The translations under genes were made by a program, and so were the position numbers. The notes under the pieces were generated by a model. The model was given only the letters and a program-made list of their open reading frames with translations. It was not told the origin of the DNA and did not search any database. A stretch of 64,000 nucleotides of DNA, from positions 1 to 64,000 of the forward strand of contig JBBTED010000067.1 in assembly GCA_038042445.1 (NCBI GenBank), in the 5' to 3' direction. Positions 1-64,000 of this stretch are shown here, piece by piece. The number at the start of each line of letters is the position of its first letter. Position 1 is the stretch's first letter. The DNA is from Candidatus Firestoneibacteriota bacterium. Its GTDB lineage: Bacteria; Oederibacteriota; D2-FULL-39-29; JBBTED01.

Positions 1-2
1 GT

Positions 3-251
3 GGAAAAGGTGTAATCAATATCAAAACAAGTGATAGAAATGGTTGTGTGGTTGGAATTAAAGGAGTTATTGATGAGGACGAACTTATGGTGATAACAAC
101 TGCTGGAACAGTATTAAGGACTCGTGTGAAAGATATTCGTGCAAGTGGTCGTTCTACACAAGGAGTAAAAATTATAAGAACTGATGGCAAAGATAAAGTT
201 ACTGCTATAGCTAAGCTTGTTGCAAAAGATGAAGAAGAAGAAAGTCAGTAG
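3..251 (+). CDS. gyrA: DNA gyrase subunit A, C-terminal fragment (runs off window start)
   Basis: Open frame from base 3: GKGVINIKTSDRNG...GRSTQGVKII (GyrA beta-pinwheel blades) with acidic tail, ending TAG. Confidence 0.9.
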   Translation, partial: GKGVINIKTSDRNGCVVGIKGVIDEDELMVITTAGTVLRTRVKDIRASGRSTQGVKIIRTDGKDKVTAIAKLVAKDEEEESQ

Positions 252-1113
252 CATTAAGATATCTCTTGCACTTATTGCTACAACTTTAATATGGGGAACT
301 AATTACGTACCAACTAAGATAGCAGTAACAGAGATTGCTCCTATACATTTAGCTGCATTAAGATTTGCAATTGTAGGTTTTATTTTACTTGTTGTTTTGA
401 GGTTTTTCAAGCCTGAAACCCGCATAAAAAAAGAAGATATAATTCTTTTATTTACTTTGGGATTTGTTGGTATAACGTTGCAACAGATATTTTTTTTGTA
501 TGGAATGAAACATACTTTGCCAACCCACAGTGCTCTTATGGGCACACTAACTCCAATTTTTGTTTTTTTACTTGCTGTAGTAATGATAAATGAAAAAATA
601 ACAATTTTAAAAATTTCAGGAATTATTACATCCTTTATTGGCGTTTTTATAATATTGCATAGTAAAGGTTTGAAATTGGATAATAGATTTTTATTTGGTG
701 ATCTTTTATCGTTAGCGTCTGCTTTTGTATTTGCAGTTTATGTGGTATTATCCAAGCCTTTTCTTCTAAAATATGGATCTTTGTCTACTACTGCTTACAC
801 AACATTTATTGGTGGAATGTTGTTTATTCCATTTTTATTATTTGATAAAACAGGTTTTGACTGGACAACTGTTTCAACAAAAGTATGGATGAGTTTTGCT
901 TACCTAACAGTATTTGCTTCAGTTTTTGCTTTATCGTTGTGGTATTGGGTGCTTACATATATTGATACGACTAAAGCAGCAGTAACAATGTATTTTCAGC
1001 CTGTTATAGCTGCGATTTTTTCATATCTCATATATTCTGAAGAAATAAGCAAAAATTTGATTTTTGGTGGAATATTCATTTTACTTGGAATTTTTATAAC
1101 TGAAAAGGGATGA
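229..1113 (+). CDS. DMT/EamA family transporter
   Basis: About 10 TM segments in two EamA-like halves (IWGTNY...; FQPVIAAIFSYLI...E). ATG at 229 preferred over TTG at 217. Confidence 0.88.
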   Translation: MKKKKVSSIKISLALIATTLIWGTNYVPTKIAVTEIAPIHLAALRFAIVGFILLVVLRFFKPETRIKKEDIILLFTLGFVGITLQQIFFLYGMKHTLPTHSALMGTLTPIFVFLLAVVMINEKITILKISGIITSFIGVFIILHSKGLKLDNRFLFGDLLSLASAFVFAVYVVLSKPFLLKYGSLSTTAYTTFIGGMLFIPFLLFDKTGFDWTTVSTKVWMSFAYLTVFASVFALSLWYWVLTYIDTTKAAVTMYFQPVIAAIFSYLIYSEEISKNLIFGGIFILLGIFITEKG

Positions 1114-1137
1114 AAAGAGAAAATTTGCACATAAACA

Positions 1138-1166
1138 TTGACAAAAAATTATTAATAAAATAGAAT
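1138..1166 (+). promoter_or_regulatory. sigma70-type promoter
   Basis: TTGACA-N17-TAGAAT upstream of the ABC ATPase gene. Confidence 0.75.
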
Positions 1167-1252
1167 AAATTAAAATTAACTAACTGGGGGCCGGGCACTT
1201 TATGGTAAAGTGTATTTCCCTTCCTTGGTACGATATTAGGAGGATGATTTGA

Positions 1253-2359
1253 ATGGCAAAGGTAATAATTAAGAATGTTTCTAAAATCTTCTCTGGCAAT
1301 CCAAAGCCAGCTGTTGATAGTGTAAATATTGAAATAGAAGATAAAGAATTTGTTGTTTTGGTAGGTCCATCTGGTTGTGGAAAATCCACTACTTTACGTA
1401 TGGTGGCTGGTTTGGAAGATATAACATCAGGTGAAATATATATAGGTGACAGGTTAGTTAATGATGTTCCTCCGAAAGATAGAGATATAGCAATGGTTTT
1501 TCAGAATTATGCTTTATATCCTCATATGACAGTTTATGATAATATGGCATTTGGATTGAAACTAAGAAAATATCCAAAAAAAGAAATAGATGAAAGAGTA
1601 AAAGAAGCTGCAGAAATTCTTGGAATACAGGAATTATTGCATAGAAAGCCAAAAGCATTATCAGGCGGACAACGTCAAAGAGTGGCTGTAGGTCGTGCAA
1701 TAGTAAGAAAACCAAAAGTATTTTTATTTGATGAACCACTTTCAAATTTGGATGCAAAGATGCGAGTGCAAATGAGAGCTGAAATTATAAAATTGCATAA
1801 CAGACTTCAGGCTACTATGATGTATGTTACACATGATCAGGTTGAAGCAATGACAATGGGCAATAGGATAGTAGTTATGAAAGACGGTTTAGTGCATCAA
1901 ATAGGTGAACCGGTAAAAGTATATGACAAACCACAAAATAAATTTGTAGCAGGTTTTATAGGTAGTCCTGCAATGAATTTTTTTGATGGTACTCTTGAGA
2001 AAAAAGATGGTCAAATATTATTTAATGAAGGCATGATTACAGTTGCTATACCAGAGAATTTTATTCCTATTACCGAGAATTATGTAGGCAAAGAAGTAGT
2101 GCTTGGAATAAGACCTGAACATATAAATGATAGTGTGCTGATTACAAATCCAAAAGAGGGGTGGATAGTTCCTTCTATAGTTGAGGTTGTGGAACCAATA
2201 GGTGCAGAGGCTTATGTTTATTTTACTACAGGCAAAAATCCGTTTATTGCTATTGTTGAGGTGCATGATGCCATTAAGGTGAATCAGAAAGTTCAAATAC
2301 ATTTTGATATGAATAAATCGCATCTATTTGAAAAAGAAAGCGAAAAATCTATTTTCTAA
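1253..2359 (+). CDS. Carbohydrate ABC transporter ATP-binding protein (UgpC/MalK/MsmX type)
   Basis: Walker [18 protein letters not shown] signature, [12 protein letters not shown]-terminal OB/TOBE region; AGGAGG RBS. Confidence 0.95.
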
Positions 2360-2363
2360 AAAA

Positions 2364-3344
2364 ATGAGTCCGAATATTGCCTATGCTGTAGGTGTGGATT
2401 TTGGTGGTACAAATATAGTAGCAGGTATAGTAAATTCTAAAGGTAAAGTTGTTGCACGTATAAAAATACCTACTTGTGCAAAAGAAGGAAAAGCAAAAGT
2501 TCTTAATCGTATTTCACTTGCAATAAAAGAAGTTCTTGAAAAATTCAAAGGTGGCATAGGAAAAATAAAAGGAATAGGTATAGGTTCGCCTGGGCTTATA
2601 GATCACATTAGAGGGATAGTAAATGTTCCTCCAAATCTTCCAGGGTGGAAACATGTTAATTTAAAAAAATATTTAGAGGCAAAATTTCACAAACCTGTTT
2701 TTGTTGCAAACGATGTAAATGCAACTGCTTTGGGAGAAAGTGAATTTGGTGCTGGAAAAGGAGTTAAAAATCTAATTTGTATAACATTAGGAACAGGAGT
2801 TGGTGGTGCTATAATAATAAATGGTAAGCTTTATGTTGGAAGCCATCAATTTGCAGGTGAAATAGGTCATATGACAGTAGAAAGACACGGTTTAAGATGT
2901 AACTGTGGTAATATAGGGTGTATGGAAAGATATGTGGGATGTGGTTTTATCGCGGAAAGGGCAATGGCTGAGATAAAAAAAGGAGTGCAAACTAAAATTA
3001 CAGAACTTGTTGATGGAGATTTGGATAAAATAACGCCAAAAATTCTAACTGATGCTGCAAAATTGGGAGATAAATTGGCATTAAAAATATGGAATGAAAC
3101 AGGAGAATATCTTGGCATAACTCTTGCCAGTGTTGTGAACTTTTTAGACCCTGAGATGATAATAGTGGGTGGTGGAGTAGCACAAGCAGGCAAATATATA
3201 TTTGAGCCAACTAAAAGAGAAATTAGAAAACGCGCATATAAGTTTTTAACAAAAAGTCTAAAAATAGTGCCAGCTAAACTTGGAGAAGATGCAGGTGTTA
3301 TTGGTTCGGCGACATTAGTGTTAAAAAATAAGGGGGCGATGTAA
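2364..3344 (+). CDS. ROK family sugar kinase (glucokinase-like)
   Basis: GVDFGGT, NDVNATALGE, TLGTGVGG, GEIGH and CxCGxxGC motifs. Confidence 0.92.
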   Translation: MSPNIAYAVGVDFGGTNIVAGIVNSKGKVVARIKIPTCAKEGKAKVLNRISLAIKEVLEKFKGGIGKIKGIGIGSPGLIDHIRGIVNVPPNLPGWKHVNLKKYLEAKFHKPVFVANDVNATALGESEFGAGKGVKNLICITLGTGVGGAIIINGKLYVGSHQFAGEIGHMTVERHGLRCNCGNIGCMERYVGCGFIAERAMAEIKKGVQTKITELVDGDLDKITPKILTDAAKLGDKLALKIWNETGEYLGITLASVVNFLDPEMIIVGGGVAQAGKYIFEPTKREIRKRAYKFLTKSLKIVPAKLGEDAGVIGSATLVLKNKGAM

Positions 3345-4064
3345 ATGAAAAAATGTAAGATTTTAAGTCTGGTTTTAATTGTAGGGTTATTTCCTGCTAT
3401 GTCTTGGGCTTCAGATGTATATTCACTTGATACAGTAGATATGCCTACAGCTAATACAATGTTAAAAGGAATGTATAATTTTACACTTAAAATTTATGAA
3501 GGTGGAGGTATTGCAACAAAGGGATGGGTTAGTTTTGCTAATAGTTTTATGGTAGGAGCTTCATTTAATTTGGAAAATGTGGTAGGTAGAGGTGAGGTTA
3601 AAGGCAGAGAGCCAAAGCTTATTGCTAGATTGCGGTTTATAAATGAATCTGCGGGTTTACCGGCTTTTTCACTTGGATATGAGCCTCAGGGATATGGAGT
3701 GTTTGATGAAGCTATAGGTGAATATTCAAGTAAACCAATAGGTTTATATGTTGTTGCAAGCAAAACAATTTCGTTTTTTGAAGGATTACAGTATAGTGTA
3801 GGTGCAGGTAACAGAAATGTATTTAAAGATTTTCAGGCTTCAAAAAATCTTGATATATTTTTAGGTGGAAGTTTATCTTTAACAAATGAACTTGCTCTGT
3901 TAGCTGAATATGATGATATTTTCAAAGATACAAATATTTTTAATTTTGGAGTTCGATTTGCATTTTCCTCAAATTTAACACTGGAACTAGATTTCAAAAA
4001 TCTTACCAAGGGGATTCAAGAAAATACACGAACACTTCGTATACACTATACGGATTCATTTTAA
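3345..4064 (+). CDS. Secreted putative outer-membrane beta-barrel protein (YjbH-like)
   Basis: Signal peptide, DMPTAxxL start, alternating beta-strand pattern, terminal Phe. Confidence 0.6.
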   Translation: MKKCKILSLVLIVGLFPAMSWASDVYSLDTVDMPTANTMLKGMYNFTLKIYEGGGIATKGWVSFANSFMVGASFNLENVVGRGEVKGREPKLIARLRFINESAGLPAFSLGYEPQGYGVFDEAIGEYSSKPIGLYVVASKTISFFEGLQYSVGAGNRNVFKDFQASKNLDIFLGGSLSLTNELALLAEYDDIFKDTNIFNFGVRFAFSSNLTLELDFKNLTKGIQENTRTLRIHYTDSF

Positions 4065-4100
4065 AAAAATAAAAAGCGTAGGGTGAAAAATGTAAAACCT

Positions 4101-4162
4101 GTCATTCTGAGGCAAAGCCGAAGAATCTCAGTTTAGAGATTCTTCACTTCGTTCAGAATGAC
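4101..4162. repeat. GTCAT-type REP doublet (GTCATTCTGAG...CAGAATGAC)
   Basis: Inverted arms gtcattctga/tcagaatgac and gaagaatctc/gagattcttc. Confidence 0.85.
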
Positions 4163-4177
4163 CTTTCAGGTCATATT

Positions 4178-5155
4178 ATGGCGACTAATGGAATGGAATT
4201 TGAAAAGGCTATTGTTCAGCTTGAAAAAAAGATAGAAGAGCTGAGAAAATTTACAGATGAGAAGAAAATAGACTTTTCAGAAGAGATAAAGAAATTAGAA
4301 ACAAAAGCTGAAGAATTAAAAAAAGAAGTATACCAAAATTTAACAGCATGGCGTAGAGTTTTGGTTTCGCGTAATTTAAATAGGCCACGTACTCTTGACT
4401 ATATTTCAAGAATTTTTGAAGATTTTCTTGAATTACACGGGGATAGAGCTTTTAGAGATGATCCTGCAGTAATTGGTGGTTTGGCAAAATTTGAAGGAGA
4501 GTCTGTAGTAATTGTAGGTTTTCAAAAGGGAAAAGATACGAAAGACAGTGTAGTTAGGAATTTTGGAATGGCTAATCCTGAGGGTTATCGCAAAGCAATA
4601 AGATTGATGAAAATGGCTGAAAAATTTCAAAGACCCATAATATCATTTGTAGATACTCCTGCTGCTTATCCTGGTATTGGCGCTGAAGAACGCGGTCAGG
4701 CTTTAGCTATTGCAGAAAATTTAAGAGATATGTCTGCTATATCTGTACCTATTATTGTAATAGTTCATGGTGAAGGTGGAAGTGGTGGTGCACTTGGAAT
4801 AGCTATTGGCGACAAAATATTTATGCTTGAAAATGCAGTGTATTCTGTGATACCACCAGAAGGTTGTGCTGCTATATTGTGGAAAGACAGCAGTAAAGCA
4901 GAGCAAGCTGCTGAATTTTTAAAGTTGACATCCAAAGATCTTTTAAAATTTGGTGTTATAGATGCAATTATTCCAGAGCCTCTTGGCGGTGCACATAGAA
5001 ATTATGATAAGGCAGCAGAGGAGATAAAAAAAGTAATCAAAGAAAATTTGGCTGAACTAAAACTTTTATCAAAAGATGAATTAGTTAAAAAACGTTATTT
5101 AAAATTCAGAAAAATGGGAGAATACACGGTAAAACAGACTATAACTACAGACTAA
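4178..5155 (+). CDS. accA: Acetyl-CoA carboxylase carboxyltransferase alpha subunit
   Basis: ELHGDR, RNFGMANPEGYRKA, AEERGQ, GEGGSGGAL motifs. Confidence 0.97.
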   Translation: MATNGMEFEKAIVQLEKKIEELRKFTDEKKIDFSEEIKKLETKAEELKKEVYQNLTAWRRVLVSRNLNRPRTLDYISRIFEDFLELHGDRAFRDDPAVIGGLAKFEGESVVIVGFQKGKDTKDSVVRNFGMANPEGYRKAIRLMKMAEKFQRPIISFVDTPAAYPGIGAEERGQALAIAENLRDMSAISVPIIVIVHGEGGSGGALGIAIGDKIFMLENAVYSVIPPEGCAAILWKDSSKAEQAAEFLKLTSKDLLKFGVIDAIIPEPLGGAHRNYDKAAEEIKKVIKENLAELKLLSKDELVKKRYLKFRKMGEYTVKQTITTD

Positions 5156-5160
5156 ATTAT

Positions 5161-5766
5161 ATGCATAAAATTGCTGTTTTGATTTCAGGAAGAGGTTCAA
5201 ATCTTTTGGCTATAATAAATGCTATTGAAGAAAAAAAGCTTGAGGTTGATATTGCTGTAGTGATAAGTGATAAGAAAGAAGCTAAAGGTTTAGAATATGC
5301 CCAAAAACATAATATAGAAACAGTTTTTCTGGATCCTAAAAGGTTTTTATCTCGCGAAGAATATGATAAAGAGATGTCAAGAATAATTGAGGAAAAAAAA
5401 GTAGATATTATATGTCTTGCAGGTTTTATGAGAATATTGTCATCTTGTTTTGTGAATAAATATAGAGGTAAATTGATAAATATTCATCCTTCGCTTTTGC
5501 CTTCATTTCCAGGTGCACATGGCCAAAGAGATGCTTTGGAATATGGAGTTAAAATCTCAGGTGTTACTGTGCATTTTGTGGAAGAAGGGATGGATACGGG
5601 GCAAATAATAATGCAACTTGTAGTGCCTGTTATGGAAGATGATACAGAAGAACTTTTAGCAAAACGAATACTTGCCCAAGAGCATAAAATATATCCTGCT
5701 GCAATTAAGTTATTTATTGAAGGTAAGCTTGAGATTTGTGGTCGACGTGTAAAAATCAAAAAATAA
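5161..5766 (+). CDS. purN: Phosphoribosylglycinamide formyltransferase
   Basis: SGRGSNL, LAGFMRIL, NIHPSLLP, GVTVHFV motifs. Confidence 0.97.
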   Translation: MHKIAVLISGRGSNLLAIINAIEEKKLEVDIAVVISDKKEAKGLEYAQKHNIETVFLDPKRFLSREEYDKEMSRIIEEKKVDIICLAGFMRILSSCFVNKYRGKLINIHPSLLPSFPGAHGQRDALEYGVKISGVTVHFVEEGMDTGQIIMQLVVPVMEDDTEELLAKRILAQEHKIYPAAIKLFIEGKLEICGRRVKIKK

Positions 5767-5810
5767 TATTACCCACGCATCAGTTCGTTTTAGATGGACG
5801 GTGAGGGGTT

Positions 5811-6980
5811 TCATTTACGGACAAAAAATAATAATATTAACCCTAATGCTCCAAATACAATATTTCCCATCCATGTTGAAAGCAAGGGGTTCATTGTGCT
5901 TTTACCTAATGCAAGTCCTATTGCAATGCTTCCCCAATATGCAAATCCAATAGCAATACTTAATGCAAAACTTAAAATCAATCCACCTCTTGAGCCTGTC
6001 CATAGGGCAAGTGGTATTCCAAGTAGGACTAAAATAAAGTTTGCGAATGGAAAAGATGTTTTTAAAAATAAATTAGCTAATTCTTCTTTGAAAGTTTTTC
6101 CGCTACCCTTTAACTTTTTTATACGTTCAAGTAGTTGTATCATAGTTAATTCTTCCGGTTTTTTTGATATTGTGCAAAAATCTTCTGGTTTTTCGTAAAT
6201 AGGAAATGTTGTTTCTTTTAAATAGGTGACGTTTTCACTTAGTTCATTTGCAGTTGTGGTTACAGTTATTTCATTTTTAGATCCTTCGTCCGCCAAGGCG
6301 GACTCAGGATGACCCTTCGGGTCATTTTGTGTTACATAAGTAAAATTTCGGACGTAGACTTCTTTGAATATCCAGTTGTTTTCATTGTAAATGGCTTCTT
6401 TTGCATCTATCCGTTCAATTAAATCATTATTTTTGTTAAATGTATAAATTGATACATTATTCATTCTACCGGCTTCTCCGTCAAATCGCTTAATATAGAA
6501 AAACCAATTACTTGAATTTATATATGCAAGATTATCTCTTGTTCCAATAAAATATGTTTGGGATTTAAGTATTTCGACTTGTTTTATTTCCTTAGCTTTA
6601 GTATTACTGAAAGGAATAACAGTTTCACCTAAAAGTATAGCCACAATGCTAATTATGAAAGCGCTTACTAAAATAGGTGCTACAATTTGGTATGTATTCA
6701 TTCCACCAACTTTCATAGCGGTTAGTTCATTGTGTTTTGATAATATACTTAAAAGAAATATTGTAGAAAGTAATACAGAAACAGGCATTACCTGTATTAT
6801 GATGTAAGGTGTCTTATATAAAAAATATTCAAGCGCAATTAAATAGTTTACTTTATGTTCAATTAGCATTCTTAAGCTTTCAAATATATCAGTTGAAAGT
6901 ATTATTATTGTAAAACTTGCAATGGCAAATATGAGCAGTTTATGAAACTCCTTTGCTATGTAGCGGGTTATAACTTTCAT
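5811..6980 (-). CDS. lptG: LPS export permease LptG-like (LptF/LptG family)
   Basis: MKVITRYI start overlapping the lptF stop (ATGA), NELTAMK motif, 3+3 TM layout, WMGN near the C-terminus. Confidence 0.85.
   Translation of the reverse strand: MKVITRYIAKEFHKLLIFAIASFTIIILSTDIFESLRMLIEHKVNYLIALEYFLYKTPYIIIQVMPVSVLLSTIFLLSILSKHNELTAMKVGGMNTYQIVAPILVSAFIISIVAILLGETVIPFSNTKAKEIKQVEILKSQTYFIGTRDNLAYINSSNWFFYIKRFDGEAGRMNNVSIYTFNKNNDLIERIDAKEAIYNENNWIFKEVYVRNFTYVTQNDPKGHPESALADEGSKNEITVTTTANELSENVTYLKETTFPIYEKPEDFCTISKKPEELTMIQLLERIKKLKGSGKTFKEELANLFLKTSFPFANFILVLLGIPLALWTGSRGGLILSFALSIAIGFAYWGSIAIGLALGKSTMNPLLSTWMGNIVFGALGLILLFFVRK
6279..6325. repeat. REP palindrome inserted in frame within lptG
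   Basis: Minus strand reads GTCATCCTGAG-TCCGCCTTGGCGGA-CGAAGGATCT, the same family as 17269-17293; translated as PKGHPESALADEGS. Confidence 0.8.
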
Positions 6981-8125
6981 AGGATTTTTATCTGTAATAT
7001 TTGTGAAAATGGACGCTCTAAATACATATGTAATAATAGAACAATTCCGACTATTCCTAATGTAATATTGGGCAGCCACATTCCAAGCCACGGAGCAATT
7101 TCTCCCTTATCTCCCATTGTTTCACCTAATATTAGTACAAGATAATAAATAAAAATTAATAACAAGCTTATGCCGAAACTTACCCCTTTACTTCCTTTTT
7201 TTAATCTGCTGGCAAGAGGTATGCCTATTAATGTGAAAGTCATACATGCAAATGGGATAGATATTTTTTTATGAAATTCCAATAGTAGATAATTTGTATT
7301 TAATCTGTTCTGTTTGGATTGGTGTATGCGTTTGTTTAAATCAGTAAGTCCCATTTCTCTGGGACTTATTGATTCACTTGATATATATCCGGGATTTAAT
7401 GTTTTGTTTATATCTAAATCTATATTATAAGAATCAAAAAATATACGTGTGTATTTATTGGAATCTTTACTGTTTATATAATGTATTATTCCATTATTTA
7501 GTTTGAGCATGACTTGTTTGCCTACTGTGTCAGACATTAAAACAGCGTTTTGTGCAGTTATAGTATGGAATGGTTGGCCATTTTTTTCAAAGCAAAATAT
7601 AAGGGGGTTTTTTAGTTCACCTGTCAAGTCATTCTTTTTTTCAACATAAAGTATATAGCCATCAAATTCTGTAATAAACAGTCTTTCTTGCATTGCAATT
7701 GAAGCTTTTTTTTGAACTATTTCATAATATAAATTTTTGAATGATGAATTTGCAGATGGTAGAACTGTTTCATTAAAATATATCATTAATAGACTTAAAA
7801 TTAAGCTGAGTGCAATAGCAGGATTTGCTATTTTTAGTGGATTAATGCCACTGCTTTTTATTGCAGTTAGTTCGTTGTCTGTAGATAATCTTCCATACGC
7901 CATAAGTATTGCCATAAGTAATCCCATAGGTACAGTTATTGCCAGAAAAGATGGCAGTATATAAATGAATAGCCGCGATACCGTAAAAAAAGGCACACCT
8001 TTATTTATGATTAAATCTACTAAGTCAAAAATTTTGTCCATAAGAAGTACGAATGTAAAAATAAAAAGTCCCAGGAAAAAAGGTTCCGATATTTCTCGTA
8101 TTATATAATTTTTTAATATTTTCAT
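6977..8125 (-). CDS. lptF: LPS export permease LptF
   Basis: MKILKNYIIRE, GRLSTDNELTAIKSSG, EFHKKISIPFAC, WLPN motifs. Confidence 0.88.
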   Translation of the reverse strand: MKILKNYIIREISEPFFLGLFIFTFVLLMDKIFDLVDLIINKGVPFFTVSRLFIYILPSFLAITVPMGLLMAILMAYGRLSTDNELTAIKSSGINPLKIANPAIALSLILSLLMIYFNETVLPSANSSFKNLYYEIVQKKASIAMQERLFITEFDGYILYVEKKNDLTGELKNPLIFCFEKNGQPFHTITAQNAVLMSDTVGKQVMLKLNNGIIHYINSKDSNKYTRIFFDSYNIDLDINKTLNPGYISSESISPREMGLTDLNKRIHQSKQNRLNTNYLLLEFHKKISIPFACMTFTLIGIPLASRLKKGSKGVSFGISLLLIFIYYLVLILGETMGDKGEIAPWLGMWLPNITLGIVGIVLLLHMYLERPFSQILQIKIL

Positions 8126-8140
8126 ATTTCGTAGTCCCTT

Positions 8141-8172
8141 TTACTCCCCTTTAATAAAGGGGGGAGGGGGGA
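8141..8172. repeat. CCCCTTTAATAAAGGGG palindromic repeat
   Basis: Near-identical copy at 56380-56414; degenerate copy near 40855-40890. Confidence 0.75.
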
Positions 8173-8178
8173 TTTTTA

Positions 8179-8243
8179 ATTATATAATTAAAATAGTTGT
8201 TTATCAAGCAATGTTTGACAAAAAAATAAGTATATAATAATAT
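8179..8243. promoter_or_regulatory. Back-to-back promoters for lptF and tsaD
   Basis: Minus strand: TTGATA(8207-8202)-N17-TATAAT(8184-8179). Plus strand: TTGACA(8215-8220)-N17-TAATAT(8238-8243). Confidence 0.6.
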
Positions 8244-8250
8244 ATATCTT

Positions 8251-9189
8251 ATGAATATACTTGGCATAGAGACATCTTGTGATGAAACTGCAGCATCAGT
8301 GGTTAAAGATGGAAAATTTATACTTTCAAACGTTATAGCTTCCCAAATTGATTTGCACAGTATGTATGGCGGAGTTGTTCCTGAGTTAGCATCTAGAAAA
8401 CATATAGAAGCTATTTTGCCGGTTGTCCGATCTGCATTAAAAATTGCAAAATTAACTCTTGATGACATACACGGTATTGCTGTTACTGGAAAGCCTGGGT
8501 TAATAGGTTCATTACTTGTTGGAGTAGAATTTGCAAAAGGTCTTGCTTGGGCAAAAAATTTGCCTTTTGTTGAAATAGATCATATTGAAGGCCATATTTA
8601 CAGTTGTTTGCTTAGTCATTCTGATATTAGATTTCCTGCTTTAGCACTTGTAGTTTCAGGTGGGCATACAGATTTAATATTAGTAAAAAAAAGAGGTGTA
8701 TATCAGATTCTTGGGAGAACCAGAGATGATGCAGTTGGTGAAGCATATGATAAAGTGGCGAAGTTTATGAATTTGGGTTATCCTGGTGGTCCTAAAATAG
8801 AGAAATTAGCAAAAGAGGGTAAAGTAATACATAAATTTCCAAGAGCAAAGATGAAAAATGATAGCCTTGATTTTAGTTTTAGCGGGTTAAAAACAGCCGT
8901 AGTGAATTTTCTACAGGAAAATAAAAAAGTTAACATTAAAGATTTGGCGTGTAGTTTTCAGGATGCTGCAAATCAGGCGTTAATTGAAAGAGTGATTGAA
9001 GCTTCAAAGAAGACAGGTGTTCAACGTGTTCTGTTGTGCGGAGGCGTATCAGCAAATATGACATTAAGGAAAACTTTAGAAGATATATGTGGAAAGCATA
9101 GTATTAAAGTATTTTACCCTTCATTAGAATTGTGCACCGATAATGCAGCAATGATAGCTGCAGTTGGGTATGATAAATTTAAGAAGTGA
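8251..9189 (+). CDS. tsaD: tRNA N6-adenosine threonylcarbamoyltransferase
   Basis: LGIETSCDET, GGVVPELASRKH, HIEGH, SGGHT, FSFSGLKT, CTDNAAMIA. Confidence 0.97.
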   Translation: MNILGIETSCDETAASVVKDGKFILSNVIASQIDLHSMYGGVVPELASRKHIEAILPVVRSALKIAKLTLDDIHGIAVTGKPGLIGSLLVGVEFAKGLAWAKNLPFVEIDHIEGHIYSCLLSHSDIRFPALALVVSGGHTDLILVKKRGVYQILGRTRDDAVGEAYDKVAKFMNLGYPGGPKIEKLAKEGKVIHKFPRAKMKNDSLDFSFSGLKTAVVNFLQENKKVNIKDLACSFQDAANQALIERVIEASKKTGVQRVLLCGGVSANMTLRKTLEDICGKHSIKVFYPSLELCTDNAAMIAAVGYDKFKK

Positions 9190-9245
9190 TAAAAATTACA
9201 TAGACAAATATGTAAAAATGTAGTATATTTATAAAAGATGATATT

Positions 9246-9288
9246 GTAGTTGCCCATTTATGGGCATTGCTGATAAATCAGCAACTAC
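9246..9288. repeat. GTAG-type REP doublet
   Basis: gtagttgcccatttatgggca...tgctgataaatcagcaactac: two hairpins with GTAG/CTAC feet. Confidence 0.8.
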
Positions 9289-9308
9289 ATAAATAGGGGG
9301 GTGGGATA

Positions 9309-10244
9309 GTGGTAAAAGTTAAAATGATTTTAGGGTTGTTTGCAGCAAGTTTTTTGGTTTGTACGCAAGTAGTTTGTGCAGAAGAATCTACAATGCAGAC
9401 TACAAATGTGCAAAAAGAAGGGCAAGCAGAACAAGGTGTTGTAGTTCCTGCACAAATAAATAGTGCAGAGCCTTTAACACTTGAACAGGTTGCAAATGTG
9501 GAAAAAGAAGGCCAGATGGAACTTGGGATAACAGATATTAGTTATGGTTATCAGAAATATACTACATCAGGAGTTACAGGTGAAAATACCTTTACAGATA
9601 TTAGAGTTCCGCTATTTGTCCGATATGGAATTATGTCTGATTTAGAGATAAAATTACTTGTTCCATATAGAAGTACAAAGTTTACGACTACACAGATAGG
9701 GGTGTCGGAAAGTAGTAATAGTGGGTTAGGTCAGGTATCAATAGGATTAAAATATAATCTTATTCCTGAATCCGATGATGTTCCCGGTATTTCAATTTCT
9801 GCAAGTTCTGAACTTCCAACTGCTGATGCAAAAAAATATCTTGGTACTGGCACAAATGTTTATGGAACTTTAATTATAGGAAAAGCAATAGAAGGTATTA
9901 ATGTTAATTTGAATGCAGGTTATGGTTATACAGGAGAATTTACAAATGCTTCTGATGCAAAACAGAATAATGGAGATGTTATTTACGGTGGATTAGCAAT
10001 AGGTTGTTCTATAGATGAATTTACTCCAATAATAGAAATTTCTGGAACCACAATCGGTAAAGCAAAAGTATCTGGAACTGAATATGCTACAAATGGAAAT
10101 ACTTTTGATGCTATTGCTGGTTTGCGGTACAAAATGGATGATTTAAAACTAAAATTAGGTTTTGTATATGCGCTTGGAGATGCTACTTATACAAGTTATA
10201 CATGGAAAGCTATTGGTGGAGCAACATATTTATTTAATTTGTAA
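9309..10244 (+). CDS. Outer-membrane beta-barrel transporter (phenol meta-degradation/Pput2725-like)
   Basis: Signal peptide; VRYGI...LLVPY, GLGQVSIGLKY, ELPT strands; ends YLFNL. Confidence 0.6.
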   Translation: MVKVKMILGLFAASFLVCTQVVCAEESTMQTTNVQKEGQAEQGVVVPAQINSAEPLTLEQVANVEKEGQMELGITDISYGYQKYTTSGVTGENTFTDIRVPLFVRYGIMSDLEIKLLVPYRSTKFTTTQIGVSESSNSGLGQVSIGLKYNLIPESDDVPGISISASSELPTADAKKYLGTGTNVYGTLIIGKAIEGINVNLNAGYGYTGEFTNASDAKQNNGDVIYGGLAIGCSIDEFTPIIEISGTTIGKAKVSGTEYATNGNTFDAIAGLRYKMDDLKLKLGFVYALGDATYTSYTWKAIGGATYLFNL

Positions 10245-10255
10245 ATAATAATTTT

Positions 10256-10279
10256 GTCATGCTGAATTTATTTCAGCAT
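10256..10279. repeat. GTCATGCTGAA-type REP
   Basis: gtcatgctgaatttatttcagcat; second copy at 32862-32887. Confidence 0.75.
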
Positions 10280-10302
10280 TTATAACAGGAGGTGGGTAAA
10301 AT

Positions 10303-11526
10303 ATGATTAGAAAATATGAAGCATTGGCGATATTAGGATGTTTTGTTATTTTCGCAGGTGTATTGATTGGTTGTGGAGCTAAAGAAAAGAAAAATCTTAC
10401 AGGTTCTACAGCTAGCAGTATTACTACGACTGGTGGTGGCGGTGGTACAACTGGTGGTACAGCTACATCACAAACTACAAGTCAGGCTGCTGCGTCTGCT
10501 ACAAATACAGGTGTTGACAGTTTGACGAGTGTTAAAACTGCGTTATCACAGCTTAGTGGTTCAAGTCCGTGACAAGCTCCAAGATATGCTTTTGCACCTA
10601 TATTGAAAAATGGTGCACCATTTTTAGCTACAGCAGAGTGGGTAAAGCCAACAAAAGATGCAGATGGATACTATGTGTTACCTTCTTATACAGCTCCTGA
10701 TGGAACTGTGTTTCAACAGTTAGTTAAGCCAGATCCAGATTGGTGGGCAATGTGGGATAATGTTGATGCTACAAGTAAGCCAACTATGCCTTGGGATCTT
10801 TTAAATGAGAATGATGATTTTACATCAACATTTAGTATGAAAGGTAGTTTTGATGGTCCGGATGCAATTGGAGCAATGACAATGGTAAACAAAGAAATTA
10901 AAAAAGTAAAAGTGTATTCTTTTACTTTTACATATTCATATCCTAGCTGGAATGAAGAAACACAAAAGATGGTAATGGTAGAAACAACAAGTGTTTCTAC
11001 ATGGAAAGGTCTTGATTGGGACAACTTTACATCAAGTATAACTGGAAGCGGTAAAACAACGAATAAGAAAGATAGTTCATGGATGGAATTTACTATGACA
11101 GGCACAGGAACACATACAGGGGTTCCGGTAAAAGATGCAAATGGATTTCAAACAGGTGGTACATTTACAGAAAAGCAGACAGAAACAATGAATTTTACAA
11201 TGTCTTCCGGGTATTCCGGAAAATTTGATATGTCTGTTGAGGCTTCTGGTAGTTGGAATCAGGCTACTGGTGGTTCAGGTATAGGCAAAGGAACAATTAC
11301 AGGTTCTATCTATTATCAGGGGACCGAGATCTGCAGAATATATGCAACAGGTCAGGGTGAGAGCAAGGAAACTGCCACAGTTGAAGGATATTACACTTTA
11401 GCGGATGATGGCTTTGTAACTAAATATCCAATGGAAGAAGATGATATAAAGGCTATCATTATTGGACCAGGTGGTGGAAAAAGCAAAGCAAGTATAAAAA
11501 TGAGTGTGATTAAACCCCAAAATTAA
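10303..11526 (+). pseudogene. Lipoprotein reading frame interrupted by a single in-frame TGA (10570-10572)
   Basis: ORFs 10303..10572 and 10603..11526 share a frame and the intervening codons are open (QAPRYAFAPI). Lipobox LIGC and strong RBS before 10303; no RBS before 10603. Confidence 0.65.
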
Positions 11527-11546
11527 TTACATTGAATTAGAGTTTC

Positions 11547-11587
11547 AAAAGAGAGTAGGGTTAGGAATAACCTACTCTCTTTTTTTT
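11547..11587 (+). terminator. Intrinsic terminator (possibly bidirectional)
   Basis: aaaagagagtaggg-ttaggaataa-cctactctc followed by a T run, between convergent genes. Confidence 0.85.
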
Positions 11588-11677
11588 GTAATCATTAAGT
11601 CACTCTATTGTGTATAAGCCTGTTTTTGAATTTTAGTAATAGGTTACCTATTATAGTGAATTGTGTAAAATTTTCTT

Positions 11678-11732
11678 GTAGGGGCCTAATTTATCAAGCC
11701 CATGTATCAGGTTGGATAAATCCAATTCCTGC
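11678..11732. repeat. Degenerate GTAGGGG-type REP doublet
   Basis: gtaggggcctaatttatcaagccc...ggttggataaatccaattcctgc; related to gtaggggtggatttatccgacc at 32888. Confidence 0.55.
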
Positions 11733-11737
11733 AAAAT

Positions 11738-12745
11738 TCATTTTAGAACGTTTCCGATTTTCCTTGCCCTTATGGTTTTGTCAAGATTGACGCCTATTGT
11801 GATGCCTACTTCTACAAGTATATTCCAGCCAAGGCAAAGCTCAAGGTAATTCGTGAAATCTTCGTATTCGGGTATTTTTATCGTGGTGAATGAAGTACTG
11901 TCTGTTGAAATGGCAAAAATATCCAACCCCACTCCTTTTATTAAAACATCTTTAAACTTTTCCTCTTCGTGCTTAAACGGATCAATTATTATCATTGCAT
12001 CTTGGCTGTCCATAACTTCTTCAATCCCATGCACTGCGTATGTGCCTTCGAGGAAGTCGGATTTCTTTCTTGTAATTTCATTAGTTTTAAGGACTATTTC
12101 TTCAGTAACACCGTTATTCCTGCCTGCATAGTAAATCATTTTTGCTTTTGCAAGTCTGTCAATTATTTCCTTGGGTATTTTCATTTCCATAACTTCCGTA
12201 GCAAGCTCACCCAGTTTTTTTAAATTCGGCATTTTCATATTATTCGTTTTCCTGAATATAATATCATAGAATAATGCCTGTTCAACTACGGATTTTGTGG
12301 CAGCAACAGCATCCTCTTTACCGCATGACAGCAAATAACTGTAATTTGATTCTTCCATCACTGGCGTTTTGTCATTTGCAACAACTCCGATTATTGCTTT
12401 ATGCCCTTTTTTTTTCAATTTTCTGATAAGCATGATAACTTCTTTTGTTTTTCCTGAATTTGAAGCTGCAAAAACCGTGTTGTCCTTTAGATCATATTCC
12501 ATTGATTGCGTGGAATTTTCCGTTGAACATTCTTCCTTGTAATTGTGGATCTTAGACTTGTAAATCACGTTTTTTGCTGGGAAAATACGCGAAGACCCTT
12601 CCCCTGCAAAAAACGCTTTTTTTGTTTTTACATACTTCGCATAACTTGTAATTTTATCAATGTCCAGGTTCTTTATTATATCTCCTGTTTGAAGCATCTC
12701 TTTTACTAGGACAAAATTTTTATACTTACTGTCTTTTAGATTCAT
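11738..12745 (-). CDS. SIS-domain sugar isomerase-like protein
   Basis: GEGSSRIFP, SNSGKTKE, EDAVAATKS: tandem SIS layout like the GlmS C-terminal half, with no glutaminase domain. Confidence 0.8.
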   Translation of the reverse strand: MNLKDSKYKNFVLVKEMLQTGDIIKNLDIDKITSYAKYVKTKKAFFAGEGSSRIFPAKNVIYKSKIHNYKEECSTENSTQSMEYDLKDNTVFAASNSGKTKEVIMLIRKLKKKGHKAIIGVVANDKTPVMEESNYSYLLSCGKEDAVAATKSVVEQALFYDIIFRKTNNMKMPNLKKLGELATEVMEMKIPKEIIDRLAKAKMIYYAGRNNGVTEEIVLKTNEITRKKSDFLEGTYAVHGIEEVMDSQDAMIIIDPFKHEEEKFKDVLIKGVGLDIFAISTDSTSFTTIKIPEYEDFTNYLELCLGWNILVEVGITIGVNLDKTIRARKIGNVLK

Positions 12746-12759
12746 TTGATCCCCCTTAT

Positions 12760-13992
12760 TTATTTGTTTTTTGTGATTTTTTCTTTTTGTGCACTTTGTG
12801 GTTTTAATCTTTTTAAATCAATGTATTCGTTTATTTCGCCGATTATTGGCGCGGCATATTTAATAAATTCTTTTGTCACAAAATTTCCTTCTTTGTTTAT
12901 ATATTTGTCGTCCATAGGTTTTGCTTTCACAGCAACTTCTTTTAAAGGGACAGTTTCGTATTTAACCTTATAGGGGTTTGAGCTAACTCGTTTTATTGAA
13001 ACCATTACTCCTGTTTTTCCCTGAATGGCTAATTCAACGGCTTTTACTCCGCATTCATAAGCTTCTTTTAAATCAACTTTCGATGCCCGATCTATTGCGC
13101 ACATAGACAATGATTCGGTTATCTGAAACTCTCCCCTAAATCCTGTGTCGCTTGAAATGATCTTGTGCAAATTTATGGCAGCTGAAGTGCCGCCCATTGC
13201 GCCGAATTCAATATTGGAAAATTTGTCCTTTGTTAATGAAGCTGAAACTGGTGTGCCGTCTTCAAGAAGAATGCCTTCTCCACAAACAATTGAAACCCAT
13301 CCGTAATTTTTAATGCAGGTTTTTACATCAAAAAGAAATTTGTCTATATTTAATCTTCTTTCTGGTATGTAAATAAGATGCGGAGCATCCTGTTCTTCTT
13401 TTTTTGCCAAGGCTGATGCTGCAGGAAGCCAGCCGGATTCCCTGCCTATTGTTTGGAAGATTACGAATTTATCCACTCTTTGCATGTCGCGCGTAAGCCT
13501 GCCTGCCTGTTGTACTGACAATGCCACATACCTTGCAGCAGAAGGGTAACCCGGAGTATGGTCAGTTCCAAAAAGGTCATTATCAACGGTTTTAGGTAAT
13601 CCTATGCCTACAAATTCATAACCAGATTTTCTGCAATACTCTTCAACTCTGTGGATCGTATCCATAGTATCGTTTCCGCCTATAAGGAATAAATAACGGA
13701 TATTATGTTTTTTGATCTGGCGGAATATCTTTGGAAAATCTTCGTCTTTGACTTTGTGCCTGCAGGAACCTAATGCGGACGATGGTGTTTTTCTTAAATC
13801 CTTAATAATAGCAGGGCTTTCTTTCCCAAGGTCTATAATCTCATCATTCATAAAACCTTCTATGCCGTATTGCATTCCAAGGATTTTACCGAATTTATTG
13901 GATTTTAACGTAGTCTGAATAACTCCGCATAAAGTGGAGTTTATTACCGAAGTTGGCCCTCCTGATTGTCCTATAATTATATTTGATTTCAT
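12760..13992 (-). CDS. 6-phosphofructokinase family protein, probably PPi-dependent
   Basis: GQSGGPTSVIN, IGGNDTMDT (Asp at the phosphoryl-donor position, typical of PPi enzymes), PKTVDNDL. Confidence 0.88.
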   Translation of the reverse strand: MKSNIIIGQSGGPTSVINSTLCGVIQTTLKSNKFGKILGMQYGIEGFMNDEIIDLGKESPAIIKDLRKTPSSALGSCRHKVKDEDFPKIFRQIKKHNIRYLFLIGGNDTMDTIHRVEEYCRKSGYEFVGIGLPKTVDNDLFGTDHTPGYPSAARYVALSVQQAGRLTRDMQRVDKFVIFQTIGRESGWLPAASALAKKEEQDAPHLIYIPERRLNIDKFLFDVKTCIKNYGWVSIVCGEGILLEDGTPVSASLTKDKFSNIEFGAMGGTSAAINLHKIISSDTGFRGEFQITESLSMCAIDRASKVDLKEAYECGVKAVELAIQGKTGVMVSIKRVSSNPYKVKYETVPLKEVAVKAKPMDDKYINKEGNFVTKEFIKYAAPIIGEINEYIDLKRLKPQSAQKEKITKNK

Positions 13993-14111
13993 ATGCCTCC
14001 CTGTTTGCTTTATCTGTATAAGCTCTCTTATTTATTCGTTCTAATAAATATTATATAATTTCTATCATATAGTATCAATTAAAATTTTTTCCAGTCTATA
14101 GTTTTATTCAT

Positions 14112-14141
14112 TTGACAAATATATTGTTGTTTTAGTATAGT
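14112..14141 (+). promoter_or_regulatory. sigma70-type promoter of nusB
   Basis: TTGACA-N18-TATAGT, 7 nt before the GTG start. Confidence 0.55.
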
Positions 14142-14148
14142 AATTTTT

Positions 14149-14562
14149 GTGGGAGCCAGACGTAAAGCCAGAGAATTAGCATTGCAAATATTGTTTCAAA
14201 TAGATGTAGGTGAATTGTCATTAGAAGAGGTATATTCAAATTTTATTGAAACCCAGAAATTGCAAAATGAAGTTAAAATATTTGCATTAGAGCTTGCAGA
14301 AGGGACACTTAAAGACATTAAAAATATTGATAGTGTTATTGAGAAAAGAATGGATAATTGGCAAGTTTCCAGATTAGCTGCTGTTGATAGAAGTATTTTG
14401 CGTTTAGCAACTTATGAATTGCTTAATAGAAATGATATTCCAATAAGTGTTACAATAAATGAAGCTATAGAATTGGCAAAAGAATATTCTACGTCAGAAT
14501 CAGGAAAATTTGTAAATGGTATTTTGGATGGAATAAAAGAAGAGCACAAATTGTCTAAATGA
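14149..14562 (+). CDS. nusB: Transcription antitermination factor NusB
   Basis: RRKARELALQ, DRSILRLA, INEAIELAK, FVNGILD. Confidence 0.97.
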   Translation: MGARRKARELALQILFQIDVGELSLEEVYSNFIETQKLQNEVKIFALELAEGTLKDIKNIDSVIEKRMDNWQVSRLAAVDRSILRLATYELLNRNDIPISVTINEAIELAKEYSTSESGKFVNGILDGIKEEHKLSK

Positions 14563-14566
14563 GAAA

Positions 14567-15667
14567 GTGTATATGAAACTCAAGACTAAGGATTTAAGAC
14601 TAAAGACTCAAAAAGTAAAAATAAAAGGTTCTGTAGTAAGAAAAAAAACTACAAAAAGAGCAAATATGCAGAAAATGAGTAGAGAGCAAAAAATTTTGGT
14701 TCCTATTAAAAAGAGAATTACTAATGTAAGAATTAAAAAAATAAAAATTAAAAAACCCAATAAATCTAAAAATGAAATTAAAAGTTCTATATTAAACAAA
14801 GATATAAACGTAGAGAACAAAAATTTTTCTTCCTTACAAGGGGAAATTAATAATACTGTAGTTGTTCATCAGCATAAGCCATTAGAATTACCTAATGAAT
14901 ATAATGAGACAAGAATAATGATAATACCAAGAGATCCATATTGTATATTTGCATATTGGGAAATACCACAATGGAAAACAGATGAAGCAAAAAGGCAATT
15001 AGGAGAAGAGAGATATCAAAATTCAAAATATATATTACGAACATATGATGTTACAGATATAAATTTTACTGGAAGCAATGCACATAGGGTTTTTGATATT
15101 GTCCTTACAGGTTTAATAAATAACTGGTATATAGATGTTGGTATTGCTGATAGAAATTATTGTGTGGATATAGGAATACTTACTAAAGACGGATATTTTT
15201 ATTTGCTTGCACGTTCAAATGTAGTGCGTACACCAAGAGCAGGAATTTCAGATGTAGTTGATGAAGAATGGGCTCTATCTTTTGAAGAATTAGAAAAAAT
15301 CAGTGAGTTAGGTGATGAATTTAAGTCGAGTATTGGTTCTGAAATGTTGCTGAGAAAACTTGGCAAACAATTACAATTTGATATTTCATCTGGAGGTGTA
15401 AGTTCTATATATAGTTTTTCAGGTGTACAGGCTCAAAAACAAGATTTTTTTCTGGAAGTAAATACTGAGCTTATTTTATATGGTAAAACTATACCTGATG
15501 CTCAGGTTACAATACAAAGTAAAAAAATAAAACTTAATCCTGATGGTACTTTTAGTATGAGATTTATACTTCCTGATGGAGAACAATTTATTCCTGTTAA
15601 GGCAATTTCATTTGATAGAAAAGATGTCCGTGAAATTGTGCCAGTTGTAAAAAAGAAGACAAAATAA
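14567..15667 (+). CDS. DUF4912 domain protein
   Basis: LPNEYNETRIMIIPRDPY..FAYWEI and LARSNVVRTP motifs, C-terminal ELILYGKT..PDGTF; Lys-rich N-terminus; start uncertain. Confidence 0.75.
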   Translation: MYMKLKTKDLRLKTQKVKIKGSVVRKKTTKRANMQKMSREQKILVPIKKRITNVRIKKIKIKKPNKSKNEIKSSILNKDINVENKNFSSLQGEINNTVVVHQHKPLELPNEYNETRIMIIPRDPYCIFAYWEIPQWKTDEAKRQLGEERYQNSKYILRTYDVTDINFTGSNAHRVFDIVLTGLINNWYIDVGIADRNYCVDIGILTKDGYFYLLARSNVVRTPRAGISDVVDEEWALSFEELEKISELGDEFKSSIGSEMLLRKLGKQLQFDISSGGVSSIYSFSGVQAQKQDFFLEVNTELILYGKTIPDAQVTIQSKKIKLNPDGTFSMRFILPDGEQFIPVKAISFDRKDVREIVPVVKKKTK

Positions 15668-17250
15668 TGGAAAAAGGTTATCTTTCTTTGGTATTACACG
15701 CTCATTTGCCCTATGTTCGGCATCCTGAGTATGAGAGTTTTTTGGAAGAAGACTGGTTTTATGAAGCAATTATAGAGACATATATCCCATTTATCAATTT
15801 ATTTGATAAACTTGCTTTAGATGGTGTAGATTGGCGTCTTACAATGTCTATAACTCCACCTCTTGCTAATATGTTAATTGATCCATTATTGCAAGAGCGA
15901 ACAGTTAAACACATTGAAAGACTTATTGAGCTTGCTGAAAAGGAGGTAATAAGAACTCAGTGGCAAAGTGAATTTAATACTACTGCAAAAATGTATCTGG
16001 ATAAATTCAAGAATGCGCGTTATGTATTTGTGGAAACATACGGAAAGAATTTAATAAATGCTTTTAAAAAGCATCAGGATTCGGGAAAACTTGAGATAAT
16101 AACTTGTGCAGCAACTCATGGGTATTTGCCTTTAATGGAGGTAATACCGAATGCAGTAAGAGCTCAAATTAGTATTGCTGTTACTTCTTATACGAGATTA
16201 TTTGGAAGAAAACCACGTGGTATATGGTTGCCTGAATGTGCATATTATCCTGGTCTTGATGCAATTTTAAAAGAATTTGGTATAAAATTTTTTATACTGG
16301 ATACACATGGAATACTTTATGGATCACCGCGTCCTAAATATGGAATATTTGCTCCTGTTTATTGTCCTACAAAAGTTGCAGCTTTTGGACGTGATTTAGA
16401 ATCTTCCAAGCAAGTTTGGAGTTCCAAAGAAGGTTATCCTGGTGATTACTATTATAGAGATTTCTACAGAGATATAGGTTTTGACATGGATTATGAATAT
16501 ATCAAGCCATATATACATAAAGATGGAATAAGAGTATATACTGGGATTAAATATTATCGCATAACCGGGAATACAGATTATAAAGAGCCGTATAATCCTC
16601 ATATAGCTTTTGAAAAAGCTGCGAGTCATGCAGGTAATTTTCTATTTAATCGTGAAAAACAAGTAGAATATTTAGCAGGTATAATGGATAGAAAACCAAT
16701 GATACTTGCTCCTTATGATGCAGAGTTGTTTGGGCATTGGTGGTATGAAGGACCTGAATGGTTGAATTTTTTAATAAGAAAAATTTACTATGACCAGAAG
16801 ACTATAAAATTAATAACACCTTATGAATATTTACAGATGTATCCTAAAAATCAGATTTCTATGCCTTCTGCATCAAGTTGGGGATGGAAAGGGTATCATG
16901 AAGTCTGGCTTAATGGAGCTAATGATTGGGTGTATAGGCATTTGCATAAAACTGCCCAGCGTATGGTGGAATTGGCAAATAGCTATAGAAATACATCGGG
17001 TGTATTACATAGGGCATTAAATCAAGCGGCAAGGGAATTATTATTAGCACAATCTTCGGACTGGGCATTTTTAATGAAAACCGGGACCGCATCTGAATAT
17101 GCTACAAAGAGAACTATTGAACATATTGCACGATTTGTCCGATTGTATGAAAATATAAAAAATAATTCAATTGACGAAAGGTGGCTTTCTGATATTGAAT
17201 ATAAAGACAATATTTTTCCTGAAATAAGTTATGAAGTATATAGGGGATAA
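15667..17250 (+). CDS. GH57 1,4-alpha-glucan branching enzyme (with DUF1957)
   Basis: HAHLPYV, WLPECAY (nucleophile Glu), PYDAELFGHWW (acid/base Asp), LAQSSDWAF. Confidence 0.95.
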   Translation: MEKGYLSLVLHAHLPYVRHPEYESFLEEDWFYEAIIETYIPFINLFDKLALDGVDWRLTMSITPPLANMLIDPLLQERTVKHIERLIELAEKEVIRTQWQSEFNTTAKMYLDKFKNARYVFVETYGKNLINAFKKHQDSGKLEIITCAATHGYLPLMEVIPNAVRAQISIAVTSYTRLFGRKPRGIWLPECAYYPGLDAILKEFGIKFFILDTHGILYGSPRPKYGIFAPVYCPTKVAAFGRDLESSKQVWSSKEGYPGDYYYRDFYRDIGFDMDYEYIKPYIHKDGIRVYTGIKYYRITGNTDYKEPYNPHIAFEKAASHAGNFLFNREKQVEYLAGIMDRKPMILAPYDAELFGHWWYEGPEWLNFLIRKIYYDQKTIKLITPYEYLQMYPKNQISMPSASSWGWKGYHEVWLNGANDWVYRHLHKTAQRMVELANSYRNTSGVLHRALNQAARELLLAQSSDWAFLMKTGTASEYATKRTIEHIARFVRLYENIKNNSIDERWLSDIEYKDNIFPEISYEVYRG

Positions 17251-17268
17251 AACAAAGTGACGCGAAGC

Positions 17269-17293
17269 GTCATCCTGAGCGAAGCGAAGGATC
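17269..17293. repeat. GTCATCCTGAG-type REP half
   Basis: gtcatcctgagcgaagcgaaggatc. Confidence 0.75.
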
Positions 17294-17313
17294 ACAAAAA
17301 TAAAGGTGGAAAA

Positions 17314-18249
17314 ATGTATATAGTGTCCATTGTTATATGTTTGTTAGTAACGAATATTAATTTAGTAAATGCATCTCCTGTAATTACTGATACAGGTGGA
17401 ATAGTTGCTGGTAATGGTATTGAAATAAGTGCACATAGTTTTTATACAGAGTATAAAAAGAAACATAGTTTGGATGGTAGTTCAGACAATCTTTCTGCAA
17501 ATGAGTCACGGATAGCAACCGATGTTCCTGTATCTTTAAAATTCCTGTTATATGAAAATACAGAAATGGATTTTAAATGGACTTACTTAATGTTAAAACA
17601 TACAAAAAGTGATGGAACGCAATTAACTGCAAATGCATTTGGTGATTTAACTGTATGGGCAAAGTCGCAGTTTGTTTCAAATCCTTCGCCACTTGCAAAT
17701 ATGTCTTTAGGTGTTGGAGTAAAAGTTCCTACAGGAAAAAGTATATTTAATGTAGGCCCGAATGAGCTTTCTGTGGGTTCCGGGACATGGGATCTTCTGT
17801 TTGGATGGTTTTCTACAGAAGCACATGGTCCAATTATGCTTCATGGTAATATAAAATATGCAATTCGTTTTAATCTAAATGCAAATAAAATAAACAATGT
17901 TTCATTAGACGAAATAAAAGTTGTTCCCGGAAATATTCTTTTCTACGATTTTGCTGCAGAATTACCATTTTCAAGTAAAATTGTGTTACTTGCAGAAGTA
18001 AATGGAAGAATTATTTATTCTGGGTCTGCAAGTTATACTGGCCATGATGGAGATGCTACCTCTAATGTGGATACAATGGCACAACCGCAGTATTATCTTC
18101 AACGCAGCCATACTGTATTCTTGACTACTGGTGTTGAATATACATTTTCAGGATTTATAAACATAAACGTTGGCACACAAGTACCAATTTATGTATCTTC
18201 TGAGTATTCGGGTGTTACTTATTTCGCTGGTATAAAACTTAGAATATGA
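17314..18249 (+). CDS. Outer-membrane beta-barrel transporter (same family as 9309..10244)
   Basis: Signal peptide after RBS (ATG 17314); FGDLTVWAK, VKVPTGK, GSGTWD motifs. Confidence 0.6.
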   Translation: MYIVSIVICLLVTNINLVNASPVITDTGGIVAGNGIEISAHSFYTEYKKKHSLDGSSDNLSANESRIATDVPVSLKFLLYENTEMDFKWTYLMLKHTKSDGTQLTANAFGDLTVWAKSQFVSNPSPLANMSLGVGVKVPTGKSIFNVGPNELSVGSGTWDLLFGWFSTEAHGPIMLHGNIKYAIRFNLNANKINNVSLDEIKVVPGNILFYDFAAELPFSSKIVLLAEVNGRIIYSGSASYTGHDGDATSNVDTMAQPQYYLQRSHTVFLTTGVEYTFSGFININVGTQVPIYVSSEYSGVTYFAGIKLRI

Positions 18250-18471
18250 AGCTTGTTAGGTTTCGTGAGTGAAAAAAACTGTTAAAAAGCTTGACAAAAA
18301 TATAATATTTAATATAATCTTAAATTATAAAAGCCTGTCAGTATTTGAAGTCAATCTGAGGATATTTTTCAGTTATCCAATTTAAATGATATGTAAGGGT
18401 AGCAAAATTATCTTTTTTAATTAGGGGAGATTTCTAATTATTAATTAATTTTATGTGAGGTGATTTATAGA

Positions 18472-19737
18472 ATGGCAAATTTAAATGTAGAAGAGTTAAA
18501 AAAGAAGAAAATGACAGAGTTAGCACAGATGGCAAAGAGCTTGAATTTAGATGATATAAACGGATTGAAGAAACAAGAACTTATATTTAAAATACTCCAA
18601 ACCCAAAGCCAGGCAGATCGTGATGGATTGGTTTTTGTTGAAGGAGTATTAGAAGTTTTGCCAGATGGGTTTGGATTTTTAAGGTCTCCAAACTATAATT
18701 ATCTTCCAGGCCCTGATGATATTTATATATCTCCTTCTCAGATAAAAAAGTTTTTTTTGAGAACAGGTGATTTTATTCAGGGTCAGGCAAGGCCTCCTAA
18801 AGAGCAAGAAAGATATTTTGCACTTTTAAGGATAGAAGCTGTTAATCGTGAAAATCCTGAGTTGACACGTGGTAAAATACTGTTCGATAATTTAATACCA
18901 CTTTATCCATCTAAAAAGATTAACCTTGAACGTGATTACAAGGATATTTCTACACGAATTATTGATTTGTTTGTGCCTATAGGAAAAGGTCAACGTGGAT
19001 TAATAGTTTCACCGCCGCGAGCAGGTAAAACAATATTGCTTCAGAAAATTGCAAATAGCATTACTGTAAATCATCCGGAAATAGTTCCGATTATACTGCT
19101 TATTGATGAAAGGCCAGAGGAAGTTACAGATATGGAACGTTCTGTAAAAGCAGAAGTTATAAGTTCTACTTTTGATGAGCCACCAGATAGGCATGTACAG
19201 GTTGCAGAAGTTGTTTTGGAAAAGGCAAAAAGATTGGTTGAATCTAAAAAAGATGTTGTAATTTTATTGGATAGTTTAACCAGATTAGCTAGAGCACATA
19301 ATTCTATAATTCCTCCAAGTGGAAAAGTTCTTTCAGGCGGAGTTGATTCTAATGCTTTACAAAGACCAAAGAGATTTTTTGGTGCAGCTAGAGATACAGA
19401 AGAAGGAGGGAGTTTAACCATAATTGCTACTGCTTTAATTGATACAGGTAGTAGAATGGATGATGTAATATTTGAAGAATTTAAAGGGACAGGAAATTTA
19501 GAAATGGTGTTGGACAGGGATATGGTTCACAGAAGAATTTTTCCTGCTATAGATATTAACAAGTCAGGTACACGCAAAGAAGAACTTTTACTTAGCGAGG
19601 AAGAATTGCAAAAAATATGGATATTGCGTAAACTATGGAATACAATGAGTCAGATAGAAGCTATGGAACTTCTTATTGATAGAATGAAAAAAACCAAAAC
19701 CAATAAGGAATTTCTTGCTTCAATGAATCAATTGTAA
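18472..19737 (+). CDS. rho: Transcription termination factor Rho
   Basis: [42 protein letters not shown] before ATG 18472. Confidence 0.98.
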
Positions 19738-19754
19738 AAGTGAGGTGAAAAAAA

Positions 19755-19958
19755 ATGAGACCTAAAATACATCCTAAATATCAGGAAACAACTATTACCT
19801 GTGTGTGTGGTGAAGTTATAAATGTACGATCCACTAAGCAAAATTTACGTGTTGAAATATGCTCAAAATGTCATCCGTTTTTTACAGGTAAGCAAAGATT
19901 TGTTGATACAGCAGGAAGAGTAGAGAAATTTAAACGAAGATATGAACAAAAGTCTTGA
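19755..19958 (+). CDS. rpmE: 50S ribosomal protein L31 (Zn-binding form)
   Basis: IHPKY, CVCG...[18 protein letters not shown]. Confidence 0.97.
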
Positions 19959-21012
19959 AGATAGACTCGTACAAATAGAGTCAGAGTGTAAAGATTTGGA
20001 AAAGAGACTTTCTGATTCCGCATTATTTTCTGCAAAAGAGGAATTTCAAAAATGCACAAAGCAATATTCCATTCTTATTCCAATACAGAGAAAGTTCAAT
20101 GCTTATAAAAAGGTAAAAAATGACATTGAAGTTGTAACGCCATTGCTTTTGGATAGCGATCAGTCTATTCAGGAACTCGCAAAAGCTGAACTGGAAATAT
20201 TTGAGAACAGGAAGCGTGAGTTTGAGGAAGAATTGTATAAGGCAGTGTTTCCTGAAGAAAAAAACTCGGACAAAAACATAATTATAGAAATTAGGGCTGG
20301 TACTGGTGGCACAGAAGCTTCGATTTTTGCTGCAGATTTATTTAGAATGTATACAAAATATGCAGAGTCAAAAAATTTAAAAATAGAAGTTATGGATTCT
20401 CATCCTTCTACTCTTGGTGGGTATAAGGATATTATTTTTTCTATAATAGGTAAGACTGCAGCTGGGTTGTTTAAATATGAGTCAGGAGTGCATAGAGTAC
20501 AAAGAGTTCCTGTAACTGAAGCAAGCGGCAGAATACATACTTCAACTGCTACAGTTGTAGTATTGCCTGAACCAGAAGAAGTAGAATTGGTTATAAATGC
20601 AGAAGATTTGAGAGTTGATACTTTTTGTTCTTCAGGACCTGGTGGACAAAGTGTAAATACTACTTATTCAGCAATTAGAATTACACATATTCCAACTGGC
20701 GTGGTTGTTCAGTGTCAGGAAGAAAGATCGCAGATAAAAAACAGGGCAAAAGCAATGCGTGTTTTGCGTGCTAGATTAGTAAAGAAAAATCAGGAAGACC
20801 AACAAAAAGAAATGTCGGCAGAGCGTAAAATTCAGATTGGTACAGGTGATAGGAGCGAAAAAGTCAGAACATATAATTTTCCTCAAAACAGAATTACTGA
20901 TCATCGTGCAGGTTTGTCTTTATATAATCTTGAAGTGATAGTTAATGGTGAGCTTGACGAATTAATACAGGGATTAATAGCTGCAGAAAATAAGGAATCA
21001 GTTTCAAATTAA
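19942..21012 (+). CDS. prfA: Peptide chain release factor 1
   Basis: PVT anticodon motif (VQRVPVTE), GGQ, RTYNFPQ. Confidence 0.97.
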
Positions 21013-21015
21013 AAT

Positions 21016-21057
21016 GTCATTCCCGCATGTATTAATAGGTCAGGCATCTTGCCTGAC
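21016..21057. repeat. Composite REP: partial GTCATTCCCG plus TAGGTCAGGCATCTTGCCTGAC
   Basis: The second unit recurs at 44681-44702 and twice within 47778-47858. Confidence 0.75.
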
Positions 21058-21074
21058 AAACAACTATAAAATCA

Positions 21075-21926
21075 ATGACAATAAAAGATGCTATTACTTT
21101 TGGAACAAAGGTTTTAGAATCTATTAATATAGAAAATGCCAGATTTGAATCAGAAATAATTTTAGCTCATATTCTAAATATAAAACGGTATAACTTATAT
21201 TTAAATTTTGCACAAGAACTTTCAAAACTCCAATCAAAAAATTATTCTTCTTATATAAATAAACGTAAAAAGCATATTCCACTTCAATATTTACTTAAAT
21301 CTCAGGAATTTATGGATGTGAAATTGTATATTGATAAAGGAGTTCTTATACCACGGCCAGAAACAGAGATTTTAGTAGAAAAATTTATAGAACTTGTTAA
21401 GAATAAATCAAAAAAAATAAAAATTTTAGATATAGGAACAGGTAGTGGAAATATTGCAATTATGTTAGCGTTGAACTTAAACTGTGTTGTGTATGCAGCA
21501 GATATTTCTGTTGATGCTTTGAAAATAGCTAAATATAATGCAAAACAATATAAAGTTAGCGATAAAATTAAGTTTATACAAGCAGATATTTTGAATTTAT
21601 TACCAACATTTTGTGATTTTGACGCTGTTATTTCAAATCCTCCATACATAAAATCAGATGATATTGATAAATTGTCTGATGAGGTTTCAAAATACGAACC
21701 AAGAATTGCTTTAGATGGTGGTAAAGATGGATTATTATTTTATAAAAGTATTTTAAGTAAAATAAAAAAAATACTTAAGCCAAATGGTATTATTGCATTT
21801 GAAATAGGAATGGGACAAAAAAAACATCTTTTGCAAATATTAAATCAATTAGGCAATTTTACGGATATAAAGTTTATAAAAGATTATCAGAGCATAGACC
21901 GTGTAGTATTTGCAAGGATGATTTGA
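21075..21926 (+). CDS. prmC: Release factor glutamine methyltransferase
   Basis: VLIPRPETE, LDIGTGSG, SNPPYI; follows prfA. Confidence 0.96.
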   Translation: MTIKDAITFGTKVLESINIENARFESEIILAHILNIKRYNLYLNFAQELSKLQSKNYSSYINKRKKHIPLQYLLKSQEFMDVKLYIDKGVLIPRPETEILVEKFIELVKNKSKKIKILDIGTGSGNIAIMLALNLNCVVYAADISVDALKIAKYNAKQYKVSDKIKFIQADILNLLPTFCDFDAVISNPPYIKSDDIDKLSDEVSKYEPRIALDGGKDGLLFYKSILSKIKKILKPNGIIAFEIGMGQKKHLLQILNQLGNFTDIKFIKDYQSIDRVVFARMI

Positions 21927-21982
21927 ATTGTATCTTGACAAAATCTTTTGGTTTTTATATCATTATAATAGGGGTGATATAT

Positions 21983-22180
21983 ATGTCGTCAAGTACACTT
22001 TCATTATTAGATGTTGAACGAGCAATCAAAAAATTTGAACCGGAAAAGCAAAGAAAATTACTTGTAAAACTTCCTTCACTTTTAAAAATAAAAGTAGAAA
22101 ATTTAGAGCTTTTAAAACTTGCAGAAGAATCTTTTGAATTTTGGAAAAATCCCGAAGATAAAATCTATGACACTCTTTAA
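21983..22180 (+). CDS. Putative antitoxin
   Basis: 65 aa ending ESFEFWKNPEDKIYDTL, overlapping a PemK/MazF toxin; own promoter TTGACA(21935)-N17-TATCAT and GGGGTG RBS. Confidence 0.7.
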   Translation: MSSSTLSLLDVERAIKKFEPEKQRKLLVKLPSLLKIKVENLELLKLAEESFEFWKNPEDKIYDTL

Positions 22181-22514
22181 TAGCGGGGATGTTGTATTAA
22201 TAGGTTTTCCATTTACTGATTTGTCAGGTTCAAAGCAAAGGCCTGGTGTAATAATTTCATCAAAATTATATAATGAAAAAGGAATAGATGTTATTATTGC
22301 TGCTATTACTTCACAGATTCAGGACAAAATAGAAAATGATGAATATTGTCTTACAGAAAAAGAGCAAAAGATTGCAGGATTACCAAAAAAGTCTATTATA
22401 AAAGTTGGCAAGATAATAACTATTGATCAACGATTAATTAGAAAGAAGCTGGGATATTTAACATCAGAAACATTAGCAAATATTAGAAATATCCTACTAA
22501 AAATTCATATATAA
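22167..22514 (+). CDS. PemK/MazF family toxin
   Basis: GDVVLIGFPFTD...KQRPGVIIS, AAITS, GLPKKS motifs. Confidence 0.9.
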   Translation: MTLFNSGDVVLIGFPFTDLSGSKQRPGVIISSKLYNEKGIDVIIAAITSQIQDKIENDEYCLTEKEQKIAGLPKKSIIKVGKIITIDQRLIRKKLGYLTSETLANIRNILLKIHI

Positions 22515-22554
22515 AATAACGTAATAGACTTAGCTGTAACAATCATTTCTGTCA

Positions 22555-22905
22555 TCAATATTTGGATTTTTTCTTGAATACTTGTGAAAGAATATTAAAA
22601 GCCACTTTTTTATCTTCTACACTTTTTGCTCTGATGATATTGCTGATTTTATTTATATATGGGTCTACTTTGTAAATTACTACTGGCTTGTGAAATGCAA
22701 ATAAATTACTTAAAGAAATAGTCAGTGCTTCACAAATTCTTACCAGTGTTTCTATAGATGGAACATTTTTGCCTCTTTCAATCTGGGACAAATAACTCCA
22801 GTCTCTTTGTGTTTTCTCTGCAAGCTGTTCTAATGTCATACCCCTTTTATTTCTTTCGTTTCTGATGATTTTACCAATATATTTATAGATTTCAGTTGTT
22901 TCCAT
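22555..22905 (-). CDS. XRE-family HTH regulator
   Basis: MTLEQLAEK...SYLSQIERG..PSIETL; AAAGGAG RBS. Confidence 0.9.
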   Translation of the reverse strand: METTEIYKYIGKIIRNERNKRGMTLEQLAEKTQRDWSYLSQIERGKNVPSIETLVRICEALTISLSNLFAFHKPVVIYKVDPYINKISNIIRAKSVEDKKVAFNILSQVFKKKSKY

Positions 22906-22987
22906 TGTTTCTCCTTTGGATTTTCAATATACCGTTAATACGACCAAAAGTGTATAATCTATAAGCACACCATTAGCAAAATACACA

Positions 22988-23016
22988 TTGACTATATACC
23001 CAAAATATGGCATACT
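22988..23016 (+). promoter_or_regulatory. sigma70-type promoter divergent from the XRE gene
   Basis: TTGACT-N17-CATACT. Confidence 0.5.
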
Positions 23017-23080
23017 ATAATATAGAAAGATAAAGTTCAATTGTAACGAAATAGGTTATTGGTTCTATGTAAGGTTTTAT

Positions 23081-23170
23081 GTAGGGCAAGGCTTTAGCCT
23101 TGCGGATGCAGGCGGATGCAAACTTTGCTTAAACACGTGTCATTCCCGCGTGTAATAAGCGGGAATCCAG
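23081..23170. repeat. REP cluster (GTAG...GCTTTAGC unit and GTCATTCCCGC...GCGGGAATCCAG unit)
   Basis: 23081-23103 and 23139-23170; both families recur elsewhere in the window. Confidence 0.8.
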
Positions 23171-23244
23171 TGTCTATTGTTGTATTACAAGTGAAACTGG
23201 GTTTAATGGTGGCTACTAAAAATGAAAGAAAATATGCAGAAATT

Positions 23245-23577
23245 TTATGTGAAAATTATTTTTGCAATTTTTATTAGTATGTCAATTTGTTTTGATGTTC
23301 TATTTTTGATAACATTGAAAAGCTCTCTGTGTTTTCTATCTTTACTTTTCCATTTGCTTTCTTCAACGAACAAGTCAACAAGTGAAACATTTAAAGCATC
23401 TGCAATTTTCTGTAAAGTCTCCAAGGAGGGACCTTTTGCACCTCTTTCAATGAGGCCAATATAACTGTTATGCAAATTACTTTTTTCAGAAAGCTTTTCT
23501 TGTGTCAAATTTTGTTCAGTTCTCAAGCATTTTATTCTATTCCCAAGCAATTTATAAAGCTCATTAAATTCGTTCAT
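23245..23577 (-). CDS. XRE-family HTH regulator
   Basis: LTQEKLSEK..LHNSYIGLIERG..PSLETL. Confidence 0.9.
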   Translation of the reverse strand: MNEFNELYKLLGNRIKCLRTEQNLTQEKLSEKSNLHNSYIGLIERGAKGPSLETLQKIADALNVSLVDLFVEESKWKSKDRKHRELFNVIKNRTSKQIDILIKIAKIIFT

Positions 23578-23684
23578 TTAGAGAATAAGTCTACATCAAA
23601 ACCCACTAAAAGTGAAGTAACCCACAGTATTATTTTTATTGACTGTAGGTATTGTTTTATGTAATTATATTTATGGTAACACTG

Positions 23685-23707
23685 GTAGCCGCAGGCTTTA
23701 GCCTGCG
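23685..23707. repeat. GTAG REP (gtagccgcaggctttagcctgcg)
   Basis: Copies at 48904-48926, 58507-58529 and, inverted, 28843-28865. Confidence 0.85.
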
Positions 23708-23737
23708 TATCTAGTAGAAACAAGGATGTGAAAATTT

Positions 23738-24085
23738 ATGAACTTGAGGCAAGGTGAAATTAAACAAATTGAAAGTGATATTAATCTCCAAAAAAGTAAC
23801 GGTTGGAGTTCATTAGCGAGTTTTATGTATGCAGCAAGTAAATATCTGAATCGTATTGGTATGCAGATTAATAAGGATAATTTATATGACTTAAATATTG
23901 CTTGCCATAGACAGTTAGGAATAACACAATATGCTAAAAATTCTATAATGCCATCAGATTATGCTTTTCCTAAATATGGTTTAGGAAAAGGTAAAACAGG
24001 CAAGAACACAAAAAAATACCCAAAATTTTTGGAGAAAATTGATGGCAAAAAAGGTAAGAATTTTGAACTTGACTATTCCCTATAG
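23738..24085 (+). CDS. Hypothetical protein; its C-terminus runs into a repeat element
   Basis: 115-aa ORF with AAGGA RBS; the stop codon lies within the hairpin at 24078-24097. Confidence 0.5.
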   Translation: MNLRQGEIKQIESDINLQKSNGWSSLASFMYAASKYLNRIGMQINKDNLYDLNIACHRQLGITQYAKNSIMPSDYAFPKYGLGKGKTGKNTKKYPKFLEKIDGKKGKNFELDYSL

Positions 24086-24263
24086 CTTGCTACAGGGTTA
24101 CAATATTTTGTCATGCCCGAATGTAGTAATCGGGCATCCAGAGTCTTGTTTTATCAATGTTTTAAAGACACTGGATTCCCGATAGAAACATTCGGGAATG
24201 ACGGTATTACTTAAGTATTTTTTAGTTTTTGGATACCCCGTAGCTTGCTACGGGGAGGTTCAT
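24078..24263. mobile_element. Non-autonomous element with IS200/IS605-like end hairpins enclosing a REP doublet
   Basis: ccctatagcttgctacaggg (left) and accccgtagcttgctacggggaggttcat (right) flank a 93-bp GTCAT doublet (24110-24202); no transposase ORF. Confidence 0.55.
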
Positions 24264-24362
24264 TTTATATGATAATAAAACAAAATGTTATTTTAAAATT
24301 CGGGGTAAGTTCAGTGTCCCACGAATTATAAATGTAAAGATGCAACATTTGAAGCAAGTGAT

Positions 24363-25001
24363 ATGGCAGAACAATTAAAAAGTGAAATAGGAAAAGGTTT
24401 TGAAGATGTATTTATGAAAAAAAGTCTAAAAATTTTTGGGTTTATTCTTGGTGGCATTGTAGGTATTATATTTACCAAACTTTTTTTATTGAAGTCCTAT
24501 GAAGATGAAAAAAAGAATGAGAAATTGACAGAGAAAGAAGAAGAAAAAAAGTTACATCAATTAGATGATTACTATGATGATTATATTCGAAGAAGAGATG
24601 AATTTAATAAAATTAGATCAGATACTATGGATTCGGTTGATAAAATAATATTGACTTTATCAACTGGTACATTAGTTCTATCAATTACATTTTTAGATAA
24701 AATTGGAAAACCTATCAATTATTCTTTTATTTTAGTATGTTCATGGTGTTTTTTAATGGTTTCTCTCTTACTAAATATTCTTAGTTTTATATTTGCAAGA
24801 ATAAATATAGAAAACAAAATTCAGGATTTGGATGATAAATACGAAGAACGTAAAGAAGATAAGAAATATTTTGTTGAAAAAAACTTTATTTGGGAAAAGT
24901 GGACTGATTTTTGTAATTATTTTGCTTTATTTTCATTTCTTATAGGTATTATTAGTTTTTTTATTTATGCATTAATAATTATATTTGATAATTGTAAATA
25001 G
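24363..25001 (+). CDS. Hypothetical membrane protein
   Basis: About 4 hydrophobic segments, DKIILTLSTGTLVLSITFL; start may be 24414. Confidence 0.65.
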   Translation: MAEQLKSEIGKGFEDVFMKKSLKIFGFILGGIVGIIFTKLFLLKSYEDEKKNEKLTEKEEEKKLHQLDDYYDDYIRRRDEFNKIRSDTMDSVDKIILTLSTGTLVLSITFLDKIGKPINYSFILVCSWCFLMVSLLLNILSFIFARINIENKIQDLDDKYEERKEDKKYFVEKNFIWEKWTDFCNYFALFSFLIGIISFFIYALIIIFDNCK

Positions 25002-25015
25002 AATGGAGGTGCATT

Positions 25016-25072
25016 ATGGCCAGTAAAAAAACAGGTGGGAAAACACCATCTAAACCACCTAAAAAGAAATAA
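25016..25072 (+). CDS. Putative 18-aa basic microprotein MASKKTGGKTPSKPPKKK
   Basis: GGAGGT RBS 5 nt before ATG; below the ORF-track cutoff. Confidence 0.45.
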   Translation: MASKKTGGKTPSKPPKKK

Positions 25073-25109
25073 AATTTTTATATGTTTATGAATTAGGAGA
25101 TATAAAATT

Positions 25110-25507
25110 ATGGAAATAGAAATTAGTGATAATTTTGGAGTAAATGGTGGACTGCATTATGGAACACCTGTAAATGTTGTAAGAGAACTTAAAGCAATAT
25201 GGAATATTACAGCACGAGTATCTGAAGAGATAAGGAATAAAAGTGTTGATGATTGGGCAAAAGATATAAGGGAACATATGCCGTTTTTAAATTGTTGGTA
25301 TGAAAAATTATTAAAAGAGAAAAACATCCTTTTTCAAATGAATTAATGACTATTTTTGCACTTGCTTATGGCGAGCCAAACTATCAATGGGTAAGTATTC
25401 AGAATATTATATGGGATGATGGTTCCACTACTACAAGGGATGATTTACTTAGAATGCAATTGGATGAAGAAAAATTCAATAATTTACAGAGATTAGGTTT
25501 AATATAG
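25110..25507 (+). pseudogene. Hypothetical protein, probably split by a frameshift (25110..25346 plus 25346..25507)
   Basis: AGGAG RBS; one extra T in the T5 run at 25330-25334 would join the 78-aa and 53-aa ORFs. Two coupled genes (TAATG overlap) is the alternative. Confidence 0.4.
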
Positions 25508-25533
25508 TTTTGAAATTTAAAAAGAATAAAGAA

Positions 25534-26097
25534 ATGGATAATTTAAAAGATATTTATATTAGTTATTTCAATCAGATGAGAGATGGTGAATCAAATATTT
25601 TCAAATTTCTCACTACACTTTTTACTGCTATTGGAGGATTTTATATTGTTGTTAAAAATAATGTTGTTGAAAATAATTTAGATTGGTTATTGTTTTCAGC
25701 AATTGGATCTACTATTGTACTTATATGGGGAATTCTTTATGTTTTATCAATAGGTTATACGCATAGATATTTGCAGGTAATAATGTGGTATTATGAAAAT
25801 AAATTAAAATTACCCAATTTCAAATCTTGGGATCCAAAAAAATTTAAAAAGTTGAAAGTATGCCAAAGCTTATTATTAGAACCTACTCCGGGAATTTATA
25901 AAATCCATCTTATAGGATTTATTATGGGAATTATGTTAGTTTGGTATTGGTACGGATTTTTAAAAAATAACAACCATATTGGTTGTGTGATTATACTATT
26001 TCTTATTGTGTGGTTGCTTACTGCTTGTTTAAATTATTACTATATGAACAAACTAAAAAAAATAATTGAAAAAGGAATTAATAATGATAAAACTTAA
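25534..26097 (+). CDS. Hypothetical membrane protein
   Basis: 4 predicted TM segments. Confidence 0.6.
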   Translation: MDNLKDIYISYFNQMRDGESNIFKFLTTLFTAIGGFYIVVKNNVVENNLDWLLFSAIGSTIVLIWGILYVLSIGYTHRYLQVIMWYYENKLKLPNFKSWDPKKFKKLKVCQSLLLEPTPGIYKIHLIGFIMGIMLVWYWYGFLKNNNHIGCVIILFLIVWLLTACLNYYYMNKLKKIIEKGINNDKT

Positions 26098-28789
26098 TAA
26101 ATTTTTTAAAATTATTTTTATAGTAATAGTTTATAGTATAATTAACGATTTTACATATACTTATGCTGTAACTTATACATTAGACAGCACAGGAAATGTT
26201 GGAGGGTATAACTCTATAGCCATAGACAGTAATAACAAAGTTCATATTGGTTATTATGATGTTACAAATGGAGATTTAAAATACGCAACGAATATATCTG
26301 GTTCATGGGTAACATCTACTTTGGATAGTTCAGGAACTGTTGGATGGTGGAGCTCTATAGCCATAGACAGTAATAACAAAGTTCATATTGGTTATTATGA
26401 TGCTACAAATGGAGATTTAAAATACGCAACGAATATATCTGGTTCTTGGGTAACATCTACTTTGGATAGTTCAGGAACTGTTGGATGGTATAACTCTATA
26501 GCCATAGACAGTAATAACAAAGTTCATATTAGTTATATGGATTATACAAATGCAGATTTAAAATACGCAACAAATACATCTGGTTCTTGGGTATATACAA
26601 CATTAGATGATATTGGAAGTAGTTTAGATGGTTCTCAAAACCGTACTTCAATCACAATAGATAGTAATAATAAAGTCCATATTAGTTATGCTATGGGTTT
26701 TGGTGGTAATTTAAAATATGCAACAAATACATCAGGTAGTTGGGTGTGTATATCATTAGGTATAGGATTTACTTCTTCAATAGCCATAGACAATAATAAT
26801 AAAGTTTATATAAGTTATAATGGGACAGATTTAAGATATGGTACAAACGCATCTGGTAGTTGGGTGACATCAACATTAGATAGTGCGTTCTCAAATTCTT
26901 TCATAGCGATAGATAACAATAACAAGATTCATATAAGTTGTTTTGATAGTACAAATGCAGATTTAAAATATGTTACAAATGCTGGTAATACAGCACCAAC
27001 ATTATCATGGACAGGCGAGGCAAATTATACTTCAGATGGAATAAATCCAGAAATAGGAAACACAAGTTCAACATTTATATACAGGATTAAATATACCGAT
27101 ACTGATAATGATGCACCGGCGAGTGGGTATCCAAAGGTGCATATTAAGAAAGCAGGAGTTGAAATAAGCGGTAGTCCATTTACAATGAGTTATGTAAGTG
27201 GAAGTTATAGCACAGGAGCAATTTATACATATTCTAAAACATTAAGTTCTTTGGGAACTGACTACACATATTATTTTGAAGCGCAGGATGTGTGGAATGA
27301 AGTAGCAACAGGCACGCCAACAATCGCTGTTGATTCTCCTGATGTCAATAATGCTCCTGCATTATCTTGGACCGGTGAGACAAATTATGTATCTGACGGG
27401 TTAGATCCGCATACAGGAAATACAGCAATAACATTTACATACAGAGTGAAGTATACGGATGCTGATGCTTTAGCAAGTGGATATCCAAAAGTTCATATTA
27501 AAAAAGCAGGAAGTGAAATATCTGGTAGTCCATTCACAATGACTTATGTAAGTGGAACATATTCAGGCGGAGCGATTTACACTTATTCTAAAATACTTTC
27601 TACCGTTGGAATTGACTATACATATTATTTTGAGGCACAGGATGTATATAACGAAGTAGCAACTGGAATACCAACAACATCAGTAGATGCTCCTGATGTT
27701 TCTGCTATTCCTCTTATTTCTCCAAATACAGCACCCATTTTTTCCTGGACAGGTGAAACAAATTATACGGCTAATGGGATTTATCCTACTTTAGGAAATG
27801 CGAGTACTACTTTTGTTTTTAGGGTGAAATATACGGATGCAGATAATGATGCTCCTGCATCAGGATATCCTAAATTGTATATTAAAAAAGGTGGTGTAGA
27901 AATTTCTGGTAGTCCGTTTGCTATGGTGACAGTAGATAGTAGTTTGTATTCAGCAGGTCCAATTTATACTTATTCTACGGTTTTAACTAAATCAGGTGCT
28001 GATTATACTTATTATTTTGAGGCGAAAGATGTATTAAATGGTCTTGCAACAGGAATACCTACAAATCCTTTTGATGCACCTGATGTTAATGTAATTCAGG
28101 CAAATCAAGATACCAATATAGTAAGTGAAGACGGAACCAGTATTGATATTCCAAAGGATACACTAAATCCAGGAGTTGCAATTAACATCACTATTCCTTC
28201 TGTTATTCCTGAAGGAGAAGTCCAAAATGCAGGATATTCAGTTAAGCAGACAAATATAACAAGAGAAATAACTACATCAGATGGGAGTAAAAATTTTAAT
28301 AAGGAAATAAAAATATCTATTCCATTTAAAGATTCTGATGTTGCTGGAATAAATAAACAAAACCTGAAATTATTCTATTATTCTGAAGAAAGGAAAATGT
28401 GGATTTTAATTCCATCTGCTGTAGTTGATACTAATAAAAATACAATTTCTATATTAGTTACACATTTGACAATTTTTAGGATAATGGCACTTGAGCCAAC
28501 ATCAGCAGTATTAGTTTTATATAACAATTTGTTTGACCCTGCAAATAATGAAAAATTATATGTTCGTTATGATATTGTGCAAGAAGTAGATGTTACAGTT
28601 ACTGTGTATAGCATCAAGGGGCAAAAGATAAAAGAATTATTTAATGGTAGAAAAACTGCTGGTAGTTACACTGATTTAACCTGGGATGGCAAGAATGAAG
28701 ATGGAGAGGTTGTAGCAAGTGGTATTTATGTTGTGTATATTTCTGCAGGGGATTTTAGAGATAAGAAAAAAGTGGTGGTGGTGAAATGA
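26084..28789 (+). CDS. Large secreted repeat protein: beta-propeller-like repeats, three repeated ~120-aa domains, ZU5-like region, C-terminal FlgD-Ig/T9SS-like sorting domain
   Basis: Signal peptide; SIAIDSNNKVHI..Y.....DLKYATN repeats; 3x AP.LSWTGE.NY...YTYYFEA.D; C-terminus VYSIKGQKIKEL...WDGKNEDGEVVASGIY...KKVVVVK. Confidence 0.85.
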   Translation: MIKLNKFFKIIFIVIVYSIINDFTYTYAVTYTLDSTGNVGGYNSIAIDSNNKVHIGYYDVTNGDLKYATNISGSWVTSTLDSSGTVGWWSSIAIDSNNKVHIGYYDATNGDLKYATNISGSWVTSTLDSSGTVGWYNSIAIDSNNKVHISYMDYTNADLKYATNTSGSWVYTTLDDIGSSLDGSQNRTSITIDSNNKVHISYAMGFGGNLKYATNTSGSWVCISLGIGFTSSIAIDNNNKVYISYNGTDLRYGTNASGSWVTSTLDSAFSNSFIAIDNNNKIHISCFDSTNADLKYVTNAGNTAPTLSWTGEANYTSDGINPEIGNTSSTFIYRIKYTDTDNDAPASGYPKVHIKKAGVEISGSPFTMSYVSGSYSTGAIYTYSKTLSSLGTDYTYYFEAQDVWNEVATGTPTIAVDSPDVNNAPALSWTGETNYVSDGLDPHTGNTAITFTYRVKYTDADALASGYPKVHIKKAGSEISGSPFTMTYVSGTYSGGAIYTYSKILSTVGIDYTYYFEAQDVYNEVATGIPTTSVDAPDVSAIPLISPNTAPIFSWTGETNYTANGIYPTLGNASTTFVFRVKYTDADNDAPASGYPKLYIKKGGVEISGSPFAMVTVDSSLYSAGPIYTYSTVLTKSGADYTYYFEAKDVLNGLATGIPTNPFDAPDVNVIQANQDTNIVSEDGTSIDIPKDTLNPGVAINITIPSVIPEGEVQNAGYSVKQTNITREITTSDGSKNFNKEIKISIPFKDSDVAGINKQNLKLFYYSEERKMWILIPSAVVDTNKNTISILVTHLTIFRIMALEPTSAVLVLYNNLFDPANNEKLYVRYDIVQEVDVTVTVYSIKGQKIKELFNGRKTAGSYTDLTWDGKNEDGEVVASGIYVVYISAGDFRDKKKVVVVK
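26177..26975 (+). repeat. 141-bp (47-aa) intragenic tandem repeat; 3 near-identical and about 3 diverged copies
   Basis: Units start at 26177, 26318, 26459 and 26600. Confidence 0.9.
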
Positions 28790-31755
28790 GAGAAAAATGG
28801 ATTCCCGCTTTCGCGGGAATGACAGAATGTAGTGGAAATTCTCGCAGGCTAAAGCCTGCGGCTACAACTACATTGTTTGTAATGATGATTTTTATTTTGC
28901 CTGTTTTGTGTAATGCAGGGGTGGGAACAACTGGGGGTGTGTTTCTTGAGGATTCTGTAGGTGCAAGACCTTATGGTATGGGTTCTGCATTTTCTGCTAT
29001 TGCTGATGATGCAAATAGTATCTATTCAAATCCTGCTGGTTTTCATTATCTTGCCTATCCTGAAATAACAACAATGTATAATAAAGCATTGATGGATACT
29101 TCATTAAGTTATATTGGGTATATTCATCCTTATGAAAATATCGGAACTTTTTCCGGGTCATTTTTATTATTTGATGGTGGAGATATAGAGCTGAATTATT
29201 TAGATAGCACAAGTGAAAAAGTGAAGGCAGGCCAGGATTGGGCCGTAACTTTAGGATATGGCAGATCTATAGGGAATTCAGAAATATTTTTTGGTGGGGC
29301 TAATATAAAATTGGTACGTAGCACATTGGTAAATAAATATTCTGCAATAGCAATAGCGATGGATGCAGGATTGTTGTATCGCACAATTGATAATAAGCTT
29401 TCAATTAGTTTAGCATTTCAAAATTTAGGTACGAAGTTGAAATATAAAAATATAGGTGATTCTCTTCCTTTTACTTCTAAATTTGGAGTTGCCTATAGAA
29501 TTTTAGAGCTTGAAGGACATTCAGTATTACTTGCAGGAGATTTTTCTCTTAATTTTGTAAAGAAAAATATTGGAGTTGAATATTGGGTAATGCAAATGTT
29601 CGCATTAAGACTTGGTGCAAAATTGGGATATAATCCAAATAGCTATACTATGGGTTTCGGGATAAATGTTTTTTCTGATACAAAATTGGATTATGGATAT
29701 TCTCCAATGATAGATGAAACAACGCATAGGATTTCGTTATCATTTAAGTTTGGTTCACAGGATAAAATTACACTTGCTGATAAATACGAAGAAAAAGGAA
29801 TGTATGCACGTGCGCAATATATCCGCAATCCAGATGATTATATGTACGCAAAGGCAAATACAATAAAAGAAAAAGATGGATTTATACCTATTATAACATC
29901 AATAGAGCCAAAGAAAGCAGGTCCGGGAACGGAAATTAAAATATTCGGAGAAAAATTTGGGAAATATAGCAATGTAACAATAGGAGATGTTTTTGCAGAG
30001 GTTATAAAATCAGAAGAAAAAAGAATAATAGCGAAAGTGCCGAATATAAAAGCTGGAGAATCAGAAGTAGTTGTGCAGACAGACAAAGGGGTTTCACTTT
30101 CAAAAACATTATCAGTGATGCCATCAAAACCAGCAATGCTTGAAGTTTCAGAAATAACATTTAAAGATGAGAATCAAGATAATATTTTGGGAGCAGAGGA
30201 AACCGGAAACATAATAATAACAGTTAAAAATCAGAAGGGTGCTGGAGAGTCGTTTGGAGTGAAGGTTAAACCAGTGTGTACTTCAGCAAAGAATGATCTG
30301 TTTTTTGATAATGAAATAAATATAGGAAATATTGGTTCTGGAGAAGAGAGAAAAGTTGAAATTCCAGTTAAAGCTGGATTAGATTTAACAACAGGCAAAG
30401 CGAGTTTTAAATTGAGTTTTACTGAAGCGAATGAATATAATCCAGATCCAGTGAACATAACATTTGATACACATAAATTAGAGCCGCCTGATATAGAATT
30501 AGCGAAATTTGAGATAGACGATGGAATGTATCCATACAATCCGGAAAAATTAGCATCAGGAAATAACAATGGAATACTTGAACCCGGAGAACAAGTTGAA
30601 ATAAACGCAGTTATTGTAAACAAGGGAACAGGTCCAACAAAGAATGGAGTTGTAAAAGTTATTTGTTCTGATCCTAAAATCAATATTTCAAGTTTAAGTC
30701 AGAGTTTAGAGTTTGATTTAGGTAGTATAGAGCCGGAAAAATGGAAAGAAATAAAGTTTGCGATAGAAGTTAAAAAACAATATAAGGGTGAACAGAATCT
30801 GCCTGTAAAACTACAGTTCAGTGAAGCAAGAAAAATGTTTAACAAGGATTTGGCAATGAACATAGGATTAGGCAGGGTGTATGCAAAAACACAAGATGTT
30901 GTTATAAAAGGAAAATCGTTTGATATTGCTATTCCAACAATTACTTCTTTCGGAGATGATTTAATTAACATACCTGCTTATGCAACAACAGAAAAGAAGA
31001 ATGCTTATGCAGTAGTGGTCGGAATAGAAAAATACAGGGATGTGGTGTCAGCGGAATATGCGGCAAAGGACGCACAGTCAATAAGAGATTATTTAATTAG
31101 CGCAATGAAATTTAAAGAAGAGAATATTAGATTTGCTCTAAACGAAAGAGCAAGCAGGAATGATTTAATCAGATATTTCAATGTGGAGTTAAAGAACAAT
31201 GTTGAAAAGGATTCTTTGGTGTTTGTATATTATTCCGGGCATGGTGCCCCGGATGCAACAACAGGCGATACATACATCGTTCCTTATGACGGAGACCCGA
31301 ATACAATAAAAGACAGCGGGTATTCGTTAAAGCAGTTGTATGAGGTATTAAGCAAACTACCAACTAATAAAATATTGGTTGTGATAGACGCGTGTTTCAG
31401 CGGTGCAGGCGGAACAAGAACGCTTTTAGCAAAAGGAGCAAGACCATTAGTAGTGAGTAAGGATACAGATACCGGGAATGCGATAGCAATCACAGCAACA
31501 GGAGCAGGACAAATAAGCGGGACTTATGACGAGAAACAACACGGGTTATTTACATATTATTTTTTGAAAGGTATTCAGGGTGAAGCGGATATAAACAAAG
31601 ACAAGGAAATAATGTTAAGCGAGTTGTATGGATATTTAAAGCCAGAGGTTATAAGGAAAGCAAGAAAAGACAACAGGGACCAGGAACCGCAGATATTGCC
31701 ATCAGTTAATCAGATAGGTGAGTTTGAAAAATTACCATTAGCAATATTAAAATGA
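28786..31755 (+). CDS. PorV/PorQ-like (UPF0164) beta-barrel fused to IPT/TIG, Ig-like domains and a caspase-family (C14) peptidase
   Basis: GARPYGMGSAFSAIADDANSIYSNPAG and THRISLSFKFG bracket the barrel; ITSIEPKKAGPGTEIKIFGEKFG (IPT); AVVVGIEKY, YYSGHG, IDACFSG, HGLFTYYFLKG (caspase fold, His/Cys dyad intact). Confidence 0.88.
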   Translation: MREKWIPAFAGMTECSGNSRRLKPAATTTLFVMMIFILPVLCNAGVGTTGGVFLEDSVGARPYGMGSAFSAIADDANSIYSNPAGFHYLAYPEITTMYNKALMDTSLSYIGYIHPYENIGTFSGSFLLFDGGDIELNYLDSTSEKVKAGQDWAVTLGYGRSIGNSEIFFGGANIKLVRSTLVNKYSAIAIAMDAGLLYRTIDNKLSISLAFQNLGTKLKYKNIGDSLPFTSKFGVAYRILELEGHSVLLAGDFSLNFVKKNIGVEYWVMQMFALRLGAKLGYNPNSYTMGFGINVFSDTKLDYGYSPMIDETTHRISLSFKFGSQDKITLADKYEEKGMYARAQYIRNPDDYMYAKANTIKEKDGFIPIITSIEPKKAGPGTEIKIFGEKFGKYSNVTIGDVFAEVIKSEEKRIIAKVPNIKAGESEVVVQTDKGVSLSKTLSVMPSKPAMLEVSEITFKDENQDNILGAEETGNIIITVKNQKGAGESFGVKVKPVCTSAKNDLFFDNEINIGNIGSGEERKVEIPVKAGLDLTTGKASFKLSFTEANEYNPDPVNITFDTHKLEPPDIELAKFEIDDGMYPYNPEKLASGNNNGILEPGEQVEINAVIVNKGTGPTKNGVVKVICSDPKINISSLSQSLEFDLGSIEPEKWKEIKFAIEVKKQYKGEQNLPVKLQFSEARKMFNKDLAMNIGLGRVYAKTQDVVIKGKSFDIAIPTITSFGDDLINIPAYATTEKKNAYAVVVGIEKYRDVVSAEYAAKDAQSIRDYLISAMKFKEENIRFALNERASRNDLIRYFNVELKNNVEKDSLVFVYYSGHGAPDATTGDTYIVPYDGDPNTIKDSGYSLKQLYEVLSKLPTNKILVVIDACFSGAGGTRTLLAKGARPLVVSKDTDTGNAIAITATGAGQISGTYDEKQHGLFTYYFLKGIQGEADINKDKEIMLSELYGYLKPEVIRKARKDNRDQEPQILPSVNQIGEFEKLPLAILK

Positions 31756-32849
31756 GAAATAAAACGGTTTTGTCATTGCGAGTGAAACGAAGTAATCTTG
31801 GGATTTATCTAGTATTTTTTCTTGTTGTTGTTTTTTGTGGGTGTGCTACGACACCAAAGTCAAAACCGGATTTAAAAGATAAATCCGATAAACTTTTTCA
31901 GGAACTTGGAAAAGAAGAAACTCCGGATATTCAACAGAATAAAGAAATGAAACAGATGGAAAAGGAGTTGGATAAAACGCCCAATAAATCAGACCAAACA
32001 GTAGAACAAGCGTCTCGCTTGTCAGAACAACAGCCATCAATGGTAGGACAGCCGTCTCGGCTGTCAGAAGAAATTTCTTTTGAAGAAACAGGTGAAGGGT
32101 TCGCGTCAAAATACGAACGGAGAATAGAAGCAGAAAAACGTGCAGAGGAGAATGCTTTATCAAAAGCGCTAAAGAAAATAGGCACAGATGTTTTTGACAG
32201 TTTCAGCGATGCAATGGCTCAATCCGGAAAAACACAGTATCAGTTCGTTGCGAAATGTCTTTATATCGGCACAAGCGGATTAGTGTCTTATGAAAGAACT
32301 GGAGAGCCGATTTTTACAGAAGAGACAAATGGAACAAAGTGCGTTCTTAAAATAAAAGGCACGGTTTATTCAAAAGGTAAGCCAGACCCTTCTTATGGGG
32401 TTAAAATAGATAAGAATTCCGGGATGGATAAACTGATTTATAATTCCGGGGATGAAGTCCAACTAAAATTTTCTGTTACAAAGGATTCACATATAACTAT
32501 TTTAAATATTGATGAGGAAAAGAACGTTTATCTGATTTATCCAAATAAGTTTGTTAAGGGAAATATACTGAAAGCAGGAGAAAGTTTTGAAATACCGGGT
32601 AACTTGGGAATAAAAATGCAGGCAGTATTACAGGAAGGAAAGAGCGAAACAGTTGAATTACTATACATAATCGCAACAAAAACCAATTCGTTGTTTTTAT
32701 CTGAGGATAGCAAAGAGATTCTTTTATCAACAGATTACACATTGTTTTCAATCGGAGAATTTAAAAGGGCTATGGAACGGATTGGAAAACTTAATCGTGA
32801 TGAGTGGACAATGATTGTTTTGCCATATACGATAGTAAAAGGTAAATAG
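31752..32849 (+). CDS. Lipoprotein with C-terminal DUF4384-like domain
   Basis: Lipobox FCGC; YNSGDEVQLKFSVTKDSHITILNID...YLIYPN pattern. Confidence 0.7.
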   Translation: MRNKTVLSLRVKRSNLGIYLVFFLVVVFCGCATTPKSKPDLKDKSDKLFQELGKEETPDIQQNKEMKQMEKELDKTPNKSDQTVEQASRLSEQQPSMVGQPSRLSEEISFEETGEGFASKYERRIEAEKRAEENALSKALKKIGTDVFDSFSDAMAQSGKTQYQFVAKCLYIGTSGLVSYERTGEPIFTEETNGTKCVLKIKGTVYSKGKPDPSYGVKIDKNSGMDKLIYNSGDEVQLKFSVTKDSHITILNIDEEKNVYLIYPNKFVKGNILKAGESFEIPGNLGIKMQAVLQEGKSETVELLYIIATKTNSLFLSEDSKEILLSTDYTLFSIGEFKRAMERIGKLNRDEWTMIVLPYTIVKGK

Positions 32850-32861
32850 TTTATAGAATAT

Positions 32862-32950
32862 GTTATGCTGAATTCATTTCAGCATCTGTAGGGGTGGATT
32901 TATCCGACCAGATATTGTAGTTGTTTTGTAGTTGCCGACTTTGGTTGGCA
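32862..32950. repeat. Cluster of three different REP units
   Basis: gttatgctgaattcatttcagcatct, gtaggggtggatttatccgacc, gtagttgccgactttggttggca. Confidence 0.7.
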
Positions 32951-32965
32951 AAGGAGGAAAAGAAA

Positions 32966-33523
32966 ATGGGAAAAGGTAATGTAGTCGCTCAATTTATTGA
33001 GCATAAGGTAGTTGCAAAGATTGGTTTGCTGATTGTTTTAGCAGTATTTGTTATAGTTGGTTGTGCATCAATGAAACCAATGTGGGTGGATAAAGGAAGT
33101 GCTGCGTTTGAGAAAGGCAAAGAAAAGGTGTTTTATGGTGTTGGCACAGCGAGTGCTGAAATTAAAGACAAAGCATTAAGAATAGAAACAGCGGATAACA
33201 GAGCAAGAGCGAGTTTACAGAAGATATTTGACACATATACAGCGTATTTAATGAAGGATTATCAGGGACAGGACGGAGTAGTTGTTGAAAGGGCTGTAAA
33301 AACATTTGCTGCTGGGAATTTATCTGGAGTTGAAATAACAGACCATTTTACTGAAAGCGATGGCACAATATATTCTTTAGCGAAACTTGATTTAGAGACA
33401 TTCAAGCAGGCAATGGAAATGGCAAAGGAAGTTAGTACTATAGCAAAGGAACATTTGCAAAAGAAAGCAGATGTTATGTTCTCTGAATTAGAAAAAGAAG
33501 AAGAAAAAAGAGGAGCAAAGTAA
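32966..33523 (+). CDS. LPP20-like lipoprotein
   Basis: AAGGAGG RBS before ATG 32966, lipobox IVGC, KPMWV..G...FYGVG.A....TADNRARA. Confidence 0.75.
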   Translation: MGKGNVVAQFIEHKVVAKIGLLIVLAVFVIVGCASMKPMWVDKGSAAFEKGKEKVFYGVGTASAEIKDKALRIETADNRARASLQKIFDTYTAYLMKDYQGQDGVVVERAVKTFAAGNLSGVEITDHFTESDGTIYSLAKLDLETFKQAMEMAKEVSTIAKEHLQKKADVMFSELEKEEEKRGAK

Positions 33524-33565
33524 ACAAAAATTTAACTACTGAATATTCCCAAATTCTTAACAAAA

Positions 33566-33593
33566 GTAGGGAACAGGATTATCTGTTCCCTAC
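33566..33593. repeat. GTAGGGAACAG...CTGTTCCCTAC palindrome
   Basis: Perfect 11-bp arms with GTAG/CTAC ends; may also act as a terminator. Confidence 0.7.
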
Positions 33594-33777
33594 AAACCAA
33601 AATGTAACAAATCAGTATTCCGTCATTCACTGACCCATTGCAAGGTTGATTTGAATTGTATTTCACTTAAATTTTTTGTAATATGTTTTATAATATATGG
33701 TCTGGTGGAAAAAATATCAACTATAAGGGAAAGAATTATGCTGTGTCTTTAAAACATACAGCATAAGGGAAAAAATT

Positions 33778-35031
33778 ATGGATAAAATAATAATAAAGGG
33801 TGGCAGAAGATTAAAAGGGGTAGTTACAATAAGTGGTTCTAAAAATGCAAGTTTGCCAATAATTGCAGCTAGTCTTTTGGCTAATTCAAATGTAACATTA
33901 GAAAATATTCCTCAGTTAAGAGATGTTACTACTATGATTAAGGTGATTACTGCATTGGGTGCGAGGGTGGAAATAAAAAGGCAGGTATTAAATATAAATC
34001 CTGAAGGGTTTAAATGTAAGGAAGCTCCATATCAGTTAGTAAGAACAATGAGGGCTTCTATATATGTGATGGGTCCTCTACTTGCAAAATTTGGATATGC
34101 AAAGGTATCTTTGCCAGGAGGTTGTGTGATTGGAGTAAGGCCTATAAATTTACATCTTAAAGGGTTTGAAAAATTAGGTGCAAAAGTTAAAATTGAGCAT
34201 GGATATGTTGAGGCAAAAGCTAAAAAACTTAAAGGTGCTGAAATTGATTTGGATTGTCCAAGTGTTGGTGCTACAGCAAATTTAATGATGGCAGCTACTT
34301 TAGCCCAAGGAAAAACTGTAATAAGAAATGCTGCAAAAGAACCGCATATAGTTGATTTGGGAAATTTTCTAAAAAAAATGGGAGCTAAAATTAAAGGATA
34401 TGGGACGGATTGCATAAGCATAACAGGTGTCCGGGAACTTTCCGGATGTATTCATGAAATAATTCCAGATTACATAGAAGCCGGAACTTTTATTACTTGT
34501 GCAGCAATAACAAAAGGTAATGTGATTTTAAATAAAGTACCTGTATCTGATTTGGAAACTGTAATATCAAAGTTTAAAGAAGCAGGTGTTAGTATAATAG
34601 AAGAGAGTCCGAATTCCTTACGTATTAAAATGTCAAAAAATATAAAGGCAATAGATATAAATACATCGCCACATCCTGGGTTTCCTACAGATATGCAGGC
34701 ACAGTGGATGGCGGTTATGAGTGTTGCAAATGGCACAAGTGTAATAACAGAAAGTATATGGGAAAATAGGTTTATGCATGTTGCTGAATTAAGAAGAATG
34801 GGAGCTGATATAACACTTGATGGAAACACTGCTATAATAAAAGGAGTGAAATCTTTAAGTAGTGCGCAAGTTATGGTTTCAGATTTAAGAGCCGGTGCTG
34901 CACTTGTAATAGCTGGCCTTACAGCAAAAGGAGAAACTGAAATTTCAAGAATCTATCATCTTGATAGAGGTTATGAAAAAATAGAGGAAAAGTTAGTAAG
35001 ATTAGGTGCAGATATTAAAAGGATAAAATAA
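33778..35031 (+). CDS. murA: UDP-N-acetylglucosamine 1-carboxyvinyltransferase
   Basis: SGSKNA, MRAS, LPGGCVIGVRP, PGFPTDMQ, HLDRGYE. Confidence 0.98.
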   Translation: MDKIIIKGGRRLKGVVTISGSKNASLPIIAASLLANSNVTLENIPQLRDVTTMIKVITALGARVEIKRQVLNINPEGFKCKEAPYQLVRTMRASIYVMGPLLAKFGYAKVSLPGGCVIGVRPINLHLKGFEKLGAKVKIEHGYVEAKAKKLKGAEIDLDCPSVGATANLMMAATLAQGKTVIRNAAKEPHIVDLGNFLKKMGAKIKGYGTDCISITGVRELSGCIHEIIPDYIEAGTFITCAAITKGNVILNKVPVSDLETVISKFKEAGVSIIEESPNSLRIKMSKNIKAIDINTSPHPGFPTDMQAQWMAVMSVANGTSVITESIWENRFMHVAELRRMGADITLDGNTAIIKGVKSLSSAQVMVSDLRAGAALVIAGLTAKGETEISRIYHLDRGYEKIEEKLVRLGADIKRIK

Positions 35032-35043
35032 GTAGTTAATAAA

Positions 35044-35412
35044 ATGATGAATCTAACAAAAGGTCAAATAGAAGCTCAGATTAGTGAAGCAATAATTAAG
35101 TTTGAGAAAGAATATATGGGTAGAGGTCCTGTTGAAACCAAAACATATATTATAAAAGATATAGTTTTTGTTCGGCTTAAAGGTGTTCTTACGCCTGCAG
35201 AAGAACAGTTGGCAAAAACTGTTGAAGGCGCAAATTTAATAAAAAGGACACGAGTTCAATTATTAGAGAGTGCCAGGTTTTTTTTAGAAAATATTATTTT
35301 GGATATTACAGCTTGTACAGTAAAAAGTCTCCATAGTGATATTAGTGTAAAAACTGGTGAGAGAATTATTATCTTTACTCTGGATAAAAATTTAGAAGAC
35401 AATTTTAATTGA
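35044..35412 (+). CDS. DUF2294 / MpsC family protein
   Basis: TKGQIEAQISEAIIKFEKEYMGRGP...LKGVLTPAE...SLHSDIS..TGERIIIFTL. Confidence 0.9.
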   Translation: MMNLTKGQIEAQISEAIIKFEKEYMGRGPVETKTYIIKDIVFVRLKGVLTPAEEQLAKTVEGANLIKRTRVQLLESARFFLENIILDITACTVKSLHSDISVKTGERIIIFTLDKNLEDNFN

Positions 35413-35437
35413 CGACAATTATTTTTTAGTATAAGAT
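35409..35437 (+). promoter_or_regulatory. sigma70-type promoter overlapping the DUF2294 stop codon
   Basis: TTGACG-N17-TAAGAT. Confidence 0.65.
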
Positions 35438-35452
35438 TCTTTAGGTTAATAA

Positions 35453-35553
35453 TTGGAAGATTAAGCAAAAACTAGTTAAATAGTAGTTGTTTGATAAGCC
35501 AACATTAAAACTTTCGAGTTTGTATATGGTGGAAAGTTAATGTTGGCTTTTTT
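35453..35553 (+). promoter_or_regulatory. Putative attenuator leader RNA (antiterminator overlapping an intrinsic terminator)
   Basis: Terminator AAGCCAACATTAA(35496-35508)/TTAATGTTGGCTT(35537-35549) plus T run. Competing stem TTGG/CCAA and TTAAGCAA/TTGTTTGA uses part of the terminator 5' arm. Confidence 0.7.
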
Positions 35554-35598
35554 ATTTGCAATGCTATTTAAATTAAGTATGTCAGAAAAACATAGTAT

Positions 35599-35781
35599 AT
35601 GATTATATTAAAAATACATTGTCCTGTTTTTAAGCACAAAATTCACTGTTCTCAACTTGAAGATACAGAGGCGTCAGAACTTTCTGAAGAAAAACGTTAT
35701 GAATTCTGTTTTAGTAAATGTCCTGTATGGAAAAAAGCACAAGAAAATGTCACAATACAGAGATTACCCACAGATAGATAA
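35599..35781 (+). CDS. Small Cys/His-containing hypothetical protein
   Basis: 60 aa, HCPVF..HC....CFSKCPVW; overlaps the carbonic anhydrase start by 35 nt; no clear RBS. Confidence 0.4.
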   Translation: MIILKIHCPVFKHKIHCSQLEDTEASELSEEKRYEFCFSKCPVWKKAQENVTIQRLPTDR

Positions 35782-36271
35782 TACTTCATACATCGATTCT
35801 ACAGCAGTAGTAATTGGTAAAGTAAAAATAGGTAGAAATGTTTACATTGGTCCAGGTGTTGTTATTAGAGTTGATGAAGCTAATAGTTCGGTTGTTATTC
35901 ATTCTAACTGTAATATTCAGGATAGAGTTGTAATTCATGCTTTAGAAGGAACGCATGTAGAGATAGGGGAGAACACATCTCTTTCTCATGGTTGTATAGT
36001 TCATGGTCCTTGTAAAATTGGTGATAGATGTTTTATTGGTTTTGGTGCGGTTATTTTTAATGCTAACTTAGGTAACGGAGTAATTGTTAAACACTTAGCA
36101 GTTGTAGAGGAAGTTAAAATTCCTTCTAAAAGAATAGTGCCTAATGGGGTTGTTATTGATTTGAAAACTGGAGTTAAAAATTTAGAAAATGTAAGTAGAA
36201 AATTAAAAATATTCGCTCAAAAAGTAGTTACTGCTAATTTGAAATTAGTAAAAAAATATAAAAATGTATAA
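35747..36271 (+). CDS. Gamma-class carbonic anhydrase
   Basis: Hexapeptide repeats, IRVDE, NIQDRVVIHA and LSHGCIVHG with all three metal-binding His. Confidence 0.88.
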   Translation: MSQYRDYPQIDNTSYIDSTAVVIGKVKIGRNVYIGPGVVIRVDEANSSVVIHSNCNIQDRVVIHALEGTHVEIGENTSLSHGCIVHGPCKIGDRCFIGFGAVIFNANLGNGVIVKHLAVVEEVKIPSKRIVPNGVVIDLKTGVKNLENVSRKLKIFAQKVVTANLKLVKKYKNV

Positions 36272-36842
36272 AGCAGTGTTTTTAGATAGAGATGGGACAA
36301 TAAATGAAGATGTGGGGGATTTTTGTTCTCCAAATAAACTTATTTTTATACCTGGTGCTATTGAGGCATTGAGGATTTTGCAGGAAAAATTTTTACTCTT
36401 TATTATTACAAATCAATCAGGAATTAGTAAGGGTGTTTTTACTGAAAAAGAATTTATACGATTTAATAAATATTTTAATAAACTTCTTAAAAAAGAAGGT
36501 GTTGTAATAAAAAAAATCTATTACTGTTCGCATATAAAAGAAGAGAAATGTATTTGTCGTAAGCCTAGTTCATATTTTTTAAAGCAGGCAGTACAAAATT
36601 ACAATATTGATTTGAGGAATTCTTATGTTATTGGGGATCATCCTCATGATATAGAAATGGGATATAATGTTGGAGTAAGTTCTATATATCTTTTGACTGG
36701 TCACGGTAAAAAACATAGACAAGATTTAATAATAAAACCGGATTTTATTGCTACTGATCTTTACAAAGCATCAATTTGGATTTTTGCAAAAAACAAGTTA
36801 AAAGTTGGGAAATATTGCAATTTTTTTGAGAATATGATATAA
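36264..36842 (+). CDS. gmhB: HAD-IIIA hydrolase, D-glycero-D-manno-heptose bisphosphate phosphatase-like
   Basis: FLDRDGTIN, ITNQSG, CxH...CxCRKP, IGD. Confidence 0.8.
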   Translation: MYKAVFLDRDGTINEDVGDFCSPNKLIFIPGAIEALRILQEKFLLFIITNQSGISKGVFTEKEFIRFNKYFNKLLKKEGVVIKKIYYCSHIKEEKCICRKPSSYFLKQAVQNYNIDLRNSYVIGDHPHDIEMGYNVGVSSIYLLTGHGKKHRQDLIIKPDFIATDLYKASIWIFAKNKLKVGKYCNFFENMI

Positions 36843-36880
36843 AAATTTTAATAAAGGTAATTAAAAAAGGAGGCAGTATA

Positions 36881-37738
36881 ATGGAAGAAAGAGATATTTA
36901 TGAGAGTATGAAGACAGTGCAGTCTGCAATGAAGAAGCCGGAGGTAAGGATGGCAGTAATTATCGGAGCAATTCTGATAGGTTTTTTGTTTTTTAGACCA
37001 TGGGTTCAGGTTGGTCCAGGTGAAAGAGGGGTTGTTCTTAATTTCGGTGCTGTTCAAAAGATTGTGCTTGGAGAAGGAATTCATTTCAGGATACCTGTAG
37101 TGCAGAAAGTTGCTTTTATGGATGTTAAGGTGCAGAAATCTTTAATAAATGCTGCTGCTTCATCGTCTAACCTTCAGGAAGTGAGTTCAGAGGTTGCGAT
37201 TAACTACCACATAATTCCGGATAAAGCAAATATTGTTTATCAATCCATCGGCATATACTTTCAAGAGCGAATCATAGATCCAGCAGTGCAAGAAGTGGTA
37301 AAGGCTGTGTCAGCCAAGTATACAGCAGAAGAGCTTATAACAAAGAGGGCATTGGTAAGCGAGGCAATGAGAGCAAATCTTGCTGAAAGACTTTTCCCGT
37401 ACAATATAGCAGTTGATGCATTTTCTATTGTCGGGTTCAGCTTCTCCAAAATATATTTGGAAGCTATTGAGTCAAAGCAGACAGCAGAACAACTTGCACT
37501 AAAGGCAAATAGAGATCTGGAGAGGATAAAGATAGAAGCAGAACAGAAAATTACGGCAGCCAGGGCAGAAGCTGAATCTCTGAGACTTCAAAGAGCAAAT
37601 ATTTCAACAGATCTTATAGAGTTGAGAAAAATAGAGGCAAACCTTAAGGCAATAGATAAATGGAACGGAATATTGCCACAGGTTACAGGTAGCGGGGCAA
37701 TACCATTTATTGGAGTAGGTGATATACAGGGAAAATAA
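36881..37738 (+). CDS. Prohibitin/SPFH family membrane protein
   Basis: N-terminal TM, GERGVVL, EGIHFRIP, AIESKQTAEQ, IDKWNG. Confidence 0.9.
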   Translation: MEERDIYESMKTVQSAMKKPEVRMAVIIGAILIGFLFFRPWVQVGPGERGVVLNFGAVQKIVLGEGIHFRIPVVQKVAFMDVKVQKSLINAAASSSNLQEVSSEVAINYHIIPDKANIVYQSIGIYFQERIIDPAVQEVVKAVSAKYTAEELITKRALVSEAMRANLAERLFPYNIAVDAFSIVGFSFSKIYLEAIESKQTAEQLALKANRDLERIKIEAEQKITAARAEAESLRLQRANISTDLIELRKIEANLKAIDKWNGILPQVTGSGAIPFIGVGDIQGK

Positions 37739-37768
37739 ACAAATAATCGTGTATGTGGAGAATTTCCT

Positions 37769-38026
37769 ATGATTAGATATGTTAGTTTTCTTATTATTGT
37801 GGGTATTGTTGGCGGTATTATAGCCAGAAGAAAAGGCCGCAATCCTGTAATTTGGTTTACGTTGTGTGCTCTTTTCCCTTTGCTTATTGTTGTTATTGCA
37901 TTTTTTCCGCCTCTGGTATCTAAAGGATATACCAAAAAGTGTTTTTATTGCGCAGAAATAATTAAAGAAGACGCAAGATTTTGCAAACACTGTGGCAAGG
38001 AGCAACCTATAGATATGGTCAGGTGA
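37769..38026 (+). CDS. Membrane protein with zinc ribbon
   Basis: 2 TM, IARRKGR, KKCFYCAEII...FCKHCG. Confidence 0.8.
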   Translation: MIRYVSFLIIVGIVGGIIARRKGRNPVIWFTLCALFPLLIVVIAFFPPLVSKGYTKKCFYCAEIIKEDARFCKHCGKEQPIDMVR

Positions 38027-38149
38027 AAGAATACAGACTATAGTTAAAAAATATGGTTAGGGTGTTTTCTAATAGATAATTCTAAATATAAATAATATCT
38101 AAAAATACGATTTGTGGAAACTTTATTTTTCTTGTGCTGTGAGTATCTT

Positions 38150-38200
38150 GTAGCGGCGAATGTGAATTCGCAAAATTCGCCGGCTTACATCGACCGCTAC
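38150..38200. repeat. GTAGCGG-type REP doublet
   Basis: gtagcgg...ccgctac ends; same ends at 57527-57582. Confidence 0.65.
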
Positions 38201-38235
38201 TATTTTATTCGTGTTAATTCTATCTGGAGCAAAAT

Positions 38236-39648
38236 ATGTGTAAAACAAAAATTATTTGTACCATAGGTCCTGCATCAGAAAAATCTGCTACAATAGAGAA
38301 AATGATAAAATCAGGTATGGATATTGCACGCCTTAATTTTTCACATGGTTCTTATGAACAACACAGGATATATTTCGATAATATACGTAAAATATCAAAT
38401 AAATTGAATAAGAATATAGGGGTCTTACAGGATTTACAAGGACCGAAAATACGTGTTTGCAAATTTGTTTCGGGAATAAAAAGTATAATTTTAAAACAAG
38501 GCGGAAAATTTATTTTAACTACAGAAAATTATCCTGAAAGTATGAATAAGGCAAGTGTGGATTATAAAAATCTACATAAATATCTTATTAAAGGTGATAG
38601 GGTTTTTCTTGATGATGGCAAAATAGAACTGTTAGTAAGGAAAGTTGTTAAAAGAAATATCGAGTGTGAAGTAATTGTTGGCGGTGAGTTATATGAACGT
38701 AAAGGAATTTCGTTGCCTGGTAAGTTCTTGCCACTGCCTGTAATTACTCGACAGGATATAAATGATTTGAATTTTGGTATAAGTCTTGGTGTGAATTATG
38801 TTGCTGTATCTTTTACAAGAAAAGCGGAGAATATTCTCCAAATTAAAAAATTACTTAAAAAAAATAACAATATTTTAATAATTGCTAAAATTGAAGATGC
38901 GGAGGGTATAAGTAATATAAATAGTATAATTGATGTTAGTGATGCTATAATGATTGCTCGTGGAGATATGGGTGTATGCTTAACAAGGGCAGAAGTTCCT
39001 ATAGTACAAAAAGAAATAATTAGAAAATGTCGTCTGGCAGGAAAGCCAGTAATAGTGGCAACACAAATGCTTGATTCGATGATAACAAATTTTCATCCTA
39101 CCCGGGCAGAAGTGAATGATGTTGCTAATAGTGTGTTTGATGGAGCAGATTGTTTAATGCTTTCAGCTGAAACATCTATAGGGAAATATCCAGTAGAAGT
39201 AGTACACGAAATGAGCATCATCATTAACACAGTAGAAAAGTCTGTCGATTATATAAAAGTTTTAACTTCAGAAGAATTTTATCCTTTAGAAAAAGGATTG
39301 ATTCAAGGTGTAGGAATAGCAATTGATAAACTTTCACAGGTTGGTGATGTGAAAGCAATAATTTGCTTAACTGAAACTGGCAATACTGCAAAAATAATTT
39401 CCCGGTATCGTCCGCAATTACCAATAATTGCAATTACAATAAACAGAGCAGTTGCAATGAAACTACTTTTTTATTGGGGATTAAAAGTTTTGGTTGGTAA
39501 AAAAGTGAAAGATGTGGAACAGAATTACAGGATGTTTATAAAGCAAATAAAAAAACAAGGGTTGATTGATAAAGGGGAGCGAGTAATTATAACAAGTGGA
39601 ATAAGAGAGAAACCATTTAATGCAGATATTCATATAGTAGAAGTTTGA
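38236..39648 (+). CDS. pyk: Pyruvate kinase
   Basis: TKIICTIGPAS, RLNFSHG, DLQGPKIR, IARGDMG, ATQMLDSM, PTRAEVND. Confidence 0.97.
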   Translation: MCKTKIICTIGPASEKSATIEKMIKSGMDIARLNFSHGSYEQHRIYFDNIRKISNKLNKNIGVLQDLQGPKIRVCKFVSGIKSIILKQGGKFILTTENYPESMNKASVDYKNLHKYLIKGDRVFLDDGKIELLVRKVVKRNIECEVIVGGELYERKGISLPGKFLPLPVITRQDINDLNFGISLGVNYVAVSFTRKAENILQIKKLLKKNNNILIIAKIEDAEGISNINSIIDVSDAIMIARGDMGVCLTRAEVPIVQKEIIRKCRLAGKPVIVATQMLDSMITNFHPTRAEVNDVANSVFDGADCLMLSAETSIGKYPVEVVHEMSIIINTVEKSVDYIKVLTSEEFYPLEKGLIQGVGIAIDKLSQVGDVKAIICLTETGNTAKIISRYRPQLPIIAITINRAVAMKLLFYWGLKVLVGKKVKDVEQNYRMFIKQIKKQGLIDKGERVIITSGIREKPFNADIHIVEV

Positions 39649-39699
39649 TGGAAAAAGTTGGGGTGTTTCAAAAAAACAAAAGAGAAGGAGGTAATTTAA

Positions 39700-39999
39700 A
39701 TGAAACGAAATGAAAAAGAAGAAGAGTATTTTGTAAAAATTGAATTTGAAAGGAAAAAAAAGATTGAAGTGGAGAAACATAAAAAAATTGCGGATGAAGA
39801 AAAGAAAAGATTAAAGGAATTTCATTATATGAGATGCCCCAAATGTGGGATGAAACTGATAGAGATTGATTATAAAGGTATAAAAATTGATGAATGTTCT
39901 GAATGTGATGGGATTTGGCTTGATACAGGTGAACTCGAAAGTGTGTCAAAACTTAACAAAACAGGATTTGATAAATTGTTTAGTGTTTTTAAGCGATAA
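39700..39999 (+). CDS. zf-TFIIB domain protein
   Basis: MRCPKCGMKL...IDECSECDGIWLDTGEL; AAGGAGG RBS. Confidence 0.85.
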   Translation: MKRNEKEEEYFVKIEFERKKKIEVEKHKKIADEEKKRLKEFHYMRCPKCGMKLIEIDYKGIKIDECSECDGIWLDTGELESVSKLNKTGFDKLFSVFKR

Positions 40000-40222
40000 A
40001 TATATATATTTAAAAAAATGATTATAAAGCTAAATTCAAAACACATCCTTTGTCATTTTTTGAATTAATGTCCATAATTGCATTGTCATCTGTGATATTT
40101 TTTGCAATAGAGATAGAAAAACTTATTCGAAGAAAATGGTTAAAAACATTTTAGTTGCAATTACTAAATAAAGATATTATATTTAGTAGAAATAAAAATG
40201 TATTTTTTTAAGGAGGATAAAA

Positions 40223-40840
40223 ATGGATTTAAAAACAAAAATGAAATCTCCTTTTGTATTGCTTAGAATGCTTTATGACTGGACTATTTTGTGGTCTCAA
40301 AGTAAAAAAGCGCCTTTTGCTCTTTTTGGTATAGCGTTTAGCGAAAGTTCATTCTTCCCTATACCTCCGGATGTGTTGCTTATTCCTATGGTTGTAGGGC
40401 AGAGAAATAAGTGGTTTAAGTATGCGTTAATATGTACCATTGGTTCTGTGTTGGGAGGATTATTCGGGTATTTAATAGGATGGGGATTATATGAGACTGT
40501 TGGTAAAGCAATTGTTAATTTTTATAATATGCAAGAAGTAGTAAAAATAGTTGGAACAAAATATGCTGAAAACGCTTTTATTACTGTTTTTACTGCTGCT
40601 TTTACTCCGATACCATATAAGGCAATTACAATTACCGCAGGGGTATTCTTTATTTCACTAAAGACTTTGATTGTAGCATCTATTATTGGGCGGGGAGCAA
40701 GATTTTTTCTTGTTGCTGGTATTCTTAAAATTTATGGTAAGAAACTACAGGACTCAATTGAGAAATACTTTAATATATTTTCTACGATTTTTATTGTATT
40801 GTTAATAGGTGGTATAATTATTTTAAAATATTTTTTTTAA
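40223..40840 (+). CDS. YqaA/DedA (VTT domain) membrane protein
   Basis: FSESSFFPIPPDVLL, FTPIPYK, GRGARF. Confidence 0.9.
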   Translation: MDLKTKMKSPFVLLRMLYDWTILWSQSKKAPFALFGIAFSESSFFPIPPDVLLIPMVVGQRNKWFKYALICTIGSVLGGLFGYLIGWGLYETVGKAIVNFYNMQEVVKIVGTKYAENAFITVFTAAFTPIPYKAITITAGVFFISLKTLIVASIIGRGARFFLVAGILKIYGKKLQDSIEKYFNIFSTIFIVLLIGGIIILKYFF

Positions 40841-40889
40841 AACAGGATGAAGTTTTCCCTATTTCTCTCTTGATAAAGGGGTTTAAGGG

Positions 40890-42473
40890 GTGTATGAAAT
40901 TTCTATGAATATTTTAAGTTTATGTTTTGCATTTACTATAGCATTGATATGGCCTATATTTAGGTTTTATGGTGTTTTGCATAATCCTGTTATTATTTCT
41001 TTGCTTTCAGGTTGTTCTATAATGGGTGCTGGATTTTTACTGTCTTGGGCTTCTGAAGCTGCTGAAAAAGATATTCCGAAATCTCTTGCATTAAGCTTAC
41101 TTGCGCTTATTGCTGTATTACCTGAATACGCTATTGATATATATTTTGCCTGGATGGGTGGAAAAGATCCTACATATATTTCTTATGCAGCAGCTAATAT
41201 GACTGGTGGAAATAGACTATTAATAGGGCTTGGCTGGTCACTTGTAGTATTTTTGCACTATTTTAAGTCAAAGAAAACTGAGATTGTGGTGGAAAAATCA
41301 CATCATATAGAAATATCCTGTCTTGCTGTTGCAACTTTATATTCATTTATAATACCAATTAAAGGCACGTTGTCTATAGTAGATTCTATATTTCTTATTA
41401 GTCTTTTTTTGTGGTATCTTATAAATATAGCTAAATCAGAAGTTGAAGAACCTCATCTTGTAGGACCTGCCAAAACAATAGCAGATTTAAAAAAACCTAT
41501 TCGTATAAGTATAGTAACATTTTTATTTCTTTATTCAGGCCTATGTATTTATCTTGCTGCAGAACCATTTGCCGAAAGTTTGCTTGAAATGGGCAGGCAT
41601 TACAAAATAGAAGAATTTTTGTTAGTTCAGTGGTTAGCACCATTAGCGTCTGAAGCTCCGGAAATAATAGTAGTTTGTATTTTTGTTCTCAAAAGTAAAC
41701 CTACATCTGCATTAGGGGCTCTTATTTCATCTAAAATAAATCAATGGACTTTATTGGTTGGAATGTTGCCTTTGGCATTTATGATTTCAGCAGGCAAATT
41801 TATGCCTATGCATCTTGATGCGCGTCAAACTGAAGAAATTTTGCTAACTTCAGCACAGTCATTATTTGCTATTTCTATTCTGTTGAATTCAAAATTTTCT
41901 ATAAAAGAAGCGCTTACACTTTTTATTTTGTTTGCTACGCAAATATTTTTTACATCAGAAACAGCGAGATATGTTTATGTTGTTTTATATCTGATTTTAA
42001 CTGTAGTAATGTTGTTTAAATATAGGTCGCATTTGAAAGTTCTAATCAAAGTGTTCATTCCAGTAATATTGATTTTTCTTGTAGGTTGTGGTTCAAATAT
42101 TCAAGTCATTCGTCAGGATGGGATTAATGAATCTGAAGCTCAGATAGTTTCAATAATAGGGACAGGCAAAATTTTATCTGTTAGCGATAAAGAAGTATGG
42201 GTGAATGTAGATAGCAATTCTGATGTTAAAGAAAACGAAATATTACTGGTTTATCGTAAAGTTTCTGATTATAAAGTGTTAACTGCTATTTCTGCAGTAA
42301 AAACAGGAAAAGTAAAATTAATTAAAAAAATTACTAATACAATTTATACAGCGGAAATAATTGAACAAATGTATAGTATTGTGCCCGGAGATTTTGCACT
42401 AAGTGAGACAATAATGCGCGAAGAAGAAAAAAAGACTCCTCCATTTGAGACATTGCCAACACATATCCATTAA
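40890..42473 (+). CDS. Sodium/calcium exchanger (CaCA) family protein with fused C-terminal lipoprotein-like domain
   Basis: alpha-repeats AVLPEY/ANMTGGN and PLASEAPE/SSKINQ, then LVGC and a soluble ~125-aa domain; start 40890 or 40905. Confidence 0.85.
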   Translation: MYEISMNILSLCFAFTIALIWPIFRFYGVLHNPVIISLLSGCSIMGAGFLLSWASEAAEKDIPKSLALSLLALIAVLPEYAIDIYFAWMGGKDPTYISYAAANMTGGNRLLIGLGWSLVVFLHYFKSKKTEIVVEKSHHIEISCLAVATLYSFIIPIKGTLSIVDSIFLISLFLWYLINIAKSEVEEPHLVGPAKTIADLKKPIRISIVTFLFLYSGLCIYLAAEPFAESLLEMGRHYKIEEFLLVQWLAPLASEAPEIIVVCIFVLKSKPTSALGALISSKINQWTLLVGMLPLAFMISAGKFMPMHLDARQTEEILLTSAQSLFAISILLNSKFSIKEALTLFILFATQIFFTSETARYVYVVLYLILTVVMLFKYRSHLKVLIKVFIPVILIFLVGCGSNIQVIRQDGINESEAQIVSIIGTGKILSVSDKEVWVNVDSNSDVKENEILLVYRKVSDYKVLTAISAVKTGKVKLIKKITNTIYTAEIIEQMYSIVPGDFALSETIMREEEKKTPPFETLPTHIH

Positions 42474-42474
42474 G

Positions 42475-44640
42475 ATGTCTAAACTGACTATAAATATTTC
42501 AGGAATGTCCTGTGCATCTTGTGTTTCCAATATTGAAAATACAGTTAAAAAACTTAACGGTATTTTAACGATAAATGTAAGTCTTGCTCTTAAAAAGGGA
42601 CAAATAGAATATAATCCTGATGAAGTTTCAGACAATAAAATAAAACAAACCATAAAAGATTTAGGATATGAAGTTTTTATTTCTGAAGCTGTTGCAGATT
42701 TAAAATCCAAAAAAGAGATAGAAGGTAACTATTATAAACTTATTAGTTGTGCAATTTTATCTGCGATTATTTTCATATTTGGTTTTCTGGAAAAAATTCC
42801 GTATGTTATTTCGTTTGTTTTGGTTTTGCCAGTGCAATTTTGGGGGGGATGGCAATTCTATAAGGGTTTCTGGAAAAATCTAAAGAATTTTCAATTTGAT
42901 ATGAATACTTTGATATCTATTGGAACTTCTTCAGCTTTTATATACAGTGTTGTTGCTACTTTCTTTCCACAGTTTATTTCAGAAGCAGGATTAAAAACAG
43001 GTATATACTATGATACTTCTGCTGTGATAATTACACTTGTTTTGTTTGGCAGGTTTCTGGATGCAAAAGCAAAAAATAGGGCATCATTAGCTTTAGAAAA
43101 ATTGATTAAATTGCATCCTAAATTTGTCCATATAATTAGAGATAGCAAAGAATCGGATATTTTGCTAAATGAATTAAAACATAATGATATAGTGGTTGTA
43201 AAGTCCGGTGAAAGAATACCTGCTGATGGAATAGTTATAGATGGATTTTCTACAGTTGATGAATCTATGCTTACTGGTGAAAGTTTGCCGGTTGAAAAGA
43301 AAGCTAATGATAAAATTACAGCAGGAACTATAAATTACACAGGAACATTTAAATTTAATGTTTTGAAAACAGGCGGTGAAACTGTACTTGCACAGATGGT
43401 TAAAATGGTGGAAGAGGCATTACTTAGTAAAGCTCCAATTCAAAATTTTGCTGATAAAGTGGCAGGAATTTTTGTTCCATCTGTGATTATAATCGCTATA
43501 CTTACTTTTGTTGTATGGATGATATTTGGGAAAGTATTTAATTTGGCTCTTTTAAATTTTGTGTCAGTATTGATAATTGCTTGTCCTTGTGCGTTAGGAT
43601 TGGCAACTCCGATGGCAATTATTGTGGGAGTTGGAAAAGCATCAGAAATGGGTATTCTTTTTAAAAGTGCAGGAAGTATTGAGATGTTGCATAAAACCAA
43701 AGTGCTTATTTTTGATAAAACAGGCACATTGACTTTTGGTAAGCCAGAAATTAAAAATATAATTCCATTTAAAGGTTATTTGGAACATCAAATTTTAGAA
43801 GTTGCAGGTTCAGTTTCGCAAAAATCTGAACATCCATATAGTAAAGCTATTTTGAGTCGTGTGCGTGAGGGAAAAATCAAACTTTTTGAACCTATAGGAT
43901 TTGAAGAATTTCCAGGTAATGGTATAAATGCTAAACTTGGAGAAAAAAATGTATTGCTTGGCAGTTTGAATTTTATGAAAGAAAAGAAAATAGATTTGTC
44001 TGATATGAATAATATTTCTGAAATAGGATTTGGAAGTTTAACTTATGTTGTAGTTGATAATATGTTAGTTGGTATATTAGTTATGGCAGATGAAGTCAGG
44101 CCAGATGCAAAAATGGCCATTGAATCCTTAAAAAATATTGGAGTTGATACTGTTTTATTGACAGGTGATAATAAAACAACTGCTGATAAAGTAGCTAAAG
44201 AGCTTGGAATAAATAAAGTTTTTGCAGAGGTTTTGCCACAGGATAAAGCTTTTTATGTCCAACAATTTCAGAGTGATGGCAAGATAGTTGCAATGGTTGG
44301 TGATGGAATTAATGATGCATTGGCTTTAGCTAATGCGAATGTAGGGATTGCAGTTGCGACCGGTTCAGATATAGCAATTGAAGCAGCTGATGTTACATTG
44401 ATGAAAAATGATTTGCTATTGCTTGCTACCACAATAAATTTAAGCAAAAAAATGATGCGTATAATTAAACAAAATTTATTCTGGGCATTTGCCTATAATG
44501 TTTTAGGAATACCTATTGCTGCAGGGATTCTTTATCCTTTTTTAGGTGAAAAAGGATTTTTGAATCCAATGTTTGCGTCTTTTGCAATGGCTATGAGTTC
44601 TTTATCAGTTATACTAAATTCTTTGCGATTAAAACGTTAG
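42475..44640 (+). CDS. copA: Cu(+)-type P1B ATPase
   Basis: GMSCASC metal-binding domain, TGES, CPC, DKTGT, HP, GDGIND, YN and MAMSS motifs. Confidence 0.92.
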   Translation: MSKLTINISGMSCASCVSNIENTVKKLNGILTINVSLALKKGQIEYNPDEVSDNKIKQTIKDLGYEVFISEAVADLKSKKEIEGNYYKLISCAILSAIIFIFGFLEKIPYVISFVLVLPVQFWGGWQFYKGFWKNLKNFQFDMNTLISIGTSSAFIYSVVATFFPQFISEAGLKTGIYYDTSAVIITLVLFGRFLDAKAKNRASLALEKLIKLHPKFVHIIRDSKESDILLNELKHNDIVVVKSGERIPADGIVIDGFSTVDESMLTGESLPVEKKANDKITAGTINYTGTFKFNVLKTGGETVLAQMVKMVEEALLSKAPIQNFADKVAGIFVPSVIIIAILTFVVWMIFGKVFNLALLNFVSVLIIACPCALGLATPMAIIVGVGKASEMGILFKSAGSIEMLHKTKVLIFDKTGTLTFGKPEIKNIIPFKGYLEHQILEVAGSVSQKSEHPYSKAILSRVREGKIKLFEPIGFEEFPGNGINAKLGEKNVLLGSLNFMKEKKIDLSDMNNISEIGFGSLTYVVVDNMLVGILVMADEVRPDAKMAIESLKNIGVDTVLLTGDNKTTADKVAKELGINKVFAEVLPQDKAFYVQQFQSDGKIVAMVGDGINDALALANANVGIAVATGSDIAIEAADVTLMKNDLLLLATTINLSKKMMRIIKQNLFWAFAYNVLGIPIAAGILYPFLGEKGFLNPMFASFAMAMSSLSVILNSLRLKR

Positions 44641-44647
44641 AAAATAT

Positions 44648-44769
44648 GCAGGACAGGAATGTTCTGCCTATCGTAGAAAATAGGTCAGGCATCTTGCCTG
44701 ACAACAGATGATGTGTGGCGAAAAGTAGTTTTACTCCTCTCCTCTTGTGGGAGAGGGTAGGGTGAGGGG
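44648..44769. repeat. REP cluster: AGGTCAGGCATCTTGCCTGAC unit and CCTCTCC...GGGAGAGGG...GGTGAGGGG unit
   Basis: 44681-44702 and 44734-44769; the second unit recurs at 46846-46879. Confidence 0.8.
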
Positions 44770-44777
44770 ATGATATT

Positions 44778-45092
44778 ATGACATACGTTGTAATTTTTAT
44801 AACTGTAGCAAATGAAAAAGAGGGAAATACAATTACAAAAGCGCTTATTTTAAATAAATTGGCTGCTTGTGTAAATATTGTGCCACAAATAAAATCAATT
44901 TATTGGTGGAAGGGAAAAGTGGAAACCTCAAATGAGAAATTGCTAATTATAAAGACGAGAAAATCATTGGTTGTAAAACTAATAAAGGCAGTTAAAAAAC
45001 TACACAGTTATACTGTTCCTGAAATAATAGCGATTCCTATAGTTGCTGGAAATAAAGATTATCTTAAATGGATAAACGATTCTACAAAATGA
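44778..45092 (+). CDS. cutA: Divalent-cation tolerance protein CutA
   Basis: KLAACVNI, SIYWWKG, HSYTVPEII. Confidence 0.95.
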   Translation: MTYVVIFITVANEKEGNTITKALILNKLAACVNIVPQIKSIYWWKGKVETSNEKLLIIKTRKSLVVKLIKAVKKLHSYTVPEIIAIPIVAGNKDYLKWINDSTK

Positions 45093-46822
45093 CGAATTTT
45101 GAACTTGCAAATATATTTGGTGAATTGGTAGAACTTCTTGAGGTAAAATCTGAAAATCCTTTTAAAATCCGCGCTTATTATAAAGCTGTTCAAGTAATTG
45201 AAAATTATCCAATTGAATTAGAAAACATATATACCAAAGATGGTATTGCTGGTCTGGAAGAAATTTCAGGAATAGGTAAAGGTATAGCTCAAAAAATAGA
45301 AGAACTTATAAAAACAGGCAAATTAGTGCAATTGGATGAACTTAAAAAATCTATGCCTTCAGGTATTTTGGAAATTCTTAAAATTCAGGGAATGGGGCCT
45401 AAAAAAACTAAACTTGTATACGACAAATTAAAAGTTAGTGATATACAAGAGCTTGAAAAAGTTGCTAAAGAAGGTAAGTTAAGAAATTTGCCTGGAATGG
45501 GAGAAAAAACTGAACAGAATATTCTTAAAGGTATAGAATTTAGGAAAAAAGCAAAAGAAAGGATGCCATTAAGTAAGGCATTGCCTATTGCAAATTTGAT
45601 TATAAATGACTTAAAAAAACTTAAAGAAATAGACAAAATTGGTGTTGCAGGAAGTGTCCGTCGTGGAAGAGAAACAATAAAAGATATAGATATATTGGTA
45701 ACTTCAAAATTTTCTGAAAAAGTGATGAAGGCTTTTACAAATTTGACTTATGTGGAGCAAGTTTTGACATTTGGAAATACAAAATCTTCAGTTGTGACGA
45801 AGGAAGGAATTCAGGTTGATTTAAGAGTAGTAGAAAATGAGTCGTATGGTGCATCTCTTTGTTATTTTACCGGTTCAAAAGAACATAACATAAAATTAAG
45901 AGAACTTGCAATAAAGGCAGGGCTAAAAATAAATGAGTATGGTGTTTTTAAAATTAATATAGATAAAAAAATCGTGGGCAAAACAGAAGAAGAAATTTAT
46001 GATATACTTAAGCTAAAATATATACCACCTGAATTAAGAGAGGATAGAGGAGAAATTGAAGCTGCAAGAAATGGTGAATTACCTGTTCTTGTACGAGAAA
46101 AAGATATAAAAGGAGATTTGCAAGTACATAGTGAGTGGAGTGATGGCGCAGATAAAATTGAAGAAATAGTAGAGGTGGCAAAAAAAAGAGGTTACGAGTA
46201 TATTGCAATAACTGATCACTCCAAATCATTGAGAATAGCAAATGGGTTGACTGCAGAAAGGTTGAAAGAACAGATAAAAATAATCAAACGATTAAATGAA
46301 AAATTGGCTCCATTTAAAATACTTACAGGTACAGAAGTTGATATAAAACCAGATGGAACTCTTGATTTTGATGAAAAAATGTTAAAAGAGTTAGATGTAG
46401 TAGTTGCTTCTGTACATACAAAATTTACGCAGGATAAGGATGAAATGACTAAAAGGATAATAAAAGCCATACAAAATAAATATGTGAACATAATAGGTCA
46501 TTTAAGTGGTAGAATAATTGGGCAAAGACCTTCTTATCTTATGGATTTTGAAAAAATATTAAATGAGGCAAAAAATACCGGAACTTTTCTTGAGATAAAT
46601 TCGCATCCTGACAGACTTGATATTACTGATATTCAGGCGCATTTGGCAAAAGATAATGGTATGTTAATACCTATTAATACTGATGCACATCATAAGCTTT
46701 CTCTCGCCGATATTTCTTTTGGCATTATAACAGCCAGACGTGGTTGGTTAGAGAAAAAAGATGTTTTGAATGCTTTGCCATATAAAGAATTAATAACGAA
46801 ATTACATCAAAAACGAGAATGA
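45089..46822 (+). CDS. polX: DNA polymerase/3'-5' exonuclease PolX
   Basis: ENPFKIRAY, GSVRR..ETIKDIDIL, YFTGSKEHN; PHP domain with ITDHS and NTDAH. Confidence 0.95.
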   Translation: MTNFELANIFGELVELLEVKSENPFKIRAYYKAVQVIENYPIELENIYTKDGIAGLEEISGIGKGIAQKIEELIKTGKLVQLDELKKSMPSGILEILKIQGMGPKKTKLVYDKLKVSDIQELEKVAKEGKLRNLPGMGEKTEQNILKGIEFRKKAKERMPLSKALPIANLIINDLKKLKEIDKIGVAGSVRRGRETIKDIDILVTSKFSEKVMKAFTNLTYVEQVLTFGNTKSSVVTKEGIQVDLRVVENESYGASLCYFTGSKEHNIKLRELAIKAGLKINEYGVFKINIDKKIVGKTEEEIYDILKLKYIPPELREDRGEIEAARNGELPVLVREKDIKGDLQVHSEWSDGADKIEEIVEVAKKRGYEYIAITDHSKSLRIANGLTAERLKEQIKIIKRLNEKLAPFKILTGTEVDIKPDGTLDFDEKMLKELDVVVASVHTKFTQDKDEMTKRIIKAIQNKYVNIIGHLSGRIIGQRPSYLMDFEKILNEAKNTGTFLEINSHPDRLDITDIQAHLAKDNGMLIPINTDAHHKLSLADISFGIITARRGWLEKKDVLNALPYKELITKLHQKRE

Positions 46823-46845
46823 AGTCATACTTTGCTTTATGGTTT

Positions 46846-46879
46846 CCCTCTCCCCTTGTGGGAGAGGGTAGGTGAGGGG
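46846..46879. repeat. CCCTCTCCC...GGGAGAGGG palindromic repeat
   Basis: Matches 44734-44769. Confidence 0.8.
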
Positions 46880-46897
46880 ATAATTCTTTAAAAATAA

Positions 46898-47773
46898 ATG
46901 AAATCTGCAATAATTTATAGAATAATAATATACGGTTTTATACTTTTTGTGCTTGTTGTGTGGAGATTTTCCTATATTTTAACACATACAACACGAATGA
47001 AAGGAGATTTTACTCCAGCAGGTTTTAATTTAACTTATGAAAATGTTAAATTTAAAACTTCAGATGGTTTGGAACTTGCAGGCTGGTTTATTCCTGTAAA
47101 TAAACCTAAAGGATTGATTATACTTTGTCATGGCATAGGTGCAGATAAAAGTGATTTAGTTAGAATGGCGCCTTTTTTGTATCATGGTGGATACAGTGTT
47201 TTTATTTTTGATTTTAGATCGCATGGAGATAGTAGTGGAAAATATACTTCAATGGGATATTATGAAAGACAGGATTTGAATAGTGCAATAGATTATTTGA
47301 AATTACGAAAAGATTGTTCTAATTTAAATATAGGTGTTTATGGTTTTTCAATGGGTGCAAGTATTGCTTATATTGTTTCTTCAGAAAACAAAGAAATTAA
47401 AGCAGTTATTGGAGATAGTGGTTTTGTAAGCGCAAAAGATATAATAACCAGATATGCTAATAAATTTTTCCATATTCCTAAATATCCGTTAGTTCCTATT
47501 GTTATATGGGTTGGAGAAAAATGGATTAAATGCAAATATAGTGATATTGATGCGATAAAATACATTGAAAAAATCAGTCCAAGGCCTGTGTTAATTATTC
47601 ATGGAGAAAAAGATGAAAATATTCCTGTAGATGATGCAAGAAAATTATTTGAGAAAGCACGTGAACCAAAAGAATTATGGATTATTCCAAATGCAGGACA
47701 TACTGAAACATATTCAACAATGCAAAGCGTTTATGAACAAAAAATTATAGATTTTTTTAACAAGAATCTATAA
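46898..47773 (+). CDS. Alpha/beta hydrolase with N-terminal anchor
   Basis: GFSMG nucleophile elbow, HGEKD, AGH. Confidence 0.9.
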   Translation: MKSAIIYRIIIYGFILFVLVVWRFSYILTHTTRMKGDFTPAGFNLTYENVKFKTSDGLELAGWFIPVNKPKGLIILCHGIGADKSDLVRMAPFLYHGGYSVFIFDFRSHGDSSGKYTSMGYYERQDLNSAIDYLKLRKDCSNLNIGVYGFSMGASIAYIVSSENKEIKAVIGDSGFVSAKDIITRYANKFFHIPKYPLVPIVIWVGEKWIKCKYSDIDAIKYIEKISPRPVLIIHGEKDENIPVDDARKLFEKAREPKELWIIPNAGHTETYSTMQSVYEQKIIDFFNKNL

Positions 47774-47777
47774 AAAT

Positions 47778-47858
47778 GTTATTCCCTCATGTAAGCAATA
47801 GGTTAGGCATTTTGCCTGACAAATCGGGAAGCAATAGGTCAGACATCTTGTCTGACCT
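47778..47858. repeat. Composite REP with two AGGT(C/T)AG.CAT.TTG.CTGAC units
   Basis: gttattccctcatgt..aataggttaggcattttgcctgac..atcgggaa..aataggtcagacatcttgtctgac. Confidence 0.7.
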
Positions 47859-47866
47859 GTAAAAAT

Positions 47867-48853
47867 ATGCAAGCAAGCTATATACAACTTTTAAAATTAA
47901 AAGAACTTGAAAGTAGAGTCCAAATAGCTTATGACGTTTTGAAAGATTGTACTCTATGCCCAAGAAATTGTAGAGTAAATAGGGTGGGTGGTGAACTTGG
48001 GTTTTGCAAGTCTGGAAATAAAGTATTCATTTCTGATGCAATACCTCATTTTGGAGAAGAGCCGTTTATAAGTGGTAAAAATGGTTCAGGTACCATATTT
48101 TTTTCAAATTGCAACCTTAGATGTAAATTTTGTCAGAATTATCAGATAAGCCATGAGGGTTTAGGTAAATATATTTCAGAAGAAGAATTGGCAAAACTAA
48201 TGATTAGTTTGCAAAAAAAAGGGTGTCACAATATAAACTTGGTTTCTCCTACTCATTATGTTCCGCAAATATTAAAGTCGTTGTTACTTGCTGCAAATGA
48301 AGGATTAAATATCCCAATAGTTTATAATACAAATGCTTATGATTCTGTTGAAGTATTGAAGATTTTAAATGGAATAGTTGATATTTATATGCCTGATATA
48401 AAATATAGCAATGATGAGACAGGATTTTTTTTGTCTAATGTTCAAGATTATTTGGAACATAACAGAAATGCAATTCTTGAAATGTATAGGCAGGTTGGAA
48501 ATTTAAAAGTGAATAAACAAGGGATAGCAGAAAGAGGAATACTTATCAGGCATTTAGTTCTACCAAACAAACTTGCAGGAAGCATTGATGCCTTACGATT
48601 TTTAAAAAAGAATTTAGGAAAAGAAGTATATATAAGTTTAATGGCACAATATCATCCCTGCTACAAAGCCAAATCTGATGCAAGAATAAACAGATGTATA
48701 ACTAACGAAGAATATCAGGAAATATTAGATATAGCTTCAGAATTAGATTTAGAAAATGTTTTAATTCAGGAATTAACCAGTCACAATGTTTTTTTGCCAG
48801 ATTTCACAGATAAAAAACCATTTAAACAAAATCCATCTGCCCATTCTATTTGA
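47867..48853 (+). CDS. Radical SAM protein (PflX-like)
   Basis: CTLCPRNC, HFGEEP, CNLRCKFCQN. Confidence 0.9.
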   Translation: MQASYIQLLKLKELESRVQIAYDVLKDCTLCPRNCRVNRVGGELGFCKSGNKVFISDAIPHFGEEPFISGKNGSGTIFFSNCNLRCKFCQNYQISHEGLGKYISEEELAKLMISLQKKGCHNINLVSPTHYVPQILKSLLLAANEGLNIPIVYNTNAYDSVEVLKILNGIVDIYMPDIKYSNDETGFFLSNVQDYLEHNRNAILEMYRQVGNLKVNKQGIAERGILIRHLVLPNKLAGSIDALRFLKKNLGKEVYISLMAQYHPCYKAKSDARINRCITNEEYQEILDIASELDLENVLIQELTSHNVFLPDFTDKKPFKQNPSAHSI

Positions 48854-48903
48854 CAAACCCATATTTATTGCAGTAGAATGGTGTTAAATTATAAATCATC
48901 TTT

Positions 48904-48926
48904 GTAGTCGCAGGCTTTAGCCTGCG
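48904..48926. repeat. GTAG REP in the tRNA leader
   Basis: gtagtcgcaggctttagcctgcg, downstream of TTGACA(48850)-N18-TAGAAT. Confidence 0.85.
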
Positions 48927-48985
48927 TATTTTGTTAGGAATAATAATTTGTAGTGTCCAACTTGGTTGGGATAAATAAAATATAC

Positions 48986-49078
48986 GGAGAGGTACCGAAG
49001 CGGTCATAACGGGCTCGCCTGGAAAGCGATTCGGGAGGGAAACCTTCCACGTGGGTTCGAACCCCACCCTCTCCGCCA
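48986..49078 (+). tRNA. tRNA-Ser(GGA)
   Basis: GGAGAGG/CCTCTCC acceptor stem, CT-GGA-AA anticodon loop, long variable arm, GGTTCGAA T-loop, G discriminator, encoded CCA. Confidence 0.95.
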
Positions 49079-49209
49079 AAAAAAATAAATAATAGAGGGG
49101 TTCGAAGCCAACCCGAGTGCCGAGCAAAGCGAGGAATAAACGAGGGTGGCCGGCTTTGAAGGAGCGAACGATAGTGAGCGGATGAAAAGGAACCCCACCC
49201 TCTCCGCCA
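49079..49209. repeat. tRNA-linked element ending in a 20-bp duplicate of the tRNA 3' end
   Basis: gaaccccaccctctccgcca at both 49059-49078 and 49190-49209. Confidence 0.8.
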
Positions 49210-49223
49210 AGTTTTTACTTATT

Positions 49224-49654
49224 ATGAATATAATAACAATATTACTGGTTTTAATTCCAATAATCACCGCTATAATGAGTTCTTATCTAACTTATTATTT
49301 TACAATTAAATCTAAGAAGGATGAGTCCGTATTAAAATTTAAAGAGGAAAAATACTCTAATTTGCTAATATTTCTTCAAGGTTTTGTCGGTAGAACTATT
49401 TCGGGTGAAACCAAAATAAAATTTTTTGAAGAACAATATAAATCTTGGCTGTATAGTTCTGATGGTGTGGTAAATGCCATAAATCAATTGATACGTTTAC
49501 TTGTAGATGCAAACGTAAAAGGAAAAAACGTTGATCAAGAAGAAGGTAAAAAAATATCGGAAATATTGTTCTTGAAATGCGTAAAGATTTGCTAGGTAAA
49601 ACAGAATTAACATTTGAAGATTTTCAATATACTAATGTTAATCCTGATAAGTAG
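49224..49654 (+). pseudogene. Hypothetical protein with apparent frameshift in an A7 run
   Basis: Adding one A at 49548-49554 continues into IGNIVLEMRKDLLGKTEL...PDK* ending 49654. Confidence 0.5.
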
Positions 49655-49676
49655 AGTTTAAAGTGATGTGTCAAAT

Positions 49677-49991
49677 ATGAATAGAATCATTTTTGGGATA
49701 ATTTGCGGGTTGGGTTTTGGTATTATTGATGTGTTGATAATGATACCTTTAAAGTTCGAAAACAATCGTAAAAAAATTGATGCTATGAGTTCTGCTTTTC
49801 TGGAAAGGTTTATGCTTGGATTTTTGATTCCTAATATAGAGTTGGGAATTCATCCTGTTTTTACGGGGATATTCTTGGGTGTTGGTTTGAGTTTGCCTGC
49901 GGCAATTATTACAAGAGTTTATGCTCCTATAATAGTTATTGGCATAATAGGAGGGGCAATTATAGGTTTCATAACAAAAGCAGTTTTATGA
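49677..49991 (+). CDS. Hypothetical membrane protein
   Basis: Small Gly-rich 4-TM ORF. Confidence 0.7.
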   Translation: MNRIIFGIICGLGFGIIDVLIMIPLKFENNRKKIDAMSSAFLERFMLGFLIPNIELGIHPVFTGIFLGVGLSLPAAIITRVYAPIIVIGIIGGAIIGFITKAVL

Positions 49992-50026
49992 TGTGGAATT
50001 AATGGAGTTATTAAAGAAAGGAATAC

Positions 50027-50617
50027 TTGCAATATATAGTTATTATAGGAGCTGTAGTTCAATTAGTGGGGATAGTTTCTTATATAAAAGAAACGCTCAA
50101 GGGTAATACCAAGCCAGATAAAGTTACTTGGTTGTTGTGGTCTGTTGCTCCATTAATAGCAGCTTTTGCTGGATTTATAGATGGTGTCCGATGGGCTGTG
50201 TTACCTGTTTTTATCTCTGGGTTTGGACCTTTGCTTGTTTTTATTGCTTCTTTTATAAACAAAAACGCATATTGGAAATTAGAAAAATTTGATTATCTTT
50301 GTGGGTTTTGTTCGGTATTGGCTCTTGTTCTTTGGGGTATAACAAAAGAGCCGGTTGTTGCAATTGTTTTTGCAATAGCAAGTGATGGTTTAGCTGCGGT
50401 TCCCACTTTGATTAAATCGTGGAAATATCCGGAGACAGAAACCGTTGATGTTTATACTACAGGTTTATTTGGTGCTCTTACCAGTTTTACAGTTATTAAA
50501 ATGTGGAGTTTTGCTGAAATTGCTTTTCCAATTTATTTAGTTGTCGCTAGTTCGGTTTTTATTGTATCTTTTTATAGGAAAAGGATTTTTAGAAAAGAAT
50601 TTGTTGGCAAAGAGTAA
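50027..50617 (+). CDS. Hypothetical membrane protein
   Basis: YIKETLKGNTKPDKVTWLLW...PTLIKSWKYPETE; 6-7 TM. Confidence 0.75.
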   Translation: MQYIVIIGAVVQLVGIVSYIKETLKGNTKPDKVTWLLWSVAPLIAAFAGFIDGVRWAVLPVFISGFGPLLVFIASFINKNAYWKLEKFDYLCGFCSVLALVLWGITKEPVVAIVFAIASDGLAAVPTLIKSWKYPETETVDVYTTGLFGALTSFTVIKMWSFAEIAFPIYLVVASSVFIVSFYRKRIFRKEFVGKE

Positions 50618-50676
50618 ACAAAGAATTATATTGTGCTTTTTGCACAAATTAAGTAGTATGTAAAGAGGTGTAAAAA

Positions 50677-50835
50677 ATGACGATAAATATAAGCTGGCAT
50701 ATGAAAAATAGAATGGTAAAAAATCCTTCTATTGAGACGAGAATTAAATGGCATTTAAAACATTCTAAAAATTGTTCATGCAGACCTATTCCTGTAAAAT
50801 TACTAAAAGAAATAAAAAAACGCAAATTGTTGTGA
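50677..50835 (+). CDS. 52-aa hypothetical protein
   Basis: GAGGTG RBS; MTINISWH...RIKWHLKHSKNCSCRPIP...; not in the ORF track. Confidence 0.65.
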   Translation: MTINISWHMKNRMVKNPSIETRIKWHLKHSKNCSCRPIPVKLLKEIKKRKLL

Positions 50836-50869
50836 ATTGGAACTTGGTATTTTAAAAATCCTATTGATT

Positions 50870-50898
50870 TAATATATAATATATACTATTATATATTA
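50870..50898. promoter_or_regulatory. Inverted-repeat operator of the vapBC promoter
   Basis: taatatataata-N5-tattatatatta directly upstream of the antitoxin RBS. Confidence 0.5.
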
Positions 50899-50911
50899 TG
50901 AGGTGATTAAT

Positions 50912-51208
50912 ATGGCAAAACAAATGTTAATTTATATACAGGAAGAACAAAAAAATATGCTTTCGGATTTTAGTAAGGTAACAAAAAAATCTGTATCTGA
51001 ACTTGTAAGGGAAGCAATTGATTCATTTTTAGAGAGGTATAAAAAGAAACCTGTTTCTCTTAGTGATGCTTTAAGAATTTCTTCAGGTGCATGGAAGGGT
51101 AGAGAAGATATTAAAGATACAGAAATGTATGTCCGAAAAATTAGAAAAGAATTTACTGAATCATTTGAAAAAAAATCAAATAGATATGCAAAGAAAATTT
51201 CTGCTTGA
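50912..51208 (+). CDS. RHH/CopG antitoxin (VapB-like)
   Basis: QMLIYI...SVSELVREAID; GAWKGRED; overlaps the PIN toxin. Confidence 0.8.
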   Translation: MAKQMLIYIQEEQKNMLSDFSKVTKKSVSELVREAIDSFLERYKKKPVSLSDALRISSGAWKGREDIKDTEMYVRKIRKEFTESFEKKSNRYAKKISA

Positions 51209-51569
51209 TACAGATGTTCTTATAAATCACTTAAGGGATATTGATACAAAAACAATATTGGAATTATCTGCTAAAGGAGAAATTTTCATATGTGCTATAA
51301 CTAATTTTGAAATATTGCGTGGTATGAGAAAAAATGAAGAAGATGATACACTTCTTTTGCTGCAGACAATAAAATCATTAGAGATTACTAAAGATGTAGC
51401 AGCAATAGCTGCAAAATACTATAATATCTACTTTAAATCACATGATTTGGAATTACCGGATATATTTATTGCTGCTGTTGCCAAGTTTAATCAACTAACC
51501 CTAGTTACAATGAATAAAAAGCATTTTCCAATGAAAGATATTGGGGTTATATCTCCGAATGTTTCTTGA
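51186..51569 (+). CDS. PIN-domain VapC toxin
   Basis: LLDTDVLI, EILRG, PDIFIAAVA, LVTMNKKHF. Confidence 0.9.
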   Translation: MQRKFLLDTDVLINHLRDIDTKTILELSAKGEIFICAITNFEILRGMRKNEEDDTLLLLQTIKSLEITKDVAAIAAKYYNIYFKSHDLELPDIFIAAVAKFNQLTLVTMNKKHFPMKDIGVISPNVS

Positions 51570-51604
51570 TACTTCAGTTAGAAAATTAGTGAAAGGATAA
51601 AATT

Positions 51605-52966
51605 TTGGAAGTAAAACAAATAGTTCTGCTTTGTACAATTTTAAGTTCTTTTATTGTTCCATTTATGGCATCATCAATTAATATTTCTCTTCCATTAATT
51701 GCCAAAGAGTTTTCAATGGATGCAATATTGTTAGGATGGGTTGCAACATCATATCTTCTATCTGCAGCAATATTTCTTGTTCCTTTTGGTAGGATGGCAG
51801 ATATATATGGAAGAAAGAAAAGTTTTTTATATGGCACAATAATTTATACTATAGCATCTACGTTTTTAGTGTTTTCAAACTCTTCTTCTTTACTTATTGC
51901 ATTTAGGGTTTTACAAGGTATAGGCGGTGCAATGATATTTGGTGCTGGAACGGCAATTTTAATTTCTGTATTTCCTATTAAAGAAAGAGGTAAGGCATTA
52001 GGGATAAATGTTGCTTCAGTTTATCTTGGGCTTTCAATGGGGCCATTTTTGGGTGGAATTATTACTCAGCATTTTGGATGGAGAAGTATTTTTTTGATAA
52101 ATGTTCCTGTTGGTATAATAATAATTTTACTTGTTCTTTGGAAACTAAAAGGGGAATGGACTGAATGTGAAGGAGAAAAATTTGATTGGATAGGATCTAT
52201 AATTTTCGTTATTACGTTTTTTTTTATAATGTATGGATTTTCCAGTTTGCCTGCAAGAACAGGCATATTATTAATTCTAATGGGAGTTTTAGGATTTTTA
52301 ATGTTTATTAAGTGGGAGGCAAAAATACAATTTCCAGTTTATAATATTAATCTTTTTAAAAATAACACAGTTTTTGCTTTTTCAAATTTAGCTGCATTGA
52401 TTAATTATAGCGCGACATTTTCTGTGACTTTTCTTTTGAGCCTTTATTTGCAGTATATAAAAGCACTTAGTCCTAAAGATGCAGGTTTGATTTTGTTTTC
52501 ACAGCCAATTGTAATGGCTATTTTTTCACCATTAGCAGGTAAACTTTCAGATAAAATTGAACCACGGATAGTTTCTTCTATAGGTATGATATTAGCGACT
52601 ATAGGACTTTTTCTTTTTACTTTTTTAGGTGAAAACACTACGATTACTTTTATTGTATTTACTCTGATTTTGCTTGGTTTTGGATTTGCTCTTTTTTCAT
52701 CTCCGAATACAAATGCAGTTATGAGTTCTGTTGATAAAAAATACTATGGTATAGCGAGTGCAACACTTGGAACAATGCGGTTAATAGGCCAGATGCTTAG
52801 TATGGGATTTGCTATGCTTGTATTTTCAATATTTATTGGAAAAGTGCAGATTACACCTTTTTATTATCCACTTTTTATAAAAAGTGTTAAAACATTATTT
52901 ATGATTTTTTCAATTATTTGTTTTGGTGGTATATTTGCATCATTTGCAAGAGGCAAATTAAGATGA
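51605..52966 (+). CDS. MFS transporter (DHA2-like)
   Basis: GRMADIYGRKK motif A, about 14 TM. Confidence 0.92.
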   Translation: MEVKQIVLLCTILSSFIVPFMASSINISLPLIAKEFSMDAILLGWVATSYLLSAAIFLVPFGRMADIYGRKKSFLYGTIIYTIASTFLVFSNSSSLLIAFRVLQGIGGAMIFGAGTAILISVFPIKERGKALGINVASVYLGLSMGPFLGGIITQHFGWRSIFLINVPVGIIIILLVLWKLKGEWTECEGEKFDWIGSIIFVITFFFIMYGFSSLPARTGILLILMGVLGFLMFIKWEAKIQFPVYNINLFKNNTVFAFSNLAALINYSATFSVTFLLSLYLQYIKALSPKDAGLILFSQPIVMAIFSPLAGKLSDKIEPRIVSSIGMILATIGLFLFTFLGENTTITFIVFTLILLGFGFALFSSPNTNAVMSSVDKKYYGIASATLGTMRLIGQMLSMGFAMLVFSIFIGKVQITPFYYPLFIKSVKTLFMIFSIICFGGIFASFARGKLR

Positions 52967-54075
52967 ATAAATTGTATTTTTTGTTTTTTATTTTAATATT
53001 TTCTTTGGTGTATCTTGGAATTCATTATTATGTGTATAGTCGTATTGTTGCTGGATTATCTATTTCTGTTTGTGCACGTAGTTACTTAAGAATATTTTTC
53101 TTGATAGCAGCTTTATCATTTGTGCTTGGAGAATTTTTAAGTAGATATATATCTGTATATCCTGTTGTATATTTAGGTAATGTATGGTTTGGTATTATAT
53201 CAATTGCTCTTTCAATTTTTATTGTAAAAGACATATTGGGATTGCTTCGTTGTTTTGCAACTCGCAATGACAAGTTATTAACTTACTCTGCAATTATTTT
53301 GGTAATTTTGTTGTCTGGTTATGCGCTTTACAATGCAGCACAAAAACCAAAATTAAGAGAAGTTAAAATTACACATAGAAAAATCACAAAAGAACTTTCA
53401 GGGTTTACAATTATCCAACTGTCTGATTTGCATTTATCAGTTTTAAAATCAGCACAATGGCTTGGTTCTATTGTGGATAGGGTTAATGGACTTAATCCGG
53501 ATTTAATAGTTATTACAGGAGATTTAATGGATTCAGAGTCTAAGGGGACTGGTGAGATCTGTGAAGCACTTAAAAATTTAAAAGCAAAATATGGTGTTTT
53601 TGGTATTACAGGAAATCACGAGTATTATTTTGGAATTGATAAATTTATGGAAATTGCTAAAAAATCAAATATAAATATTTTACGAAATGATAAAATTACT
53701 ATTGCTAATGATATAGAACTTATTGGAATTGATGATGATACTGGCAAACAATATCAGGAAACAGGCAGTGATTTAAAAAAAATAATGCAAAACTGTGATT
53801 TTAAGAAGATGATTATACTTTTGGCTCATAGTCCTGTTGGTTTTGGCACTGCAGTGGATTTAGGTATTGATTTACAGTTGTCAGGTCATACGCATAGGGG
53901 ACAGATTCCTCCAATGAATTTTTTGGTATATCTCTATTATAAGTATCCTTATGGGTTATACAAGAAAAGTTCTTCTTACATTTATACTACTTCTGGTACA
54001 GGAACATGGGCAATTCCAATGAGGCTTTTCTCTCGGTCTGAAATTGTAAAAATTACTTTGCAAAATGACAAATAG
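52963..54075 (+). CDS. Membrane-anchored metallophosphoesterase (YkuE-like)
   Basis: DLH, GDLMD, GNHE, GHTHRGQ; N-terminal TMs; ATGA overlap with the MFS gene. Confidence 0.9.
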   Translation: MNKLYFLFFILIFSLVYLGIHYYVYSRIVAGLSISVCARSYLRIFFLIAALSFVLGEFLSRYISVYPVVYLGNVWFGIISIALSIFIVKDILGLLRCFATRNDKLLTYSAIILVILLSGYALYNAAQKPKLREVKITHRKITKELSGFTIIQLSDLHLSVLKSAQWLGSIVDRVNGLNPDLIVITGDLMDSESKGTGEICEALKNLKAKYGVFGITGNHEYYFGIDKFMEIAKKSNINILRNDKITIANDIELIGIDDDTGKQYQETGSDLKKIMQNCDFKKMIILLAHSPVGFGTAVDLGIDLQLSGHTHRGQIPPMNFLVYLYYKYPYGLYKKSSSYIYTTSGTGTWAIPMRLFSRSEIVKITLQNDK

Positions 54076-54103
54076 AGTATAAAATGAGTTATTAGATGAA
54101 TGC

Positions 54104-54185
54104 GTCATTGCGAGCGTTAGCGAAGCAATCTCAAATACTTTTTAGAGATTGCCACGACCAAAATAAATTTTGGTCTCGCAATGAC
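54104..54185. repeat. GTCATTGCGAG...CTCGCAATGAC REP doublet
   Basis: 11-bp terminal inverted arms and inner gcaatctc/gagattgc; half-copies at 31772-31797 and 53238-53271. Confidence 0.85.
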
Positions 54186-54195
54186 AATATAGGTT

Positions 54196-56373
54196 ATGTT
54201 TGATAAATCAGAATATACATTTACAGAAAAGCTAAAAGAAAATAAAAATTTCATTATCCATAAAGGGTTTTTCAATTCTGATGAAGATAAAAAAATCTTT
54301 CTTTTTGTAATTATTAAAACATCAGGAATGAATTCTTTAGATGTTATACAGATTAAATATGAGTGTGATATAGCCAAAAAAATCGAATCAAATAATACTG
54401 TAAAAATTTATGAAGTAATAGAGTCTCGAGATGAAATTATCTTAGTGGTGGAAAATTTCGAATCAATATTATTTAAAACTTTTCTTTATGAAAGCTCAAT
54501 TGATATTAAGAAATTTTTGACATTAAGCATTCAATTAGCTAATGCTTTATGTGATATACATAAACATAATATCATTCACAAAAATATAACCCCATACAGC
54601 ATTTTTATTGAGAAAAATGGTGATATAGTTAAAGTAGGTGATTTGGGTATATCATCTTTAATTACAAAGGAAAACGAATTTATTTATGATAGAAGTGTAT
54701 TAGAAGAAAGATTGCCATATATTTCGCCAGAGCAAACAGGAAGGATGAATTGTTCTGTGGATTATCGTACAGATTTCTATTCTTTAGGTGTTACCTTATA
54801 TGAAATGCTTACAGGTAGACTGCCATTAAAATCAAATGATCCTTTGGAGCTTATTCATTTTCATATAGCTAAAAATCCAATAGCCCCAAGTAAATTAAAT
54901 GAAGATATACCAAAAGCAATTTCTGATATAGTAATGAAACTGCTTTCTAAAATTCCTGAAGAGAGATATCAAAATAGTTATGGATTGAAATATGATTTAG
55001 AAAAATGCCTGAAGCAATTAGTTGAGAAAGGTAAAATTGAAGACATTAGTATTGGTGAAAACGATATTTCTGATAAATTTTATTTGCCTCAAAAACTTTA
55101 TGGTAGAGAAAAAGAAATAAATGTTCTTCTGAAAACTTTTGATGAAATAAGTGAAAGTAAAACAAAAATAATGTTTGTATCAGGTTATTCAGGTATAGGA
55201 AAAACAACACTGATAAATGAAATCCATAAATTAGTGGTAAAAAAGAAAGGGTATTTTGTTGCAGGAAAATTTGAGCAATTTGAAAAAGATATTCCATACA
55301 ATGCTATAATTAATGCTTTTCAAAATTTAGTCAGGAATATATTAACTGAAAACGAGGATAGGATAAAAATATGGAGAAATAAATTATTAGAAGCAGTGGG
55401 AATCAATGGGCAGATAATTGTTGATGTAATTCCTGAAGTGGAGTTAATAATAGGAAAACAATCTTCTGTAGCCCAATTGGAACCTAAGGAAACTCAAAAT
55501 AGGTTCAATATGATTTTTCAAAAATTCATAGAAGTTTTTTCAAAAGAAGAACATCCATTGGTTTTATTCTTAGATGATTTGCAATGGATAGACATAGCCA
55601 GTTTAAATCTAATAGATAATATTATAACTGATTCTACTATAAAGTTTTTCCTTATTATAGGCGCCTATAGAGATAATGAAGTAAGTATTTCACATCCACT
55701 TATATTAACAATTGATGGTTTTAAAAAAATAGGTATAGATATATCTAATATAAAATTATTGCCGTTAGAAGTGTTAGATGTAACTAATTTGCTTTAGGAT
55801 GTTTTTAATAAAAAAGGAAAGGAAGTAGAAGAATTAGGACAGTTAATCCAGAAAAAATCAGGAGGTAACCCATTTTTTGTAAAAGAAATTTTGAAATCTC
55901 TTTATAAAAATAAAATATTAAAGTTTGAAATTGATGAGGGTTGGAAATGGGATATAAGGGAAATAGAAAATATTGAAGCAACCAATAATGTAGTAGAATT
56001 CTTAAGTAGTAAAATCAGCAGATTGTCTTTATATGTGAATAAAAGTCAGATTCAACAAGTGATAATAAACTTATGTAGTAATGCAATAGATGCAATGTCT
56101 AATGGCGGAAAGATTACTGTTAAAATTAGAAAAATAGATAATGAATATGAAAAAAATGTTGAAATTACTGTTTCTGATACAGGCGTAGGTATACTAAAAG
56201 AAATACAAAAAAGGATGTTTGAACAATTTTTTACAACAAAAGAAGTTGGGAAAGGCACTGGGTTGGGATTAAGTTTGTGTTATGAAATAATTCAAAAACA
56301 TAATGGAACCATTAAATTTGAAAGTGAAAGTGGTAAAGGAACAAAGTTTATTATAAACTTACCAATTAATTAG
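54196..56373 (+). pseudogene. Ser/Thr kinase-AAA-histidine kinase type gene with in-frame TAG and large internal deletion
   Basis: YISPEQTGRMN, GYSGIGKT, LDDLQW; TAG at 55795-55797 followed in frame by KSGGNPFF; abrupt jump to HATPase (QQVIINLCSNAIDA, FFTTK, GTGLGL) near 56030. Confidence 0.75.
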
Positions 56374-56379
56374 ATAAAT

Positions 56380-56414
56380 CTTACTCCCCCTTTAATAAAG
56401 GGGGAGTAAGGGGG
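56380..56414. repeat. CCCCCTTTAATAAAGGGGG palindrome
   Basis: Perfect hairpin; family member at 8141. Confidence 0.8.
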
Positions 56415-56438
56415 TTGTTTCCAAAGGAGATTTAGCAA

Positions 56439-57530
56439 ATGAATGAAAAAACTAAAATTTTAGTTATTGATGATGAAAAAGGAATAAGAGATTTAATTTG
56501 TTTTGAACTTAAAGATCAGGGGTATGCAGTAGATACTGTTTCAAATGGAGAAGAAGGTATTGAAAAAATAAGAAAAGAAAAATTTGATGTAGTTGTTAGT
56601 GATATAAAAATGTTAGGTATGGATGGTATTGCTGTTCTTGGAGAGATAAAAAAAATTGATTCTACAGTAGAAGTAATTATGGCAACAGGATATGCAACAA
56701 TAGAAACTGCGATTGAAAGTTTAAGAAAAGGTGCAACTGATTATATTACAAAGCCATTTGAAATGTCAGAACTTTTAAGTACTGTTGAAAAAGCAGTGGA
56801 GCTGAGAAATTTAAAATCTCAACTTGTTACTTTAAAGGAAATGGAGAAATTAAAAGAAGAATTTATGTCTATGGTTTCACATGATTTAAAAACACCGCTA
56901 ACTGCTATATCTGGTGCTGTTGATGTGCTTTTTGATGTTACAAATTCTGGAGAGACTAATACAAAAAAGCTTTTAGAAATAATTAAACGGCAGGCGGAAA
57001 AAATGAAGAAGCTTATAAATGATTTACTGGATTTTACAAGAATGGAATCCGGGTTTGTAGAGCTAAAAAAACAGAGTATTTTTGTTGTAGAACTTATAAA
57101 TGATGCAATAAAAGAATTGGGACCATTGGCAGAAAAAAAGAAAGTAGAAATTAAATTTCAGGGTTCTTGTAATTCTGAAACAAGTATTAATTGTGACTAT
57201 GAATATATTAAACGTGTTTTTTTGAATCTTTTGGTAAATGCTATAAAATATACTCCGGATGGAGGTATGGTGATTGTCTATTTTAAAGAAGAAGCATCAG
57301 GAATAAAATTTATAATTGAAGACAATGGTATTGGAATTGCAACAGAAAATTTAAAAAAAGTATTTGAAAAATTTTATAGGGTTGATCAATCACTTGTAAA
57401 ATCAACAAGTGGTTTTGGGCTGGGACTTTCTATATGCAGGAAAATTGTGGAGTTTCATGGTGGTAGAATTTGGGTAGAATCAGAAGGCATAAATAAGGGT
57501 TCAAAGCTTATATTTACACTTCCAAAGTAG
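56439..57530 (+). CDS. Hybrid response regulator/sensor histidine kinase (REC-HisKA-HATPase)
   Basis: ILVIDDE, SDIKM, KPF; SHDLKTPL; NAIKY, DNGIG, GFGLGL. Confidence 0.93.
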   Translation: MNEKTKILVIDDEKGIRDLICFELKDQGYAVDTVSNGEEGIEKIRKEKFDVVVSDIKMLGMDGIAVLGEIKKIDSTVEVIMATGYATIETAIESLRKGATDYITKPFEMSELLSTVEKAVELRNLKSQLVTLKEMEKLKEEFMSMVSHDLKTPLTAISGAVDVLFDVTNSGETNTKKLLEIIKRQAEKMKKLINDLLDFTRMESGFVELKKQSIFVVELINDAIKELGPLAEKKKVEIKFQGSCNSETSINCDYEYIKRVFLNLLVNAIKYTPDGGMVIVYFKEEASGIKFIIEDNGIGIATENLKKVFEKFYRVDQSLVKSTSGFGLGLSICRKIVEFHGGRIWVESEGINKGSKLIFTLPK

Positions 57531-57582
57531 CGGTTGCATTACAATGCAACGAATTATTGTAGAATTGGAATCCTACCGCTAC
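57527..57582. repeat. GTAGCGG REP doublet overlapping the kinase stop codon
   Basis: gtagcggttgcattacaatgcaac...accgctac. Confidence 0.7.
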
Positions 57583-57633
57583 TTTATAATTCGCTAACAA
57601 ACGTTAAAATTAGATAATAATAAATAAAAATAC

Positions 57634-57662
57634 TTGACAAACGATAATATATGTGGTATAAT
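57634..57662 (+). promoter_or_regulatory. Consensus sigma70 promoter with extended -10
   Basis: TTGACA-N17-TATAAT with TGn before the -10. Confidence 0.8.
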
Positions 57663-57669
57663 TACATAT

Positions 57670-58452
57670 ATGATTGATAATAAAATGTTTCCAGAAGAAA
57701 GAAGGCAGAAAATTCTTACCATTGTTAATAATAATGGTAGGGTGGATGTTTTGGAACTCGCTAATGAATTTAAAGCTTCTGTTGCTACAATTCGGACGGA
57801 TTTAAATTATCTTGCAGTTAATGGGGATATTAAACGAACACATGGTGGGGCTATTTTACTAAAACGCAGTAATATTGTTGAAAAGGAAATACCTGTAATT
57901 GAGAAAGAAAATATTGCTATTGAAGGAAAAATAAAAATGGCAAAAGCAGCACTTGAATTTATTGAAAATAAACAAAGTATATTTTTAGATATAGGTAGCA
58001 CTGTATATCAATTTGCCAAGTTACTTTCTAATAAACATGGATTAAGTATAATAACGAATTCATTTCGTATTGCCAATGAAGTTAGCAGATATTCGGATAA
58101 AGAGCTTATTTTTATTGGTGGGGTATTTAGAGAAAAAACACAAGCAACATCTGGTCCATTAGCAATGAAAGTTTTAGAAGAAATCTATGTTCATACTTTT
58201 TTTATGTCAGTAAGTGGCATAGATTTTAAAAATGGTTTAACTACTTCACATATTTCTGAAGCAGAAATAAAAAAGAAAATGATAGAGAAAGCACAAAAAG
58301 TAATTGTGTTAGCAGATAGTTCAAAATTTAATAAAGTTGATTTTGCACGGGTGTGTGCTATTACAGATGTAGATATAATAATTACAGATAATATTTCTAA
58401 GGAAAATGAAGCTTCAATAAAAGATTTAGGTGTGAAATTGATAATAGCATAG
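57670..58452 (+). CDS. DeoR/GlpR family transcriptional regulator
   Basis: EERRQKIL, TIRTDL, RTHGGA, FLDIGST, LADSSKF. Confidence 0.93.
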   Translation: MIDNKMFPEERRQKILTIVNNNGRVDVLELANEFKASVATIRTDLNYLAVNGDIKRTHGGAILLKRSNIVEKEIPVIEKENIAIEGKIKMAKAALEFIENKQSIFLDIGSTVYQFAKLLSNKHGLSIITNSFRIANEVSRYSDKELIFIGGVFREKTQATSGPLAMKVLEEIYVHTFFMSVSGIDFKNGLTTSHISEAEIKKKMIEKAQKVIVLADSSKFNKVDFARVCAITDVDIIITDNISKENEASIKDLGVKLIIA

Positions 58453-58480
58453 AGAATTAAGAAAAATAACCAATTAGATA

Positions 58481-58590
58481 AGGTAATGTCAAAAGCAGTA
58501 TGAAAGGTAGTCGCAGGCTTTAGCCTGCGGTTTTTCTTCGCAAGCTAAAGCTTGCGGCTACCAAGGCATTAAAAACTTTTGACAATACGT
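58481..58590. mobile_element. 110-bp MITE with terminal inverted repeats, carrying a REP doublet
   Basis: TIR aggtaatgtcaaaag / cttttgacaatacgt (13/15), flanked by TAGATA on both sides. Confidence 0.65.
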
Positions 58591-58613
58591 TAGATAAAAG
58601 GGGGGATTTCCAA

Positions 58614-59126
58614 GTGAAAAAAGAAGCAATAACTGTTATAAAAGCAAGGCGTTCTGTTAGAGCATTTAAAAAGGAAATAATAGCTAAAGATATTATAGAA
58701 GATATTATAGATTGTGGGAGATTAGCTCCTACAGCTAATAATATACAGCCTTGGCAATTTGTTGTGGTGACAGATGTAGGAAAACGCGAGCATATTGCAG
58801 AAATGACTGATTACGGCGGGTTTATTGCTGATGCTCCTGTATGTATTGTAGTATTTTGTGAAAATACCAAGTATTTTTTAGAAGATGGTTGTGCTGCTGT
58901 TGAAAACATATTGTTAGCTGTAGAATCTTATGGATTAGGAGCATGTTGGGTAGCTGGAGATAAAAAGAGTTATGCAGAGGAAATAAAACGATTTTTGAAG
59001 GTGCCAGATAATTATAAATTAGTAGCGTTAATACCAATAGGTTATCCAGCACATATTTCTTCCTATGCTGGTTTCAAGAAGCCATTAGACAAAGTGTTAC
59101 ACTGGGAGGAATTTGGAAACAAATAG
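58614..59126 (+). CDS. Nitroreductase family protein
   Basis: RRSVRAF, APTANNIQPWQF, GLGACW, IGYP. Confidence 0.93.
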   Translation: MKKEAITVIKARRSVRAFKKEIIAKDIIEDIIDCGRLAPTANNIQPWQFVVVTDVGKREHIAEMTDYGGFIADAPVCIVVFCENTKYFLEDGCAAVENILLAVESYGLGACWVAGDKKSYAEEIKRFLKVPDNYKLVALIPIGYPAHISSYAGFKKPLDKVLHWEEFGNK

Positions 59127-60105
59127 TGATATGAAAAAAAATAAAGAACAATTTTTAGGATTAGATTGTGGAGGAACCAATATTAAAATTGCTCTTGTAG
59201 ATTCAGAAGGTGAAATACTTAAAAGTGCTATTGAACCTATTAGTTACAAACAATCGCCACAGAAAGTGCTTAAAAATATTACAAGCTGTGTTCAACATTT
59301 TATGGACAAGAATTGCACAAGTAAAATTAAAGGTTTAGGTATTGGAGTTGCAGCAGAAGTAGACCAGAAAAATGGAATTATACTCAATGCAACTAATTTG
59401 GGATGGAGAAATGTTCCCATCGCTGATTTTTTTACAAAAGAACTGGGTATTCCCATAAATGTAGAAAATGATTCGCATTGTGCAGCATGGGGATCTTATT
59501 GCCTTGATGCTAAAAAAAAATGCAGCACTTTAATTTGTTTGACATTAGGAACAGGTGTAGGCGGTGGTATTATTATAGGTGGTAAATTATACAGAGGGCC
59601 AAATGGATTAGCTGGATACATTGGACATATGTCTATTTCATATTCCGGGCGTGTTTGCAGATGTGGTAGTATAGGTTGTTTGGAATCTATGGTTGGTGCA
59701 TGGGCATTAAGCCAGACAGTAAAAGAAAGATGTTCAAAAAACTCCTTTCCAATTTTAAGAAAATTATTACGTATAGACAAACAATTTAAGATAACACCTG
59801 AATTGATTGCTGAAGCTGCAATAAATGGAGACTGTGATTGTCAGAAATTGTGGAATGAAACAGGTAAATATTTAGGTATTGCCTTAGGAAGTCTTGCCAA
59901 CATTTTTAATCCGGAGAAAATAATTCTTTGTGGTGGTATATCTAAAGCAGGTGTGCTTTTCTTAAAACCTATGCTGGATACTTTTAAAAAACAAGTATTT
60001 AAAACTATATTTCAATATACTGAAGTTTCTATTTCAAAATATACTGATAAAATTGGTGTTGTTGGTGCTGCTCTATTATTTATGGATGTTATATATGAAA
60101 GATAA
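59113..60105 (+). CDS. ROK family protein (atypical)
   Basis: GLDCGGT, TLGTGVGGG, CRCGSIGCLE; GYIGH instead of GExGH. Confidence 0.88.
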   Translation: METNSDMKKNKEQFLGLDCGGTNIKIALVDSEGEILKSAIEPISYKQSPQKVLKNITSCVQHFMDKNCTSKIKGLGIGVAAEVDQKNGIILNATNLGWRNVPIADFFTKELGIPINVENDSHCAAWGSYCLDAKKKCSTLICLTLGTGVGGGIIIGGKLYRGPNGLAGYIGHMSISYSGRVCRCGSIGCLESMVGAWALSQTVKERCSKNSFPILRKLLRIDKQFKITPELIAEAAINGDCDCQKLWNETGKYLGIALGSLANIFNPEKIILCGGISKAGVLFLKPMLDTFKKQVFKTIFQYTEVSISKYTDKIGVVGAALLFMDVIYER

Positions 60106-61057
60106 AATTTTGCAGGCAAATTTAGTATCTCCAGAAAAAATATTTTATTTTATTGGTGTTACTACAGAGAAATCTTCTATTATGAAAATTTTTCCAAAAT
60201 GGATTGAATTTTTAAAATTAGACAATTGTATAATCAAAGGAGTAAATTTTAAACCACATGATGAAGCTGGGGCATATAGAAAAATTGTAGAATATATTAA
60301 GAATGACAAACATTCTTTTGGTGCTCTTGTTACAACACATAAAATAGATTTGCTTAAAAGTTGTTATGACCTTTTTGAAGAATTAGATTATTATGCACAA
60401 GTTATGGGAGAAATTAGTTGCATTTCTAAATGTGATGGGAAACTGATTGGGCACGCTAAAGATCCTATAACCAGTGGTTTGGCTTTAGAAAAATTTTTAC
60501 CTAAAGACTATTGGTTGAAAAACAAAAGCGAAGTTTTTGTTATAGGAGCAGGTGGGTCATCAATAGCAATTACTTCATATCTAATGAATAAAGAGAGAGG
60601 TATAAATAAACCATCAAAAATTATTATATCAAATAGAAGCAGTGGGAGATTAGAAGAAATACAAAAAATACATAAAAAACTTATGTCAGATGTTTCTTGC
60701 GAATATTATTTAACTCCAATACCGCAAGACAATGATAAAATTCTCAATAGTTTGAAACCGTATTCACTTGTAATTAATGCTACAGGTCTTGGAAAAGATG
60801 CTGCAGGTTCACCAATTACAGATAATGCTATTTTTCCGGAAAATGGAATAGCATGGGATTTTAATTATAGGGGAAACCTTATTTTTTTAGATAAGGCACG
60901 TGCGCAACAAGAAGAAAAAAAATTGCATATTGAAGATGGCTGGGTGTATTTCATATATGGCTGGACTAAAGTAATAGCAGAAGTTTTTCACATTGAAATT
61001 CCATCAGCAGGTGAAAAATTCAATAAAATCTGTGAAATTGCAGAAAAGTTCAGATAA
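60095..61057 (+). CDS. Shikimate dehydrogenase-like protein
   Basis: GALVTTHK, IGAGGS, INATGLG, WDFNYRG. Confidence 0.7.
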   Translation: MKDKILQANLVSPEKIFYFIGVTTEKSSIMKIFPKWIEFLKLDNCIIKGVNFKPHDEAGAYRKIVEYIKNDKHSFGALVTTHKIDLLKSCYDLFEELDYYAQVMGEISCISKCDGKLIGHAKDPITSGLALEKFLPKDYWLKNKSEVFVIGAGGSSIAITSYLMNKERGINKPSKIIISNRSSGRLEEIQKIHKKLMSDVSCEYYLTPIPQDNDKILNSLKPYSLVINATGLGKDAAGSPITDNAIFPENGIAWDFNYRGNLIFLDKARAQQEEKKLHIEDGWVYFIYGWTKVIAEVFHIEIPSAGEKFNKICEIAEKFR

Positions 61058-61072
61058 TTAATAGGAGATAAT

Positions 61073-61639
61073 ATGATAAAAAAATCGATTAGACCATTTG
61101 GTATGGATTTTGATTTGGAAAAAGGTATAATGAAAAATCCGGAGAAAATTATAGTTAGAAAAGCATCAGATATGCGTGGGTATTATACTGATGAAAAGGC
61201 ATTGGAAAAAATTATCAAAAAGCAGGCGGATCCGATCCATTATGAGGTTTTTGAAAAACCTGTGCCTGAAGAAGATGGGCATTTATATTTTTGTATTAGT
61301 AAGCTTTGGCCTGGTTTAGTAGGGAATGAATATTTTATGACTAAAGGGCATTATCATAAAGTTGAAAAGACTGCTGAAATTTATCTTTGCCTTCGGGGAG
61401 AAGGATATATGTTAATGAAAACTGAAGAGGGAAAATGTGTTGCAGAACCTATGAAAAAAAACAAAATGATTTATGTTCCGCCTTATTGGGCACATCGTTC
61501 AGTAAATATTGGAAATACGCCATTAATATCTTTATGTGTTTATCCTGCCCAAGCAGGACATAATTATAAAGATATAGAAAAAAAGGGATTTCCAAAAAGA
61601 ATCTATAATAGAAAAGGAAAAATTTGCATAGATGAATAA
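61073..61639 (+). CDS. Cupin-type glucose-6-phosphate isomerase family protein
   Basis: EYFMTKGHYH, AEIY, YVPPYWAHRSVN, AGHNY. Confidence 0.88.
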   Translation: MIKKSIRPFGMDFDLEKGIMKNPEKIIVRKASDMRGYYTDEKALEKIIKKQADPIHYEVFEKPVPEEDGHLYFCISKLWPGLVGNEYFMTKGHYHKVEKTAEIYLCLRGEGYMLMKTEEGKCVAEPMKKNKMIYVPPYWAHRSVNIGNTPLISLCVYPAQAGHNYKDIEKKGFPKRIYNRKGKICIDE

Positions 61640-62564
61640 GAATGGGAAAATTTTGATTACTCCGAGGTCTTTAACCAAATCAGGACATCCAGCTCTTGAT
61701 ACACTTAAAAAAGCAGGATATGAGTTAGTATTTTCTACTCCTGGAAAACAACCTGACGAGAAAGAATTAATAGAATTACTTTCTGATTGTGTTGGGTATC
61801 TTGCCGGTGTTGAGAAAATAAGTGCAGAAGTATTAAAAGGTGCAGGAAAGTTAAAAGTGATAAGTAGAAATGGAACAGGTATAGATAATATTGATTTAAA
61901 AACTGCTAAGGAATTAAACATTAAAATATGTCGTGCAGAAGAAGCAAATACTAGAGGGGTTGCTGAATTAACTATTGGATTGATTTTTAGCCTGGTTCGG
62001 TATATTCCTTTTAGTGATAGAAAGATGAAAGAGGAAAAATGGGAAAGAAAAGAAGGTATTGAGTTGCAGAATCGTACACTTGGCATTATTGGTTGTGGTA
62101 AAATTGGCAGACAAGTTGCGATGATGGCACTTAGTTTAGGAATGAAAGTTGTAGCGTATGATGTTATAAGAGATAGTTCTTTTTTGCCCGCTGGAGATTT
62201 TAGTTGGGCTGATTTAAATACATTATTAAAACAGTCAGATATAATTAGTTTGCATTGTCCACCCTTGAAAAATGGAGAATCTTTAATTAATAAAGATATA
62301 ATCGAAAAAATGAAAAATGGGGTTTATTTAATTAATGCAGCAAGAGCAGATTTAATAGATGAAAAAGCTGTGTTAAAAGCACTTTTTGAAAATAAAATTG
62401 CAGGTTTTGCATTGGATGTTTTTAAAAAAGAACCTCCTGTAGATAATCCATTAGTTTTGCATGAGCGGGTTATTGCAACACCACATATTGGTGGATATAC
62501 AAATGAAAGTATTTCAAGAGCTACTCAAATAGCAGTAAATAATTTATTAAAGTATTTAAGTTAA
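61632..62564 (+). CDS. D-isomer-specific 2-hydroxyacid (phosphoglycerate dehydrogenase-like) dehydrogenase
   Basis: GTGIDNID, GIIGCGKIG, LINAAR, LDVF..EP, TPHIGG; no ACT domain. Confidence 0.9.
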   Translation: MNKNGKILITPRSLTKSGHPALDTLKKAGYELVFSTPGKQPDEKELIELLSDCVGYLAGVEKISAEVLKGAGKLKVISRNGTGIDNIDLKTAKELNIKICRAEEANTRGVAELTIGLIFSLVRYIPFSDRKMKEEKWERKEGIELQNRTLGIIGCGKIGRQVAMMALSLGMKVVAYDVIRDSSFLPAGDFSWADLNTLLKQSDIISLHCPPLKNGESLINKDIIEKMKNGVYLINAARADLIDEKAVLKALFENKIAGFALDVFKKEPPVDNPLVLHERVIATPHIGGYTNESISRATQIAVNNLLKYLS

Positions 62565-62639
62565 AGAATAATGGTAAAAGCTCACTGAAGTCTGTTATTG
62601 CGATTGTGTTACAATGGTAATTGTAGTTTTTGGCAGTTT

Positions 62640-62731
62640 GTCATTCCCGCAGTAGTAAGCGGGAATCCACTGTTTTTAAAATATTGCTAAAACAAGACTC
62701 TGGATTCCCGATTAAAGAATTCGGGAATGAC
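62640..62731. repeat. GTCATTCCCG...CGGGAATGAC REP doublet
   Basis: Closely matches the reverse complement of 24110-24202, including the spacer (taaaacaagactctgga). Confidence 0.9.
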
Positions 62732-62768
62732 AAAGAAGTAAACGGTATTCAGTGAATATTTAAAAATA

Positions 62769-63632
62769 ATGATTGAAATTTCCGAACAGAATGTTGATGG
62801 AAATCCACTTGAAGTAATGGCAAGTGTTACTAAAGGGACAGATAAACTCGCGTTATACTGGATAGGACAGGCGGGTTTTGCTTTTTGTTTCAAAAACAAA
62901 TTAGGATTAATTGATCCCTATCTTTCTGATTATTTAGCTAAAAAATATAAAGATACAAAAGTGTCACATATTCGTATGATGTCTGCGCCTTTAAATTCTG
63001 TGAATATTAGAAATTTGGATTTAGTATTTTGCAGCCATTCACATTCTGACCATATGGATCCAGAAACATTGCGAATTTTGGCTAAACATAATACCAATTG
63101 TAAATTTGTAATTCCAAAAGCAGTAATGGATTTAGCTATAAAAATAGGTTTGGACGAGGCGAACATTCAGGCTGTAAATGCAGGAGAAAAAATTTCTTAT
63201 AATTCTGATATTAAGATAGAAGTCATACCTGCTTCTCACGAAGAAATAAAATTTAATAAAAAAAAAGAGCATTATTTTCTTGGATTTATACTCAAATTTG
63301 GTAATATAACTATATATCATTCCGGGGATTGTGTTTTATATGATGGGCTTAAAGATATTCTAAAGACAAAAAATATTGATATCGCTTTATTGCCAATAAA
63401 TGGACGGGATTTATATAGGAAAAAATTAAATATTCTTGGAAACTTTACATTTGAAGAAGCGTTGGATTTATGTAGTTATTGTAAAATTCCAACTATGTTT
63501 TCTCACCATTTCGGTATGTTTGCTTTTAATACTGTGAATGTAAAAGAAATAAATAAAAAAATAAAAAATCTAAAAAATGGCATAAAATGTTTTTTGCCTG
63601 ACATAAAGAAAACATATATTATTTCAAAATGA
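62769..63632 (+). CDS. MBL-fold metallo-hydrolase (UlaG-like)
   Basis: WIGQAGF, IDPYLS, SHSHSDHMD, YHSGD, LPING. Confidence 0.85.
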   Translation: MIEISEQNVDGNPLEVMASVTKGTDKLALYWIGQAGFAFCFKNKLGLIDPYLSDYLAKKYKDTKVSHIRMMSAPLNSVNIRNLDLVFCSHSHSDHMDPETLRILAKHNTNCKFVIPKAVMDLAIKIGLDEANIQAVNAGEKISYNSDIKIEVIPASHEEIKFNKKKEHYFLGFILKFGNITIYHSGDCVLYDGLKDILKTKNIDIALLPINGRDLYRKKLNILGNFTFEEALDLCSYCKIPTMFSHHFGMFAFNTVNVKEINKKIKNLKNGIKCFLPDIKKTYIISK

Positions 63633-64000
63633 AAACAATAGCGACTATAGGCAGTATTATTGCAGATTTGGCAGTAAAAACTCCGAGAGTGCCAGTTTCT
63701 GGTGAAAATGTATTAGCTCATAGTTTTAAAATTGGGCCAGGTGGAAAAGGTGCAAATGCAAGTGTCGGAGTGGCACGGATGGGTGCATCTTCAATTTTAG
63801 TCGGATGTATAGGAAATGACGATTTTGGAAAAATGGAATTATCTGCTCTTAAATCTGAAGGTGTTAATATTAAAGGAGTTAAAGTTGATTCAAATGCGTC
63901 AACTGGGGTAGCTATAATTATGGTGGATGACAATAGTGAAAATACTATTTTAGTAGTACTTGGTGCTAATGCTAATTTGTATCCTGAAGATGTCCAAAAG
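63629..64000 (+). CDS. Ribokinase (PfkB family), 5' part; runs off window end
   Basis: ATG 63629: IGSIIADL...PGGKGANASVGVARMG...GNDDFG...TGVAII...GANANL; missing from the ORF track because there is no stop. Confidence 0.88.
   Translation, partial: MKTIATIGSIIADLAVKTPRVPVSGENVLAHSFKIGPGGKGANASVGVARMGASSILVGCIGNDDFGKMELSALKSEGVNIKGVKVDSNASTGVAIIMVDDNSENTILVVLGANANLYPEDVQK

Follow-up and report, generated by a model that had tools for sequence, protein, structure and literature searches.

The window, meaning the whole stretch of 64,000 nt that was analysed, comes from an uncultured groundwater bacterium and contains the four co-oriented genes that are listed with their domains in Table 1. The genes around them are housekeeping genes such as murA. 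A previous sequence-only reading had joined the first three genes by ATGA overlaps, and both of these 4-base overlaps can be read in the sequence (28786–28789 and 31752–31755). The ATG at 26084, which that reading took as the start of gene 1, is also present. The open reading frame of gene 4 extends from 32921, but an ATG at 32966, behind an AAGGAGG-like site, is the more likely start. A hairpin past the gene 4 stop is a candidate for the end of the operon.

Table 1. Coordinates of the genes, domains and other features of the locus.
Feature	Position	Strand	Basis and remarks
Gene 1 (secreted surface-protein candidate, "cargo")	26066/26084..28789	+	ORF, 907 aa counted from TTG (26066)
C-terminal domain (CTD) of gene 1, FlgD-Ig-like / T9SS type-A-like	28550..28780	+	PF13860, TIGR04183
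Gene 2 (PorV/PorQ-family barrel, helical linker, TIG, two beta-sandwich domains, hinge, C14 caspase)	28786..31755	+	ORF, 989 aa
Two short palindromic repeat elements where gene 2 codes for its signal peptide	28797..28866		blastn, alignment, depth
14-strand FadL/PorV-type outer-membrane barrel, aa 48–322	28927..29751	+	NF033709, AlphaFold2 model, fold search
Three-helix linker, aa 327–364, conserved	29764..29877	+	Helices in model; conserved block in A1/A2 alignments
Stalk: IPT/TIG (aa 368–445) and two further beta-sandwich domains (aa 452–690)	29887..30855	+	HMM, model
Peptidase C14 (caspase / orthocaspase-like) domain	31006..31695	+	PF00656; His819 31240–31242, Cys870 31393–31395
Gene 3 (lipoprotein, LPP20-like domain and DUF4384)	31752..32849	+	ORF, 365 aa
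LPP20/FlgT_N-like domain of gene 3, aa ~111–220	32082..32411	+	hhalign to gene 4 family, Atlas search
DUF4384 of gene 3, aa 230–311	32439..32684	+	PF14326, 54.8 bits (cut-off 27)
Gene 4 (probable LPP20-family lipoprotein)	ORF 32921..33523; likelier 32966..33523	+	185 aa from ATG, lipobox Cys33
Hairpin, 11-bp stem	33566..33593		43 nt past gene 4 stop; pattern scan, consensus match only

Gene 1 had been described as a secreted repeat protein with an end like a FlgD-Ig or T9SS sorting domain, and this is what we found. The protein has a signal peptide, propeller-like repeats of ~47 aa, three Ig-like repeats of ~115 aa and a C-terminal sorting-type domain, and the gene contains a 141-nt tandem repeat (2.9 copies, 26190–26593). 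The CTD scored 35.2 bits with FlgD_ig (PF13860, cut-off 27) and a marginal 24.2 bits with TIGR04183 (cut-off 23). PF18962 was absent among the Pfam matches of gene 1 at E ≤ 0.01, and the PDB sequence matches of the CTD were to FlgD only.

The N-terminal part of gene 2 is a PorV-like barrel, as had been proposed, and both profile and fold searches agree on this. NF033709 (the PorV/PorQ family) covers aa 48–322 with 154.4 bits (cut-off 90), over positions 1–326 of a 326-position profile. Gene 2 falls below the equivalog cut-offs for both PorV (NF033710, 52.5 vs 250 bits) and PorQ (NF033711, 85.6 vs 220 bits). The AlphaFold2 model of the barrel, built from an alignment of 76 sequences, has a pLDDT of 95.1 and a pTM of 0.90. 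Foldseek placed PorV first (8gl6_F, E 3.4e-15, TMq 0.73), followed by 6h3i_F (E 1.1e-13), and VIA-align gave the same two chains Z scores of 33.6 (rmsd 3.5, 283 residues aligned) and 33.1, with FadL at 29.7. Classical autotransporter translocators reached Z 12–13 in a VIA-align list that holds no intimin-type barrels.

Past the barrel and its conserved helical linker, gene 2 had been read as IPT/Ig spacers. An Ig-like stalk is indeed present; its exact make-up is one TIG domain (PF01833, 37.3 bits) and two other beta-sandwich domains, with the middle part of TIGR03900 matching aa 452–680. The stalk model shows a strand pattern at pLDDT 70–89, and CARDB domains are present in relatives. The chain ends in a caspase domain (PF00656 on aa 741–970, 55.4 bits, cut-off 21.4), which is the single caspase match in the whole genome. 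The catalytic dyad is intact in the DNA, with CAT at 31240 coding for His819 (YSGHG) and TGT at 31393 coding for Cys870 (DACFSG), and both residues are invariant across 8 aligned rows that represent 7 different proteins. By these motifs the enzyme is active-looking. Profile-based PDB matches of the domain were metacaspase-4, Yca1 and MALT1, and the PorU model NF033707 did not match gene 2 at E ≤ 0.01.

Genes 3 and 4 had been called DUF4384-like and LPP20-like lipoproteins. The first call stands by its Pfam score, and gene 3 also has an LPP20-like domain; it runs from the lipobox (Cys31, FCGC|A) through a low-complexity tether (aa ~35–110), the LPP20/FlgT_N-like domain and DUF4384 to a conserved C-terminal part. 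Its DUF4384 is the only match to that family in the genome. In gene 4 the lipobox reads IVGC|A; both lipoboxes were identified by reading the sequences. The column of the lipobox cysteine is invariant in alignment A5, and most long-form rows of the gene 3 family alignment (A3) keep it. The LPP20 call for gene 4 is probable through its family: in an alignment of 22 members, 20 match PF02169 at E ≤ 0.01 (best 1.1e-8), one Atlas structure row for gene 4 reaches the LPP20 bar, and gene 4 alone stays under the cut-off (16.3 vs 25.9 bits). The homologues of gene 4 number 438 (E ≤ 0.001). FlgT_N or LPP20 is also matched by relatives of gene 3, and hhalign connects the N-terminal domain of gene 3 to the gene 4 family (79% probability, E 1.6e-5). 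The closest known counterparts are LPP20 (a Helicobacter lipoprotein family) and the FlgT_N, CsgG and LpoB-like domains of periplasmic lipoproteins; nothing at the locus points to flagella or curli.

A fusion of this kind could be an assembly chimera near 29.8 kb. We rejected this, as the full architecture of gene 2 is common to six other clusters of full-length homologues (P0002–P0007), contigs from two studies span the fusion junction, and a related genome (G008) retains the synteny of all four genes. Both the fusion and the gene order recur elsewhere, and P0151, P0170 and P0267 are further fusion proteins. The cargo gene differs between the two genomes, and the G008 locus closes with a gene for a WD40 Ser/Thr kinase. 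Among 99 genomes of the phylum the fusion is found in 2, any caspase in 10, and PorV-like barrels in all 99. The same barrel and cargo also occur with a CsgG/LpoB-like module instead of the caspase. On contig C170 the cargo is 82% identical to gene 1 over 624 aa, and identity between gene 2 and the C170 protein (BLASTP) stops just past the three-helix linker. Each of the two gene modules combined in the locus is common elsewhere, but their fusion is rare.

The pairing of cargo and barrel is one of these modules. There are 27 distinct CTD-like sites in the genome, and 14 of them are followed, on the same strand and within 750 nt, by the start of a PorV-family barrel; seen from the other side, 14 of 26 PorV-family barrel matches are paired in this way. 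CTD similarity follows the similarity of the adjacent barrels (Mantel r 0.86, with none of 5000 permutations as high), with two near-identical pairs dominating this signal, and duplication of whole pairs can be its source. The barrel of gene 2 probably retains the CTD of its neighbor, gene 1, at the cell surface.

Searches for SprA and PorKLMN had been suggested, and these gave a mixed picture. A SprA/Sov homologue of 1742 aa is present on contig C87 (TIGR04189, 225.9 bits, cut-off 200). GldL, GldM and GldN had no match in this 90% complete genome, or in the control genomes, and GldK had generic partial matches only (69.8 vs 350 bits). A PorU-like body was not found in the genome either, with NF033707 matching in 21 places by the CTD tail only (positions ≥ 954 of 1095). 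Since PorL/M/N and the PorU-like body were not found, a canonical T9SS is unlikely. The gene 2 barrel is in the same NCBIfam subfamily as PorV and PorQ of the Bacteroidota T9SS, with the same 14-strand FadL-like fold (PDB 6H3I and 8GL6 chain F), and it likewise adjoins a CTD-bearing secreted protein in a genome with a SprA/Sov homologue. The differences are that gene 2 misses the equivalog cut-offs and has a 660-residue C-terminal extension, that the genome has 26 matches to the family, that PorL/M/N and the PorU body were not found in a search run without a positive control, and that the phylum is not Bacteroidota.

The caspase had been placed in the periplasm, and our results are compatible with this. 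Known even-stranded barrels have their termini on the periplasmic side. We scanned the C-terminal parts of 46 long barrel relatives and found OmpA in 4, CsgG/LpoB/TolB_N/FlgO-like domains in 10, TPR in 18, CarboxypepD_reg in 3, PEGA in 1 and caspase in 3, and the genome's own barrel copies carry C-terminal LysM, TPR and CsgG/LpoB-like domains. Because the related barrels carry OmpA, LysM, TPR or CsgG/LpoB-like domains, we argue that the C-terminal extension of gene 2 is periplasmic as well. The closest caspase relatives are lipoproteins: in a quick tree, two TIG-caspase lipoproteins of G008 are nested among the fusion proteins (SH-aLRT 100). By comparison with these relatives, a periplasmic caspase is the most likely topology.

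A similar arrangement in three layers (a surface CTD protein, its cognate neighboring barrel and a periplasmic multi-domain module) is described for PorP/SprF-like barrels with PorE-like partners and type B CTD cargo (PMC9143113). According to that account, the domains of PorE, which partners PorP in the periplasm, are of the TPR, carboxypeptidase-regulatory-like and OmpA-like kinds, and relatives of the gene 2 barrel carry the same types of domain (TPR, CarboxypepD_reg, OmpA). In the systems as described there, however, the PorE-like module is a separate lipoprotein, whereas that of gene 2 is fused to the barrel and is a protease rather than a cell-wall anchor. The gene 2 barrel also belongs to the PorV/PorQ family and not to PorP, with a FlgD-Ig or type-A-like CTD on gene 1.

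The second module is the caspase with its DUF4384 partner. The lone caspase match and the lone DUF4384 match of the genome are adjacent, and in all seven genomes of the phylum that have both, the two lie within ~1.3 kb on one strand. In metagenomic data a gene-3-like ORF adjoins the caspase(s) in 16 of 74 loci, a count that is neither a rate nor unbiased because the loci were chosen by caspase similarity and many are short; Pfam upheld the gene-3-like ORFs in all nine loci submitted. The proposed neighborhood survey thus showed DUF4384 to be a conserved neighbor of this caspase clade. Most of these cassettes have no barrel. Their caspases mostly have lipoboxes and the DUF4384 partners have signal peptides; the pair is a widespread, probably periplasmic cassette. 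Gene 2 resembles orthocaspases and metacaspase-like C14 enzymes in its family (PF00656) and its His-Cys dyad, and cyanobacterial orthocaspases are already on record as associated with DUF4384 (PMC7475262). Frequent fusion of DUF4384 to protease domains has also been described. Unlike known orthocaspases, the gene 2 clade is exported, by lipoboxes or, in gene 2, with a barrel, and its partner is a separate protein with LPP20-like and DUF4384 domains. Our literature searches found no study of a periplasmic or barrel-anchored orthocaspase.

We believe that two envelope modules, each conserved separately, have been fused at the locus, a cargo with its carrier barrel and a periplasmic caspase cassette, and give this a probability of about 60%. 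Two independent modules that became fused fit the evidence better than one dedicated four-part machine, because the cargo differs in the G008 locus and the caspase-DUF4384 pair is widespread without a barrel. In the cargo module, gene 1 would be a Sec-exported surface protein whose CTD is held outside by the neighboring PorV/PorQ-family barrel, similar to the retention of PorU/PorZ by PorV/PorQ, and of type B cargo by PorP-like barrels, in Bacteroidota. The cassette would consist of a membrane-anchored C14 protease and its conserved LPP20-like/DUF4384 partner, with gene 4 as an extra LPP20-family lipoprotein here, and the barrel would replace the lipid anchor of the closest caspase relatives. 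The chain of gene 2 is predicted to leave the barrel on the periplasmic side and to continue through the three-helix linker, a stalk of ~330 residues with three beta-sandwich domains and a flexible hinge to the caspase. Gene 2 is then most likely an outer-membrane-tethered periplasmic protease with DUF4384/LPP20 partners, and the gene 3 protein, perhaps together with the gene 4 protein, is most likely a cleavage target or a regulator of the caspase.

The sequence-only reading had gone further and proposed a sensing and proteolysis system across the outer membrane, for signaling or conflict. Spelled out as one dedicated sensor, the state of the barrel-held surface protein (a bound ligand, its loss, attack by phage) would pass through the barrel to the tethered caspase, and cleavage of the lipoproteins would signal or would breach the envelope in conflict or programmed death. 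In its favor, a carrier of surface cargo is covalently linked to a protease, the four-gene order is kept in two genomes, and the G008 locus has a WD40 Ser/Thr kinase gene at its end. The caspase clade also forms tandem arrays in which the heads vary (ankyrin, TPR, WD40 or PDZ), which is a pattern of conflict systems. A CTD protein is known to signal in the periplasm, with the CTD of PorA binding to PorY (PMC12152298), and Csx30, on which the caspase-like Csx29 acts as its substrate, has a DUF4384-type domain (bioRxiv 10.1101/2022.08.17.504292). However, a defence-system search matched only the generic caspase model, the neighbors are housekeeping genes, the cassettes are mostly barrel-free, and the same barrel and cargo can carry a CsgG/LpoB-like module. 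A specific functional tie between cargo and caspase is doubtful because the cargo differs between the two genomes, and we know of no mechanism by which a PorV-type barrel would relay a signal. We consider such a sensor unlikely. Its most explicit form, a trans-envelope switch in which occupancy or integrity of the surface protein controls the tethered periplasmic caspase, and the envelope is remodeled or breached through its cleavage of the DUF4384/LPP20 lipoproteins, we regard as quite unlikely; if true, it would be the equivalent, in the periplasm, of the immunity or programmed death that caspases bring about in bacteria, with a direct connection to a receptor on the cell surface.

It is also conceivable, though improbable in our view, that the caspase is a processing enzyme that trims the CTD or pro-part of the gene 1 protein in the manner of PorU, a PorV-held clan CD cysteine peptidase that removes CTDs. 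C14 and C25 are both in clan CD, here a peptidase of that clan is fused to a PorV-like barrel directly downstream of a cargo gene, and the genome has no detected PorU body of its own. With the fusion in 2 and any caspase in 10 of the 99 phylum genomes that all have barrels, though, the gene 2 caspase is not a general sortase. The PDB profile search puts the domain with metacaspases and not with gingipain or PorU, the clade accompanies DUF4384 and not CTD cargo, and the periplasm is the wrong side for PorU-type processing. A caspase acting outside the cell would require export of the Ig stalk and enzyme through the barrel or alongside it, in the way of inverse autotransporters. Intimin and invasin have an N-terminal barrel, Ig-like repeats and a functional tip, an order that gene 2 shares; TIG and CARDB-like domains are frequent in surface proteins, and some phyla expose lipoproteins on the surface. 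This display is the least probable of the readings, as the barrel has the FadL/PorV-type fold with its far higher Z score than autotransporter translocators, related barrels carry peptidoglycan-binding OmpA and LysM as well as LpoB/TolB_N-like domains in the same position, and the partner proteins lack a CTD and begin with plain signal peptides or lipoboxes.

The palindromic elements at the start of gene 2 are an in-frame insertion in its first ~30 codons, which gives it ~28 residues more than P0005. They are spread across the genome, with 90 blastn matches covering two blocks, and read depth spikes at 28734–28850 in all four runs.

The second gene of a four-gene envelope locus encodes a fusion protein that joins two recurrent, uncharacterised envelope modules. 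One (Module A) pairs a secreted cargo with a PorV-like barrel, and the other (Module B) pairs a caspase with a DUF4384 partner. The four co-oriented genes described by a first, sequence-only reading, with both of their ATGA overlaps, are there as ORFs on the + strand across 26066-33523. We find the module boundaries set by that reading reasonable because a hairpin and a murA-type enzyme gene, the next gene after the locus, follow gene 4, and the ORFs before gene 1 could be assigned to no family. A promoter scan was at chance level (37 found against 41 expected), and no RNA run was among those listed as containing the sequence.

Features of the locus and its surroundings, of the translocon homologue and of the related locus in G008, another genome of the phylum
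Feature	Position	Strand	Description
Low-GC stretch	24100-26100		27% GC
Upstream ORF	24363-25001		family-less
Upstream ORF	25510-26097		family-less, likely membrane protein
Gene 1	26066 (TTG) or 26084 (ATG) to 28789	+	ORF, cargo
Gene 2	28786-31755	+	ORF, barrel-caspase fusion
Palindromic repeat elements	28797-28866		two, short and GC-rich, in frame, within the part of gene 2 that encodes the signal peptide
Gene 3	31752-32849	+	ORF, DUF4384 lipoprotein
Depth spike	31776-31892		5' end of gene 3
Gene 4	32921 (TTG), or more likely 32966 (ATG; AAGGAGG-like site before), to 33523	+	LPP20-family lipoprotein
Hairpin	33566-33593		3' of gene 4
SprA/Sov homologue region	contig C87, locus L027 2882-10499	-	contains the 1742-aa model match
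G008 locus 1			cargo, fn3 + FlgD_ig, 449 aa
G008 locus 2			barrel-TIG-caspase, 974 aa
G008 locus 3	L025 9856-10482	-	exported 208-aa protein, family-less
G008 locus 4			two TIG-caspase lipoproteins, 671 and 795 aa
G008 locus 5			DUF4384 lipoprotein, 370 aa
G008 locus 6			LPP20-like lipoprotein, 179 aa
G008 locus 7 (end)	L025 2114-3541	-	WD40 + Ser/Thr protein kinase gene

Gene 2 matched the PorV/PorQ family model over the whole model length with 154.4 bits (cut-off 90) and fell under the PorV and PorQ orthologue cut-offs. There is a TIG domain at residues 368-439 and a Peptidase_C14 domain at residues 741-970 (55.4 bits). The caspase dyad is intact as it had been read, with CAT at 31240 coding for His819 and TGT at 31393 for Cys870, each within a typical caspase motif. 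An initial AlphaFold2 model of the complete 989-residue protein, built from 8 sequences, had a mean pLDDT of 60; its beta-sandwich domains and caspase were fairly good, the barrel was poor and the hinge at residues 700-731 was of low confidence. Foldseek with this full-length model was uninformative: every hit was a series of Ig domains, as in integrins and similar proteins. For the barrel, we searched a representative library with residues 45-345, which gave 9816 proteins at E <= 0.001, and aligned 75 short matches with residues 40-365. The barrel remodelled from this alignment had a pLDDT of 95.1 and a pTM of 0.90. Solved PorV chains were its best Foldseek matches (8gl6_F, E 3.4e-15, TMq 0.73), and PorV was also best with VIA-align (Z 33.6, rmsd 3.5, 283 aligned; FadL had Z 29.7). 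Since a model of this confidence matches solved PorV best, the earlier worry that the N-terminal part might not model as a barrel falls away. Chains of Bacteroidota BAM complexes (9n2d_B, 9hjm_F, 9hiv_F) matched the barrel model at Z 24-25, so FadL/PorV-like barrels also belong to those BAM assemblies.

The first reading had left room for a chimera near 29.8 kb that would be unique to this assembly. We ruled this out from six full-length clusters, the occurrence of the fusion in G008, and contigs that bridge the junction. The six other 90% clusters (P0002-P0007) are 45-53% identical to the gene 2 protein over 96-97% of it, and contigs assembled from public groundwater metagenome runs in two studies extend over at least 29525-29906, the barrel-TIG junction included, with 0 differences. 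The fusion is rare, with about ten protein clusters seen. PorV-like barrels are present in 99 of the 99 species genomes of the phylum, and the full fusion is present in two, the source genome and G008. When we scanned 185,579 species genomes for the barrel-TIG junction, only a G008 contig and one weak 57-residue fragment were found. A metagenome scan with the full-length alignment was swamped by caspase motifs, and the 74 loci that it picked up through their caspase similarity include no barrel-caspase fusion. More distant fusions among the best 150 representatives are barrel-TPR-TIG-caspase (P0151), barrel-TIG-caspase (P0170) and barrel-CARDB-caspase (P0267); for P0154, the caspase part was seen by BLAST only.

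C170, a 7.8 kb contig of the source genome (locus L026), matches the window collinearly from 23.1 to 29.9 kb, with a nucleotide identity of 83-88%. Over 624 aa, its cargo shares 82% identity with gene 1. Its barrel and helical linker track gene 2 closely until about residue 365, past which a CsgG/LpoB-like domain replaces the TIG-Ig-caspase part. Depth over the barrel is similar for both forms in the metagenome runs. C170 is either a second (paralogous) locus or an allele in a co-binned relative, and either way one cargo-barrel unit occurs with two different periplasmic modules. The low-GC stretch upstream of gene 1, with its two ORFs, is missing from C170 and may be an insertion.

The cargo encoded by gene 1 has a signal peptide, repeats of about 47 aa (a 141-nt tandem repeat in 2.9 copies) and three Ig-like repeats. 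Its end is FlgD-Ig/T9SS-CTD-like as proposed, with 35.2 bits for FlgD_ig (cut-off 27) and a marginal match to the T9SS type A model TIGR04183 (24.2 against 23). Across the whole genome, the PorV family model is matched 26 times, with 12 matches scoring above the cut-off, and there are 27 merged sites with a C-terminal domain (CTD) of this kind. A same-strand PorV-family barrel starts at most 750 nt downstream of 14 of these sites; the remainder have an upstream barrel within 8 kb (4/27) or no barrel (9/27). Across the 14 pairs, CTD similarity is correlated with barrel similarity (Mantel r 0.86, 0/5000 permutations; r 0.815 without C170), which whole-pair duplication would explain equally well. 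Tandem cargo-barrel arrays occur on contigs C63, C44 and C11; C63 has as many as five PorV-family matches, with cargo of 1000-1400 aa, and on C112 a 5123-aa cargo adjoins a barrel-TPR protein. The pairing parallels what PMC9143113 describes for Bacteroidota: type B CTD proteins there bind a PorP-like barrel from a neighbouring gene, and PorP in turn has the periplasmic lipoprotein PorE as a binding partner. PorE combines TPR, beta-propeller, carboxypeptidase-regulatory-like and OmpA-like domains.

Of the 150 best relatives of the barrel, 55 are at least 420 aa long. Among 46 long relatives scanned, the C-terminal parts were TPR (18), CsgG/LpoB/TolB_N/FlgO-like (10), OmpA (4), CarboxypepD_reg (3), caspase (3) and PEGA (1), and the genome's own long copies have LysM, TPR and CsgG/LpoB-like domains. 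OmpA and LysM are peptidoglycan-binding, and because relatives carry them at this end, we place the C-terminal extension of the barrel family in the periplasm. This is the main basis on which the gene 2 caspase is, by analogy, most likely periplasmic.

Searching the genome for SprA, as had been suggested, gave a 1742-aa protein whose 225.9 bits clear the SprA/Sov model cut-off of 200. Its gene directly follows an ABC transporter pair that consists of an ABC ATPase and a PF16949 protein. No match in the genome, which is 90% complete, was found for GldL, GldM or GldN, and no control genome matched either, so their absence is tentative; GldK gave generic partial matches only. We think that the system is best called T9SS-like, with numerous carrier barrels and CTD proteins alongside a homologue of the translocon, and no sign of a motor or sortase. 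This suggests that the phylum has a T9SS-like translocon without the known motor. The PorU model was matched in the genome via the CTD tail alone. The caspase itself could be read as an analogue of the sortase PorU, and we give this low odds. A caspase profile search of the PDB found metacaspase-4, Yca1 and MALT1 and did not match gingipain/PorU.

The single caspase match and the single DUF4384 match in the genome adjoin. In the phylum, a caspase is found in 10 of the 99 genomes, DUF4384 in 9 and both in 7, and all 7 have them on one strand at a distance of up to about 1.3 kb. A gene-3-like ORF adjoins the caspase gene or genes in 16 of the 74 metagenomic loci. In the 9 loci that we ran through Pfam, the caspases number from one to three, in tandem, and their neighbour is a DUF4384 protein of 271-294 aa, except that one locus has a 424-aa LPP20+DUF4384 protein and another a fused caspase-DUF4384 protein. 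The heads of the caspases in these loci are ankyrin, PDZ-S41, thioredoxin, DUF2846 or none recognised. Most of these metagenomic caspases start with a lipobox and their partners have a plain signal peptide, which places the caspase-DUF4384 cassette outside the cytoplasm. A quick tree built from 72 caspase domains puts the fusion proteins in two clades, with the two lipoprotein caspases of G008 nested beside the G008 fusion protein (SH-aLRT 100). This nesting suggests that the barrel anchor and the lipid anchor are interchangeable. The conserved pairing argues for the DUF4384 protein as a candidate substrate, inhibitor or adaptor of the caspase. A link between DUF4384 and proteases is already published for cyanobacterial orthocaspases (PMC7475262) and for the C-terminal domain of Csx30 (bioRxiv 10.1101/2022.08.17.504292). 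PADLOC matched only its generic caspase model. A search of full texts available outside subscription journals found no paper on a PorV-caspase fusion, on periplasmic lipoprotein caspases, or on T9SS parts in Firestonebacteria/Elusimicrobia.

Gene 3 matches DUF4384 with 54.8 bits. Gene 4 alone scores 16.3 bits with LPP20, under the cut-off of 25.9; it has 438 homologues at E <= 0.001, and its family is LPP20-like, as 20 of 22 aligned members match LPP20 and the Atlas search concurs. An hhalign comparison of the gene 3 part before DUF4384 with the gene 4 family gave 79% probability (E 1.6e-5, 60 columns), and gene 3 relatives match FlgT_N or LPP20. Judging from this alignment and these matches, an LPP20-like domain is probably common to both lipoproteins. 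Their lipobox cysteines, read from the sequence, are conserved in alignments. Searches of PDB sequences with genes 3 and 4 gave no meaningful match.

The order of cargo, barrel-caspase, DUF4384 and LPP20-like genes is kept in G008, where the cargo body differs from that of gene 1, so the synteny that the first reading wanted surveyed does recur. The longest contigs of gene 3 and gene 4 relatives are equal in size, and some also equal those of gene 2 relatives (363642, 11846, 10238, 3733, 10916 and 9122). These equal sizes suggest that gene-3-like and gene-4-like partners may be co-located, some of them with gene 2 relatives among P0002-P0005, P0007, P0151, P0170 and P0267.

In the arrangement that we propose, the gene 1 product would be exported and its CTD held at the surface by the gene 2 barrel. 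On the periplasmic side, the chain would pass along a three-helix linker, then three beta-sandwich domains and the hinge, to its metacaspase-like end. The protease would thus hang under the outer membrane with the gene 3 and gene 4 lipoproteins in reach, and the low-complexity tether of gene 3, about 75 residues, would let its lipoprotein reach the protease. The sequence-only reading had the anatomy right and probably the topology; its further step, to a system that senses across the membrane, exceeds the evidence. Coupling of the surface cargo to protease activity is a speculative possibility.

To our knowledge, PorV-type carrier barrels have been described solely as components of the Bacteroidota T9SS, and discussion of bacterial caspases has dealt almost exclusively with cytoplasmic enzymes. 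Outside Bacteroidota, these barrels appear as a large modular family, and exchangeable modules seem to dock at their periplasmic end, namely cell-wall anchors, TPR and CsgG/LpoB-like domains and, in rare cases, a protease. Caspases that are exported, anchored to a membrane and paired with a fixed LPP20-like + DUF4384 partner are, as this locus indicates, a widespread family. The docking barrels and the exported caspases may outweigh the single fusion in importance. The fused form has a defined site, under the outer membrane by a known cargo, and defined candidate partners, and therefore makes the roles of periplasmic caspases and DUF4384 accessible to experiment.

Relative to its homologue P0005, gene 2 gains about 28 residues from the palindromic elements. 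A blastn search of the genome gave 90 hits for the two elements combined, and their depth is very high in four metagenome runs. The depth spike at the start of gene 3 was strong in 4 of 4 runs (up to about 720 against about 9 locally), and this stretch has only 2 blastn hits within the source genome. It lies inside the signal-peptide region and is probably a repeat that is common in the community.

Follow-up and report, generated by a model that had tools for sequence, protein, structure and literature searches.

An undescribed leader RNA beside DUF2294 (MpsC) genes that looks like a transcription-attenuation switch for CO2/bicarbonate-using enzymes and transporters

The stretch of DNA analysed here, referred to as the window, comprises 64,000 nucleotides of a contig from a Candidatus Firestoneibacteriota bacterium, and the locus of interest encodes a DUF2294 protein and a carbonic anhydrase separated by a structured leader (Table 1). 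The DUF2294 gene starts 12 nt past murA and lies upstream of the leader's promoter, the −35 element of which overlaps the DUF2294 stop codon. The DUF2294 gene, the promoter, the terminator, an alternative stem and the carbonic anhydrase were all found where a preliminary description of this DNA had placed them. The leader is the sole strong match to its covariance model (R1, see below) across the window; a second candidate copy at 50938-51032 was rejected, as it scores only 15.8 bits and is located inside an ORF starting at ATG 50913. The spacer behind the terminator exceeds the length found at most other loci, and the 60-aa Cys-rich ORF within it was dismissed as a chance ORF, having no Pfam or NCBIfam match and a best tblastn E-value of 0.72 in the 79 loci compared.

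Table 1. Features of the DUF2294-carbonic anhydrase locus, in window coordinates.
Feature	Position	Strand	Basis or remark
A-type DUF2294/MpsC gene, 122 aa	35044..35412	+	Pfam PF10057, E 5.9e-39
Candidate sigma-70-like promoter of the leader transcript	35409..35437	+	−35 TTGACG 35409-35414, 17-nt spacer, −10 TAAGAT 35432-35437
Complete leader RNA unit (antiterminator, terminator, U-run)	35452..35554	+	Covariance model R1, 74.9 bits, E 1.1e-19
Antiterminator (candidate sensor) hairpin	35455..35500	+	Minimum-energy fold of the isolated 5′ part; covariation
Intrinsic terminator, U6 at 35548-35553	35496..35553	+	Folding; compensatory pairs
AT-rich spacer, 192 nt, terminator to first regulated gene	35555..35746	+	Holds a non-conserved 60-aa ORF, 35599-35781
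Gamma-carbonic anhydrase, Cam/CcmM-type (predicted), 174 aa	35747..36271	+	First gene behind the window leader; PDB matches, cluster C3
GmhB-like HAD-IIIA phosphatase	36264..36842	+	NCBIfam NF006506, 2.7e-44, 150.9 bits (below cut-off 178)

The first gene behind the leader encodes, as judged from its sequence, a predicted gamma-class carbonic anhydrase of the Cam/CcmM type, enzymes characterised by a left-handed beta-helix, a C-terminal helix and three metal-binding histidines. Its start was set at ATG 35747 rather than at TTG 35657 of the longest ORF on the basis of the N-termini of 16 relatives. The closest relatives of solved structure are CcmM (3kwd, E 1.1e-30) and Cam (1qrf, E 3e-25), to which residues 7-171 and 7-172 align, respectively, and the histidines of the VIHAL and SHxxxVHGP motifs, which we take to be the zinc ligands, match those of CcmM in the alignment. 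Co-transcription is probable for the following gmhB-like gene, which has an 8-nt overlap with the end of the carbonic anhydrase gene, so the output of the window leader would be the Cam-type enzyme together with, probably, GmhB.

The DUF2294 protein is a clear member of Pfam family PF10057 (133 bits against a cut-off of 23, residues 5-115 of 122), for which NCBIfam holds no model. A single search returned 2330 relatives, and among the 117 matches listed, the window's own protein excluded, identities range from 77 to 89%, with the source-named ones spanning several phyla. Proteins of the A type, to which the window DUF2294 belongs, are about 74% identical across phyla and, compared at the same loci, are better conserved than the products of the regulated genes, with 74 versus 66% for PurC, 73 versus 53% for the gamma-carbonic anhydrase and 74 versus 33% for PEPCK. 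The gene often has a TGnTATAAT-like promoter of its own and no copy of the RNA upstream of it. A B paralogue that is found inside some of the regulated operons is devoid of the YMGRGP, RTR and KTGER motifs of the A type. No fused forms of DUF2294 were found, the only longer ones being three proteins of 222-231 aa with no extra domain, which according to the tool used is weak evidence.

The predicted fold gives few clues to function. The AlphaFold2 model of DUF2294 (pLDDT 91) has no Foldseek match in the PDB at E ≤ 0.001, and hence none to a known RNA-binding protein at that level, and only a weak likeness to small ligand-binding folds such as YslB, H-NOX and Bet3 (E 0.011, TM 0.44), which serves as a lead only. 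The sequence finds nothing at E ≤ 1 among solved structures, the ESM Atlas returned no usable match, and the homodimer prediction, with a score of 0.05 against a mark of 0.42, counts neither way. Literature searches for DUF2294, PF10057, YbcI and MpsC found no function, the search for YbcI, PF10057 and MpsC being swamped by unrelated papers on "mPSC".

The leader can adopt two folds. The terminator stem pairs AAGCCAACAUUA at 35496-35507 with UAAUGUUGGCUU at 35538-35549, forming a 12-bp base extended by five CUUUC/GAAAG pairs and followed by U6, on the transcribed strand and 5′ of the regulated gene, as expected of an intrinsic terminator. Its folding energy is −25.1 kcal/mol (z = −5.06), matched by none of 200 shuffles; a simple terminator scan overlooked the hairpin because the loop limit of that scan is 8 nt. 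The alternative stem, the lowest-energy structure when the 5′ part of the leader is folded by itself, joins UUGG 35453-35456 to CCAA 35499-35502 and continues past an AAG/AAG internal loop into AUUAAGCAA/UUGUUUGAU. Within this antiterminator, helix P1 pairs GG 35455-6 with CC 35499-500, a 3x3 purine loop sets AAG 35457-9 against AAG 35496-8, P1b pairs AUU 35460-2 with GAU 35493-5, P2 pairs GCAA 35465-8 with UUGU 35487-90, and P3 is a variable hairpin at 35471-35484. The 5′ arm of the terminator reuses the AAGCC of the antiterminator, and CC 35499-35500 accordingly has GG 35455-6 as partner in the 5′ fold and GG 35545-6 in the terminator, which is the hallmark of an attenuator. The preliminary description had called the folds mutually exclusive, and this applies to part of the structure: when the complete leader is folded, the inner hairpin persists alongside the terminator, and the exclusivity is real but small because only the basal P1 pairs and the 3′ AAG compete.

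The leader is conserved well beyond the window. Covariance model R1 was built here from a seed of 61 sequences, and copies were counted at 50 bits or more. In 79 loci picked for encoding a close relative of the window DUF2294, so that the linkage between RNA and protein is tested in one direction only, R1 detects 90 copies, distributed over 75 of these loci and the window; 29 of the copies were absent from the seed. In 72 of 80 sources the RNA begins 32-284 nt (median 55) past the stop codon of an A-type DUF2294 gene. Conservation of the leader beside other DUF2294 genes had been predicted beforehand in the preliminary description. The hosts are dozens of uncultivated bacteria, including Omnitrophota, anammox Planctomycetota and Elusimicrobiota. 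The core reads GG-NAG-AYU ... RRU-AAG-CC, or GG(N)AGA(C/U) ... (G/A)UAAGCC in the terms of the motif proposed earlier, which it nearly reproduces, and G4, G5, G8, C100 and C101 are kept in 89-90 of the 90 copies. Loop and junction nucleotides are highly conserved, and P3 varies in length and sequence.

Both folds are also borne out by covariation, as had been anticipated. In the antiterminator, 92.8-93.7% of cells are paired, and double changes occur at 13 of 15 pairs in the 61-sequence set and at 14 of 15 in the 90-sequence set, a level not reached in any of 500 shuffles (controls with slid pairings gave 18-46%). The corresponding values for the terminator are 96.6-96.7% paired and compensatory changes at 6 of 10 and 7 of 10 pairs, again not equalled in 500 shuffles and far above the slid controls. 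The C-G pair in P1b is replaced by U-A in eight copies. Helix P1 is hardly tested by covariation, since it is invariant save in one sequence; in that single copy, the identity of which was read from the sequences, a U in place of G is accompanied by an A in place of the opposing C, and the terminator arm is uncompensated. As expected, every leader is followed by a terminator, which is the minimum-energy fold of the whole unit in 88 of 90 copies, and the 5′ part alone forms P1 in 84 of 90. The median energies are −18.7 kcal/mol for the antiterminator and −26.2 kcal/mol for the terminator, and with a difference of about 7 kcal/mol the antiterminator cannot win unaided. The leader is almost certainly a genuine conserved attenuator.

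Arrangement of the copies varies. Complete units occur in tandem, with two copies in eight arrays and four in one locus (L042), an organization better known from riboswitches. At six loci (L046, L070, L071, L042, L077 and L054) there are copies kilobases away from the DUF2294 gene, which fit a trans-acting protein and equally a stand-alone riboswitch. A promoter-like TTGA-N18-20-TAnnnT site is present within 90 nt 5′ of 65 of the 90 copies, and the end of its −10 element is 7-37 nt ahead of the RNA; of the remaining 25 copies, ten are downstream members of tandem arrays. By itself the promoter in the window is no better than chance, being one of 20 sites between 33000 and 38500, a region for which shuffled sequences give 24.1 ± 5.0, and the promoter scan was not counted as evidence for this reason; it is because its counterparts are conserved in position at other copies of the RNA that the site rises above chance.

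The leader matches no family in Rfam 15, a comparison that the preliminary description had called for. A scan of 34900-35900 at E ≤ 10 gave only sub-threshold chance matches of eukaryotic snoRNAs and miRNAs on the hairpin, the best being a snoRNA (E 0.21, 25.4 bits against a cut-off of 50), while 16 loci scanned at the gathering score yielded tRNAs only and six loci scanned at E ≤ 1 had no match on the leaders. Full-text literature searches likewise found, under the exact phrases searched, no description of the leader RNA or of a bicarbonate/CO2 riboswitch.

In the main, the genes behind the leader encode enzymes using or interconverting CO2/HCO3−. The first gene of 80 RNA units encodes PEPCK (GTP-PEPCK) in 36, DUF4914 in eight, PurC in seven, carbonic anhydrase in three and PurE in two, with PurK, PEP carboxylase, SulP and the gamma subunit of oxaloacetate decarboxylase once each. 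Farther down the operons Sua5/TsaC, biotin carboxylase, gamma-carbonic anhydrase, isocitrate dehydrogenase and an aminotransferase are found. Carbonic anhydrases, SulP, Sua5/TsaC, biotin carboxylase and isocitrate dehydrogenase are CO2/bicarbonate users by established biochemistry, and PurC itself uses no CO2. For some targets a connection with inorganic carbon is not apparent, namely TPR proteins, NeuB, haem proteins, a DegT aminotransferase and a PMT-like protein and, in the window, gmhB and SPFH. Of the downstream genes that had been predicted, carbonic anhydrases are indeed present, the gamma-class cluster C3 in 17 sources, the window included, and beta-class enzymes behind the RNA in two of the three loci that have them; genes for MpsA/DabB or MpsB/DabA were not seen in the 79 loci or beside the window gene. 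With PEPCK, PurC, PurE and Sua5 as the commonest targets, the CO2/bicarbonate reading still fits and is even widened, and the regulon is very probably defined by inorganic carbon. DUF4914 and a 591-aa protein of one locus (L078) take the place of PEPCK in the operon and so hint at PEP-carboxykinase-like enzymes that have gone unrecognised; a sequence search of both against solved structures gave chance matches only (E 0.21-0.76), and a literature search found no paper on DUF4914.

Given an RNA with two alternative folds, covariation in both, a linked gene and this set of targets, the locus looks like a transcription-attenuation switch, of an undescribed RNA family, that governs CO2/bicarbonate-using enzymes and transporters. 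In the model, the leader would be transcribed from the promoter that overlaps the DUF2294 stop codon, and the first ~50 nt of the transcript would fold into a hairpin whose base combines two G-C pairs with a symmetric purine loop (GG-NAG/AAG-CC). As the polymerase advances, the much stronger terminator would capture AAGCC and transcription would stop before the downstream genes, and read-through would need a factor that keeps the base of the hairpin closed. The A-type DUF2294 is the most probable candidate for this factor and would be a ligand-controlled RNA-binding antiterminator that reports the inorganic-carbon status. We infer that DUF2294 binds the leader RNA, that the signal is CO2/HCO3−, and that low inorganic carbon leads to read-through. 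That DUF2294 is the trans factor appears somewhat more probable than that it is not, and for the full scheme, the one we favour, in which the DUF2294 gene is not part of the regulated transcript and its product stabilises the antiterminator in response to the supply of inorganic carbon, our confidence is evenly divided.

In its general layout the proposed system resembles several known ones. HutP of the Bacillus subtilis hut operon is a small ligand-sensing protein encoded 5′ of a leader terminator, which binds the nascent RNA and prevents termination, and DUF2294 is likewise a small stand-alone protein encoded directly 5′ of the leader terminator of the operon that it would control. However, DUF2294 matches the Pfam MpsC family only and not the HutP family, a promoter separates its gene from the RNA and leaves it outside the regulated transcript, and whereas HutP recognises spaced UAG triplets, the candidate target of DUF2294 is a structured hairpin interrupted by an internal loop of purines. 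The resemblance to BglG/SacY RAT elements suggested in the preliminary description holds for the logic, in that a looped antiterminator overlaps the 5′ arm of a stronger terminator by a few nucleotides and would be stabilised by a protein, as is also the case for LicT. It does not extend to the protein: regulators of the BglG/SacY type carry a CAT domain for RNA binding at the N-terminus and two PRD domains, while DUF2294 has neither, no CAT or PRD domain was detected by Pfam in the genes around the window leader (31752-37738), and the regulon comprises carboxylation enzymes and shows no connection with sugar or PTS genes. Transcriptional ON riboswitches that respond to ions and very small ligands, such as the fluoride crcB, guanidine, Na+ and Li+ classes, also oppose a short conserved aptamer-like hairpin to an intrinsic terminator, occur in tandem and stand before genes that handle one small inorganic species, but the leader matches none of the Rfam families in the scans described above and is closely tied to one protein gene 5′ of its promoter. 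Targets of ANTAR proteins consist of two small hairpins with hexanucleotide loops, unlike the single covarying hairpin with internal loops seen here, and no ANTAR domain was present in the neighbouring proteins scanned. Finally, the DUF2294 family is named for MpsC, which is encoded beside the MpsAB bicarbonate/CO2 system (DabAB) in Staphylococcus aureus, a partnership that was not seen at the present loci. According to one report, deletion of mpsC caused no growth defect in air, mpsAB alone complemented an Escherichia coli carbonic anhydrase mutant, and the mpsA transcript was 1.7-2.5-fold lower at 5% CO2 (PMC6689103); by the deletion and complementation results given there, this distant member of the family is dispensable for the inorganic-carbon supply of S. 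aureus.

The simplest reading of the hairpin would be that of a plain murA-DUF2294 terminator, with an unrelated promoter for the carbonic anhydrase and an alternative stem that is a chance pairing in AT-rich DNA. The hairpin begins 84 nt past the DUF2294 stop codon and would end that transcript as well, the promoter-like site alone is at chance level, and 192 nt lie between the window terminator and the carbonic anhydrase start. Yet conservation and covariation in 90 copies extend over the entire unit and thus also over the sequence ahead of the terminator, some copies have no preceding DUF2294 gene, in most units no more than about 50 nt separate the RNA from the first start codon, and no promoter-like site was predicted on the + strand between 35437 and 36161, an interval that covers the spacer from the terminator to the carbonic anhydrase gene. 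The comparative data contradict such a reading, which is extremely improbable. A different question is whether the switch is real but its signal lies elsewhere, either in the purine/nucleotide status, as PurC, PurE, PurK and the GTP-dependent PEPCK might suggest, or at the PEP/oxaloacetate/aspartate node, to which PEPCK, PEP carboxylase, oxaloacetate decarboxylase, the aminotransferase, PurC and NeuB could all be related. The heads of 51 of the 80 units, being PEPCK, DUF4914 or PurC, are compatible with a signal of this kind, but neither version accounts for the gamma- and beta-carbonic anhydrases, SulP, Sua5/TsaC, biotin carboxylase and isocitrate dehydrogenase, all of which fit CO2/HCO3−, so that a signal other than inorganic carbon seems improbable.

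More weight has to be given to a stand-alone riboswitch, in which the RNA itself would bind a small ligand that stabilises the antiterminator, for instance bicarbonate or a CO2 adduct, perhaps via a metal ion, or a metabolite signalling that carboxylation falls short, such as PEP, oxaloacetate/aspartate or AIR, and DUF2294 would be a functionally related neighbour rather than the sensor. Conserved loops and a conserved junction beside a variable P3 are the usual look of an aptamer, and arrays of two to four complete units, copies distant from the DUF2294 gene and a DUF2294 fold with no RNA-binding match all agree with such an arrangement. Against it, a co-oriented gene directly 5′ of the promoter of the RNA in 72 of 80 sources, whatever the flanks, is the pattern of a regulator gene rather than of a regulon member, and the member of the DUF2294 family that does belong to the regulon is the separate B paralogue within the operons. 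The sensor hairpin is also small, its closing helix consists of two invariant G-C pairs facing a terminator that is stronger by the margin given above, and the exact phrases searched brought up no published bicarbonate riboswitch. A stand-alone riboswitch is considered rather unlikely, and the RNA alone acting as a bicarbonate riboswitch very unlikely. Returning to antitermination by DUF2294, it is only tentatively suggested that DUF2294 (MpsC/YbcI) is a CO2/bicarbonate-sensing RNA-binding protein which, together with the leader, would be the first antitermination system dedicated to responding to inorganic carbon.

Sensing of CO2 and bicarbonate in non-photosynthetic bacteria is poorly understood, and to our knowledge no inorganic-carbon sensor acting at the RNA level is known, nor was one found in the literature searched. 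The regulon resembles the cell's list of bicarbonate-dependent reactions, which turns the signal into a testable hypothesis, and both partners, a short conserved RNA of about 60 nt of sensor plus the terminator and a protein of 122 residues, can be made and tested directly. The findings likely provide a role for the large function-unknown family DUF2294/MpsC/YbcI. If the model is true, nearly all carboxylation-dependent steps, from anaplerosis by PEPCK and PEP carboxylase, carboxylation of the purine ring and t6A synthesis to biotin carboxylase, carbonic anhydrases and bicarbonate transporters, would be co-ordinated in Omnitrophota, anammox Planctomycetota, Elusimicrobiota and other uncultivated phyla, and the leader would offer a regulatory handle on phyla not yet grown, such as Omnitrophota and the anammox bacteria.

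The leader RNA of the window is kept beside other DUF2294/MpsC genes, as the preliminary description had anticipated, and in most loci the 200 nt 3′ of each stop codon contain the same element: a TTGAC-N17-TAnAAT promoter; (U/C)GGAAGACU .. GCAAG, a variable hairpin and GUUGC .. AGUAAGCCAACAUC; and a long hairpin with GAUGUUGGCUUUUUU at its end, followed by a ribosome-binding site and a start codon. DUF2294 relatives number 2330 at E <= 1e-5, and among the 117 matches listed, the window's own protein excluded, identity to the window's DUF2294 is 77-89% and source names include Omnitrophota, Anammoxibacter and Latescibacterota. When an alignment of 26 relatives (A1) was used to scan genomes, one per species, 303 places were confirmed; the top 80 of these, without the 223 lower-ranked and with the window's own genome not included, make up the 79 loci studied here (L-numbered; 66-84% identity). 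By label these comprise 29 Omnitrophota, 25 Planctomycetota (including Scalindua, Anammoxibacter and Brocadiaceae), 5 Elusimicrobiota, 11 under six other labels and 9 'bacterium' MAGs.

A covariance model (R1), built from an alignment of 61 leader copies (A2), yields 90 matches of 50-106 bits in 75 of these loci and the window, 29 of which are absent from the seed, with one strong match in the window itself. L004, L038 and L074 have no such match, and the L064 sequence stops within the gene. Another 25 matches across the 79 loci and the window score 19.6-30.5 bits, of which 21 are terminator-only, mostly on the reverse strand of strong matches, one is a copy truncated where L063 ends, and the last three, in L002, L009 and L046, are full-length but weak. 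A second candidate in the window (15.8 bits, E 0.013) lies inside a small ORF starting at ATG 50913 and was judged to be a chance match. No Rfam family matches the leader in window 34900-35900 or in the loci scanned (16 at gathering score, six at E <= 1). Four complete leaders stand in tandem in an Anammoxibacter MAG (L042), divergent from the DUF2294 gene and preceding a gene for a 230-aa protein and a NeuB-family gene; other tandem units comprise eight arrays with two copies each (also listed: L005, L029, L034, L051, L056, L059, L070, L077), and L077 has three leader copies in all, whereas L070 has two, as separate units. A 70-nt hairpin in L070 matches two microRNA precursor models on both strands (best E 4.2e-5, far below the gathering score) and probably reflects a long, perfect inverted repeat.

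The stems of the proposed antiterminator covary. In the MAFFT alignment its helices (P1 GG/CC, P1b, P2 and P3) are 93.7% paired and 13 of 15 pairs have changed on both sides, while none of 500 shuffles reaches any of the measures and slid controls give 18-46% pairing; in the 90-copy alignment, which is biased towards R1 and has P1 outside the model, the corresponding values are 92.8% and 14 of 15. At the base of the terminator, pairing is 96.6-96.7%, and 6/10 and 7/10 pairs are compensatory in the 61- and 90-copy alignments. The unpaired positions A7 (84/90), G8 (90/90), G87 (88/90), A97 (88/90), A98 (85/90) and G99 (84/90) are conserved, so that the core consists of a symmetric 3x3 purine loop with two invariant G-C pairs on one side and, on the other, the covarying P1b, in which C-G is replaced by U-A in eight copies. 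Variation in P1 is confined to one event in a single copy, which we take from its sequence to be that of L020, where U-A stands for G-C and the terminator arm is uncompensated.

When whole units are folded with ViennaRNA, the terminator is the minimum-energy fold in 88 of the 90 copies, whereas G5 pairs with C100 in 84 when only the 5′ part is folded. Given these counts and the median energies of -26.2 kcal/mol for the terminator part versus -18.7 for the 5′ part, the default outcome should be termination, and read-through would require something that stabilizes the base of the hairpin. In the window, the proposed terminator with its U6 run folds well (-25.1 kcal/mol, z = -5.06), and the 5′ part folded alone gives the alternative hairpin as earlier described, closed by UUGG/CCAA. 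The suggested mutual exclusivity holds for the basal pairs and the 3′ AAG, which are contested, but the inner hairpin coexists with the terminator in the full-length fold. A promoter-like sequence is present at the proposed TTGACG-17-TAAGAT, although such a site alone is not above chance (20 sites versus 24.1 expected). Across the leader copies, TTGA-N18-20-TAnnnT occurs within 90 nt upstream in 65 of 90, its -10 ending 7-37 nt (mostly 11-24 nt) ahead of the model start, and 10 of the 25 copies without it come after the first copy in a tandem array (places two to four). Since in most units a start codon also follows within about 50 nt of the RNA end, the element is a 5′ leader with a transcript of its own and not just the end of the upstream one.

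Downstream genes were called as ORFs by a crude greedy procedure and clustered by BLASTP, and their labels denote cluster membership, with one representative per cluster and some extra members scanned with Pfam. Merging tandem copies reduces the 90 copies to 80 units. GTP-PEPCK is the leading co-directional gene in 36 of these units, PurC in 7 and PurE in 2. The carbonic anhydrase expected downstream is indeed the first gene in some of them, as a gamma-type in L048 and the window and a beta-type in one unit. DUF4914, a protein of about 630 aa, replaces GTP-PEPCK in 8 units. Single units begin with PurK, archaeal-type PEP carboxylase, SulP, a 90-aa protein then SulP, oxaloacetate decarboxylase gamma (then beta and alpha), an aminotransferase, cytochrome c', a multihaem protein, an Fe-S protein alongside a NuoG-like protein, a 116-aa protein alongside a TPR protein, a 230-aa protein alongside NeuB, a PMT-like protein, DegT, a 591-aa protein or a partial second DUF2294; 6 units lie at contig ends, and in 3 no ORF runs in the same direction within 520 nt. 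A typical operon runs PEPCK, PurC, a second DUF2294 paralogue and then gamma-carbonic anhydrase or Sua5/TsaC; other genes found encode biotin carboxylase, PurE, isocitrate dehydrogenase, MFS transporters and aminotransferases. CO2 or HCO3- is used or interconverted by PEPCK, PEP carboxylase, PurE, PurK, TsaC/Sua5, biotin carboxylase, oxaloacetate decarboxylase, isocitrate dehydrogenase, carbonic anhydrases and BicA-type SulP transporters; PurC does not use it, and consumes the product of the reversible PurE step.

A single BLASTP comparison (E 0.003) aligns the GASGGGKSE region of DUF4914 to the PEPCK P-loop region, at the same position in both proteins, and judging by this likeness DUF4914 may be an unrecognised PEP-carboxykinase-like enzyme; full-text literature searches found no description of it. 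The 591-aa protein of L078, followed by gamma-carbonic anhydrase and isocitrate dehydrogenase, has no Pfam family and no detectable similarity to DUF4914, its sole match being a weak one to the ATP-PEPCK subfamily model NF006821 of NCBIfam (E 2.3e-4, 19.9 bits). In an Omnitrophota MAG (L030), an AbiEi/AbiEii toxin-antitoxin pair ends a leader-controlled PEPCK/gamma-carbonic anhydrase operon. The start of the window's anhydrase was placed at its ATG because of the N-termini of 16 relatives, and the protein, which matches 3kwd (1.1e-30) and Cam 1qrf (3e-25) with the VIHAL and SHxxxVHGP histidines aligned, is of the Cam/CcmM type. A 60-aa Cys-rich ORF (HCPxxxxxxHC ... CxxxCP) in the unusually long terminator-to-anhydrase spacer belongs to no family, has no relative among the 79 loci and is probably a chance ORF.

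Features of the window and of selected loci
Feature	Location	Strand	Remarks
989-aa and 365-aa ORFs	window 28786-32849		upstream of the region; DUF4384 domain in the 365-aa ORF (Pfam, E 1e-14)
200-aa ORF	window 32921-33523		no family
murA	window 33778-35031	+	
DUF2294/MpsC gene	window 35044-35412	+	122 aa; Pfam PF10057, E 5.9e-39
Non-coding stretch	between DUF2294 and anhydrase genes	+	334 nt
R1 match	window 35452-35554		74.9 bits
Terminator	window 35496-35549		
60-aa ORF	window 35599-35781		overlaps start of anhydrase gene
Gamma-carbonic anhydrase	window 35747-36271	+	
GmhB-like HAD phosphatase	window 36264-36842	+	8-nt overlap with anhydrase gene
Rejected second R1 match	window 50938-51032		
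DUF4914	L028:1980-3869		first gene 3′ of RNA in L009, L033, L055, L066, L068, L072, L073, L079
Second DUF2294 paralogue	L005:7892-8263; L014:7378-7731; L036:4470-4841		examples
591-aa protein	L078:4528-6303		first after leader
AbiEi/AbiEii pair	L030:3405-4921		
Four tandem leaders	L042:3283-3779	-	
70-nt hairpin	L070:3200-3271		

While read-through could be governed by a stand-alone riboswitch, a protein-dependent reading with DUF2294 as the candidate RNA-binding protein is favoured, mainly because of the position of the A-type gene, i.e. the DUF2294 gene upstream of the leader. In 72 of 80 sources the leader begins 32-284 nt (median 55) past the stop codon of the A-type gene; 4 sources have it at another place within 4 kb and 3 lack it. 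The genes that flank the pair, 5′ of the A-type gene and 3′ of the RNA, vary by locus. The A-type gene has no leader RNA ahead of it and, by eye, often its own TGnTATAAT-like element. Within the same loci, A-type proteins are 73.6% identical versus 66.2% for PurC, 73.0% versus 53.1% for gamma-carbonic anhydrase and 74.4% versus 33.4% for PEPCK, the PEPCK set probably mixing two clades. The AF2 model of DUF2294 is confident (pLDDT 91) and its structural neighbours are all weak, namely YslB (3njc, E 0.011, TM 0.44), then H-NOX and TRAPP Bet3/TPC6, which are small-ligand-binding folds. No fused forms were found among the relatives, and none of the proteins scanned from the window neighbourhood and the locus clusters contains a CAT/PRD, HutP or ANTAR domain. 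The second DUF2294 copy, present in 20 loci within the regulated operon and usually after purC, is 33-44% identical to the window's protein and does not have the A-type YMGRGP, RTR and KTGER motifs (18 of 20 aligned); a putative role as feedback partner or carbon-binding protein is possible.

According to PMC6689103, mpsC is set apart from mpsAB by a weak terminator in S. aureus, its deletion gives no growth phenotype, outside staphylococci it is not collocated with mpsAB, and 5% CO2 lowers mpsA 1.7-2.5-fold. Neither the leader RNA nor a function of DUF2294 was found described in full-text literature searches. The leader element is real, widespread in several uncultivated phyla and tied to inorganic-carbon metabolism. 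Its logic, a terminator set against a factor-stabilized antiterminator, is of a known kind; the novelty lies in the RNA family, its candidate protein partner and the presumed signal.
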